Assembly (NCBI GenBank): GCA_044892505.1
Contig: CM097882.1
Span: 348,564,001-348,628,000 of the forward strand
Length of the DNA stretch: 64,000 nucleotides
Source of the DNA: Schmidtea nova
Lineage: Eukaryota
Direction: 5' to 3'
Positions 1-64,000 of this stretch are shown one piece after another; within the stretch, counting starts at the first letter, position 1, and the number at the start of each line of letters is the position of its first letter. Under the pieces are notes generated by a model that saw only the letters and a list, made by a program, of their open reading frames with translations, did no database searches and had not been told where the DNA came from. A program made the translations under genes and the position numbers.

Positions 1-282
1 CCATTCTTCTAACACTGGGTGATTTAAGCAATGCATTAAAAAATGATAAACTCCGATGATATATTTGTTTAGGATTAGATTTCAAAATACTTGGAATTTG
101 ATTACCATTAGGAATATTATTCATAATTAGTTTTTTTTCGACGGTGTATAACTGGTTTTAGAAACTGATTTTGAAACGGATTTCTTTCTCGATTTCTTTT
201 TCAATTTCTCACCCGCTTTTATACCTTTTTTCATTGTTTTTCTAGCCTTTATCAATCGCTCAAACTTTACTCGAGATTTCAT
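1..282 (-). CDS. Two tightly packed small ORFs: a 51-aa Lys/Ser-rich basic protein (282..127) and an ORF starting at 124 that runs off the window edge; virus/Polinton-like compact arrangement
   Basis: Manual translation gives MKSRVKFERLIKARKTMKKGIKAGEKLKKKSRKK...SKKN*, then TAA-TT-ATG, then MNNIPNGNQIPSILKSNPKQIYHRSLSFFNALLKSPSVRRM. The stop-start spacing and basic composition recall core proteins of Polinton-like elements (inference). Confidence 0.4.
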
Positions 283-619
283 TTAATATTATTAGTAATA
301 TAAAGTGCATTAACTTTGTTTATAAACAATTTGAAACACTGCATCATTTCTTAATTCCATAAATAAATTAAATTAATATTATTGTTTATATTTGTTTTAA
401 ATAATAGTTGTTTTAAATAATAGTTTCTCCGAATTCAGGAGAAAGAAAATATCCAGAAAGAAGTGGAATATCAATTGGAAAGAATTTCACATTGAGTGAT
501 CAGGATCTTTTAAAGATCAAAATATTTCATTTAAATAAACATTGCGGAGAAGGCTTACTATTGTTACCTTATTATAATAGTTGTCATTGTATTTGTTTCA
601 TTTAAAAATATTTTCAGTA

Positions 620-1085
620 ATGATAATAAACATCAATTATAAGGGTAAGACAGATGTGTCACACATGAACTTTCCAAATGGGAAACCACAGCAAATTGTA
701 GATAGAAGTTGGAAGTATCCAATAATATATTTTAAGACAAGCAGATAGAGAACAATGGTATCCAAGGAATTTATTAGTGATGAAAAAGTAAAGTTTTACG
801 GTTTAACAATACAATCGATTACTGTAACTGCAGATTTAGGATTTATTTGTAATTTAAATGATTTATCTAAATTAATAGAACGTGTTTACGAGCTTGAATT
901 ATTTCCAGTTTTGAGATATATCAAATATAATCCCATGTGTGAATATATTTGCAAGTGGTAAATTAGTCATATTAGGATTAAAAAACAAAGACTATTCAAA
1001 TATAGTTAATAATATTATTAATGATATAAAATCAATTATCGAAGATAAAGCCTTTGCTGATTCCATACTAACACGTGACTTATGA
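620..1085 (+). pseudogene. Intronless divergent TATA-binding-protein-like gene with a premature stop (746-748) and a frameshift near 938
   Basis: Joined frames read TIQSITVTADLGFICNLNDL...YELELFPVLRYIKYNPMC/VNIFASGKLVILGLK, matching TBP repeat 2 (IQNMVGSCDVKFPIRLEGL...[34 protein letters not shown]). An upstream in-frame MIININYKGK...PIIYFKTSR* resembles repeat 1. Confidence 0.8.
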
Positions 1086-1214
1086 TTGCATTAAACCTGC
1101 AATTGAAATGCACGATTCTGATTGGTCGAGTGTATTTCGAGAATAAAGACATGTTGTGCATGCTTGAATCTGATCGGTTCAATGTGTATTATTTTGTACA
1201 TGATGTGTGTTTCT

Positions 1215-1217
<3 letters not shown>

Positions 1218-1298
<81 letters not shown>
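1218..1298. repeat. (TA)n microsatellite abutting an LTR end
   Basis: Pure TA run directly visible. Confidence 0.98.
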
Positions 1299-1302
<4 letters not shown>

Positions 1303-2112
1303 TTATGTTGAATATTTTTTTGTTATTGAATATATTGTGAATGAATAAGTGTAAAGAGATGTTGTAAAGCCCGAAAGAGTCACCGATTTATGTTGGGACA
1401 CTCGGGGTGCGTGTTATGTAATTGGGATGTATTCGTGTGTGCTTGTGTGTGTTTATTACGACAAATTATTAAAAGATTATAATAAAACCAAAACAATATT
1501 TATAATTACAACTTGTATTTATTAAACGAATAAAAAATAACAAATACTCACAGTGGATACATAGTCATAAATAATTCTTCATATTTTCCATTCAATTTTC
1601 TTTTGATATCAACTTTGAATTTTTTCTCAATCAATTCCTTTTAGAGATTATCCTATTGTCTTAGTTAAATTTTTATAATTTATTCTTAGTTATCTTTTAA
1701 TCACTTTTTCGGATTGATTTTTTTCTATTTCATTTGAATTTTTTTTTATTTTAAATTTCATTGTTATTATAATATAATAAACATAGGGGGATTAAACTAT
1801 GTCCAAACGGACGCCCACCATGATCAGAGCGGTAACAAAATACGTACTATCAACAATAAAGATAATAACAAAAAAAACAATGATAAAATTATACAGCATT
1901 CACATAACTTCCCCCTTTTAAACCGGAGGTTACAATATTTACAAAAATAAGTCGAACGAGTTCTGTACATATTTCTATTTATGTTTTGTGTTTGTATGTT
2001 GTGTTGTATTATGTTTTACATATCACGATAAAAAATATAAAATGCACAACGATCATATATTTGCATGCTATGTAGTGTTGTGTTGCTTTTAATTGCGTGT
2101 CTTGGCGTTGTA

Positions 2113-2901
2113 TTATTTGAAGTAGTCACTGTATTGTTTTTTATAGTGAGTGATAATAGCATTTTTGTCGAATTCTTTGACCATGTTTTTGGTGTTCTTT
2201 GTTTGGGGTTCGTTGGGGGATTTGAATGGGGGACTGCATGGAAATTGTTGATTGTGGTGATATGGTTTTGTTCTACGTATATTTATTCTTATTTTGTTTT
2301 TTTTATTTATTATTGTGGCCACGTTTTTGTTAATTTCGAGTAGTTTGAATGGGCCTTCGTATTTGTCTTCGGAACCTTTTGTGAATGGTTTTTTTATTAG
2401 TAAGTAATCGGTTGTTAGTATTATTTTACCATCGTTCTCTGAATTTGATCTATTTTTTAATATTCCTTTTAATTTGTTTTCGATATTCTCACTTTTTTTA
2501 GTTGTTATTTGTTTGTTTATTTCTTCGTTGATTTTTATGTTTGCTTTCTCGTCGAAAGTTACTAGTGTGATAAGTTTGTCGACTTTTTCCAGTAGTGTAT
2601 TTATTTCTGAGCCATGATTCATGTTTTGTTTCGATTTATTGTTCGTTGGACCCATTTGGATAACACCAATGTCCAATCTTGAATTGATTGTCGCCATGGT
2701 TTTGACAGTTTCTTTCTTTGTGATTGTGTTTTCAGTTAATGTTTTATTTTGGCAGTCTACTGTGAGATTGTAGTGTGCCAGAAAATTAGCTCCTATTTTG
2801 GATTGTTGAACAACAGCGATTATGAATGTCCAGCTATATTTCTTTGAATTAATTGTTAGAGTTAGGGTGTGTTCACCAAATTTTTTTATGCTTTGTGCCA
2901 T
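2113..2901 (-). CDS. 262-aa ORF fusing the C-terminal half of the aspartic protease to the integrase C-terminal GPF domain
   Basis: FGEHTLTLTI..KYSWTFIIA..IGANFLAHYNLTVD (protease C-half, no DTG/DSG) and KYEGPFKLLEINKNVATI...INIRRTKPY (IN C-terminus), with no RT motifs in between. Confidence 0.75.
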   Translation of the reverse strand: MAQSIKKFGEHTLTLTINSKKYSWTFIIAVVQQSKIGANFLAHYNLTVDCQNKTLTENTITKKETVKTMATINSRLDIGVIQMGPTNNKSKQNMNHGSEINTLLEKVDKLITLVTFDEKANIKINEEINKQITTKKSENIENKLKGILKNRSNSENDGKIILTTDYLLIKKPFTKGSEDKYEGPFKLLEINKNVATIINKKNKIRINIRRTKPYHHNQQFPCSPPFKSPNEPQTKNTKNMVKEFDKNAIITHYKKQYSDYFK

Positions 2902-3796
2902 TTCTGAGTTTTTTCGTTATATTTGCATGGTTTTGTGCATTTGAATGCTTTTTCTCCAAATTTGTTATGGAAGTTACAAAATTCTTGATTTGCTAGTCTG
3001 ATTTCTGGTTTCCAGAACTTTTGTCTATTTCCAGTTTATTTATTTTTATTGTTGTGAAAGTTTTGGTTTTGATTTCTTGTGTTTGGCTTAGGCCGGTTGA
3101 GCCTATACAATGTTTGATTTGGGTAATAGTATTGTTTTAGGTTTTATTCTTTAATTTCCTTTAGTTCTAATTTGAACCTTTTGTTTTCCGTTGCTATTTT
3201 GTCAAGTTGACTTATTAAAATACTAAGAATTTTATTTGTTTCGTTAAATTCTGTTCTTTCATTTTCTTCCTCATCTTGTTCATGGTTGGATGTTTTATTT
3301 TTGTTGTCATGAGTACTGTTTATACTGGGGTAAGTTCCTGCATTTATTTTATGGACCATGTCTGTCAGAATTTTGTTTTCATTTTGATTATTTTTAGTAG
3401 CTGAGGCTTGACATGATATTTGTTCGTTTGAGTCCAAGTTTGCTATTTTGGTTTGGACATACTCCAAATTTGTTTTAGTGGTTTTGGGAAATTATTTTGG
3501 ATATTATCCTTTTGCCTGTTATTTGTGAAAGATTCTTGTATCTGCTTTTTATTTGTTTGATTTCTGTTTGCTAATATGCTGCAGAGTTTTTCAAAAGGGT
3601 TGTTGTTTGTGAACATTTCGTCTATTTGATCGGAAATTTCATTGCGGATATGACTTGGAATTGCCGTTAATATTTGCGAGAATATTGGTTTTGGCGAGGT
3701 TATACCGCTCAAAGATAATGTAAATTTGGCTACTTTCAACCATGCTTGTAAAGAGCCATTTTCGCTTATAAAAAAATTTGGCATAGGGTTAATCAT
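2888..3796 (-). pseudogene. gag: Frameshifted Gag (CsRn1-like) with Cys/His knuckle
   Basis: MINPMPNFF...LQAWLKVAKFTLSLSGITS...ILTAIPSHIRNEISD...NPFEKLCSIL, and knuckle CNFHNKFGEKAFKCTKPC at ~2975-2920. Confidence 0.8.
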
Positions 3797-4004
3797 TGCG
3801 TAAGTTTTTTATGTTCTTAAAATTGTTTATTTTTTGTGTCATTTCTTTGTTTTGAGAAAATAAAATTGAGCTTATTAAAAGGATATGACCTACTGTATTC
3901 GGTCAAAAGATCTCACCTTCCTTTATAGTTCTATTATAACTATTCTAAAAGGAAAGGTGATTTGAAAAAAAAATTCGTCGAATGTGTGTTTTAATGTTTT
4001 TTTC

Positions 4005-4016
4005 CTTCTGACACCA
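4005..4016 (-). promoter_or_regulatory. Primer-binding site complementary to the tRNA-Leu 3' end
   Basis: Reverse complement TGGTGTCAGAAG immediately inside the 5' LTR. Confidence 0.8.
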
Positions 4017-4269
4017 ATTATTATGGTATTTTTGTTGATTTATGTATGGATACTTTTGTTAAAAAATGTTATTTCTTTTGTATGGTTGTGTATGAGAGGA
4101 AATTATCTAAGAGCCCGAGAGAGTCTCCGATTTAATGTTGGGACACTCGGGGTGTGTGCTTGTATAATGCAGGTTTCACAAAGATATAAATGATCAAAAA
4201 AAATAAACAAATAACAAATTCGAAACAATAAAACTGTAATAAAAAAACACACACAAAAATGTTACTTAC

Positions 4270-4628
4270 GTAGTAAATTAGTGTTCGATTAGTGTTTTTC
4301 TCTGGATCAAGTTTTCTTAAAGATCCAATTTTTGCTTTATTATCGTTATTTCGAGAATCAAATTTCGGGATCAAATTTTCTCAAAGAGCAAATTTTCCTT
4401 CAATTAAATTTTCTTTTAAATTTGCTTTTAGCATATGACAACAATAGGTTTTGTAGTAAATTAGCGTTCGATTAGTGTTTCCCTCTGAATCAAGTTTTCT
4501 TAAAGATCCAATATTTGCTTTATTAGCTTTATTTCGAGAATCAAATTTCGGGATCAAATTTTCTTAACAAGCAAATTTTCCTTCAATTAAATTTTCTTTT
4601 AAATTTGCTTTTGGCATATAACAACAAT
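4270..4628. repeat. Tandem duplication (period ~183 bp) within the right LTR
   Basis: GTAGTAAATTAG.GTTCGATTAG...GGATCAAATTTTC...GCATAT at 4270 and again at 4453. Confidence 0.95.
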
Positions 4629-5017
4629 TGTTTTTCTGGATTAATTTTGATTTTTTGATTTTTTTCTTTCAGCTTCCTTGACTTTCTTTCATTGGCTCCA
4701 ACAATCTTTCGTTAATTTTAGTTATTTAATTCACTATTTATTTTTCTATCGATTTTTTCAGATTTCTATAGCTTATTACTATAAAAGCTTTAAAATTCAA
4801 AATTTCTTAATTTGAAATTTAATTATTGTTTTTTTAATAATAAAAATATAAAAAACAGCAAGAAGGGGGAGAGTCCCCGGTGACCGCAAGGACACCGACC
4901 ATAATAATGCCGGCGCTAACAATGATAATAACGATAATAACAATAATAATCATAAAAATATCAACTAGGTATAACCTTTACAATAATAAACATTCTATCA
5001 TAATTTATATCTTCAAT

Positions 5018-5627
5018 ATGTCTAAACAATCAAATATTCTAAAAAGTGGTAAGGATTATACTTATTATTTTTCAATTTTCAATTATTTTTTTTTCAGAAA
5101 ACTGCTTGCTGTTCTATTTGCAAAATTGGAAGAAATGTATCCAAAGTTAATTCCGACATTATTATACACAGCACCAGAAATGTTACCATTCAAAATTCAA
5201 GTTTTGACGGGGATTGATGTACACCAAATAATAAAGGATCATCTGGATAATTTGAACAACAAATAACCTATATGGCGGAGCAAATATTGTGTGCATAACA
5301 ATGCGGCCACTGCATGGACAAAATTCTCAAATTCCATGTTTGGGTGCTCCAAAAAAGTCTCAATACCTATGAGGCTATTCATCTAAAGAAAATAGTTGAG
5401 GAGGATGAGCAAGAGAAAGAGTTGTGGCCGAATACAACACCGGAACCGTTGGATGACCCTGCTATGTCAATTATCGAATGTGATTGTCCGATTGAAAATA
5501 AAGAATGCATTGAATCTCCAGAATCACTTATTGTGACGAATGTTATAGAAAGGTTGAAACCGAAGTAAAAGACGAAGTAGAAGACGAAGAAGAAGAAGAA
5601 GAAGAAGAAGAAGAAGAAAATAAATAA
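5018..5627 (+). pseudogene. Unidentified disrupted coding segment with CxxC motifs and a poly-Glu tail; possible 49-nt intron (5049-5097)
   Basis: GTAAGG donor and TTTTCAG acceptor; frames read ACCSICK and YCDECYRKVETEVKDEVEDEEEE; several stops and frameshifts. Confidence 0.3.
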
Positions 5628-5972
5628 TAAATATTAATTAATAATTAGGTTTTTAATGTGATTTTAGTATTATGTCATTTTAGTATTGTCATTAATAAAT
5701 GTTTTAGATTTGGCTTTATTTTATTTAAATTTAAAATGTAGTTTTAGAATATAGTTTTATTAAACTTTTAAATAAATTTTTATTTTTATTAAACTTTAAT
5801 TTATTTTTTTTAATTTTAAGTTTGTTTATTTTTTATTGTACAATTGATTAAGTTATTTTATTTATTGCATGTTCATTAAAAAGAAAGATAACTAGTAATA
5901 CATAATTATGAATTCGAAAAAAGAAATAAATATAATAATAATCATTAAATTAAACATTCAATAATTACACAC

Positions 5973-6512
5973 ATGCATAATACAAAGACATACATAACAT
6001 ATGCAATACAAATGCATGAATATGATTGGACAAAGACATATAGTCATCACTATAAATACAAAGACATTTTAAAGATATTGTCACAATCTATAAAAATGCA
6101 ATCACGTAAACAAAATTATGATGTCAGCGAAGAAAGAATATTCCCGACTGAAGTACAACCCGTTCAAATGTATTACGATAGCCGAATTTATTTTTTGATT
6201 GAAGAAATACCGTTTCGCTTGTCTTTTCCAGTAAAATTAACAAAGTCATTGTATGATAGTCTAGCTGTCATTATTGATAAAGAAGATATTATAGCACTAA
6301 ATAGAGTTTTTTCAAAAATAAATATCAATTTAATTTGTAAAGAAACGATGTACATCAACAACAGGAAAACTCGTTTCCAGGATGCTTTTCAAACTATCAA
6401 ATTCATGGATCAAGAACACTGGTTCGTTACGATAATTATTCAAAGATATAAGATCGATAAAAAGGAAGTCATAACTCCAATTTGTAGAATTGACAATGCA
6501 CGATATGCATAA
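5973..6512 (+). CDS. Orphan protein, paralog A (possible OB-fold/SSB-like)
   Basis: Open 179-aa frame whose C-terminal ~70 aa closely match the ORF at 10013 (CKETMYINNRKTRFQDAFQ..WFVTIIIQRYKID.KEVITPICRIDNARYA). Confidence 0.65.
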   Translation: MHNTKTYITYAIQMHEYDWTKTYSHHYKYKDILKILSQSIKMQSRKQNYDVSEERIFPTEVQPVQMYYDSRIYFLIEEIPFRLSFPVKLTKSLYDSLAVIIDKEDIIALNRVFSKININLICKETMYINNRKTRFQDAFQTIKFMDQEHWFVTIIIQRYKIDKKEVITPICRIDNARYA

Positions 6513-6579
6513 TTGTTATTTAATAAATTTTACTATGAACAATTTTAGTTTTTATTTATATTATTTTTTGTATTTTTTT

Positions 6580-7159
6580 AAAATGAAACTAATTATAATC
6601 AAGTATTATGTGTGCACACTACATAAGGAGAACAAGCTTTGGAAGCTTGCCAATCAACCCATTCGTTTAAACATTAAATGAAGCCAAATACGATTATAAT
6701 GTGATCAGTGTCCTTCAAAAATGGGAAAAAATGATTAATAAATCTATGAAAGAGTTAAATGTCCGAATCAAACATTTATTAAAAAACAATATGAACAAAA
6801 CAATATGTCAAAATAAAACAGTTGAAATTGAAAACGAAAAAACGGCATTAGTATTACATTATATAAGTGAAAATGAAACTAATTATAATCAAGTATTATG
6901 TGTGCACACTACATAAGGAGAACAAGCTTTGGAAGCTTGCCAATCAACCCATTCGTTTAAACATTGAATGAAGCCAAATACGATTATAATGTGATCAGTG
7001 TCCTTCAAAAATGGGAAAAAATGATTACCAAAATCTATGAAAGAGTTAAATGTCCGAATCAAACATTTATTAAAAAACAATATGAACAAAACAATATGTC
7101 AAAATAAAACAGTTGAAATTGAAAACGAAAAAACGGCATTAGTATTACATTATATAAGT
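6580..7159. repeat. Near-identical tandem duplication, period ~290 bp
   Basis: AAATGAAACTAATTATAATCAAGTATTATGTGTGCACAC...TTATATAAGT at 6581 and 6871. Confidence 0.97.
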
Positions 7160-7512
7160 TTATTGATATTAATCGTAATCTTGATATTATCAACTTCGAT
7201 AAGGTTAGAGAAAATATTGAATATTCCTAAGAATAATATTCCTATAAATAATATTCCTGTAAATAATATTCCTATGAATAATTTTGATATGAATAATTTT
7301 GATTCGAAATTTTGTACACGTAATCAACGTTATATTTATAAATAAATTTTATTATTTAGTCTTTGTATTTATTATTACTAATGTCTTTGTTAACTTGCAT
7401 CTGCATTGCAATGTTAACTATGTCGTTGTTTAAATATTATGACCATGAAAAAATCTTTTCAATTATATATAATTTGTTTCAAAATTTTGTTTCAAAATTT
7501 GATTTTTACATC

Positions 7513-7830
7513 ACATACCTTCAAAAATCATACCGTCGTGTGTATCTCGCAAAGGGCTTTCAAACGATACCAATATTTACCGAGGTACTTTAAATTCTTA
7601 AATTTGTGGTGCAAATGTTTATTTTTTCGATCAGACACCTTAAAAAATAATACCATCGTGTGCGTCACTGAAATGTCTTTCGAACGATACCAATTTTAAC
7701 CTTGGTTCATTAAGTTATTTTTTTGTTTCAAAATTTTATTTTTTGAACAGACACCTAAAAATATAAAACCATCGTGTGTGTCATTAAAATGCCTTTCTAA
7801 CGATACCAAATTTGACCATGATACTTGTAC
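7513..7830. repeat. Three diverged ~118-bp tandem repeats
   Basis: ACACCT..AAA..AT.ACC.TCGTGTG...AAA.G.CTTT..AACGATACCAA repeated at ~7515, ~7634 and ~7751. Confidence 0.85.
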
Positions 7831-7864
7831 TTTTTAAAAATTAAAAAATTATTTAAATTTGAAA

Positions 7865-8516
7865 TGAGTCATCGAAGTAGGTAGAAGTGTGGAGCCGGAA
7901 ACAAAGACATTATGACTCATCGATGACTCATAACAAAGAACCCCTCGGGAGTAGAATTTTTTATGACTCATCGCAATGACTCATCGATGACTCATTTCAA
8001 ATTTTTCAAATTAATTTTTTAATTTAATTTAATTTTTTTAATTAAAAAAAAAATTTTAAAAATAACTTCTGCAAAATAGCTAATTCATCGATGAGTCTGA
8101 AAAACAAAAAAAAATTCAAAATAATCAAAATTGAGAAAGTTCAAAAAAAATTGCTTATTTTTCGATGTGTCATAAAAAGTTTTGATGAGTCATCGATTAG
8201 TAATCGATTGGTAAAATAAAATTTTTTAAAAAAACAGAAAATTTTTCGAAAATAAAAGATAAAAGAAATAAGTAAAAAAATGATTAAAAAAAGTAAATAA
8301 TAAAAATTTTTAAAAAAACAGAAAATATTTCAAAAAAAAAGGTTAAAAAAAGTAAATAAAAAAAGTTTTTAAAAAAACAGAAAATATTTCGAAAAAAAGG
8401 TAAAAAAAGATTATTTTTTTTAAATTGACCCCTCGCCCACGCAAAAGAAAATTGTCCCCTACCCCCCAGGGGGATTCGGTGACTCATGGTCTTTGTTTGA
8501 ATTTTTCCGCCCACGC
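7865..8516. promoter_or_regulatory. Cluster of 8 AP-1/TRE (TGA[C/G]TCA) sites and 2 EGR-type (GCGTGGGCG) sites
   Basis: TGASTCA at 7865, 7913, 7924, 7964, 7977, 7988, 8186 and 8480; CGCCCACGC at 8434 and 8508. Confidence 0.6.
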
Positions 8517-8524
8517 ATTTCTTT

Positions 8525-9700
8525 GTGTTTGACTCCACACATTTACCTACTTTAGTGAAACAAAATCAAGATGAAAGATTTGTTACATTTGAGATACGAG
8601 TGAAAAGACTTGTTGACAAGCTTTTTGACTGTCTAATCTCAAAAGAAAATATTATTGAACTGATTTTGCGCAACAGAATTCGGAACGACCGTTTGAATGA
8701 AAACATATCAATGAAGGCTAACAGAGAAAACATTAGGAATTTATCAAATTTACATAAACCACGAGAAGGTTATGATACAAAAGAACGATTTGAAGAAGTT
8801 CAGACACTGGTTAAATCAATCTATTCAAACGTTGTTCTAGATAAACATCTTTTAATAACAGAATATATTCAAGTCTTCAATCAAAAATAAGTTATGAAAA
8901 TAGAAATGAAAAAAACGAAAGACAAATTGATAGAGTGACACCCGTGGTAGAACAATATAATGAGAGGAAAATTACGGATAGTAGAACATCACCGTTAGTT
9001 TCAATGAAACATATCGCGAGGAAAGTTTAAAATAGATGTTGCGGTTTTACCTTAGCCATCAAAAATTTTACCTAAACTAAAATTCAATGCAATTTCTGAA
9101 ATTAAAGATTCATTACCTGATGTGTTTTATCATTTACCACAAGTAATTAATAAAGTGACTGAGGTGTTTAACGAAAATGAAACTGAAAATAAACAAGATG
9201 GCGGAATTCTTAAACGTAAAAGAATTATGAAGAAACATATAAACAAAAGAATGAAAGGATATGGAAAGGATTTTGCGATATTGAAGTAAAAACTAACCAG
9301 CACGGTGAAACAAAAGCAAATGAACAAAAACTAAAAACAGAAAATAAAAGTGGCATATAACTAACGAAATTTAAAACATTATACAAACAGTACTGAACAT
9401 AACTAATAACTAGCGGCGAACGAAGAAACAAAATGCAGTCGAACACGCAATAATTAGCAGTGGAAATCCAGTTCACGCAAAGGTCAGACAGTTAGACAAA
9501 AGAAAACTTGAAATAACCAAAAAGATATTCGATGAACTGTTAGATAACAAATTCATCAAATATTTAAATTCGAATTTGTCATCAGCCCTCATACTGAATG
9601 AAAAATAATCCACCTAGGAATATTTTGTAATTGTTTAAGTATTTAAATGAAAACAACTTTCGGTATTTAAAAATATTTTGCAATCGAGATGCATTCGAGG
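8525..9700 (+). mobile_element. Highly degenerate Gypsy gag/RT remnant
   Basis: FVTFEIRVKRLVDKL (gag-like) and VRQLDKRKLEITKKIFDELLDNKFIKYLNSNLSSAL at ~9480-9600 (RT N-terminus-like). Confidence 0.45.
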
Positions 9701-10012
9701 TCCAATACATTAGTAATATATGTCAACACACACACACATTAAAGGTAATGAACTTTCATACACGCACAACACAAGCACAACAATAATGAAAATCGTTAAT
9801 GAAATTCTCTATGTAAAAAGTTAATTTGTACATTCAATTTAATATATGACATCTCCACTGACAACAGATTACTACTAACGTTTGGAGAAATTTTTTCATT
9901 ACTTTACATCTATGTAACAAACTTACTTTGCCTCCTAATTTATAGCTAATTTTATCTTAATTAACTTTTCATTGGCTATTTTTAAAAATTATTTTGTTAA
10001 ATTCTTAGTAAA

Positions 10013-10456
10013 ATGCTATGTGTTTTCAGCAGCCAAAAATCTAGTCCAATCAAGAAGATGTTTGATGACTCGAATGAAAAGAAGATTAAACTAATTATCA
10101 AGCCAGTTCAAATGTTTCATGAGCATCAAATGTTTATCTTGGAAAAGGGAATTGAATTCAAATTCATCGATCTTGTCAAATTATTCAAGTCTCAATATTC
10201 AAACGTGATTGGGAAATTATATAAGCAAGATGTTGTTAGTGTCAAAAAGGTTTTGATGAAAATCAATAAAAACTTGACTTGCAGAGAAAATATATTTATC
10301 AACAATCGCAAAACACGTTTTCACGATGCCTTTCAATAACTCAAATATAAATATGACGAAAACTGGTTCCTCAATATTACAATCCAAGGCTACGAAATCA
10401 ATTCCAAAGATGTTATGACACCGATTTGGAGAGTAAATGGCGCTAGGTTAGCGTAG
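10013..10456 (+). pseudogene. Orphan protein, paralog B, with one in-frame stop at 10337-10339
   Basis: Reading through the stop gives CRENIFINNRKTRFHDAFQ*LKYKYDENWFLNITIQGYEINSKDVMTPIWRVNGARLA*, matching 5973-6512. Confidence 0.7.
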
Positions 10457-10547
10457 ACTTGTATTTTAATAAATTTAATAATATTAGTTTTGACTTTAGC
10501 TTTTAATTTTTAAAAATCTTTGAAGTTTTAAAAATTTTTAAAGTTTT

Positions 10548-10585
10548 TTGACCTTGACCTCGACCTTGACCTCGAGATGACCCAG
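10548..10585. repeat. Tandem TGACCT/CGACCT hexamer array
   Basis: TTGACCTTGACCTCGACCTTGACCTCGAGATGACC. Confidence 0.7.
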
Positions 10586-11238
10586 ATTTTTGCACTTAAA
10601 ATGACCTTAAAATAAACTAATAATATTGCCTCATCGATTATCTAATCAAATAATATTGTGATGTGATCGTGTGTGTAAAATTATTTATGTGGGAGTATCG
10701 CAAAATAAAAATGGGGGTATCGCAAAAAAAATTGGCCCATGATTGGCTATGACTCATAGATGATGTCATTTTCTTTGTTATGGAGTTCACATAACTACCT
10801 ACTACTACCAGAATTTTAAAAAATTTAATAACTAGAAATGAGGGGAAAAGTACCAAGTTTAAACAATTTTTTGAAAAATAATAATTTTTATTTTTTATAA
10901 TTATGAAATAAAAATCTTTAATAATTAGATTCATAACTTTGGTGGGTTATTGGTAAACTTAACTCTGATTCAATAGACTCATTTTTAATAACCCTCATAT
11001 AAACCTTGCAAAACCATAGGTTACCTTTCGCTTAGCAGCGTTGGTGCTGAAACAAACGGGTGAACATTCGCAAAAGGTGAGCACTGTTTCTAGGACTATA
11101 ATTGATCTAATGTTACTTTTGGGTTCAAGGAAGACCGATATAAGGTATGTTTTCTACGTTTTCTACGTCCCATTATTTACTAAAATTACACGTACTTTTA
11201 TTTAATCTTGAGAAAATAAATAAAATTAAGATTATAAT

Positions 11239-12057
11239 TTTTGGGTTATTAGCGAATAGTCGGTTGGTATCTGACTCCGGTGTTCTTTCTTTTACTATAA
11301 TAAATTAAACCAAATACAATAATCATTATTTTCAAATTAAGCAAACACAATTTTTGATTAAACAAAGTTACACAAATGTTCTCTGCACTCTCCTTGCGTT
11401 AGGATAGGTGACCCAAGGGGAAATCTCCCTTTCTGATACGCACGAAAATTTTATAAATCGGCACTCCAACCTTCAGTTCCCGTTTAAGCATCCTATCTTT
11501 CGTTTCTGATTATCACTTCAAATTTTAAATTTTGCTTCGACCAAACTAGCAATATTGGCAAATTGCTCTCAGTTTATATAGTGCCTTTGTCCTTTCATCT
11601 ATTTGATTTGTCAAAACAAAATAATTAAATTGTCTTTGCCACTGCCTAATTTAATTTTGCAGAAACTGGTTTGCGGCTTTTCCCCGGGCATCCTTTACTC
11701 ATCCATTTTATTAGGATAATTAAATGATTTTGTTGATGCCTCGTGTTTTCCATATCTCTCGGGTTTCCCATTAGCTCGGCTTTCCCCACTAAGAAATTAA
11801 TTATTTTAATTAATTTGTATTTTCTTAATAAATATTTTTGGGGCCCCTTTTTAATTTTATATAACCATATTTGAATTCGTCTCATCATTTAGTATCCTCC
11901 CATACCAGTTTCAACCGTTAAATCTTTATTTTTAAATTAAAATTTTAATTAAGGTTTGTACTTTAATTAATACTTTTCCAATTTTGTATTTTTTCATTGG
12001 TTTGGGCATATATTTTGTGCCTTTTAATTTAATTTTCTGTTTTTTACAACCCCAACA
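11239..12057 (-). mobile_element. Solo LTR (TGTTGGG...CCCAACA family)
   Basis: Ends TTTTGGGTT / CCCCAACA; flanks TAAT/CAAT; internal CTCGGGTTTCCCATT motif shared with 45509-46612 and 53212-53900. Confidence 0.6.
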
Positions 12058-13277
12058 CAATCTTTAATCGCAAAATCATTTCTATTTGTGTTCCCTTTAT
12101 CACATCTATGTTTAATGATATATTATGTTACCCTCTATAATCTTTGGCGCGTCCATATCTGTTTAGTAGATAATTTGCTGGGGAAAAACCCTTTATAGTT
12201 TGTTGTTTAATTAACCTATTTGTCCTAGTTATAACTGATTCAGATAATGAATATAATAATCAAGTCAAAATTTTATGGAAACAAACAAATAAAGAAAATT
12301 CATATAATAATATAATTAAATTTAATTAGTGTTACAAAATCATTTCTAACCTACATACAATTATAATCACATGATAAATATTCTTCAATCTATTTTTCAC
12401 ATTGTCAATTCAAATCCTATGAATGTCAGGTCAATATTCGTGTCGGAGTGCTTCTTCTAATTAAGTTTTCCCAACAGTAGTGCTTCTTGGCGACATCGAT
12501 GCTTACTCTCACAACTTTGCTTGGCTTGTACTTCTTCAGCCGATCTGATGCCTGTTTGATTTATGTTAAAGGGTCTATTCTTCCGCACCATCAGTTTCAG
12601 CGCACGGCTCTCCATCGTGTCTTCTTTCGCTTTCCTCTGCAGCATTTGTATCTGCTTCAAACACTTCCCCATCGTTTGGTACTAAACCATGTTGTCTGTA
12701 TAGTTTGGCACCGTTGAATAAACTTGCCAAGACGGTGGTCCAGCGATTTCTTTTCGGCAGCAAATATTTCTAGACTGTCATCAATTCTTATCAGCCATGT
12801 GTTTATCGATTTGATACTCTCTTACATTGATCAAGAAAACAACCAAATAAATATAATTATTGGCACCTGATAACAATTCATAGAAAAAAAAATGACAGTT
12901 TCAAAATTCATTCACATAAAGGATCAAAATTTGACAAAATCTTTCGTAATTCTTATGCACTCCATTCAAAAAAAAAATCAAAATCAAGTCTCAATTCATA
13001 CAAATCATTTATTCATTGGGTCATTCATTCCACAAAATTCTTAAAAACGCTGATTGATATTTCAAATTTTTATAAATTCAAGTGTTCTTCCTCTTTTTAA
13101 TTGCTAAACTTTTATTCCATTTATCTTTACTATTAGTTAAATTTGAAACGATAATCTAGCTGTAAAATTATTATTAGAGTTCCTGTTACCTCTGCGATAA
13201 ATGTTTTCTGGTAGTGAATGTGAGTTGTTAAGAAGTTTTTAATTTTAATTGAACTTTAATAATCTGGCAATTATTGG

Positions 13278-13789
13278 TGTAGTGCCTTAGATTATAAATT
13301 TTATTTTTAATTAATTAATTGATTAAATAATTATTGAATAGAAAATTTAAATAGCTTTGTTTTAATATTTACTGTTTTAGTACATTTTTCAAATAAATAT
13401 AATATGGTCCAACAAGAACTAATGCAATTTCTTCCAATCAACATGAATCAATTTTCCCAATATCAGCAATCAATGTTGTCGCCAAACATTGTCATAATGC
13501 CGGTAATGAATCCATCAGAAACCACTCAAACTGCTGCGTCACAATCTAATCAAATGTTGGCTCGAACCGATCAATCTAACAATCCAATTTCATATATCGT
13601 TGGGCCACCCGCATTTTTCAGTATGCCAAGTAGTGGATCAAACCAAACAAACTGCACAACAACGAGTCATGATGCTGGATCTATAATCAATAAAAATCAA
13701 TGGCCTAGACTGTCAAATATGCCCTCGATGGTAATGCTGAATATATTTTATGTCTATCCGGCTTTTATCAAATTAATTGTTTTTCTACA
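13278..13789 (+). repeat. 5' LTR (512 bp) containing the start of an ORF at 13404
   Basis: Direct repeat of 18174-18686 with TG...CA ends. Confidence 0.95.
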
Positions 13790-13791
13790 AA

Positions 13792-13805
13792 TGGTGTCAG
13801 AAGTG
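13792..13805 (+). promoter_or_regulatory. tRNA-Leu primer-binding site
   Basis: TGGTGTCAGAAGTG, 2 nt after the LTR, complementary to the known 3' end of eukaryotic tRNA-Leu (...CACTTCTGACACCA). Confidence 0.9.
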
Positions 13806-14033
13806 ACAAACGTAAGTTTCATACCTTTCTTATGTAAATGCTTAACTTTGTCATTTATATCTTTCATTCATAAAATATTTATTATGTTCTTTTGCAATTG
13901 TATTGAAATTTTTAAAAGCAATTTTCTTTTTCTAATATTTAAAATTACTACAGCAGTTTCGCCTACCTTTTCAGATTTCATTTACCTCCAAAACAACACC
14001 CTCAAAAATTTGAATTCGCCAAGCCCATCTTCA

Positions 14034-14246
14034 ATGGCAAACAAAAAAATTAACTTCACTGTACGCCACAACAACATTTTACATACAGTAAAAATTACCC
14101 TGACAAATTTCTTTAGGGACATAAAACATTTTCTTTCAAAAGAAAACAACGATTTCCATATATCAAATAACGGAATTCCTATCACAGATCCTCTTTCGGT
14201 TCCATTAAATTCAATAATCACACTCTTTGTACGGGCAAGAGGCGGT
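14034..14246 (+). CDS. Ubiquitin-like domain (71 aa, C-terminal RARGG) fused in frame to Gag
   Basis: MANKKINFTVRHNNILHTVKITLTNFFRDIKHFLSKENNDFHISNNGIPITDPLSVPLNSIITLFVRARGG aligns with the ubiquitin fold: IK (V26-K27), G47, D52 and SIITLFVRARGG vs STLHLVLRLRGG. Confidence 0.8.
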
Positions 14247-15100
14247 TCCAGAACAAACAATGTCCATAACCCTTCCACAGCCATAGGCCGCACTCAACTG
14301 ATTTTCTTAGATGCCGACGGCACCCCATCATCTTGGTTCCGAACTTTTGAGGCACGCATAAAAGCCATCCCCAAATCCAGGCAAGATTTTCTCTTAGATG
14401 CAATACCCGACGAGTTAATGTCAGAATAAGGCTCACAAATAGCTGACGCGTTAGACTCATAAACCCCATACGAATCAATCAAGGGGGTCATATTAAAAAA
14501 TAATTACCCACGCGCACTTCAGCGATCGAAAAATTATCAAAACCCACCCCAAACGCCGACCAAGCCCCATCATCCTTTTTCCAACAACTAGTACGTGAAC
14601 TCGAGGAAGCCCATGTCGGTCTATCAAAAAACACTGCTGTCCAATGTCATCATTTTTTAACAGCTCTCCCACATCACGTACAGTCCGCTCTTCTCGTCGT
14701 CGATTCCGATGATCCATTTCATCTAGCAAAAATCGCTGATAAGTTGGTCACACTACCACCTGTCCGAAACGTACCAACTACCATCGCATCAGTTTCCGAC
14801 CCTTCAATACAGGAACAGATATCTTCTTTGACAAAAACTGTTGATGCGATACTCAAATCATCTCAACCAAATGCACGCCTCCAAAAAACGACAAGTCGAA
14901 TTCTTTACCTCTTCTGACTTGTTTTTTTCACAAGAAATTTTCTTCCGAAGCCAGAACATGTCATATCGGATGTTCATGGCCAAACCCCCTTCCACTTTGA
15001 GAATAATTCCTATTTGCATTTATCACAACATTTTCGGTTTACACTCACAAAAATGCCTTGTAGGTTGCCCTTTTGTAAGCCGTCTCTCAAATAAATCGCA
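14247..15100 (+). pseudogene. gag: Gag capsid/nucleocapsid, disrupted by stops and frameshifts
   Basis: PSSWFRTFEARI..LDAIPDELMSE*..TPYESIKGVIL; APSSFFQQL..FLTALPHHVQSAL..LAKIADKL; knuckle CIYHNIFGLHSQKCLVGC. Confidence 0.9.
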
Positions 15101-18085
15101 TGACAAAAATTATTCCAATTCTACACAAAATCCTAGCTCCGCTGTCTGTCAACCCTGAATTTTCAGGCGGGGTCCTTGCAATCAACAATATCTTCACTGT
15201 TGAAGCAAACTTTGATTCCAGCTCATCTATTCATTTTCTCGTCGATTCTGGCTCGTCATTTTTAATCCTTCCAACAACTTTCACACCAGATTTCAAATCT
15301 CTGTTCATTGTCTTAGCCGCCAACAGCACACCTATTCAATTTTTGGGAACAAAAAAACTTCCATTCAAAATACCAACATTAGACTCAACTTTCACTTACA
15401 TTTTCCACATAGTAGACACGATCCACCCAATACTAGGCTCTGATTTCTTATGCAAACAATCCATCATGGTATATTGCAAAAACCGCAAGTTGTTCACTCT
15501 AAAACAAGACATTGAATATACATCAAAAATTCATCGTTGAATGTAGCATCAGTCTCTACCCAGACATCTCCACTGACACAACTAAACTCGATTCAACAGA
15601 TTTCCACGACGTAAAGCACTCAAAACACATTGGACATCGACCAATCAGCCAATCCAGATATAATGCACGACATAATCTAATTAATTACTGACAAATATCC
15701 AAATATCATCACTAAACCAGCTATCATACCACCCACTACCCTGTCGACCCACTATATTTACACATTGCCATGCATACCACAACACAATCGAGCCAGACCT
15801 CTCTCTTCCACCAAATTCAAAGCAGTCAAAGCCGAATTCGTTATTCTAGAAAACGCAGGCATTATACGTCGTTCATCTTCACTATGGGCTTCACCAATAC
15901 ACGTAGTCACAAAGAAAGATGGATCATTTAAACAACGCGGAGATTATTGACAACTCAATCAAGTAACAGTGCACGACGCATACCCAATGCCACTCATCAA
16001 AGATGTAATAATACGCTTTTCTCAATCTACCGTGTTCTGAACTATAGACCTTTCGAAAGCATACCACCAATTTCCCATCCATATCGACGACGTCCCCAAA
16101 ACTGCCGTCATTACACCATTTGGGAATTTTGCATACATGTTCATGTCTTTTGGTCTCAGAAATGCAGCTCAGTCCTTACAACATTTCATGGATACAATTT
16201 TTCGTGACGTTCTTCACACTTTCGCATACCTCGATGATATCATCATTGCGTCACCTGATCGAGGTAGCCACGTGGATGACTTACACACGGTCCTTGACAT
16301 ATTGAACCACTACAATTTACAGATAAATGTGAATAAATGTATTTTTTTTCAAGAACGCGTCAGATTCCTCGGTCATATACTTTCATCTACTGGTTGTGAA
16401 CCTCTACCCGAAAGACTCAACCTAATCCGCAGCTTTCCTTTGCCAACCACCGTGACACAATTACGTAGCTTCTTAGGCATCGTCAACTTCTGCCATAGAT
16501 TCATTAAAAACGCATCTCACATAACGGCACCTCTTTCAACACTGAACACAGGAAAAAAGAATTCTGTTATCAATGGGTCCGACACAACACGTGACTCATT
16601 CAACAAAGTCAAAGACGCTCTAGCCAAGATAAACACTCTTCACTAACCGCGTCACGACCTCCCATTCACTCTGACAACTGATGCATCCAATATTGCTGCA
16701 GACGCAGTTCTTCGCCAAATAAAGGACGGTATCTCACTGCCAATTGAATTTTTTTCGAGGAAATTCTCATTGGCAGAGTCAAAGTACAGTGCATTCGACA
16801 GAGAATTAATTGCTATTTTTAGCAGTCAAACATTTAAGTCACATTTTAGAAGGAAAACAATTCACAATCTTCACCGCCCACAAACCTCTCATCCACTGCC
16901 TCACCATGAAAGACCCATCGAACAGAGTACATCGTCAGATAACATACCTATCAACTTTCAACATTAAGTTCATTCAATTTCCAGGAATTAAGTCCACATA
17001 ACACCTCATACGACAAAAAGTAACCTAATTCTCATTATTCAAAGACATGAAACAGTGGGTATCGGAATGTACAGGCTGCCAAAAACACAAAACGAACAAA
17101 CATACTAAACCACCAATCACACCATACCCGACTGGTTCAAGATTCGACATACTCCACATCGACTTAGTAGGCAAACTTCCCGCCGACGACGGATTCTGCT
17201 ACATCATGACAATGATTGATAGGAAAACACGGTGGTTCGAATCCGTCCCAATTTCCGACATCACTGCAAAAACGGTCGCACACGCTTTAATATCCACCTG
17301 GTTTTCACGTTATGGAATTCCACCCGCCATAATCACAGTCCAAGGAACACAATTCGAATCAGATCTTTTCGAACATTTGACCACCAGCCTCGGCATCAAA
17401 CATTTACGAACGAGCTCATATCACCAACAAACAAACGGTCTCGTAGAACGCGCCCACCGTACTTTAAAGTCATCCCTCAGAATACTCTCAACGACAACTT
17501 CATGGACCAAAGTATTACCATTCGTCTTGCTTGGTTGGCACAACACACCAAACCGCTCAAGTGGCGTGTCACCTTTACAACTTTGGTTCAGTTCAAACAC
17601 CTTCATGCCCAACAAACTCATAGACCTCCAAAATGAATCACTACTAGAGAAGATCAACCTCACCCGCAAACATTTTCTGAGTCTTGATACAAACCCATCT
17701 TTCACATACTCAACTTCATACAAACCGTTTAAACCACAATCACTTTCCTCCGCCACCCACGCATGGATGAAGACAATTGACTCATCAAACTTCAAACATA
17801 AATACAAAGGCCGTTTTCGCATTATCGAACTATACAAAAAACATGGCGAAACTAGAAATAGATAACAACCACGTTATGGTCAATCTATCACGATTAAAAC
17901 CATCCTTTTGCACCCTTGAGTATGATGAACCACCAAATTATCACATCACAAAAGAAGATCTTATAGAGGAAGACATTCTAGAAGACACGGAACAACTGAT
18001 GACTCTTACAAACACGCCCGATTCCTTACGTCCTCATAAAAACCCACCATTCTTTTCAAGACGAACACGCAAACTCCCTCAATAA
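15100..18085 (+). pseudogene. pol: Pol (protease, RT, RNase H, integrase), with stops, frameshifts and a deletion at the RH/IN junction
   Basis: FLVDSGSS (PR); WASPIHVVTKKDGS, DLSKAYHQ, FGLRNAA, YLDDIII (RT); TDAS, YSAFDRELIA (RH); HIDLVG, NGLVERAHRTLK, KYKGRFRII (IN). Confidence 0.96.
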
Positions 18086-18173
18086 CTCTCCGATTATGGC
18101 CTTCAGTGACTTACTCAACACCAAAGCCCCCTTTGTAGCTCAGAGACGCTCCGCGTACTTCGGCGGGGGCTAA

Positions 18174-18686
18174 TGTAGTGCCTTAGATTATAAATTTCTC
18201 TTTTTTAATTAATTAACTTATTAAATAATTATTGAATGAAAGATTTAAATAGCTTTGTTTTAATATTTACATTTTTTGCACCTTTTTCAAATAAATCCAA
18301 TATGGTCCAACAAGAACTAATGCAATTTCTTCCAATCAACATGAATCAATTTTCCCAATATCAGCAATCAATGATGTTGCCAAATATTGTCATAATGCCG
18401 TTAATGAATCCATCAGAAACCACTCAAACTCCTGCGTCACAATCTAATCAAATGTTGGCTCGAACCGATCAATCTAACAATCCAATTTCATATCTCGTTG
18501 GACCACACGAATTTTCAGCATGCCAAGTAGTGGATCAAACCAAACAAACTGCACAACAACGAGTCATGATGCTGGATCTATAATCAAAAAAAATCAACGG
18601 CCTAGACTGTCAATTATGCCCTCGATGTTAATGCTGAATATATTTTATGTCTATCCGGCTTTTATCAAATTAATTGTTTTTCTACA
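18174..18686 (+). repeat. 3' LTR (513 bp)
   Basis: Direct repeat of the 5' LTR; the embedded ORF is frameshifted here. Confidence 0.95.
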
Positions 18687-18759
18687 AATGGGTTTACAAG
18701 TCTAAGTTTTAGAGACTAATAGTTTGGAATAAAAAATAAAAACTTAGAAATTTTAAAAT

Positions 18760-20340
18760 TTCAAATAATTTGATTGCATCTTGTGGAATTGAAGATTTGT
18801 TGAGAATCATGGCTATTGTTAATATAAGAACTGTTGATGACATGGATTTTGAAGAAATTAATCAAGAAATCCTGAAATATTTAAAGTCTCAGAAGAAACT
18901 TATTATTTCTGAACGCACTCATTTCTATGTTCAGTAACAAAAATGTGGAAAAATTATTACGAAATTCGTAGTTCGTCCGAACACTGCTAAAGATTGTGAT
19001 TTTGATTGTTCAAAGAAATGCAATTCGTCTCAAAGGAACTGATTAACATGGAGATGATTGCAGGTGTGTATGAAGATAATTTTAAAACAAAACTTTTAAA
19101 ACAATTGCAATCCAATGAAATGAATATCCAACAATTGATCGAGTTTGTACAATGATCAGAACATGTATCAACTTTCACATCACTAAATATCAGTGATAAT
19201 GAATCAGATTATTAATTATAACGATAAGAAAATTGATAAACCGAAAGAAGCCATTTCAACAATTCCAAAAATTTCTTACGGCAAATAATTTGATTTCAGC
19301 ACAGAAAGTCTGTAAAAAGCTTAGACTCAGTAATTTTCTTTCGACAAACAATATCTTTTAAAGGCATTGGAATGGATATGCAATTATTCGACAAGATATT
19401 AGAGATTCTAGTTCCAAAAAGATATCTAAAGATTCATAAGTTTAATTAAGTTTTATATTACAAAAATCAAGGGAATTGCCAAAATTATTTTTTATTGCAC
19501 CTATCATTCAGCTTAAAAATGGAATTCATTTTAGATGGAGTCATGGACAACAAGAGTCTTTTAACAAACTTAAAACAAAATTTAAAGTAATTGCATAGTA
19601 AAACGATATTCATTAGAAAAAGAAATAATATTGGTATGTGATGCATCTAAAAATGCAATTTGGGTACCACTGCCACAAGAAGATTATCCGGTGATGTATT
19701 TATCGATAACTTGCCAAGCAATGAACAAAATTATGCAATAATAGAGCAGGAAGTGATGGAGATTATTGAGGCCACCAAAGGAGTGGAAAAATTTCTCATA
19801 GTTAGCATTTTGGTATGTTAACAACCAAGTTATTATTGAAATACAATATATATTGACCTGGAATGGATGAAGATGTTGATAAATTTGTCAGAAATTGTAG
19901 AGAATGTAAAGGATAACTTAAAGCTAACATTGAAGATGTCTAAGAAGCCGTTTGGACGAATTCACTTGGACTGGGTAAGTCTGTCCAGCATTGGAAATGT
20001 TTTTATATCATTAGATGCAATGACGAGTTCACCTGAAGCGATTATTTGCAAAGATCGATCTACAATTACTGTAATTGAGTTGCACGACTTGCTCATCTAG
20101 ATCAATTGGATGAGGACATGGACACAGAAAATATTTAGAAAGAAACCAATTCTCAGAGAACTTTAGAGATTGAAACTGAAGAAACAAATGATGATCAAGA
20201 AAATTCAGCATCATTATTTGGTAGAAAGCATTACTGACGCCATTGGTGACCCCCATCCTGATCAATCAACTATGACTTCGGGAAATAAAATTATTTCTCT
20301 GAGAGAGCATGTCGTATTATTATTAATTTGTTTTTGTTTT
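18760..20340 (+). mobile_element. Degenerate Gypsy remnant (gag, RH and IN fragments)
   Basis: LIASCGIEDLL..MDFEEINQEILKYLKSQKKLIISERTHF (gag); LVCDASKNAI, EQNYAIIEQE (RH); KPFGRIHLDW..SLDAMTSSPEAI (IN). Confidence 0.7.
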
Positions 20341-21359
20341 AAAAATAAACTTATGGAAACGTGATCTTTTAAATATTATTAATTAAAAGAGAATTACAAT
20401 AATTTTCAAAATATATTTAACTAGGAAAAAGGTATTGCAGTGCCTCCGTCATATTCATATTATAAATATTTATATATATAAAGTAAAGTAAATTAAATTA
20501 AATATAATATCATAATATATATATATATAAGATAAAATCATATATAAAGAATTATAAAAAGTTTTTGTTTAAATCACGAAAAACGGCTCTCTTTTTGGAA
20601 ACGGAATATCAAGCAAGAAAAGAAAATCCTGTAAACGGCAACATCAATTTCTGAAGAACGATAATTCAAGCAACGACTTCCAACAAACACCACATCAATT
20701 TCTGAAGCACAATTATTCAAAGAAGCAACCACTATTGAATCGAATAAATGTTCAATTATTTTCTAGTTTTATTTTGTCTTGTTTCAGTAGCTAAAGGTAT
20801 GTTAACAGATTATTTTTATAAAGACGATCTTCTATACTAATTTATCTAAGGCATTTTTCAAGGCGTGTAAAACAATATTTTTTCTATTATCATGAAAAAT
20901 GTAACATTTGTTCCGTTTTAATTCATTTTCTAAAAAAGAAATTTTTAAACTTTCCCAATGTAATCGATTAACAAGTTGTTGGCATAATTCTGAAAGGATA
21001 ATATTTTCCTTTGCCATTAAAATATGTTATTTATAAATGATATTCCCTTTAAATTTGAGTAATAAACATATACAATTTTCAAATTAAAATGATTACAAAT
21101 AGTTTTTAAAATTTACAACCGCAATGAAGTTTTTACAAAGAAAAGTATTTAATGTTTATTTTTAAATTAGAATTCAACTGAGTAAGGTTCAAATCTAGTA
21201 TAAATTTGTAGTTGAAGCCGAATCAATTTGTCTTAGGCAAAATAATAAAAAAAAACCAGAAATGTAACACATAATGGATAACAAAATTGACATATTTATA
21301 TTTATACATATTTATATTATTACATAAACTTAAAAAAAAATTTAAATAATAAAAGGTAA

Positions 21360-21780
21360 TTTATGATAAATGTATTTTTCTTGTTTTCAAAGAAGCACAT
21401 TTTTCTACATTTATATTGACGTCTAATTTATCGCAATTTTCAATTGAAATTATTTCAAGTCCAACCAATATTCGTTGAGAAATAGTTTATCTCAAGTAAG
21501 ACTAAATTAAATTTAGTTTAGAAAAAATTTGTTCGCCATTTGCAACTGACACTGGGAAGGTGAGTGGAATTCTAAATGTACCCGTTAAATTTATTAAAAC
21601 CTTTTCCAAATTATTACTGTATATGAATTGAATTATGTTCAATGGCTCTAAATTATCATCTTTCGAACGGATGACTTTTAAATTATTGATTTAATTAACT
21701 AATTCTATTCCACTAATATCTTTTTCTTCACCGTCAGAGAGAAATACTTCAAGATAAATTTTATTTTCTTAATGTTTCAT
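21360..21780 (-). mobile_element. hAT transposase C-terminal (dimerization domain) remnant
   Basis: PLNIIQFIYSNNLEKV..LTFPVSVANGEQIFSKLNLI and LEIISIENCDKLDVNINVEKCASLKTRKI. Confidence 0.75.
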
Positions 21781-21799
21781 TCATGTCATAAATATCTGT

Positions 21800-22620
21800 A
21801 AATTCAGACAAATTCACCAACAACTATATTAATCTCACAGTTGAAGTGGTTACTATATCTTTGTGATTCTTCACACTGAAGCCGATACATCCTAAGTTTA
21901 AATAGATCCAGTCCCGTTTGACCAATGTAGCTGGGTCTCTATAAACACACAGAATCCATATTAAGTAAGACATAAATTATATCATCATCAATTTCATAGG
22001 TTTTGTGAAAAGTAGGATAAGAAGTAAATTTAATAAGTTTTGACGCTGAATTATAAAGTCTCAAATTTAATTTCTTTTTAAGATTCTCTACAGTAAAACC
22101 GTAGAAACTATTATTTAAAAGTTTATTGTAATTCTTTAACAAAGCCGTAGTTAAAGCCTCTTTAAGCTATGTATAGGTATCAGTAAACTTTTCTAAAAAT
22201 AGCTTTCTGCTTATATTGAATTGCTTGATGAACCGTGTTATTTAAAAACCTAATGAAACAAAAAGCGTGAGAAGCCTCCAATGAAGAATATATTTCAACT
22301 TGGGATAAGACGTGAGCCCCAGCTTATCAAATGTTGAAGCCAGAGCACACACATTTTCTGCTGAAACGGGGAAATCATTAAATTTGTCGTGAATATTTAA
22401 GTTATTTCAAGATCCACTTCAAAAGTAACTCCATAAGTTAAAATTAATTAATTAAATTTAAACTTATCAGTAATACTCTAATTTCCCATAAGGTATTTTT
22501 TGGCTTAAAACCCATCCATATAAATTATTTATATCAATAGTAGTTGACTCATTTATCAGATCAGGCTTGAGTCAGACTATAAGACGATACGTCATGCTCT
22601 TTGTTATGACTCATGAACTT
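21800..22620 (-). mobile_element. Polinton/Maverick-type protein-primed PolB remnant
   Basis: KLLNNSFYGFTVENLKKKLNLRL..KLIKFTSYPTF; upstream FPVSAE-like and YILHWRLL segments. Confidence 0.8.
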
Positions 22621-25600
22621 TTTTCTACATCTATTTATCCTACATTTATTCAATAAAATAAAAATTAATTTTATTTATACGTTTATTAGTGATTACATAA
22701 TCACATGTGCACAATCCAATAAAACTTTTATTAAACCTAGTAAAATTAATTTTAAACTCTCAAAATGCATGTAGATATTTCATTTTGTATATTTATTTTA
22801 GGATTAAATGATTTTATCATTAAAGCTTCAAAATAATCTACTAAATTACTGCCAAATGCACTTAAAATATGTCTCATTTGAGCCTAATAGATGACAGCTG
22901 GTGTAAAAATATCTTAATCTATTTAAACCTGTCAACCTACACACAAAAGTCACGTGTGGCCTAAAAGGTCTCTGTTTATAGAAGATTGAAATTAGAAATG
23001 GTGTATGCTACTGGTTTTTACACAGTATTGAGGTTTTTTTCCACATTGGCTTTAATGAGGATAAATTTATATTCTTTGAATTTGCACACAAGTATAACGA
23101 AACTTGTGCATACTAGTTAGTTTTAAGATGTTGTTATTTATTCAGTTAAAAATAACCACGTGGCAGTATCACATTCTGTAACTTGATTTCATCTTCCCTA
23201 ATGATTTTAGAATTAGTTTAGGGTGTATATTTGGTTTAAATGTATTGGGTTGCATTGTTGATTGCATTGAGTAACTATGTACTACTATATTAAATTAGTA
23301 GTTAACTATAAAAGTTCCTTCCTGACTGAAAAAGTGAATTTCCTTATTTCGTGTGAAAATATGTACTAAATATCTACCTATATAGTTTATTTTCTTACTG
23401 TCTGCTTGAAAACTCATTTCTAAATGTTCTGTGCTAGTTTGCATGCATCTGGGTTTCCTCTCTTAGGGGTCAAGACAACAATATTTTGTCACTACCCATT
23501 CTCATTACTTGTTTTGTTTTGATCTTTGAGAAAAGTCACCGGATAATATTTCTGTGAATTTAATTTATTTAAGAAATCGTCTAAAATAATTTCTTAGCTT
23601 AGGGCTGGCCAAATCAAATTGCACAAAGGGCCATCCATAAATGAGGATAATTGGAAAATTTTGTTCTTATCATTTTTTCTGACTTTACAAATAATTCTGT
23701 ACTTATTAAATTTTTTTAATGATAAATTTGAGGGAAAAATAGATATAAAAAGAAAACATGTAATGAACGAACAACAAGATATATTTGTATGGTTACAAAT
23801 ATAAGAGTGCCGCGAGCCTCGGGCTGACCACTCCTGTATTAATTAGATTCTCTTCAAAACTAAAGTGATTTTAGACTTTCTTGATGCGCAACATGGACAA
23901 TCGTATTCTACGTGAAGAGAGAAGATTTCCCAGTTGGTTGAAGAGTTGGTAACATTGTTTTCTGTAGTCGAAATGATACTAATGTCTAGACTTCTACTGG
24001 AACATTTATTGATTGTGAGTTTGAAACGAGAGGATACGTGAGAATGGGTAAAGTCACAATAGACAAGTATGTATATTTTTTGGAAAGAAGGCAAGAATGA
24101 ACAAACCAGTTTCGGAATAGATGGGTTAAAGAGAAAATACTAAGCTTGAGAGGCTTGTTAAACTGAAGTGAGAGTTATGACCCAATCAAAAAAGGAGATC
24201 TCTTGTATATATTGGAAAAACATACAGTTAAATCAAACTCAGTTTTAAAAGTATTCAATTCCGTCATAAATTTATTTAATTAAAATTTTATAAAAAGAAA
24301 TCGATATTATCCAATTAGAACACATATCATTCAGTAAACTTAAAATTACATGAATTCTGTAGTAATAACAAGTGATATCAAGGAACCTCTAAAACTTTCA
24401 TGGATATTGATTGTTATTTGTAAAAATATCAACAAATTAATATATTTTTTGGAATATTCATTGCTTTTTAAGAATACAATAAATCAGATTTGTTGGGCCA
24501 GCTAAAAAGAGGAAAAGGAGAGACAAAATAGTAATAATTAAAACCAAAGGAAAAACGCAGGCTAAGAAATTAAAATTTTGATTTGAAAGACCAATAAATA
24601 AATTTATAAATTAAAGAATAAAGTGCCACGAGAAATTGTAAATAAACAACCAATTAATCATTTGTGAGGATCTGAAAACAAATAAAATATTAAAAATTAA
24701 ACAAAATAATAGTACTTTTAGTCAAATAATTGATCCAAAATTAGGACCACCAAGAGAGAATTGAACCTAAAAAATAAAAATTAATTAAGTAAAACAAAAT
24801 AATAATGAGACCTACAGTGGAGGCGGCCAAACCTGATTGGTCAGTCTGATACAAGCAAATTGATATAAATACTGATCAGGCTTTAGTTGAATATATGCAT
24901 TGACTTAACTTGAATTGAGTTGGATTTGACTTGAGTAGACTCGACTTTGAATTTGATTTACTCTAACGTGATTTTTTACAAATTTTTGGATACCTAAATT
25001 CAGACAGGCAAACTAGACCAGACAATAGTTCAGACAGAATATTGTCCTTATCAACGATTTTGGGGATCAAATTTGTAACAAGAATTTAGGTACTTTTGTG
25101 TTATGTGTTATTTTTGCTATTGCTCTATGATTTGTGCCATAAATGTATTGTAATTATTATAATTTTGCTGATATTATATTTGTTTTCATTCATTTAATCT
25201 ATATATATTGATGCGCCGAATGGGGGCTACATGCTCCTAGAGTGTAAGTCCGAGTCGTGGTGCTTAGAGGCTCCACACCTGGTAGAGAAACCGACAATGC
25301 ATAGAATTTAATAAAGTTTTCAGAGTTGCACATGGGACAAGGAAAAAGAGGGGCAAGAATTTCCACAAAATGTTGTGATAAGGATACAATGCAGATGATC
25401 TTTCTAAGTGCAGAAACAGCCTAACCCAGAGTAGCTGTGAGATGTGTTATCAAAATGTACACGAAGGTTTAGACCGAAAACGTTTCTAGACCCAACATGC
25501 ACCGAATTAATGTAACTGTAGAGTAACTACAAACTATAAATTTTCAACAGCAATACCAAACAAATAAGCACATTTAGAACAACAAAATTAGACAAAGATT

Positions 25601-25823
25601 TGAGAGAGAGTAAACACCAGTAATATATATTTTTGCTAACCCAGCTCGGCAGATTTTCACCGTAAACTCAACCCAAAGCATAACGGCAATACGCGTAATC
25701 TTAAATAAATTTTCTAATAGTAATACAAGACTAAAAATCCGAGCCAGGAGAGAGAACACTGAATCTAACAAATATGTTTCCTAAATTTTAGATGATTTTT
25801 CTTTGTGTTATTATCTAGATAAA

Positions 25824-26231
25824 ATGTCAAATTTCAAGCTACCAAAGAGAAAGCCTAATTATTACAAAATGAAAGAAAATCAATGGGGATGGAAGAACGG
25901 ACAGCTCCGGCGAAACCGAGTGCAAATCAGTCCTTTGAAACTAGCACCATTTGAGATAATTCAGCAAGTCCACCAAAAGATGTGGGCTTGGCGAAGAGAA
26001 CTGGACACCGCTTGTCCGTATACAGTATGGGATCACCCCAGTCACCACGTCTAGTATCGCGGATGTGCGAGTTGGCTTATAATTCCGGGCGAAGAGTTCA
26101 AACGTTGGCATTCAGCATGCTTCATAATGATGCTGGACGAAAACGGATTCCCGAAATTCATATTATATTGGGGCTATATTCCAGCATCCATTTTCAAGGA
26201 GCTGGGGATAGTTTTTAACATTGCGATCTAA
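25824..26231 (+). pseudogene. Accessory ORF A (135 codons, Trp-rich, internal TAG at 26052)
   Basis: MSNFKLPKRKP...WDHPSHHV*YRGCASWLIIPGEEFKRWHSACF...LYWGYIPASIF; GC-richer than the flanks; AG acceptor 5 nt upstream of the ATG. Confidence 0.55.
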
Positions 26232-26484
26232 CCGCTCCGAGAAGCCGAGAAGCGGAAAAGTTTTACCAACTCCTCAAACGAATTTAAAACTAATATGCAA
26301 ATACGTGCCATATTTTCTTATCGGGGAAAAATGTCTATCGAATAATTTAGTTTAATACATGTATTAGAAATTATGGTGTTTCCTTTTTGTCTGTTTTGTA
26401 GCTGTTAATTTAACTTAAATAAAATTATAAATCATAAAAAATATAATTAAACAGTTTCGATAAATGTTGTCCTATTCAGCCTAA

Positions 26485-27069
26485 ATGACTTCTGCCGAGA
26501 AATCAAGGAAATTTGTCAACCAAGTCCAGGAGCGTCATCTGAGAGACCAGCAAAAGCAGATAAAGCTACTCACCGTCGCTAACGAAGAACTCAATGCCAG
26601 TTGGTTTCCCCCCGATCAAATGAAGACCCAACTGTCGAAAATGACCAGACTGCAAGAAGCATTGTTCGAGACCAAGACTGAACTTGATGCAGTACAACGA
26701 GATCTCCGGAATTGCCTAAATTCGGTGACGAAGACCTATATAGATACCGAATTGCTAGCTCTGATACGTCCAATTACAGCACAACGATGGACAAAGGGTC
26801 AATACCGTGAGATTGCGACAGGAACGGAGGACGAGAATATCATGGATCCAAGCCCGGTCGTGGAAGGTCCCTCCACACCCCACCATATCCAACCGGAGCA
26901 AGAAATTTCTGCAAAAGTGATTCACCAACCCCGAAAGAACCGATTGGGATCCCGACAAAGACGTCGTCGACGAGAATTTGCTCAGCGAATGAACATACAA
27001 ATAGATCGGTTAAATGCGCTAACAGAATTGGAGTTGATAAATGAAATTGACTTGGATTTTATAAAATAA
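26485..27069 (+). CDS. Accessory ORF B (194 aa): coiled coil, Arg-rich motif, C-terminal NES-like motif
   Basis: Intact ORF with RKNRLGSRQRRRRREFAQR and LELINEIDL; AG acceptor 5 nt upstream of the ATG; ends at the PPT. Confidence 0.7.
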   Translation: MTSAEKSRKFVNQVQERHLRDQQKQIKLLTVANEELNASWFPPDQMKTQLSKMTRLQEALFETKTELDAVQRDLRNCLNSVTKTYIDTELLALIRPITAQRWTKGQYREIATGTEDENIMDPSPVVEGPSTPHHIQPEQEISAKVIHQPRKNRLGSRQRRRRREFAQRMNIQIDRLNALTELELINEIDLDFIK

Positions 27070-28077
27070 AAGAGGGATGTTTCTGTGTATAGAATAAAAT
27101 ATTAATGTTTCTAGTTGATGAGTTAATGATAGAGCATTTTATGATATTTGGTATTGTCTCTCCTCGTACAAATTACTTACATAAAAGTTGAATGAACAGA
27201 AATAAATTGATTTAAAAATCGTGTTCCTCATAAGTTTACTTCATAAGGTCAATAAAACCCAGAGATTCGGAAAGAGATTATTAAAGAAGAAATCGTAGAC
27301 ACATTCTACACATAAATAAAGATCACTGCGAAATCGATTTAATTATTCGTAAGATAAAATTATCAACCAAAAGTAAAGTGCGAAAGTTTTATTAGAAAGT
27401 GTTTTCAGACAATGGGGTGTATAAAGATTAAAGATTAATTTTGACAAATATTGGGACGAATAGAAATAAATTAATATGCTTAAGACCTTCTATCGGCAGC
27501 ACGAACCCGAGGGAAGATAAATGGGGAGTAGTTCTGGTAACAGAGCTCACCTGCCCATCATTTTTCCACCATCGTATGCAGTACAAACTTGGCTAGTAGG
27601 GAATAGTCAAGGGAATACGCGTGTAGACAGTCATTTTATGTAAGGTTGTGGGTGAGGGATCATTAGAACACAACATTCAAATATTTACAAACCCACCCGC
27701 AACCCAGCAGATTTAAATTTATTTTTACATTAACGCAATCTTTATATGCAAAAAGAACACTGTTAAAAGAACTCTGTTAAAATAACTCCAATGAAGACAA
27801 TTATTATTAAAGCTTGATCACAAAAAGGGTTTCAAAAAGTTGAAAACCAGAAAATATTCCATCATGGAATCTTTGGTAATAATTACAAATTTAAAGCTAA
27901 CAAATCGATTTGATTAACGTAATTCACTAATATATATTTAGGATATAATCAGAGTTGAACAGCCAAATTCTGAACAACCGGCTCGCTATTATTTCAAAGA
28001 AAAAAAACGGTCTTCATTTGTCTTCATTTATTTTTGTATTGTATAAAATATATAATATATAATATATTTAATATACT

Positions 28078-28210
28078 GTATTTACTATAAAAACTTTGTT
28101 TAGTGAATTGACAATACAAAATACAATACTAATTAGTCTAATTATTAGACTAATTAGTATTTTTATTTTGTATTGTCAATTCACTAAACAAAGTAAGTTT
28201 TTATAGTAAA
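28078..28210. repeat. Near-perfect ~130-bp palindrome
   Basis: 28094-28142 is the reverse complement of 28144-28193 apart from a small central difference; the arms extend further with a 4-bp indel. Confidence 0.9.
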
Positions 28211-30367
28211 TATAATCTATAAAAACGAACAAATTATAAAAAAAATAAAATAGCAACAAGTAACGAAGGAAATAATAAAGCGGGCGATATCATGTGCAGT
28301 GTGCCGAAGCTACACAACTTGTGACTCACTCACGATCAAGAGCCAAGCACTTCGTGTTTTACGTACGCACATGATATGTTTGCGAGTGTGTGGCATATCG
28401 GCGCGATGTGCATATTTTGCATAAACATACTATTAAAATGGCTTATTTTTTCGTTTTAGGGGTAATTTAACAATCGACTCGCCGAGCTTCAAAAATTTTT
28501 AGAACCGGCTCACGCGAGCCGGCTAAAGCCCACTCCTGGATAATCTATCTATTTTCTAGGACAGATTTATGTTCTTAAAAAAAGAATCTATAATGCCTAT
28601 CTGTCCTCTACAAGTTTCCTAAAATTATTACTGACAATTATCTGATAATAATAATTGATCTTGAACACATTTGATCTTATCAAAATTTTGTTAATTTTAA
28701 ATTTTTAGATGATAAATTAAATTTTTTCAACTCCATTGAATTGGAAAGAAAGCTTTTTTTGATCTATAGCCCGAAAAAAATGAAAATTAACAAAATTATT
28801 CTAATTCACTAATAAATATTTTTACTCTTTTATTACTGTATTTACTTTAAAAAAAGTTAATATTTAATCAATATTTATCACTAAGACAAAAAAAATTAAT
28901 CCGTAAAAATTATAAATTTTTTTATTAACTTTTAATAAAACGCTTCATTTATTTTATGATTTTTTAGCTATTTTTGGTTTATTTTTTAACTTTATTGGAA
29001 CAAATAAACTAGCTTGCGAAATTTAAATTATTAATTAACTTCAGAAAAATAGAAATTAAAAATAAATCACCCATATCTTGCGTAACATGATTAAAACTAA
29101 TAAAAACAAGCAATTTACTGACGTTCCATAGTTTTATATCAAATTGAGGCAGTATCATTTTTTTAGTTGAAAATATAGATAAAACAACAAATTGAAAGAG
29201 TAGACAACAATTTTATAACACAGCCAATCAATAGCATCCCAGGAGAGAATGTTGTTGTTTTTAAATTCGAAGGTGAATTTACAACTATGCGTTAGTAATT
29301 TTAATTAAAAAATTATTTTGCATTTTATGTTCAATAATGTAAGTGTTGTTTGTTTCGAAATTTATTTATTTAATTGTTTTATTATGTTTATTATTATTAT
29401 TATTTTTTATTATTTTTTTTATTATTTATATTATTATTTTTATTATTTTTATTATTATTATTTTTTTAATTTTTTTTAATATTATTATAAAATGTTAGCA
29501 GCATTAATTAAAAATTAAATAACAAGACAAGACTTTCTTTGAAAAGTTTTAAAGGTTAAAAATTTTCGATTATCAAATAATAATTATCAATTTATTATTA
29601 TGTTATTATTATTATTATTATTATTTATTTTGATAAATCAATGAAAATTTTCAAAATAAAATTTATTTTTCTTTATATATAAAATATTCTTAGACGTCTT
29701 TTTTAATTTGAAATTTTTTTGATTTATTAAGAGAAGTGTCAGATTTAATTATTTTAAAATTCGAGTAAATATTACAGGAAACGAAAATTATTGATTTTTA
29801 AAATTAAATTTATTGATGCTCTAAAAATTTGTTAAGAAACAAAACCGATGGCATTTCCCAAATGATTTTGATTATTTTATGACAATTTGGTTTTTAAACC
29901 AAGTAAAATTATTTATTTTTATATTTGCAACTTTTTACAAAATTATAACAGCAATGCATTTGATATAAAAATCTTTATGATACAATTTCCTACTTTTTTA
30001 TTGTTTAAAATAATTGCACGCTAAATCAGGCCAATACAAAAAATTATGTTAACATATTCGTGAATAGCGCCCGTATTTGCAGACAAATCAATATACATGC
30101 TTCCAGTTAAAAAACAGTATTGATAATAAATGTAACACCACAAATTATGTTATCTTGTTATTGAAATTTAACCGAAATCAAATGTTGTTTATCGTTAAAG
30201 CAAATTATTCAAAAATAAAATAGGAATAGATTTTGGAAATTTATTTAATTACTTAAGATGAATATGTTTCAGTTCAGTTATTATTTCGTGAAAAATTAGC
30301 ATTAACTAAACCGAATTGAACAAATCTAATTAATAAATTTAAGATTTGAATTTTATATATTGTTTAA

Positions 30368-30910
30368 ACCGATGGTTCCCAACATGAGCTAAATGGCTCC
30401 CAGTGGACCACAGGATAATTTTTGAAAAATGAGGAGCCATGGAAACTGACAAGAAAGCCATGAATTATATCAAAAGAAAAATGACCCAGTCGTTGGTATA
30501 AATGTACACGACAGGAGGACGACTAAAGGAAGCGCTTTATGTAATTATAAAAGTTCTGAATTATATTAAATTAAATGCTTCGCAAGATCGACTCTTTCGT
30601 CAATTTTGTGAAGACATTTATGAAGAATATGAATGTCTTGTATAACATAACGCACTACGCTGGCTGTCAAGGGAAAACTGCCTTCGTATATTGGTTGTAG
30701 ATTAAAACAGCAAGGAAAGAATTTAAATCTGAAATCAGCCAGAGATTTAATGAGTACATTATTGAATAAAGATTTTCAGTGCAACTTATCACTTCGTGAT
30801 TTTTTTCAAATTTTTTCATTAACCAGTATTGAATAAAAAGTGTGGATCTTTAACAAGTGTGGACTGAGTCGACGGGACAGCTAGCAAATTGCAGGTGGGC
30901 CGGTCTAAAA
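30368..30910 (+). mobile_element. hAT (Buster/Charlie-like) remnant
   Basis: TGGTTCCCAAC TIR-like start; YIKLNASQDRLFRQFCEDIYEEYECLV*HNALRWLSRENCL matches the Buster HTEVRWLSRG region. Confidence 0.75.
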
Positions 30911-33900
30911 AGTAAGATGAAAAGCCGGTGAAATTAAAATATATATAAATATTAAAAAAACTAAAAAAAAGCTTTTTGAATAATTTTTTCAAAATAATTA
31001 CTTTTAAAGAAGATTTAATAATAAATGAAATATGTACAAATGCTCCAAGAATAAAGAAATGTTTGAATGGTTAAATTTATTTATATTTATAAATAATTTA
31101 TTTTATTTAACAGCCTTCTTTTACTATTATCTGTGCTGTTAAAATCGGCTGTCAAATCACCCAATCTGCTACTTATCTATAAAATAACAAAATTTACATA
31201 AAGAAATGAAAATAAGATTTCATGCAAATGGAAATCACAGAATAGATGTTGAGTCCATTCGATAATAATATTGAAGCTATAGCAATAAAACTTCAAGAAT
31301 ATCTTATAAATTAGCAAAGTGATTCCGTTACTTATTTACAATTCAAAATTTACTTTAAAAATTTGAACACATTCACTTTATTAAAACAAATTTCAAAGTT
31401 GAGGAAATTTATAATTGACGTTTAGAAATTATTGTAAAATTAGCAGTATGAATTTAAAAAAATGACTTTGACTTTTATGACCTTGATCTGTGTCCTTGAT
31501 TCCACAATGAATTTGACCACACCCTCGATATGTTTGTAACCTTGAAATAACCATGACATTAATTATATAACGACGACGAATCTTTACTGAACCTGTATAT
31601 AGAGTAATAATGACGTAATATAATGTTCGATGTACAACCCAAGTGATTGCGTTATACACATAGGAGGTATTAAAGTGTTATTTTGTTTTTTATACAACTA
31701 TAATAATTTCGTCTAAGTTTATTTCTATTTGTTTTAAAAGTCGATTTCTACTGTATTAATGTTTATGCATAATTGCATCCTTTCTCTTTATTATATCGCA
31801 CATTCTTCTTGAAAATATTTTCAAATTTTTCAGAAAACATTCAGCTGTTTTTATGTAATATATATATATATATATTCATGTCAAGATAATATAAAATAAT
31901 TCATTGTCATCATAAAATTGGATTTAATAATTTAAACAAAGAAAGCATTAGTTTTTCATAAAAGTTTGTGATTCATTATACAGTGTATGAATAAGATTTG
32001 AATTTAATTTTTAAAAATATTAAATAGTAGATAAAAAATACTCATAAAAAATTGAAAGTTTTTAGAAAGGGAATAAAGTTTGGCGATAACAAGAACTTGA
32101 TAGTTGTAAGGTTTGAAAATTAGAGAAAGTTTATTGAAGTTTACATAAAATATTTATTTTTATTTTTATATATCACTTTTATTCTTAATCATTTCAATGC
32201 CTGCATAATAGCTTTCGGGAACAATATTTACCAATTGTACATTTTATAATAGGAATTTTCTGTTCAATTAACTAATGAACACCAAGTTGATTTTACTTGA
32301 ATTGCTTCTGTAATTATAAAATTTTTACAAGAAAATTAGCTAATTACGAATCATAAATCAATAGTAAGCAGCAGTTAATAGAATGTAAACTATACAATGT
32401 TTTCTAACTTGCTTGATTAATAATATTTATAAAATTGTTTATTTTTTAAAATACTTTATATTTGTTTTCTGCACTTTACAAATTTATTTTTTTTGTAAAT
32501 TAAAAAAAAATTTATAATAAGTCTTTTATTTTAGGTCTCACTAATTTATTGAATTCTAATTATTAAAGTTAAAAATCTAACTCAGTTGATAATTTATTTC
32601 GTATTTATGGTAATTTTAATACTGTTANNNNNNNNNNNNNNNNNNNNNNNNNNNNNNNNNNNNNNNNNNNNNNNNNNNNNNNNNNNNNNNNNNNNNNNNN
32701 NNNNNNNNNNNNNNNNNNNNNNNNNNNNNNNNNNNNNNNNNNNNNNNNNNNNNNNNNNNNNNNNNNNNNNNNNNNNNNNNNNNNNNNNNNNNNNNNNNNN
32801 NNNNNNNNNNNNNNNNNNNNNNNNNNNNNNNNNNNNNNNNNNNNNNNNNNNNNNNNNNNNNNNNNNNNNNNNNNNTTACCAAAATTGTGAACACCTATGT
32901 GTAATCATTTTTTTATCCGCCTGAATCTGGCTAAAAGTCACCGCATCGGCATAATCCCGGAGAAGCACGACCGAGAGGCCAGCAACTTCGTGGTCGGAAA
33001 CAACTAAGGCTCACCTTATTTTATTTTTCATCAAATCATCCTGAGGGTTTACCTGCAAATAAATTAAACGTACTCAAACACAAAACTACCTTTATTAATC
33101 AATTGAAATTTAACAAGTTTGTTGGGCTGGTGGAAGTGAGGTTCAATCGTTGCTTAAATACGTCAAATAAACTTAAAATCATACGATAACACACGAGTAA
33201 ATTAAACAGGAAAAGATATGAAAAATATAGGATATTAAAGCATAAATACTAGTCACACGAGCCGCTTTTCATAAGTCGGTCGGGTTAGGGAGAAAACGAT
33301 ACAGAGGCAACATCTCGGGAGAGAGTGCACAATTTGAGTTCAGGTCAAATTTACACACGAAAGATTGCACGAGAAAAAAATGGGGAAGATCTTTGCAAGT
33401 AAAAATTATGATCGAAAAATAAAATTAATATCAAAATAAAAAGAATAATTTATTAAAAATTATAGAAAAAATCCCCATTGAAATATCATAAAAATTATAA
33501 GAGATAGGAAGGAAAATAGAATAAAAATTGGATTTGATTGTTTTAATCAATCAATTAACGCGCTTAAAATGTGGATACACAGATTATTAAATGGAATTAT
33601 AAACAAATATTTAGAAAATAAATAAAATTAGTTATAAAATAAAATTAAAGAAAAATAAATTAATAATCATTTATTAAAATAAATATATGAATTAAATTTT
33701 AAACATTCTTGTTTTAATGAAAAATGCGTAGGAGTCAAACCAAAAATAAGTATAAATAGACGCCGAAAAATCATAATTTTGACACGCTTAAACACTTTTG
33801 AACACTATAACACGTTAAATCACGATTTTCAATTTCTGCCAGGCAGCACCAGTCAGTAATTTTTTTCCTTTTCAATTGCGTAGTTCATCAGTAACAAGTA

Positions 33901-33929
33901 TATTCTTATTTTATGTATTCTTTTAAAGC

Positions 33930-34510
33930 TTTTTGTAACTATTATGCATTATTTGTAACTGCATTTATGTAATTTGTAGTCAATAATAAATATTTAATTT
34001 TAACCATAAATTTGTTTTGTTTTGCCTTGTTCATTTGGTTTGTCCCGATTAAACTGATTTTAATAGAAGCTCTGTTGGCTCACCAGACACGAGTCTGCGA
34101 TGGTTAGGAACTGTTTGAACCGAACAACCGGTTTCTCCGTACCATTGTTTCTTTAAATTATATATGAACCCAAGGGAAAAATGGAATTTAAGTGGGGTTA
34201 AGTTATATTTAGGATAAATTGTCATAGATTTTTTCAATAAGATAGTGTGGGGATTTAGGAAGTTAAGACTTGATAAATTTAAAGGACCTTTGGAAATAGA
34301 GAGTATCTTGACGCGTAAGACTCTGTATCGATAGCAAGAACCCGAAAAAGAGGATCCAGGGAGGAGTAACTTCGGTAATGAAGCTCATCTGCTCACTGAA
34401 TTCTCGCAACCGTGTAAATTACCAACATTGCTTGCCGACGAGTAACTATGGGTACATGGGTGAGCTAGTTAAGATTTATGGTGGGTTATGTGTTGTATTA
34501 ATCCCTAGAG
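33930..34510 (+). repeat. Interspersed LTR-like repeat; inverted diverged copy at 57530-58090
   Basis: Extended reverse-complement similarity (e.g. GACACGAGTCT/AGACTCGTGAC, AAAGGACCTTTGGAAA/TTTCCAAAGGTCCTTT). Confidence 0.75.
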
Positions 34511-35305
34511 TCAATAAAAAATTTTGTAATAACACTCATACTTCCCAGCAAGTTTACAACAAAAATGACTCATTTCAAAATTTACTAAAACTTTTAATTA
34601 CACATTGAAAGTAAAAACATACCTGAAAATTCACAAAGATTCCGAATATTCAAATAAAATGATTAAAGCTAGCTGGGGGAATCACTTTTCCGCAAATTCT
34701 TGGTCTCAAAAACTTGTTAAAATAATGAATTTTCAGCTTCTATTTATATTATTTTTAAGTGGTTGTGTGTCCACTACCAGTACGAGGTTGCAATTCCAAT
34801 GTTAGCAAAACTGTAGGTGTATGCGGTGGATTTTATCTAATTTTTCTATCACATCATATAAGCTTGCATGTTCACTCTGTCGAGACTGCATGCACGTATT
34901 TTCCAAAATATTTTTATGGTACTATTTTAGTAACATTTCTAACATTTTTCACGGATTATCTAGTGTTCATTAAATAATCTAGTTTCCAACCAAAACTAAA
35001 GCACGCCAACTGCAAATCGTGTGGTAGTTCATCAGGTCACTCACTCTTATACATCTGGTGAATGAAAAATAAAATAAATGTAAATTATCGATGCAATGCG
35101 AATTGTAACAACGCAATTTCATGACCACATATATTTAATTCAATTTTATTTCTTTATAAAAATAGTTTTTATAATTTATTTTTCCTTCTAAATATTGGTT
35201 TTTATCTTTTAAATGTTTATTATTAAATTATTCAGGTTGATTAGATTATTTATTTTTTCTGTTATGTCTCACATTTATTTTTCAATTTCACTAGCCTAAC
35301 ACACA

Positions 35306-35365
<60 letters not shown>

Positions 35366-35366
<1 letters not shown>

Positions 35367-36660
35367 GTGGTGCGGTCAAAAGGTTTCCGGCCTACCCCAG
35401 AAAAAAGTAAAAGCAAGCAACCACAACTATATTTTTATCAACACCAATACCATTACTTCTCCAACCAATTACCTCCGGCATCGAAACACTTCTGCCAACA
35501 ACCAGTGAGGGCTTCGAATGCCCCATGGTAAAATGAGGGTGGAAGCTGGTCAAAAATCCGATTTACAGCCTTCTCTAAATCGCCTACATCCATGAAATAC
35601 TGTCCCCGCAGTTGCTTCTTCAATTCCGTAAATAGGCAGTAATCTGAGGGAGCCAAATCAGGGCTGTATGGAGGGTGGCTAATGATCTCGAAGCCACAAT
35701 CATTGAGCTTTGCTTGGGAAATGCGGCTGGTGTGAACTGGCGCATTGTCATGTTGAAACTAGTGAGGGAGACCATATAGTTTTCGACACTTTCTACGAGC
35801 TTGCTCAACGAGATTACCGTAATATTCTCCGCTGATTGTCCGTCCTTTCTCAAGAAAGTCGGTGAGGATCACTCCATTATTACTCTAAAACACAGTTAAC
35901 ATGAGTTCCCGTCTGTGCGACTTTCCTGAACGAGACTTCCAAACTTTTCCTTCTTCCGGTTTTCTCCATTCCATAGACTCCCGCTTTGATTCAGGCTGAT
36001 GTAAGGACAACGGTGTCTCATCAACAGTGAGGATGTTTTGGATAAATCTTTCTCCATACTTGCGGTAAATGGCGAGGTTCATGAGACACGCATTCTTTCG
36101 GTTATTGCACATCTCAGTTGTAAAAAAGTGAGGCACAAAGCGATACACCACCTTGTTGAAGTAAAGGTCTTTCAATAATTGCACTACGGTGCCGTGTGAT
36201 ATTTGTAGGGATTCTTCCAGCTGCCTGGTAGTTATACGGCGATCTTCCAGTACCATTTTCTCCAATTTTTCCTTCACATCTTCATTTCTCGAAGTCGTTG
36301 GTCGACCCTCTCGTTCCTCACCTGACACACTTTGCCGACTCCTTTTGAATTCAACAATCCAAAACTTGATGGTAGACTGAGAAGGACACTTTTCACTATA
36401 GGCTCGATTCAGATTTGCTATGATTTCCTGGTTGGTTTGGCCGAGATGAACACAAAAGCAAATAGCACTGCGATACTGAATCTTTTCCAGCGAATGCATT
36501 TGCAACGACATTTCCATCTGCAACAGATAAAGTAAATGGATTAGGTCAATAAGATTTTCAACATGAAATTGTCAATAAATTTCCAATAAAATAAACATAT
36601 TTCCATTAAAAAATCAATTTGTTAAGTAGGGTAGGCCGGAAACTTTTTGACCGCACCACG
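35366..36660 (-). mobile_element. Full-length mariner (DD34D), 1295 bp, inactivated by a stop and a frameshift, inserted at a (TA)n tract
   Basis: TIRs CGTGGTGCGGTCAAAA.GTTTCCGGCCTACCC; TA on both sides; HTH, TVDET, HDNAP, YSPDLAPSD. Confidence 0.97.
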
Positions 36661-39034
36661 TATATCACATTAAATTTAACCCCCCCCCCCAAAAAAAAAA
36701 TTTACTTTATCATAAACTATTTAACTTGTCGAAATTACCCTTCATTTTATCACATGAATTGATATCAAGCCAAATTATAAGCTAAGAGAAACATGAGTAA
36801 ACAGAACTAAGGCGTTAACGATCAAGAAAAATTACATGGGTCACAATAAAAGAGTTTTGAAAAATATTTAAATTGTCGGTTTGTTTCTCCGAACACCCAA
36901 GTTGGGCCTGGGATTCACGGGCCTATAGCGTCCCCTTAGTTTAATTTAACTCCCCCTAAAGGGGCGGTGTTGCCCATTTTGGGAACCATTTGTTTAAATA
37001 ATAATGAATTAAATAATTAATGAAAACATTTTTTGGATTTTTAACAAATTTTATATTTGGATTAGTAGTTATGGAAAAATTAAATTGAAATGTCATTGAA
37101 ACTCATCACGACAAAGGGAACTAGTGAACAAAAGTTTTATAAGAAATACTTTCGAAAACTTTTTAACTCTTAAACAAGATCTTAAACAAAGTAAAATAAC
37201 CCAACAGTATTAACATTGATTATTATTAACCAAGTGTGCGGTACAGTATGGCTTTGAATGCGGTCCAACAAAATTCATTTACTTTCTCAATTAACTTTAT
37301 AAACTATTTCATTCCAGGGAAGCTGATAGATTGGATACCCTAGTTTAAAACTATCAATTAACAAAAATTTTTTTTCTCTAGAAGACTAAATTAATAAATT
37401 TTAATTAAATTACAAATTTATCAGTTCACTTAAAAATATCGTTTTGAAATTATACGTCTACCATATTACGCTTTTCTGTTTCTGTTTGCTCGTAGAAATA
37501 ATACATAGTTTATGCTAATGGGTTTAACCAGATAGACTATTAAACAACTTTAAACACTGTAAAAGTATGATCTAAAATCTTTAGATTATACTTTTACAAT
37601 ATTTATAATTTAAAAACTTTTTTACTTAAATGTAATTTTCAAATAAATATTATTGACATAACACTGCTAGGCTTAAATGTGCAAAAAATTATGCACATTT
37701 AATTTTTTTAATTTTTGGGAATTTAAGTAATTGAGAAAGAGTATTTTAAATTTTAAAATTTAATTTTCTGAAATTCTTTATAAACATAGATATGTCAATA
37801 AAATTATTTAGTATTATTATTTAATTATTTAGTTTTTATTTAGTTATTTACTTTATTATTAATTTTATTTTTTCAAATACTAATTTTAAAGATAAAGTAA
37901 CTAATATATTACAACAATGTAATAAATATAAAAAATTTAAAACTTTCTTCACTATGATAAATCTTTAAATATGGTACAGCAATTCTATGACTTTTCATAC
38001 CAGGTGATCCATATAATGAATAGTTCATCCGATTAATGAATTTATTATTTAATAAATATTCTATAATAAATTAATTGTATATAAACAATAATTAACTATT
38101 TAAAAGTTCTGAGCAAATGCCATAACATAAAAAACGAAATAAACGTACTTCGAGTACACCAAAATTAGAAGTCGATGACTCCTAAGCAAGGGAAATAATT
38201 ATAGCTCAGTGATATTTTATATTCCAATCCGAAATCAACAAGAATCTGTTAGTGATAATCACATAAACCACACACATAATTTGAAGGCTGAAATCACGGA
38301 CTTCAGTCACTATTTTATGTAATCATCCTTTAATGTGGTTGCTGGTTGAAGGGTTGAAGGGACAGATTATCAAAAACAAAAGTCAGCATTCATATTGGAA
38401 TCCAGGGAATTGGTGTCAATATATGCCTTGGTCTATAGAGTCAAGCATGCTGTTGCAGAATACGGATATATCGCGCAATTGCACATTTATCTTACAATAA
38501 TTTACTAGTATTATTAATGATTATAACAAACTTAATTATAGACTAAGTAGTGAGATGTATCTCCACTAACGCACACTTTTGCTCTCCCTTACCACTTATT
38601 AAAAGACAGTAGATAATAGATATTTTTATTAATAACTTTTATTGGTTATTTATTTGTAAATTAATTACCTATTTATTATTATTTATTTAAGTCTATTTAA
38701 TATTTTAATTATTATTTATTTATTTTTAATTTATTAATTATTTTGTTTTATTAATGTATTTATTTATTTTCATTGTATATCGCTCATACATTATCTTTAT
38801 AAATTTAGAGCATTTTAATAAATAATCAAAACGAAAAAATAATAGGAATATACATTTATTAATTCAATTTGTAATAACAATGAGAGGAACACACAATGAT
38901 GTCAATAATGTCGATAATTTGATCAGCTGGTAGTTGGTGAATGCGAAGATTAGTTCAATGAAGTTTTTGATGTTCATTTTTTTGTAAATATATGATTAAT
39001 AATATTACTAATAAATAATAATCTTATCGTTATC

Positions 39035-39350
39035 TGATATCATATAAAGACCATATATCAGACTTTTGTTCTTTCCCACCCAGAAACTTTAATCATCATT
39101 ATTTATAAAAGCAACTTTAGTCGTTTTAAAACTACATAGTTGTTACCTATTCGAAATTGAGACACCTTAGATATTTCTAATCTATAATAACAATTCAGAT
39201 AAGACTGGTTTTTTATGTCTGTATCTTTCAATGTTAGTCCTTTTGTTTTCATAGATTGCTTGCTTCTCAGGTCTCAAAAATATCCTTTTTTTAACCTTTA
39301 CTTTTATCTTTAAATTTCCCAAAAACAGAGTCTAATTTCTTATTATACAA
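39035..39350 (-). mobile_element. Polinton-type PolB C-terminal fragment
   Basis: SVFGKFKDKSKG and KTKGLTLKDTDIKNQSYLNCY..SQFRIG..NNDD..WVGKNKS, parallel to the 58684-59022 ORF. Confidence 0.7.
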
Positions 39351-42076
39351 TGAATGAGTCGGATCGTAACTTTTTAAATATTTTTATAATGAAAAATAAA
39401 ATTATTAAACAAAATAAGTTAATTATTTTTAATAAAAATATCATTAAGATCTCTTATTTTCACTTTTGATCTTTTCGTTTCTAATTTAGAAATTTTCAAT
39501 TTTTATAAATACTTGATAAAAAAACTTTTAAAGTTAAATGAACTTTCGTCACAGCCATTTTCAAGTTTGTATTTCTTGAAAAATTCTGTACCGAAAATTC
39601 GTAACTTTTAAAAAATTTAGTCTTTATAAAAAATCTAAATAAATAAAGTTCTATTTTAATGTTTTATAATTATTGTTAGATTTGTCTTTTTTATATAAAA
39701 TTAGTGTTGAAAGTGAAATGGATAATAAAAGAAAATATATAAATTTTGTAGAAGATTTTATGAAAATATAAAAATAAAGGATTAAATCTATACATTATTA
39801 GTGCATACAAACTATTGATAAACAAAATATCATATTGCATTCATCGAGGAAAATGAATAAATATAATTTCAAATGAAAACTATCGAATGATTTACCCATG
39901 AGAAATCAATGAAGTGCGTCTCTGTGATTGCAGGCGTATTATTCACTAAATATTCTCGGAGCTCGTCAATCGATTGATTTCATATACAACCTGATCATAA
40001 AATTCATAGAATTAAATCGTAGAATAGTTAAATGTGTCCTTAAATTGCCAGAAGCGGACAATTAATTATTTTATTGCATTATAAATCAAATAGATTATTA
40101 TAGAACTTTTCTTTGTGTCTTCATCTTCTTTTCGGTCTAATACAATTACGACTTATAGAAAATTTAATTATAGTAAATGCTGTTTTATTTGAACAAAATC
40201 CTTCTTCATTTCTCTAGATAATTAATTAATTCTTATATATATATATATATAACTAAAATTAACTACAATAATTTTTTACATCAAAAATGAAAAGGTTAAA
40301 TTGTAAAATAAATTAACGTATTAATAAATACTTGAAAAACCTTTGCAGAAAACTCAAGTTAATTAAAAAACTCAAAATAAATAAAGTCAAGTCAAAATAA
40401 ACTAATAATTAAATGAAAACAGATCAAGAGTGAAAAATTTAGATTTTACTGATATTATAAAAATATTTGCTATTCTTATACAATAAAAATAATAATAATG
40501 ATGATGGACTGACATAAGTGGAATTTATCATTTGTTTAAATACATCGAAAATACACAAACAACCATAAGAAGTTAATTTAAAATATACTGTAAAATCGAA
40601 GAACTCAAAAATTGAATAGCATTTGGAAATAAATAAATACGAATAAATAAATCATTTAAACGTAAGAGGCTACAAGTACCAACATAGGAAGTATGTAAAC
40701 CAACATTCCTTAATTTTGACAAGATAAAGAAAAGGAAAAGAAGGAGAACACAATTTGATTCACAATTTGAAAGACAGCAAGCAAATCAATGGGAAAAGAT
40801 CATTGCTCGTATTAACATACGAAATAACATGATCAAAGTATGAAACTAATACCAATATATCGAAAGATCCTATCTAAATATCATTAAATGACAGAAATAG
40901 AATAATAAAAAAGTAAATTCGATTGTTTAAAACAATTATTTAATGGGCGATAACACCTAACACGATAGTGTGATGAATACGCACATTGTGCTAGTTCGGT
41001 TAAATAGAAATAATTGGAAATAAATAAAATAAATAGATATTAAAATTAACACAAAGCCAAAGATGTCTAAAAACAATAAATTCATGTTTAGGTATGCGCT
41101 ACCAAATCTAAAATTTTGCACACCCGATATGAAAACCGACAGCAAAATGAGTGGGTAGCACATAAAATTTAGTAAAATATGTCACTGAAATAATTAATTT
41201 AACTTTCACCATTCAACTTTCCTTATTAAGTGGAACGCTGCGCAAATTTTAATTTAAATATTATTCATTTTAAGGAAGAATTTTGTGTATTTTAATATTG
41301 TGTAAAAGTAATTGGAAGTTAATTTTGCAATAAATATTAGTAATCTGTTTTTCTTTTTTTCTTTATGATAATGCTTTAGGTCAGCGATTATCAAATATTT
41401 TGGAGCCAACGCCCTATTGGTTCTAAAAATCTTTCATCAAAGCTCTCTACAAACGTAATCAGAATTCCGGACTGCTTGACTCAGTCATGAATATAAAAAA
41501 TAATTATAAAACAATAACTTGTATCACATTAATTTATTAAAGTATTAGAGTGATCTTTAACTTCGATAAAATGAGACTGTCTGAAAAAAACAATTGGTTT
41601 TATCATCAACCTTTTCAGTTGTCGATTACCCTTCTTATTTTCTCTTATGAATTTATGTCGAACCACTCAGAACAAAAGCGTTAACGATCAAAGAAATTAC
41701 ATGAGTTAAAATAGAAGTCTAAAAGACTTGAATACAAAAAATTTGTATTTTCAAAGATGTGTTATTTATAGCATTTTTTTTTGATAAATACTCGAATTTG
41801 ATTGGCTGACTGGTTACTATTAACAACTAAATTGGTTAAATTACTTTAGATAAAAAATGAACATCAACTACAAGTAATTTTCTCTAAATCAAATGATAAT
41901 ATACTCATTTCATAAAAATCTTAATTTAATGTAATCGAATAAAATCCGCTAGAAACTTGTTCACCAAAAAAGTCATTTTTCATTGTATTTCGCCATTATG
42001 TCATCACTCTGAATAAAATTTTCAATCATAGCATTAACATTATTTTACTTGACTTCCCATTTATAATTCCCAAATC

Positions 42077-42080
<4 letters not shown>

Positions 42081-42151
<71 letters not shown>
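42081..42151. repeat. (TA)n microsatellite
   Basis: Pure TA run. Confidence 0.97.
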
Positions 42152-42153
<2 letters not shown>

Positions 42154-43393
42154 TCAATAAGAAATAGCTCTTTCAATAAAATTTCCCACCTAAATTCTTA
42201 CTTTCAATATATTTTACATTTATAATTTCATTTTAGTAATTATCAGTATTTTACTCTTAAGACATTCCCATCCTAACTGACATTTTCATTATAAATTTTG
42301 TCATTTGGAACAGTTTATCATCAGTTTTATTTTATCCATTTAGATATTTATTTATCACTAGTTCATGATCAATCGTCTTTAAAATCATCCAATAAAACGA
42401 CATTGAGATCTATTCCGGTTGACCTCCATATTCAAAATGGTATAATTCACAGGGCCCAGTTTATCAATTCTTTTAAAAGACATTGACAAAGCTCCCTGCA
42501 TTTGAAATTAAAGTTTATCATTTGATATTAAGTTGATCATTTTAAAATATAAATGAAAAATAACTGGTATTTATAAATATCGGATGAGAGTATGAAGCTT
42601 TTGCAGATAAAAACAATTACAGAAGTGGTTCAGTTAGAAAGGTTCGGATACTGGATATGATTGATTGATATATGAGTGAAAAAATACAGTATAAATCTTT
42701 TGCAGACACAAACCATCACAAAAAGGTTCTGCTACCAAAGTTCTGCTACTAAGGTATTGATACATAGGTTCAATTAAAAAAGTTCTGATACTGATTATAA
42801 TTAGCATTAAAAAATTTAACAAAAATAATTATTGATTTTCCCTTGAAAAAGTTTTTTTTCAGTGAATTATTATTATTATTTATTATTATTATTATTATTA
42901 TTAATATTATTATTATTATTTTTAATATTATTATTACCACGTGGTAATTTTAAAAATCTATTTTTGGAACTTTGAAATTGATTTAAATATTCCTTATGAA
43001 AATTATAAAAGTCGCTTTAAGAAGAAAGATTAATCAATTTTACACAAAGGGCAAATTAGGTATGTGATGCCGTTATGGATGTGGAAATAGTAACTCTTCA
43101 TCGAATCGTGACAGTTTTTATCATGAATCGATGCATTACAGTATTTTGGATATAATCTGCCTATTAAAAGATTTTGTATAAATAATTAATTATCATATAT
43201 TAAAATAAAGTGTGTATCTGAAAACATAAATATCGATAAATAAAAAATAAATAAAAATGGTAAACGAAATCTGATTGGTTAATTTTAAATTATAAAAACA
43301 TATATTATATTATACAGATTTCATTAAAAAATGTATAAACTTAAAAGTAAGTTTAATTAATTTTAAATGATTATTTTTAATATTTTATTCTAG

Positions 43394-43859
43394 GATCTTC
43401 GAACAAAAAGATGTTGAAACAAGAAATAATGAAAATTATTCTTGAAGAAAATTTGATTTCGACAGTGTATTTGATTAGGAATCCGGCAGTTCAATTTCTG
43501 CAATACTCGATGGAATATTTGAAATTTCCAATCATTTATTCATTTAAAGTATATATTTATTTAATTAAAATAATTTCTTTATAGGAACCTGTTAAATTGA
43601 AATAATGCATGTGCAATCTTCAAGAGAGGAAAATTGGAGATATTGATAGAAAAAATATTTCAGAAATTTTGTTAGCAATCAACAAATAAATACAATTTAA
43701 TGAAGCGTTTACCTATATGAATTGCAATAAATATTGTAATTTAAAAAATCCTGATAAAATTTCGATTTATCAAATTAAGATAATGATTCAAGGCTTCAAA
43801 GAATCTAATGATGTAGTCTAACCTGTTTAGAAAATTATCGAAACAAATATAAGTGAATA
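43394..43859 (+). pseudogene. Possible decayed spliced gene with a 36-nt phase-0 intron (43549-43584)
   Basis: TTCTAG acceptor, a 51-codon open exon (SSNKKMLKQEIMKIILEEN...YSFK), a GT..TTTATAG intron, and a second exon in frame but with stops; no family recognised. Confidence 0.3.
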
Positions 43860-44399
43860 AAACCTATTTATCAAATCTTGTCTTTACGTTATAATTTTCT
43901 GTTTTGGTTAATCAAAATTTTTAATAATAATTATTTAATGAGATAAATTTATTAGCAAGTACTTAAAATCGATTAGTTTTTTTATAAAAAATAATTAATT
44001 TTTATTATGATAATTATTCTAAATTGATTTTGTTTTAATAATTGATTATATGTTTAAAATTAAAATGAATTTTCTTTTATAATTCCAGGGCAACAGTATT
44101 TAATTCGGAATTTAATATTTTCGTATTTACAAAATTCCAAATTAAAACTTTCAGTGTTACGTCGTCAATTACTTAATAAATAAAGTATTATATAATGATT
44201 ACGTACCATATAAAGTGCTACATAAAATATAAAGTATTATATACTGTTATGGAACATGTAAAGTATTACATAATATATAAAATATTAAGTAATTATCAAG
44301 TAATTGTTATGTCACACATGAGTATTGTTTAATACTATATATTTTTTGAGGGGCGACGGAAAACTGTATGATTATTACGCAATATACATAGTTTAGAAA

Positions 44400-47300
44400 T
44401 AAATGGCTTGTGCCAGACCACTTACTTCTCCCTACTTGTGACAAAGCAAAAGTAAAGATTTAACAAAAATCTTACTGGTACGCTGAGGTGCGTCTGTGAT
44501 GCAAGGCCTAGATTCAGATTTCGGTGTAGTTATTCGTTAAAGTTCAACAATCAAAAGACGAAATAGGAAATTAACTCGCAATTGGTGTCTTCAAACCCTA
44601 CCGAATTGCGAAAACAATGTTAAGGTCTTGACTAATTTACTCACCTTACAAAAAAACTCTCCGCTGCATTTGTTACTGGATATTTCCAACTGAAAATTTT
44701 AATATTTTAAATATTTAAATGGATTTAATACTTAGTGGAAACTTATTGCTAAACTACTCAAACCCGAATCCAGTGTGTCCCACTTTTGAAAATTTATTCA
44801 ATGGAAAGAATAAGAAATTAAAATTTTTTGAGCAGCAACTATTGATAACAAAAGAAAACTGTTGAAAAGGAAGTGAAGAAGTGTCGAAAGATCCTTCCAC
44901 AGTTGTTGGACATAAATAAATTCTTTTTAAAAAAAATTAGCTTTATGAGGTTATTGAGAAAGAAATAACAAAAATCACGATAAATAATAGAGTAAATTAT
45001 TTAGAATTCGCATATTTGTTGGCAAAATATGATCCAGTGCTGAGGGAAAATATTCTCAGAATCAAGTTTGGAAATAAATTAATTAACCTTATATGTCACT
45101 TCCGATCCAAAACGAATTTAAAGGAAATTTGTGAAAGAAAGTAAGAAGCAAAACAATAGAGCAAGCTAAACAATCCAAATGCTATTGTGAATATTCGATA
45201 TTCTTTCTGACATTTCTATAATTAAAATCAAACGAGTCAAGGTATGCGTTACGTAATGATTGATGGAGATAAAAGGAAGAATAAAATGAAGAATAAAATG
45301 AACCAGTTGTCGATTTTATCGAGACAACAAGGTAAAACTGCCGAGAATAATTCGACTATGATTTTGGATAAATTAGAAAATGTCGGGCTTGATATTAACA
45401 TTGCAGAAGATAAGTACATTACAATGATGCTGTGATGGCTTGGAAAGATACTAGTGTTCAAAGACGGATAAAAGAAAATAACAGAAGATCAGAGTTGTTT
45501 GCATGTACTGTTGAGGTCTCTAAACTAAAATTATAAATTAATTTTAAATGAAATTCTAGATGAAAATTGAATGAAACAGGTAGATAGAAAAGTGTGATCA
45601 AGCACAGAACGGATGACCAAGGAAATTATAATGGGAACAGAGTTAGGATAGGGTACAATGAGATTCGAAATACAAAATGTGCAAATTTGAGAAAAAAATG
45701 AATAGATGGTTAATTTATCGAAATTGAATGTGGAAAACGGGACAGATATAGATCAGCCAATGTCAAAGAACATGGTGATTAGGAATGGGTAAAAAATCTT
45801 TAAAAGTGTCGAAAAGCATGCAAATGCATAAAAACAGAAATTCGTTGATTAATTTATTAATTGGATAATGGGAAACCCGAGCAAATGGGAAACCCGAGCG
45901 AATGGAGAACCCGAGTGATGAAGGATAAGGAGAGTGAACAAGGAGAGTAAAGAACAAGGAGAGTAAACAGGATGGGTTTCGGAAGGCCATTATCTCGACA
46001 GCATGAGTAATGGGAATAAACAAAGTTAGTTTTACAAAAGGATAACAGAAGAACGTAATCAATCATTATTATTTCTCAAACGAGATTCAAGAAAACCTAT
46101 TGTCAAAGCATTGTCAGGCAGAGGCGATCTGACCAAAAAACTAATTAATCAAAATGAGTATTCTAGCATATAAGGAAACTCCAAATTGAAAACCATCGGC
46201 CTTTTGCCTCAGTTAGGGAGAAGAAAACGAGATTAGGTTAAAGGTAGCATAGTTAGAAGAAATAGGAAAACAAAAGCTCTTAGCGAAACAATCAATTAAA
46301 AAGACGAGGGAAAAAGAGTAAAGAAATTTATAAGGAGCTAAATCAAGAGAAAACGAAATTATTAAAGAAAATTATTTCAATCCAGAGGATTCTGATATAC
46401 AAGGTGATTATTGTTATAAAGCGCACGAGGTCCAGACATTCCACGGCGGAGCTCGATCGAATAATTAGGACACTGTATTATTGTTATTAATTGTAAGAAA
46501 GATTATATCAATTTAAAACAAATATACTTTAGGAGTGTTATTAGTTATTGCTTTGTTTGAACACGAAGAGTGAGACACCGACAATTATTATCTGATTTAA
46601 TTTAACCCAACAGTATTAATCATATTATGAATTTGTCCGATCTACGCACAGCTTCATTGACACCAATTATGTAACTTTGTATAGAACTCTGGACTGTTTT
46701 TCATATTTCTTTCGTCCTCCACTCATCGGTAGGACATTCTAACTTCGGTGACTTCCAAACATTTCAAATGATTAGTAAAAGCTCAATGTAGTTTGAGGGC
46801 TAAAGCTGTGAATATCTTAAAAGGACTTTTCTCAAATTTTGAAATTTTGAGAAGATTTGACTAATGAAGAAGAAAACACAGATACCAGTTCAAAAGCTTG
46901 CGTTATACTTGCTGTTTTGCCATTCTTTTATTTATTGTGTTTCCTAGACCTATAGGAATCAATTTTTGAAGAAATTAGAGAAACACAGGTTTGCCTTCAA
47001 ACCAAAAAGATAAACATACAACCTTTCTATTTAAAGGCATTTAAGTCATTTTTAATGGGAAAAAAACAGGTTAGTAGACAACGCAATAAAGTATGAGAAA
47101 TAAATTTGTAATGGTCTAAGAGTCGTCATGGAGCATCAGCGTCGATGTAAAAATAAAAAATACATGTTTGATGAAGGATCATATGAAACTGAATAACGAA
47201 GAGAAAGGTGTTTTTCTCTAGATGGGGTGATTCAATAAAATAATATGAGATTTCAATAGCTCTTTGTTCTTTCTGGAAAACACGGATTTCTTGCTTGATC

Positions 47301-47690
47301 TAATCTTTTAAACGAAGATTAGAAATGCCAGTTAAATGATGATTATGATGAAATTGATAAAGAATTCCTTGTTAAAAGAAAAATACAAATGGGTTTCGTC
47401 ACTGCTGCGGCTATGCGAGATAAAACGGACAAATTGAAGGAAGGCCCCCTTGAACTTTTACAGTTTATTCAAAATTCATTTTATTACGAATTTTCTCACA
47501 ATTACTTTAAGTGTGACTAGCTGTGAGAGAAGTTTCTCAAAATTAACATTAATTAAGATCTCGGTAATTTTGTCATACAATAATTAGAAGATTAATTAAC
47601 GGAGGAAGCAAACTTCAATAATGTTATCAAAGACTTTGCTATATAAAAAGCAAGAAAAGTAATCATTATAAATGTAGTAAAGGGTATTGC
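44400..47690 (+). mobile_element. Degenerate hAT transposase (ZMYM1-like), interrupted by a solo LTR
   Basis: NYLEFAYLLAKYDPVLRE..YMSLPIQNEF; FSSSTHR*DIL; VTSCERSFSKLTLIK; KKARKV at the end. Confidence 0.75.
45509..46612 (+). mobile_element. Solo LTR, TGTTG...CAACA, 4-bp TSD GTAC/GTAT
   Basis: Inverted termini, flanking near-duplication, and tandem ATGGGAAACCCGAG motifs at ~45867-45915. Confidence 0.75.
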
Positions 47691-49938
47691 CGTTCACAAA
47701 TAATTGAAAAATCATCAGTTGTTAATTGTCATATTAAATTGATAATATTACTGTGCTTTTTCATTTTTATGCCAATTTTATGCAAATAAGTCTTTTATAA
47801 ATTGTATATTAAATTTCATGTGAATTTAATTAATTGTGAATTAATTTTATTTATTGACCGATCGTGGTAGAAATCCATAATTATTATAATTATGATGTAC
47901 AGGGTAAACCAATAAGTTTTTTCTGGTGCTCATACTCAGCTTTCCAATGCTGTAATGAGTGTATAGGTCTGCAACTTTGTGTGTTTATGCTATATATGTT
48001 GTAGATTTTTAAAATTAAAAAAATCACTTATTAATAATTTTTAACATTGCTATTAACTTTGATATGTCTTACATGGATTAAGCACATTTAATAAATTTCT
48101 TGTTTGACTGAAATACTGTTTGTTTTCATTAGAACACGTCGATTTGAAATGAATTTCGCACGAGAGGATATCCGCAAGTTAATCTACTACAATTGGAAAC
48201 GTGGATTAGTGCCTTCCCAGATTGCAAATGAAATAAATTTGACACTGGGGAAGGACACAACAAATGAGCGCACTTGTCGACGCTGGCTTGCAAACTTCAA
48301 GGAAGGAAACTTTGATGTTGAAGACCAAGAGCGATATGGGAGGCCCTCTCTTGGATTAAGCACATTTAATAAATTTCTTGTTTGACTGAAATACTGTTTG
48401 TTTTCATTAGAACACGTCGATTTGAAATGAATTTCGCACGAGAGGATATCCGCAAGTTAATCTACTACAATTGGAAACGTGGATTAGTGCCTTCCCAGAT
48501 TGCAAATGAAATAAATTTGACACTGGGGAAGGACACAACAAATGAGCGCACTTGTCGACGCTGGCTTGCAAACTTCAAGGAAGGAAACTTTGATGTTGAA
48601 GACAAAGAGCGATATGGGAGGCCCTCTATTGATATCAACGACAAAATTCTAGCTCTTTTTAAGAAGCACAACAGTACTATGGAAATGAGCGTGGAGGCTG
48701 GAGTTTGTCAGCAGACAGTAGGGGATAGTGAGGACTCGAGCACAGTTTTTTCAACTAGCAACGGTTGCTAGGGTAAATACACACATCATTATATTCCTCA
48801 ATGCAGGTGTTGCCAAGGTGAACGTGCACACACATCAATATATATATTCCCTGAGGAGCCTGTTGCCAGGGTAAACACACACACCAATATATTCCTCAAG
48901 GCAGGTATTGCTAAGGTAAGAACACACATTAATATATATATAATTACCGGGTAAGATGTTGCTAGGGTTAATACACACACCAATATATATTCCCCAAGGC
49001 AAGTATTGCTAAAGTAAGCACACAAATCAATATATAATTACCAAGGAAGATGTTGCCAGGGTTAATAAACACATCAATGAATATTCCCCGAAGAACCTGT
49101 TGCTAACGTAAAAAAAACACATTAATCTGTATACCCCGGGGAACCTGTAATTAAGGTAAAAACACACACATACCATTATTATTACTCGCACTAAGTAAGA
49201 CATGATAATATTTTTATTTGAATTGAATGGCATTTTTTGTTTTAATTAAGTGACTAACATTACGAATAGCTGTTCCACATATTTTTACATTGATAACTTT
49301 CGAAATATAATTAAATTTTAGTTCAATGAACTTTGTAATAATAATAATAATAATAATAGTATAAAATGGTGATTCCTTGGTAGCAGCATTAAGTATTAAA
49401 TTAATTAATAAATAAGTAACAAAATAAGCCGTTGCTGCAAAAATAATTTTATTAAGTGAGAAAATTTTCGATTATCAAATAATCCTCGCCAATCTCTAAT
49501 TCGGCAAATAACTGGTATCTTCATTCATTCTGTTGTTTCTTTTTTCGTGATTTCTCTTCCTTTTCATTGGATGTTAATCTGATTAATAAATTTTTTTAAA
49601 TTCTTAATTACTTTTTAAATGTTTTTTTTGGTTAAAAATTTAAAATATAAAATAAAAACTCCAAAATTTTTAAAAATTTCTCTAAATTTCTTTTCGAATA
49701 AATAAATTTATCCTTTTTTTTAAATTAAAAATTTTTAAAATTTTTATTGCCTGCATTCTACATTTTTAATTTTCTAACCCTTAATATTTGATTTTATTTT
49801 TTTATAATTTTACAATTTAATTATATTATGTCTCTTTGAAATGCCCATAAATTCTCTGTACTATCAATTTTCTTTCTCCATTTTTTAATATCTTCCTTTT
49901 ACTTTTATACTTTCTTATTTGTAGAACCACATGTTTTT

Positions 49939-50390
49939 TTAACAAGATAGTAAGTGGGCGATTTCGCTAACTTCCTCTTTAGAGTTAATTTTTGGGTGTT
50001 TGTCTCTAATGAGAATAGCTTCTTTAAGTCTGAGATTTTTCTCGTCGTGTTCGTTTGTCAATATTCTCACTGATATTAATTTTTCCTTATTTTCTGTCTG
50101 ACATTGGTGAAGATGTCTATATACAGATGACTTTCCACCAGAATCAAGATGTTCTTTAATTCTCTGATGCAAAGTCCGAAGGGTGCTTCCGATGTAAATT
50201 TCTTTGCATTTATTACACATGATGCTATAGACAATGTTCTTGCGAAAGCATAATTTCTTTGGTGTTTGGCAATTTTCCATCTTACATGTATTTTCCTTTC
50301 TCGTGTTGTTAGCTAGAGCTTGCCTTAATGTCTTAGATCTATTTGCCAAACGAATCGGAAGGCCAGTGAGATTAAGTTCTTTGAAAGAAC
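49939..50390 (-). mobile_element. Penelope-like element 3' fragment (family A), GIY-YIG endonuclease
   Basis: C..KNIVYSIMCNKCKEIYIGSTLRTLHQRIKEH..LRLKEAILIRDKHPKIN. Confidence 0.9.
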
Positions 50391-50716
50391 TACTTACATA
50401 GGAGAAAAGAACTTTTCGCACCCGACTTAATAGACACACTAAAAACAAAACTAGTAATTATTACGAACACTGGGAGAAAGTACATAAAACAACTCCATCT
50501 ATAGAAGAAACAAAATGCCAGATTCTACAAGAGGGATTCAAAAATTCATTACAAAGATTAGCTTCCGAGACTTTTTTCATAAAAAAATACAAACCGTCCA
50601 TCAACATTCAATTCGCACAAAAAATTAAAATAAATTTTTTCATCCAATAAAATCATTAAAAAATATTAAAAAAATAATTAAGGCTACTATTTATGATTAA
50701 GTTAATATAACGATAG

Positions 50717-50759
50717 AAATACACACTTGATAAAGGCTGTGCCGAAATATTGTGTTATT
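50717..50759 (+). ncRNA. Minimal type I hammerhead ribozyme-like motif (U3-A8 variant)
   Basis: AATAC-ACAC-TTGATAA-A-GGC(tgt)GCC-GAAA-TAT-T-GTGT-TATT: stem I ACAC/GTGT, 3-bp stem II, palindromic ATAT stem III, AUU triplet. Confidence 0.7.
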
Positions 50760-50849
50760 GTTTATAAAAAAAATTTTGATCTATAGTCATTATGAGAATT
50801 ATTGATAATAATAATAAAAAAGATCAAAGGTGAAAAAAGATAATTATGA

Positions 50850-50915
<66 letters not shown>

Positions 50916-51005
50916 CATAATTATCTTTTTTCACCTTTGATCTTTTTTTATTATTATTATCAATAATTCTCATAATGACTATAGATCAAAATTTTTTTTT
51001 ATAAA

Positions 51006-51049
51006 CAATAACACAATATTTCGGCACAGCCTTTATCAAGTGTGTATTT
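51006..51049 (-). ncRNA. Second copy of the minimal hammerhead, in the sense of the family-B Penelope ORF
   Basis: Reverse complement of 50717-50759. Confidence 0.7.
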
Positions 51050-53211
51050 CTATCGTTATATTTACTTAATCCTAAATAGTAGCCTTAATTATTTTTTTAA
51101 TATTTTATAATGATTTTATTGGATGAAAAAATTTATTTTATTTTAATTTTTTTGTGCGAATTGAATGTTGATGGACGGTTTGTATTTTTTTATGAAAAAA
51201 GTCTCGGAAGCTAATCTTTGTAATGAATTTTTGAATCCCTCTTGTAGGATCTGGCATTTTGTTTCTTCTATAGATGGAGTTGTTTTATGTACTTTTTCCC
51301 AGTGTTCGTAATAATTACTGGTTTTGATTTTAGTATGTTCATTAAGTCGGGTGCGAAAAGTTCTATGTGTTTCTCCTATGTAAGTAGCGTCACATTTTTG
51401 ACAAGAAAGTTTATATACTATATTTTTGGAAAAGCAAAAGCATCGGGTTGTGGAACGACAAAGACATTTATGTTTGGAGATGTTGGAAATTGGTGGCTTT
51501 CGGAGTTGTGATTTTAACGGTGCGGAGGTTATGAACGTTGGACGGATGTGGATAGGCAAATCTGTTTGATTAAAAATGTTGGTGATTTTGTTGGCTGTAG
51601 TGTCATTTAGGAAAGGTAATCTTAGATATGTTGTGTGTTTGTTATTGTTATTGTGTTTCTGGCGTTTTCTATTGTTGCGTNNNNNNNNNNNNNNNNNNNN
51701 NNNNNNNNNNNNNNNNNNNNNNNNNNNNNNNNNNNNNNNNNNNNNNNNNNNNNNNNNNNNNNNNNNNNNNNNNNNNNNNNNNNNNNNNNNNNNNNNNNNN
51801 NNNNNNNNNNNNNNNNNNNNNNNNNNNNNNNNNNNNNNNNNNNNNNNNNNNNNNNNNNNNNNNNNNNNNNNNNNNNNAAATTTAATTATATATCGAAAGT
51901 TATCAATGTAAAAATATGTGGAACAGCTATTCGTAATGTTACTCACTTAATTAAAACAACAAATGCCATTCAATTCAAATAAAAATATTATCATGTCTTA
52001 CTTAGTGCGGGTAATAATAATGGTATGTGTGTGTTTTTACCTTAATTACAGGTTCCCCGGGGTATACAGATTAATGTGTTTTTTTTACGTTAGCAACAGG
52101 TTCTTCGGGGAATATACATTGATGTGTTTATTAACCCTGGCAACATCTTCCTTGGTAATTATATATTGATGTGTGTACTTACTTTAGCAATACTTGCCTT
52201 GGGGAATATATATTGGTGTGTGTATTAACCCTAGCAACATCTTACCCGGTAATTATATATATATTAATGTGTGTGCTTACCTTAGCAATACCTGCCTTGA
52301 GGAATATATTGGTGTGTGTGTGTGTTTAACCTGGCAACAGGCTCCTCAGGGAATATATATATTGATGAGTGTGCACGTTCACCTTGGCAACACCTGCATT
52401 GAGGAATATAATGATGTGTGTATTTACCCTAGCAACCGTTGCTAGTTGAAAAAACTGTGCTCGAGTCCTCACTATCCCCTACTGCAGACAATTTGAAATC
52501 ATCTGCTTGCAACGGACATGCGTTACCTGTGCAACCACTGGGTCCCACACAAGTTATCCGAGCAACAAATGATTATGATGGATATTATATCGCAGGGTGC
52601 TACAATCACTGCCGATGTTTACTGCGAACAGCTGTCCCGTCTGGTGACGGCAATACAACAAAAGCAACGCCGTCTTCTTGGTTGTGGGTTTCATCAAATT
52701 CACTATCTCCACGACAATGCACAACCCCAGTCAGCAGCCAAATCTGTGCAAAAACTTACTGACATTAGTTTTACTGTTCTGTCACATCCCTCTTACTCCC
52801 CAGACCTCGCACCATCCGATTTCTATTTGTTTTCCCCTTTGAAATCTGCGATTCGTGGAAGAGATTTCAACGGAGTTGAAGAAATTCAAGTGGTTCTGGT
52901 TTCTTGGTTGGACAGTAAACCACACAGCTTCTTCGCCGATGGAATCAGGAAACTGCCTGATCGATGTCGCCGATGTGTCCTTCATAATGGTGCCTATTTT
53001 GAAAATCTCTCTGACACAGATGATTGACATTTTTGATGTTTTGAAATTTATACATGTTTCATCGGACAAAACTTATTGGTTTATCCTATATTGTTTTTTC
53101 GTTAGCTGAATTTATTAAAATATAATAATAAGGTAAATATTTCAATCTTAAAAATATCCTGATCGCTTTTTTCTTAATATTTTCAGGAGAAGGAAAATAT
53201 TCAGAAAGAAG

Positions 53212-53900
53212 TGTTGGGTTATTATTCTGTTTAAGATCGGTTTACTGACTTGACTCCTCGTGTTCTTTAATTATCGAAATCAATGAACCCAACACAGAAC
53301 AATTTATTTAACGATCACCACAAATTACAACTTCTGTTACGTACACTTCTGATCAATTTTCGCTCTCTTCCGGATTCGGATTTGATTCTCTATTTATAAA
53401 ATATTCTCCTTACTTTGTCTCTTTTGAATTCCTCAAGATCTCTCTCTTTGTTAGTTTTCAGTAATTTTAAATACTTACTGTTTTTAACTCTGAGTTCGTC
53501 GGCTCTCAGTTCGTCCTTTTTTCCTCTGCTTTGCGCTGCCTTTTATACCTCTCACAAATAACAATTAAGTTTTATCAATAACTAAAAGTTACCCAATCTC
53601 GGACTTAATTGTTTTAATAACAGATTATTGTGATTGCGCTCGGGTAGCTATTCCTTAATTGTCCTGCGCAATCTCCCGACTTTGATCTTTCGGGTCTCTA
53701 CTGCGCTCAGGCTTTCCTCATCGCTCGAGTTTCCCATTGCCTCGGGCTTCCCATTGCCTCGGGTTTCCCATTGAGCGATTAATTAATTTTAATTAGTTTG
53801 TTTTTATTAAATAACTTTCTCTGGGGACCCCTTACTAAATTTCTATTATTAATTTTGGGTTCGTCTTTTGATTTGGCATTCAACCATACCCATTTCCCCC
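53212..53900 (-). mobile_element. Truncated LTR of the TGTTGGG family
   Basis: Starts TGTTGGGTT; three CTCGG(G/A)(C/T)TTCCCATTG repeats at ~53725-53772; the other end was not found. Confidence 0.6.
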
Positions 53901-55214
53901 AATGAATTTTAATTTTAAATTTTTGATAAATTTAAATTAATTTTTGCACTTTTATTTTGATATTCTTGTTACTTTTCTCTATAAAATCAACTTTTTAATG
54001 TTCTAAGATTATTATTTAAATTTTTATCGACGAAATATCCCCAAATTTGTAACTTTTATAAATACGTAAATTTAAATCTTTTAAATTTATTTTCACAATT
54101 AAAATTATACATGTCATTACATGCATTTCGAAATTTTAAAAATTTTCACACATCATTTATATATTTTTACGTAAATTGACAATGTCGTACTGTAATTGAG
54201 ATTTTTAATATTTAATAAAACAATTTCAGTCATTAGTCCACTTTCTGACAATTGCTTCATAAATTAATAATAATATTAATAATAACCAAAATTAAACGTG
54301 AAAAAAATTGATAAAATTTATTGCTAAAAATATATGCATCATAAAAAATCTAGTTCTAGAAAATAAATTAAATCAAAAGAAAAAATAGCGGTGTAAAATG
54401 ATGAAATTTGAAATTTTATTTACGAATTCCATTCTGCCTGCATTGTACTTCGGAAGATTTAAATTAAATTTTCTTTCCCGCTTTTGAAAATTTTAATAAA
54501 ATATATTTCATTCTCAAGCAAGTTANNNNNNNNNNNNNNNNNNNNNNNNNNNNNNNNNNNNNNNNNNNNNNNNNNNNNNNNNNNNNNNNNNNNNNNNNNN
54601 NNNNNNNNNNNNNNNNNNNNNNNNNNNNNNNNNNNNNNNNNNNNNNNNNNNNNNNNNNNNNNNNNCAAATGACTTATGATGCATAAAGTTGAATTTTTAT
54701 TGATGGAAAAAGAAAATTTTCTTTAACCTCGACATAAAATTAGCTTGCTAGTTATTTTGAAAAAAAAATATGTGATATGATTTATCGAGTTATACTTTAT
54801 AGACTGAACTGTCACTGTTACTAATTCTATTTAACATATAAATGAAATACTATTTGAACTAATTAAACTATTTTTTAAAATCTTATTGCTGTTCGTTAGT
54901 TTATTTTTAAAATTTGACGATCATCAAGGGATAGCAGGTGTATTGTGTTATGACTTATTTTGTGTATGGGCGGGTATATATAGTATAAACAATGTCGAGT
55001 GTGACTTGTGTTATTATGTTTGTTGAAGATGATTGTAGATCTGAGCTGAGTTTCCTGTTAAAAGTGTGTAGATTCGCCTGTTGAGTGTATATTTTTGTCT
55101 AAAAAATTAAAATAATTAAAAAATTTATAAAAAGAAACTAATTAAAATCTTGATTCTTCATCATCGCTAATCTTGTATTGATTTCATTTATTTACTTTTT
55201 AAGACAATATTTAT

Positions 55215-55445
55215 TCCCAGAGGCAGATGTTGGTAAAGTAAAGACATATTGTGTAATTTCCGTGACTAATGTTGGTAACGTCAAAACACATGACAATAAT
55301 TATTACCTGTACCAAGTAACACACACGATAACATGTTTTTTATTTAATTGAATGACATTTTTGTTTTAATTGAGTGACTAACATTTCAAATAGTTGTTCC
55401 ATATATTTTTAACTGATAACTTTCGATATATTTTATAATTTTAGT
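55215..55445 (+). repeat. Diverged fragment of the inner TIR of the 48717-52483 element
   Basis: ATTGAATG.CATTTTT..TTTAATT.AGTGACTAACATT...ATAG.TGTTCCA matches 49220-49300. Confidence 0.75.
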
Positions 55446-56599
55446 AAAATAAGCTTCAGAATAATGAATGTAAGAACGATGAAAACGAATGAAATGAATG
55501 CGAGAATTGTGAGAGTATTTAAAAGATATAAAGGTTATTCAACAGAGGGGAACTGCAAGAAATTTATTATAATATTCAAAATATTATTATGATTAAAATA
55601 ATTATTATGATTTGTAAACAAAAATAATTATTTTTACATTAAATAACAAACGATTGAATTAAGTCATAAAAATATTACATTAATAAGGTTGATAAAACCT
55701 AAACGATAAAACCGAACTGAGTCAAATCTTAACAAAACATAAAATTTCTGAAAATGACTAAAAATATTAAACTAAAGAAATATAAAACTAAATACAATGA
55801 AACCAGTTACTTTGAACAAATTTTATTCATTACAAATCTAAATCTGAGATATAATTTGAATTGAGTGGTGGATCTGGATCTGGAAAGCTAACATGATCTT
55901 TTGATTGGTCTATAAATGAGTCACATCCCTTATAATGTCCATTAGCAAGACTTTTATTTTTCCTTACCTAAAGCCTTTTGTCGTCCAGGTTGGTTAGTGC
56001 TATTTTCAAATTTGTGTGTGTAAACCAACTTTAGTGGAAATATAGCGAATGTGTAAACGAACATTAGCTTGACTTTTAAGTGTGTATAGTCAAATTTTGA
56101 CGAAAATTTAGTGTGTTTAACAAAGTAGTTTACAAATATTTTGTTTAAATAAAATTTGGCAAGGATTTCAAAATAACCTTTATTTTCAATTGCTTGAAGG
56201 GGATTTTGAAAATGGTGTAGTAAAATCTTAATAAATATTTAATTAAAATTTGACACATTGCTTTAAGTAGCAGTACTTTTTAGTTTTATATTAACACAGG
56301 TCAATAAAATCTTTTGTTTAAATAATACTAAAAAGTCGCTTTTAAATCACTAATAAATAAACATACAAAAAATAATTATTAACAATATTCATCAGTATCC
56401 AGATTACAAAAATATTATAAATTTCATTTAAAATTTAATAAATAACTAATACAATTTTGTGATAATATTTATTAAACATAAGTAATTTCATCACAAATTA
56501 TCCTCTTCTTATATTGCTTTCATTTTCTCATCGCAATAATGCCCATATGCATGACTTTTATTCTTTTCAAGCCAATTTATAAGAAAATAAATTTTACTT

Positions 56600-57300
56600 T
56601 TACATTGTTAATGTGAAAAGTCATTATGTCTATTATATCATCAAAGAAAATCAATTATTGACAACAAAACACGTGCGCGGTGCGCAAAAACACATCAATT
56701 TGAATTTTCATTTCGACCATCTTATAAAGAATCAAAGTCTGTCTATACATTGTTACAGCGAGAAAAAAGAATAACCTCAATTTGATTCTCAAAATAAAAA
56801 TTGGTATACTATCTGGAGCTAGATAAATATCGAGCACAATTCGGTTGCGAAATAAATATTGTTGCTGGAGATACCGATATTGTTTACTTAGAATGTAAAA
56901 ATGTTAAAAAGATACATTATTATTGGCAATAGTTAATGACAATCTCTTGGACACTTCTAATTATCCTTCGGAGGATCCACTATTTTCCAGGAAATTTGAT
57001 TCATTTATCGGAAAGTTCAAGGATAAAAGCAAAGGCGATGGATATAACTAATGAGTCTTAAGAACAAAATGTTACAGTTTCTTAGGGGGACGTGTGAACT
57101 TAAAAGCTAAAGAAATAACATTGAATGGTACTGACATCAAACATTAGTCGTACTTGGATTGTTATAATATCAAGAAAAGGTTTATCATACCACTATTTCG
57201 AATTGGTACACAAATCATCAATTATGTAGTTTCCAGCAGTTGTATAATGCTTTAACAAATGCTGATGATAAAAGAAAATATATTGAAAAGAAAAAAATTC
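56600..57300 (+). mobile_element. Polinton-type PolB remnant
   Basis: IVAGDTD, LLDTSNYPSEDPLFSRKFDSFIGKFKDK, LRTKCYS, NALTNADDKR. Confidence 0.8.
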
Positions 57301-57344
57301 AATAATATTGGCACTATTGCAATGAGAAATGAAATACAAAAGTG

Positions 57345-57480
57345 TATGAAATACACATTTGATAAAGGCTGTACCGAAATATTACACACTTGTTTAAATA
57401 AATATTTTGATTTTTAGTCATAATATTATGGAAATTATTTATATAAATAAAAAGAGATCAAAGGTGAAACAAAAAGATTA
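57345..57480 (+). mobile_element. Solo decayed Penelope family-B tail with a degenerate hammerhead
   Basis: TTGATAAAGGCTGTACCGAAATATT at 57359 and downstream AGATCAAAGGTGAAA match 50727-50835; stem I is broken. Confidence 0.7.
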
Positions 57481-57529
57481 TTGTTGCTGGGATATATGGG
57501 TGTGTTTATAAAAATTATTAACTATTTCT

Positions 57530-58090
57530 AGGGATCATACAACCGGTACCGCAACATAAATATTAACTATCTTACCCATGTATCCATAGTTACTCCTCGG
57601 TAAGCTATGTTGGTAATGTACACGCTGACGAGAATCCAGTGAGCAGGTGAGCTTCGTTGCCGAAACTATTCCTCAATGTATCCTCTCTTTTGGGTTATTG
57701 CTGCTAATAAAAGGTCTTACGCGTCTAGCTACTCTCTTTTTCCAAAGGTCCTTTAAATTTATCAACTCTTAATTTCTTATATCCCCTACGCTATCTAATT
57801 GCAAAAAAGTCTTTACCTCTTTATCTTAAACATAACTTAACCACCCCTATATTCCACTTTTTCCTTTGTCTTCCTATATAATTTATTGAGACAATGGTGC
57901 GGAAGAACCAGTTGTTCGGTCCAAACAGTACCTAACAATCGAAGACTCGTGACTGATGAGTCAACAGATTGAAATCAGTTTAATTGGGACAAATCAAATG
58001 AACAGTAGCAAAACAAAACAAATTTATGGTTAAATTAAAATATTTATTATTAATTACAAATTACATAAAATGCAGTTACAAATAAAAGTA
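57530..58090 (-). repeat. Inverted copy of the 33930-34510 repeat
   Basis: Reverse-complement similarity over ~550 bp. Confidence 0.75.
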
Positions 58091-58683
58091 GGTAGCTATG
58101 AGCGGTCTGGATCCGTATGAGTTATCGCGCGTTTTTTGATAAGATTTTTAATGCGTTTTGTTTGAAATCTTTGAAATCTTTGATTATTTTTTATTGTTAA
58201 ATTATTTATTTTTTATTATTTTTTTATTTAAATTGTATTTATTTATTTATTTATTAATTATTTTTTTAATTAGTTATTTATTTTTTTATTTTTTTAATAT
58301 TATTAATTTACTTTTGCTAGTATAATTTATTACTATTATTATCATTTTTGAGCAACTTCAATGATAAACGTTCAATGAAAATACTACTCAAAATATTATA
58401 CACATATAACAAAATGAGACGACTATGCACAACAACAACAAAATTAATTACATGATCAAATACAACAAATATTAAACTAAATATTTATTACTTATTTTAT
58501 TTATTACTTATTTTATTTACTTACTTATTTACTTTACTTTACTTATTTATTCTACGATGTAACCATAGTTTCGAAAAATTAGTACTCAAATTATAAAAAC
58601 ATACTGAAATTAATATGTGCTATATAAAACGAATAATTAAATAAATAAAAAACAATAAAAACTAAATTTTTCAACAAATTCTT

Positions 58684-59941
58684 TTAAATAAAACTGTCGT
58701 CATGAATATCTTCAGTTGGATCTTGAAATTGTTGATCTGCATTGATTCTTGGATCAGTATGTTGAAATATAACCAAGTCACCCTCTCTATAATGGCGATA
58801 TGCCCAACTTTTATTTTTTGCTACCCATTTCCTTTTATCATCTGCGTTGGTCAGTGCAGTCTTTTCATTTTTAATGGTGAATATTTGATGATTTTTACTT
58901 GTTATTCTGGTTTGGGGAACAGAAATATTTTGGTTGTTATTAAAACAATCCAGGTACGACTGATGCTTTATGTCAGTACCCTTCAATGTTACCCCATTTA
59001 GCTTTTTAAGTTTCGTCGTCATCTAAAAGACTGTAACATTTAGGTCTGAGAAACACCAACTTCTTATACTTAAGCCTTTTGTTCTCGTCTTAGAACTTGC
59101 CAATGACAGAATTAAGGTTCCTACTGTATAAATGGTGATTTGGATCATAATTGGAAGTGTCAAGCAAGTTATTTCTTATCATGACCGGTAAAAGAATATC
59201 AAGCCTAAAATTTCTTATATCAAAAAAGAATGAATCGGTGTCACCAGCATCGATGTTAATTTCACAGTTGAATTCGTTACGATATTTTTGTAACTCTTCA
59301 TACTGGATCTGGTACATTCTAAGTTCAGATAGATCCACTAGAGTTTGACCAATGTAGCTCGGCCTATCCAAACACACCGATTCCTGATTCAGCAAGACTG
59401 CAACCAAGTATTTGTCAATTTAGAATGTTATTTTGAAAGTTGTTTTAGAAGTATATGTAATCAACTTAGAAGCTGAATTACATAATCTTAAATTTATGCC
59501 CTTTTAAATTTTTTCTACGGTTTTACCGTAAAGAATATTATTTACTAATTTGTAATAGTTGTTACCAAGAGCATTACTTGATTCTGCTCTAATTTTGGTA
59601 TTGATATCGAAGTAATCCTTCAAAATACATGCTTGTTAAAATTTAAATGCCCAATGGAATGAAGAACATAGTTCTTCTTGGGAAAATGCGAAAGCATCAA
59701 CTTCTCAACATTTGAGCCAGATGGACACATCTTTTCAGCGGCAACTGGAAAATCATCCAGCTTGTCCTGAATAAAATCAGGAATTTCTAAATCGACATCT
59801 AATGTAACCCTTAATGTTATTGCTTCTAAATCAGCAGATTCACAGTAATAAATAATTTTATTTAATTTTTCCCTATCAGTTACCCATTTAAATTCTTTAT
59901 AATGAAGTGTTTGGCTAAGAACCCACCCATATAAATTATTT

Positions 59942-59995
<54 letters not shown>

Positions 59996-61560
59996 CTCTT
60001 CCATATAAATTCAAAAACATTTCACTTGTAGTAGAAATAAAACTTATATTCAAACTTGGAAACTTATTTAAACCATATTTGAGGATATGATGTAAATCAT
60101 ATCAGCGTAAATTATGAAAAATTACGGGCATGATGATGCATTTAGAGCAAGCTGCTCCCAAATAATTACCCGTATAATGTTCATGATCTTTAACCGGATT
60201 CTTCAAAGATTTATTACACAAATAACTAATTGCAGAACTACGAAACGATCTAATTTTTGCACGAGAAAAATATTTCATTTTCTTTTTGGAATTATTTATA
60301 AAGTAAGTTAAACTACTTTTTCTCCTATATCATTGATTTCAGTCAAAAACTCTTCTACACAGTTAAGACCATAAAAGCTTTTATATAATTTTCGCCGGTA
60401 AAGTTATTAATTATCAGTAAACCAGCAGAAATATGCAAATGACATTGAAAATACTTATCGTCCTTGAGTAAAACATCCTCAAAATTGGCATTTACGACGA
60501 AAAGGGGAGTAACAATCTTTGACTAATCTTTAAATTCCAAGTTCTTATCTGAAGGTAAAGTGTACAAAGTTGTACCTAATTGGTATTTTGTGCATAAAGC
60601 CTGATGTTTCTCAAAAGCTTCAGTCAATCTAAAACCATTCAAATAACGCTCGCACAAAATGCTCTGAACCCTAACATCAGTTACAGAAAGAGTGTCACTA
60701 TTTAAAAGTCTATTTAGATTAGTAACTGCGATATAATGAAACGAGTCATTTTCTTCTAACAAAATCAAATTAATTTGAGTGCCACCTACAACCTTTGACC
60801 TATGAATAATATCTACAAATGATTGTTTAAATACTTCATTCTTTTCATAATAATCAATTAAATTGCTTTCATCATACGAAAGGATATTTATTGCCAAGTC
60901 GGGGTTTTTCACTTCAAATTTAGAAATATTGCATAATTTCATCGGAAGATCAGAAGGATCAAAAACAAGGTCTGAAATACTATAATTATTATAATAATAA
61001 TTTCACCGCATCATATTTTAAAATAGCCAAAATCCTATATATAAAACACAAGTTATCGGTATTTTTTACATTGACAGTGCAATGTTTTGAATTTATTGAT
61101 AGTGGGGTTGAAAAATAACCTTGAACACTCAATCGACTTATTTGTGAATATTAAGTTTAAATCTTATTTCTTTAATTTTGTTACTTCACCGATTGCTACC
61201 ATTTTCGCAGACTTTAGTAATTTTTTCACTTAATAGAGCAATACTTTCATCTAAAATGTTATCAGTCATGAGTTTTGCGGAATTTGATATTATAAAAGAT
61301 TGGAATTGTCAATCCTTTTCAAATTCTACATCAATGCAGAATTGTACTTTTACATATCCCATTTCAGAAATAATTGAATTAAATATTTTTAATAAAGGCG
61401 AAGGGATAATTAATTAATTTAAATTTAAAGAATTCACATCCATTTTAACAGTGGTGTGTGATTTTTTTCAAATTATATTTAACCGAGGGTTCAACATAGC
61501 CGCCATATTGGACAACATATAAATTAGGAATAACTAAAACATTGTCATTTGATGAATGAA
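58684..61560 (-). pseudogene. Polinton/Maverick protein-primed PolB, largely complete but disrupted; (TA)n inserted at ~59949-59991
   Basis: INLILLEE..HYIAVTNLNRLL..CERYLNGF..HQALC; KDHEHYTGNYLGAACSKC (endonuclease VII-like); NNLYGW; DRPSYIGQTLVDLSELRMY; AGDTDS; LLDTSNY; ALTNADDKRK. Confidence 0.92.
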
Positions 61561-62187
61561 CATTTTCATCATTGAATATTACAATTATTTTAAATAGTCT
61601 AGGACAAACGTTGACAGTTAGGTGTTTACTTTTATTAATTAATGCACAAAGACTTTTCTTAGTATATAAAATTTGATATATATGGAAATAACGTTTGGGA
61701 AAAAAATCAATTTATGTTATATGTTGGGCACTATTACAAGTGGGACATAAAAAGAAGGTGACTTGGTTATTTATAAGACGATAGTATCGTTCCATAAATT
61801 TGTGGCTATCGTTATGATTTGACGGATTACAATTATTCGGATAAAAATTACCGTAATTATGAAAAATCTTTAAATTTATCCAAAAGCATTAAAAATAAAA
61901 ATAAATTATTAAAAAATACGACTTAACAAAAAATAAATATGAAATTTAAAATAAATATTAGTTAAATATATTAATTACATAAAATTGTTTTAATTTAAAT
62001 TTAATATAAAAATTATTACAAATTAATATTAAATTAATTTGTTTAGATTAATTCTTTGCGAAAGGGAAAGATTATTTAAGTTATTACAAAATATTATCAA
62101 AATTATATATTTACAAATATTTTACTAAATTTATTTACTAAATTAATTAAAAGTTTATCAAATTAATTGAAATTAATCAATACTTAC

Positions 62188-62475
62188 ATTGAATATTCAA
62201 CGATGCATTAGGTATAATTTCATCAATCATAATATTTTCGTCACTATCAATCTTTATTTGGTCGTGACTTTGATCATTCACATTTACATCACCTAAAATA
62301 AAAGCTAATTTATATACCATTTTCTTCCACATTTTCTAAAATCGATTCCCCAATCGAATTATTGATATTAATATTACCTAAATTAATACTAAATGATGAT
62401 AAATTAAAAAATTAATTTACCATTCTCTTTGTCACTTGGTTTTTCATTCATAAAACTAGTTGTTATAGTGTTCAT
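62188..62475 (-). CDS. Three small in-frame exons of an acidic/Asn-rich unknown protein joined by 43-nt and 25-nt phase-1 introns
   Basis: Exons 62475-62421, 62377-62318 (60 nt) and 62292-62188 (105 nt); GT..AG at each junction and a next donor GTAAGT; the unspliced frame has stops. Confidence 0.4.
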
Positions 62476-64000
62476 TTTAATTTTTTATATTTGTTAAAGT
62501 GAATAATAAATGAAAGATTATTATTTATATATCAAAGTTATTACACACGCATAACATTTGACCAATCAAAATAGAGAAAGTTGTAGGAAATTTATTATTA
62601 TCAGCAAATCAAATTCAAGAAATGGGTAGAGAATTATGACTAAATATGTATTACGTTGCAGTATTTTAAAAAACTAAATAATTTTTTAAAAGACGATTTG
62701 ACGCTTTTATTTAGTTAACATCATATTATTTCACCAAATTATAATTTATATCAAAGTTATAAAATATTTCAATAAATTCTATGAACATCATATTATTACA
62801 ATAAATTAGATCAAATATTTGAATGAATTACATCTAAATTAAACTACATTACAGTAACTACGTCAGTTATAAAAATTATTGTAATTAATTTTGATAAAAT
62901 ACATTAGAATTGTCAATAACACACACACATTGTCAATAGAGAGAGATAGTATGCGATAGAAAATTAAATTCTATCTATAGATGATTACATTAAATATTCA
63001 ATATATCTATGCTAAATAGCCGAAAAATTCAGTATTTTAATATAAGACGAGTGTGCAACATGAAAAAAATCTCAACTTTTAAAATTTGAATCAAATCATC
63101 CAAAGGAATTTAAATTTTATCTTTTCTTTATTACTATAAAAACTCAATACAATTATTTTAAATAGGTTAAATGGTTAAATATACAAATTTGATTACAAAA
63201 CACGAGTGAATTACAAGCCAACTTACCAACTTACTAACTTTCAATCAAGCCATTTAATAGGAATATAAATTTTATACGTACAATATTATAATGGAAACTT
63301 AACAAAATTATTTTATTTTGATGAAAAATGCAAAATTAATTTCAAAACATGTGTGTAACATGAAAACGGCAACTTTTAAATTTTTAATCAAGTCATTTTA
63401 TAGAAAATTAAATTTTATACATACAATGAAAACTCAATAAAATTACTTTTTATAGCTTAAAAACGCAAAGATTAATAACAAAACATGTGTACATCACAAA
63501 ATACGACCTTTGCTGGTCACAGTCGGCTGATAGTTTGAGTTGAAGTTGACGTCCCTCGCTCTACTAGCCGACAATGGGTTGGACATTTTTTATTCTAGTT
63601 AGTCTCAAACTGACTCATATTAAATTATCTGTGACAATGGGTTGGACGTTTGGCCTTATTGATTAGTCTCCAACTGACTCCTGTTTAATTATCTATCTAT
63701 TTACTGTTAATATTGACCGATCTATTCCTGGGCCGCTATTTTATTGATAATTGTATTTGCTTAATCTCAGCTGAGCTTTCGTCAATTTCTTTTAAATTCA
63801 AGAGAGCTAATTATGCACCTTTATTCGCTCTTACTTCTACGGCGTCGTTTTATTCTGATTTTGGTTGTTTTCGTTTCTCGTGCTATATCCTTTTATCGTT
63901 AATTAATCGTTATTCTTACTAGCTAGCTTTTACTTCACTTTATCTATTCGTTTCGTTTACATGGTTCGTTTTATCACTCGTTTTATCACTCGTTTTTTTG

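Follow-up and report, generated by a model that had tools for sequence, protein, structure and literature searches.

The window, a stretch of 64,000 nucleotides of the Schmidtea nova genome, carries near its first end a decayed TBP-like gene of the Maverick/Polinton family, here called mini-TBP, in the company of other broken element genes (Table 1). The reading frame of this gene starts with the ATG at 620, ends with the stop codon at 1083-1085 and is interrupted twice, by an in-frame premature TAG at 746-748 and by a frame change inside a TG run at 935-941; its open piece of 68 codons begins at the ATG at 755. When an X was placed at both breaks, a reading of 154 residues was obtained, which matched the Pfam TBP profile (PF00352) in a single stretch, residues 63-133, at an E value of 2.7e-9. 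The score of this match was 37.2 bits, and that of an open copy 55.3 bits, likewise over one stretch (curated cut-off of 22.9). Among solved TBP structures, the best match reached 2.5e-14. The mini-TBP gene is considered real because open natural copies encode 155 aa with 83-89% identity to the window reading. An earlier note, made from the letters of this DNA, had proposed that the 68-aa ORF piece hid a product of about 155 aa behind the TAG at 746 and a slip near 938, and that the C-terminal half of this product resembled TBP repeat 2 with the motifs ELFP and IFASGK; both motifs were found in the window reading, and both proposals were borne out. At the nucleotide level, the window gene was 93% identical to the nearest fetched copies, and most sampled open copies had a nearest neighbour at 95-100% identity. 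The window copy is an old, decayed Maverick insertion.

Table 1. Features of the Maverick/Polinton element and its surroundings in the window
Feature	Position	Strand	Basis or remark
Broken basic Lys/Arg-rich element gene, running on upstream of the window	1..282	-	tblastn, 78-100% to open copy
A32-like packaging ATPase, 16-codon stub, most of the gene gone	310..360	-	head-to-head with mini-TBP
TATAAACA box, putative late promoter	317..324	-	~42 nt upstream of the basic gene start codon; family statistics
TATAAACA box, putative late promoter	383..390	-	~30 nt upstream of the ATPase start codon; sequence and family statistics
Insertion of ~160 bp in the ATPase/TBP spacer	412..573		missing from other fetched copies
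mini-TBP gene, broken copy	620..1085	+	sequence, Pfam, matches to solved TBPs
Stretch not found in other copies, separating mini-TBP from the next element gene	1227..4986		microsatellite and retroelement-like ORF remnants
orfR1, broken next element gene, Cys-rich with acidic tail	4989..5621	+	tblastn and blastn to other copies
orfR2 element gene, often adjoining mini-TBP in relatives	6096..6512	+	comparison with other copies
Small leftovers of the terminal repeat region, recognised from other copies	7957..8030	+	sequence match
Decayed Maverick-type PolB	58684..61464	-	tblastn, ~49% to the N-terminal half of the family PolB at 59994-61464; ORF pieces

The immediate surroundings of the gene were partly as the earlier note had described them. 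It had placed mini-TBP head-to-head with small basic ORFs at 1-282; a basic element gene does lie there, although as one broken gene, and the true neighbour is the packaging ATPase, of which the stub at 310-360 is left. The product of the basic gene is likely a virion core protein, by analogy with the Maverick proteins that bear the QQGG motif. On the other side, mini-TBP is followed by about 3.7 kb of other DNA, within which the ORF at 2113-2916 gave no Pfam match; orfR1, beyond this stretch, gave no significant Pfam match either. The PolB gene of the same copy lies just upstream of the window start, the capsid and integrase genes upstream of mini-TBP are also broken, and only remnants of the terminal inverted repeats (TIRs) are left. 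Polinton-type PolBs had been claimed for the window as well, and one remnant is indeed present at 58.7-61.5 kb, but about 57 kb away from mini-TBP, and it likely belongs to a separate element copy.

The remainder of the window holds debris of several mobile elements. A second orfR2-like gene (54% identity) was found at 9789-10453, accompanied by a 223-bp inverted match to the DNA upstream of the window, and this segment is probably a fragment of another Maverick copy. A decayed LTR retrotransposon of the Ty3/Gypsy type, with RVT_1 and rve matches, occupies 13404-18085. Remnants of Mariner transposases lie at 35453-36571, 48095-48771 and 52497-53027, two of them recognised by Pfam matches and that at 48095-48771 assigned by sequence likeness, and the pieces of a GIY-YIG endonuclease at 49939-51946 are likely Penelope-like elements.

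Beyond the window, mini-TBP is a fixed, conserved gene of a high-copy Maverick/Polinton family. The search of the whole genome (1.25 Gb) returned 18,491 mini-TBP candidates, and the 150 that were scored were all near full length and 83-89% identical, 144 of them having no internal stop. A degenerate pattern of 11 mini-TBP codons occurred at 6,075 places, a lower bound on the copy number, while its reversed control occurred at none. Along contig 1, the first 40 consecutive pattern matches comprised 31 open and nine broken mini-TBP genes, and the packaging ATPase stood head-to-head with mini-TBP in 39 of these 40 copies, being open in 26. Conversely, when 20 loci were sampled starting from PolB, all seven places bearing an ATPase also held mini-TBP; a Maverick devoid of mini-TBP was found neither among these seven places nor in the scans of viral contigs. 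The near-identity of the copies suggests recent spread only.

Open copies of the element measure about 16-18 kb, and their genes follow the order TIR, PolB, orf133, protease, major capsid, orf126, penton-like, integrase, basic protein and ATPase, after which comes mini-TBP on the opposite strand, followed by orfR1, orfR2 and the second TIR. The earlier note had asked whether intact copies neighbour PolB, integrase, ATPase or capsid genes, and this full Maverick gene order agrees with its proposal that the TBP-like factor belongs to a mobile element or endogenous virus. In three of three copies examined, the TIRs were about 1.2-1.4 kb long with AGTAG/CTACT ends, and target duplications of 6 bp, a Polinton/Maverick feature, flanked the element. 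Apart from that duplication, the features listed for Polintons/Mavericks in the available text of PMC6431247 match those of this element.

The individual genes were identified by different routes. The ATPase of open copies matched Pox_A32 (Pfam, E 2.3e-6), the integrase matched rve above the cut-off (E 1.4e-8) besides a weak chromo match, and the N-terminal half of PolB matched Endonuclease_7 (Pfam). PolB motifs are present in two copies, and the PF03175 matches of the genome lead to elements bearing mini-TBP. The cysteine protease was recognised by eye from its His and Cys motifs. The major capsid protein had no sequence match in the PDB; its predicted model (pLDDT 70.8) resembled the double-jelly-roll capsids of iridovirus, PBCV-1 and mavirus in Foldseek, with E values from 3e-15 to 1e-12. 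The minor capsid (penton-like) protein is a putative one, named from its gene position. Tandem pairs of penton-like genes were seen in one Maverick family of this genome and one metagenome contig (six loci in all). In three other loci, about 5.5-6 kb separates two diverging PolB genes, and the interval contained no capsid, ATPase, integrase or TBP gene of those tested for; this arrangement is possibly a palindromic PolB-only derivative. The integrase gene, in turn, carries a short AT-rich GT...AG insertion at the same place in five of five copies examined from this genome and in none of four metagenome relatives. Probably, this lineage has acquired a spliceosomal intron here, and, if so, host RNA polymerase II (Pol II) transcription would be implied.

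The mini-TBP gene has been kept under purifying selection. Among the 40 consecutive copies, the 26 open ones of equal length gave an overall dN/dS of 0.128, with 0.094 in repeat 1, 0.073 in repeat 2 and 0.53 in the tail. A value of 0.134, obtained from the best-scoring copies, was set aside because choosing copies by score favours open frames and because two of them were duplicates. Since dN/dS in repeat 1 is 0.094, the cut-down repeat 1 described below is maintained. At least two further divergent Maverick families of the same genome possess mini-TBP at 56-61% identity (L037:108-578, L039:4765-5247) and, since these divergent families both carry the gene, it predates their split.

Searches also retrieved relatives, metagenome proteins among them. 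The X-containing window reading retrieved two and a divergent open copy 129, mostly of 144-160 aa, and a profile search against representatives at 50% identity returned 59 clusters at E<=1e-30. Another element gene was present in 37 of 56 metagenome contigs and a hallmark gene (ATPase, integrase, penton-like or capsid) in 21, counts that are not independent, since several contigs resemble near-copies; the 19 contigs with no other element gene are 1.0-3.1 kb long. Scans of viral contigs with TBP, capsid (as a single protein and as an alignment) and ATPase queries gave no relatives, and all Atlas clusters found with mini-TBP as the query were TBP clusters, at a recognition score under the usual threshold. 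In metagenome loci, thirteen of them noted in this respect, the gene in front of mini-TBP is often orf133, a small one that lies downstream of capsid; in other contigs, mini-TBP adjoins orfR2 or the ATPase. The gene changes place yet remains within the element.

These comparisons bear on the origin of the gene. That it is a recent retrocopy of a host TBP or TRF, passively carried and decaying, could be read from its lack of introns, the broken state of the window copy and the nine broken copies among the 40 sampled. However, mini-TBP is far closer to metagenome Maverick proteins (43-63% identity over 121-142 residues in 18 relatives) than to any of four host paralogues, for which local identity was 26-38% over 64-94 residues and, in one case, 48% over 31. 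At least four TBP-family genes were found in the host genome, at five loci: two TBP-like genes, one of them present twice, and two divergent ones, both repeats lying in a single open frame. A tree of 27 rows separated the host TBP-family genes from all mini-TBPs at 100/100 support, as the earlier note had expected of a gene that was not a host retrocopy. With no nesting among host paralogues, a dN/dS of 0.13 and a wide family behind it, the retrocopy was rejected, and we regard it as having almost no chance of being correct. Mini-TBP and its relatives form instead a separate lineage of about 100 clusters. In a wider tree of 116 rows, from which rows outside 135-310 aa were omitted, 104 family rows attached to canonical TBPs through one long branch with modest support. 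No donor lineage is claimed, because the FastTree placement next to particular canonical TBPs is a long-branch one with weak support.

The architecture of the protein was derived from a predicted model of an open copy (pLDDT 94.7) and its alignment, as sequence profiles detect repeat 2 only. About residues 1-142 of this model aligned to the whole TBP core (yeast residues 66-240) with Z scores of 11-12.4 and an rmsd of 2.3-3.0, while unrelated folds scored 6.1 or less; by Foldseek, the model matched known TBPs at 4e-9 and giant-virus TBPs more weakly. Mini-TBP is thus predicted to form a full two-repeat saddle, the same as that of cellular TBP (PF00352; yeast 1ytb, human 1cdw, archaeal 2z8u). 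Repeat 2 is complete in the model. The earlier note had called repeat 1 more divergent, and it does differ; it is, however, cut down rather than merely divergent, since model and alignment place a loop where the first helix and stirrup should be and the long convex helix is absent. The repeats are joined by a short linker, of 19-21 residues in the copies of this genome, whereas that of TBP has 34. In this way, mini-TBP, at about 145-160 aa, differs from cellular TBP by its shorter linker, the missing long helix of repeat 1, a proline for a stirrup phenylalanine and a predicted polar DNA face, and stands apart from it as a long-branch lineage; it keeps three of the four intercalating phenylalanines, the repeat-1 asparagine and the C-terminal stirrup glutamates.

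These traits recur throughout the family, as counted in 104 rows, clusters below 50% identity. Yeast numbering is used for both repeats and was set by computed alignment offsets for repeat 1. The intercalating phenylalanines Phe38 (yeast Phe116) were kept in 99 rows, and Phe95 and Phe111 (Phe190 and Phe207) in 103 each, while the fourth, Phe99 of the repeat-1 stirrup, was replaced by proline (Pro23) in 92; the nearby Phe18, conserved in 90 of 97 closer relatives, might substitute for it. On the DNA face, Val122 was changed to arginine (Arg44) in 98 rows, Thr124 to methionine (Met46) in 102, Asn159 to serine or threonine in 103 and Leu205 to asparagine (Asn109) in 103, and Ile194 was mostly arginine (69) and Val203 mostly cysteine (73). 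The long helix absent from repeat 1 is the docking site of TFIIA, TAF1, Mot1 and Brf1 in cellular TBP, and TBP and TFIIB are a textbook pair whose association needs DNA. Changes at 194, 203 and 205 (TBPm3) alter TATA specificity, according to PMC1636458; two of these three positions are mostly changed in mini-TBP, and the third, 205, almost always. The C-terminal stirrup glutamates, described as TFIIB contacts in PMC10005294, were kept as Glu91 in 93 rows and Glu93 in 103.

A promoter-like box was observed before many genes of the element, in the form TATAAAC[AG]. It was scored as ATAAAC[AG] at 18-80 nt before the ATG, in genes dereplicated at 80% protein identity from which those with an unclear start or less than 100 nt of upstream sequence had been dropped. 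In this count, the box preceded 43 of 60 packaging, capsid, integrase and other non-TBP element genes in the sense direction and none of the 60 in the antisense direction, against a background of 3.0%; statistical significance is overstated, as motif and interval were post hoc choices and the elements are related, and distances refer to the ATG rather than to mapped starts. By gene, it was present before the ATPase in 11 of 11 cases, the basic gene in 7 of 8, capsid in 7 of 8, orf133 in 9 of 11, integrase in 3 of 4, the penton-like gene in 5 of 10 and orf126 in 1 of 8. The box was found before only one of 35 mini-TBP genes, and within 80 nt of none of five PolB ORF starts. The canonical TATAWAWR, on the other hand, preceded 15 of the 35 TBP genes against 9 of the 60 other element genes, being missing before 20 of the 35 in the interval tested. 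The box has been retained before the ATPase in 36 of 40 sampled copies of this genome, and the window copy retains two. Where it falls within an upstream coding sequence (orf126), eight of eight Ile-Asn pairs are written as ATA AAC, compared with 8 of 78 elsewhere.

The motif admits a reading that has nothing to do with TBP, since ATAAACA fits the Forkhead consensus, TATAAA is a known poly(A) variant and, in tandem genes, the motif sits near the end of the upstream gene. ATAAACA or ATAAACG would then be a Forkhead-type site or serve the upstream gene as a variant poly(A) signal, while mini-TBP would act independently of it as a general early factor. However, the motif precedes all 11 ATPase genes, including those head-to-head with mini-TBP, which have no same-strand gene end nearby; it is strand-specific (43 against 0), and before the ATPase start it is concentrated at -31 to -47, a TATA-like placement. 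Such an explanation is therefore judged improbable.

With a slight preference over the alternatives taken together, we favour the intact mini-TBP as the late-gene promoter factor of the element, a one-protein switch analogous to the vTBP/TATT system of herpesviruses. Early in the cycle, host machinery would transcribe mini-TBP, in many relatives by way of a canonical TATA box. Mini-TBP would then bind TATAAAC through its rewired polar DNA face, with arginine and methionine at Val122/Thr124, serine or threonine at Asn159 and asparagine at Leu205 (yeast numbering), and the kept C-terminal stirrup glutamates may bring TFIIB and Pol II of the host to the genes for packaging, capsid and integrase. 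Without the repeat-1 helix, mini-TBP may escape the host regulators that would bind there.

The same box might instead be read by the host. We assume that the C(-25) variant of the TATA box in PDB entry 1qn3 reads TATAAAC. Wild-type TBP was crystallised on that variant, as stated in the title of the entry (1qn3), and PDB titles indicate that host TBP can occupy variant boxes; one of the at least four host TBP-family genes might read TATAAAC. Mini-TBP would in that case be a decoy tying up TFIIB or NC2, a repressor, or a factor bending the terminal repeats for replication or integration. With one of four intercalating phenylalanines and the central Asn/Thr contacts lost, it could bind DNA more weakly or non-specifically. 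Against this stand the replacement residues of the DNA face, which are near invariant across the 104 rows and fit a specific new target, and the box itself, whose non-canonical C is fixed and which is distributed over gene classes differently from the canonical box of the TBP genes. We consider host reading of the box unlikely, though less so than the Forkhead or poly(A) reading, and the late-factor model was retained as the preferred one.

Several known systems can be compared with the late-factor model. Mavericks, Polintons and adintoviruses share with this element the protein-primed PolB, rve integrase, A32-like ATPase, cysteine protease, double-jelly-roll capsid, TIRs and 6-bp duplications, but the available text of PMC6431247 and PMC8502044 describes no regular TBP gene in animal Mavericks and no promoter box specific to a gene class. 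A label 'TBP' does appear in the legend of Fig. 5 of Starrett et al. (PMC8502044; bioRxiv 10.1101/697771) for MELD viruses, with no accompanying text in the portion available. The gene so labelled is likewise TBP-like, and the virus that carries it is of midsize, with linear dsDNA and a PolB resembling that of adintoviruses; it is, however, a label only, within the section on non-animal datasets of PMC8502044, and one text supplement of that study gave no match to TBP or TATA. In the available text of PMC10675990, TBP is mentioned solely for mirusvirus-like elements, and in that of PMC12220804 solely among the references. A literature search, limited to papers outside subscription, found none describing a TBP family or a late box in animal Mavericks.

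The closest functional analogy is offered by the vTBP of beta- and gammaherpesviruses. Late promoters with TATTWAA are recognised by KSHV ORF24, whose DNA face is polar (PMC12529657), and mini-TBP would likewise combine a viral TBP having a polar DNA face with a non-canonical late box. According to the same source, ORF24 acts in a six-protein viral complex (with five viral partners), binds Pol II directly and is predicted to be incompatible with TFIIB (PMC12529657). Mini-TBP, in contrast, consists of the core alone, with the TFIIB stirrup retained, and homology between the two was compared at the level of the shared fold only; its 155 aa include no Pol II-binding extension, and the neighbours orfR1, orfR2 and orf133 have no Pfam assignment. 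The TBP-like proteins of large nucleocytoplasmic DNA viruses were found as fold matches in BFVD (best E 2.2e-7), although they are mostly larger and only 7-23% identical to mini-TBP. Such viruses encode an RNA polymerase of their own, and no gene for one was seen in the Maverick elements with mini-TBP.

The papers found do not describe how the expression of capsid genes is timed in Mavericks, and a TBP dedicated to this task, together with the box that matches it, would supply a direct, testable mechanism. As a natural minimal TBP, with one regulatory surface dropped and the TATA-specificity residues changed, mini-TBP is useful for structure-function work on TBP and may furnish an orthogonal promoter system. 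More speculatively, leaky expression from thousands of open copies could disturb the TFIIB-dependent transcription of the host. In its widest form, which we hold to be evenly poised between right and wrong, the proposal is that a broad Maverick clade comprises true viruses whose early/late programme is run by a single cut-down, re-specified TBP, made by the host from a normal TATA box and then redirecting TFIIB and Pol II to the TATAAAC boxes of the virion genes. If this is true, one animal genome would hold, thousands of times, a natural pair of altered-specificity TBP and promoter, and the conserved box and factor would argue that Mavericks keep a real viral life cycle.
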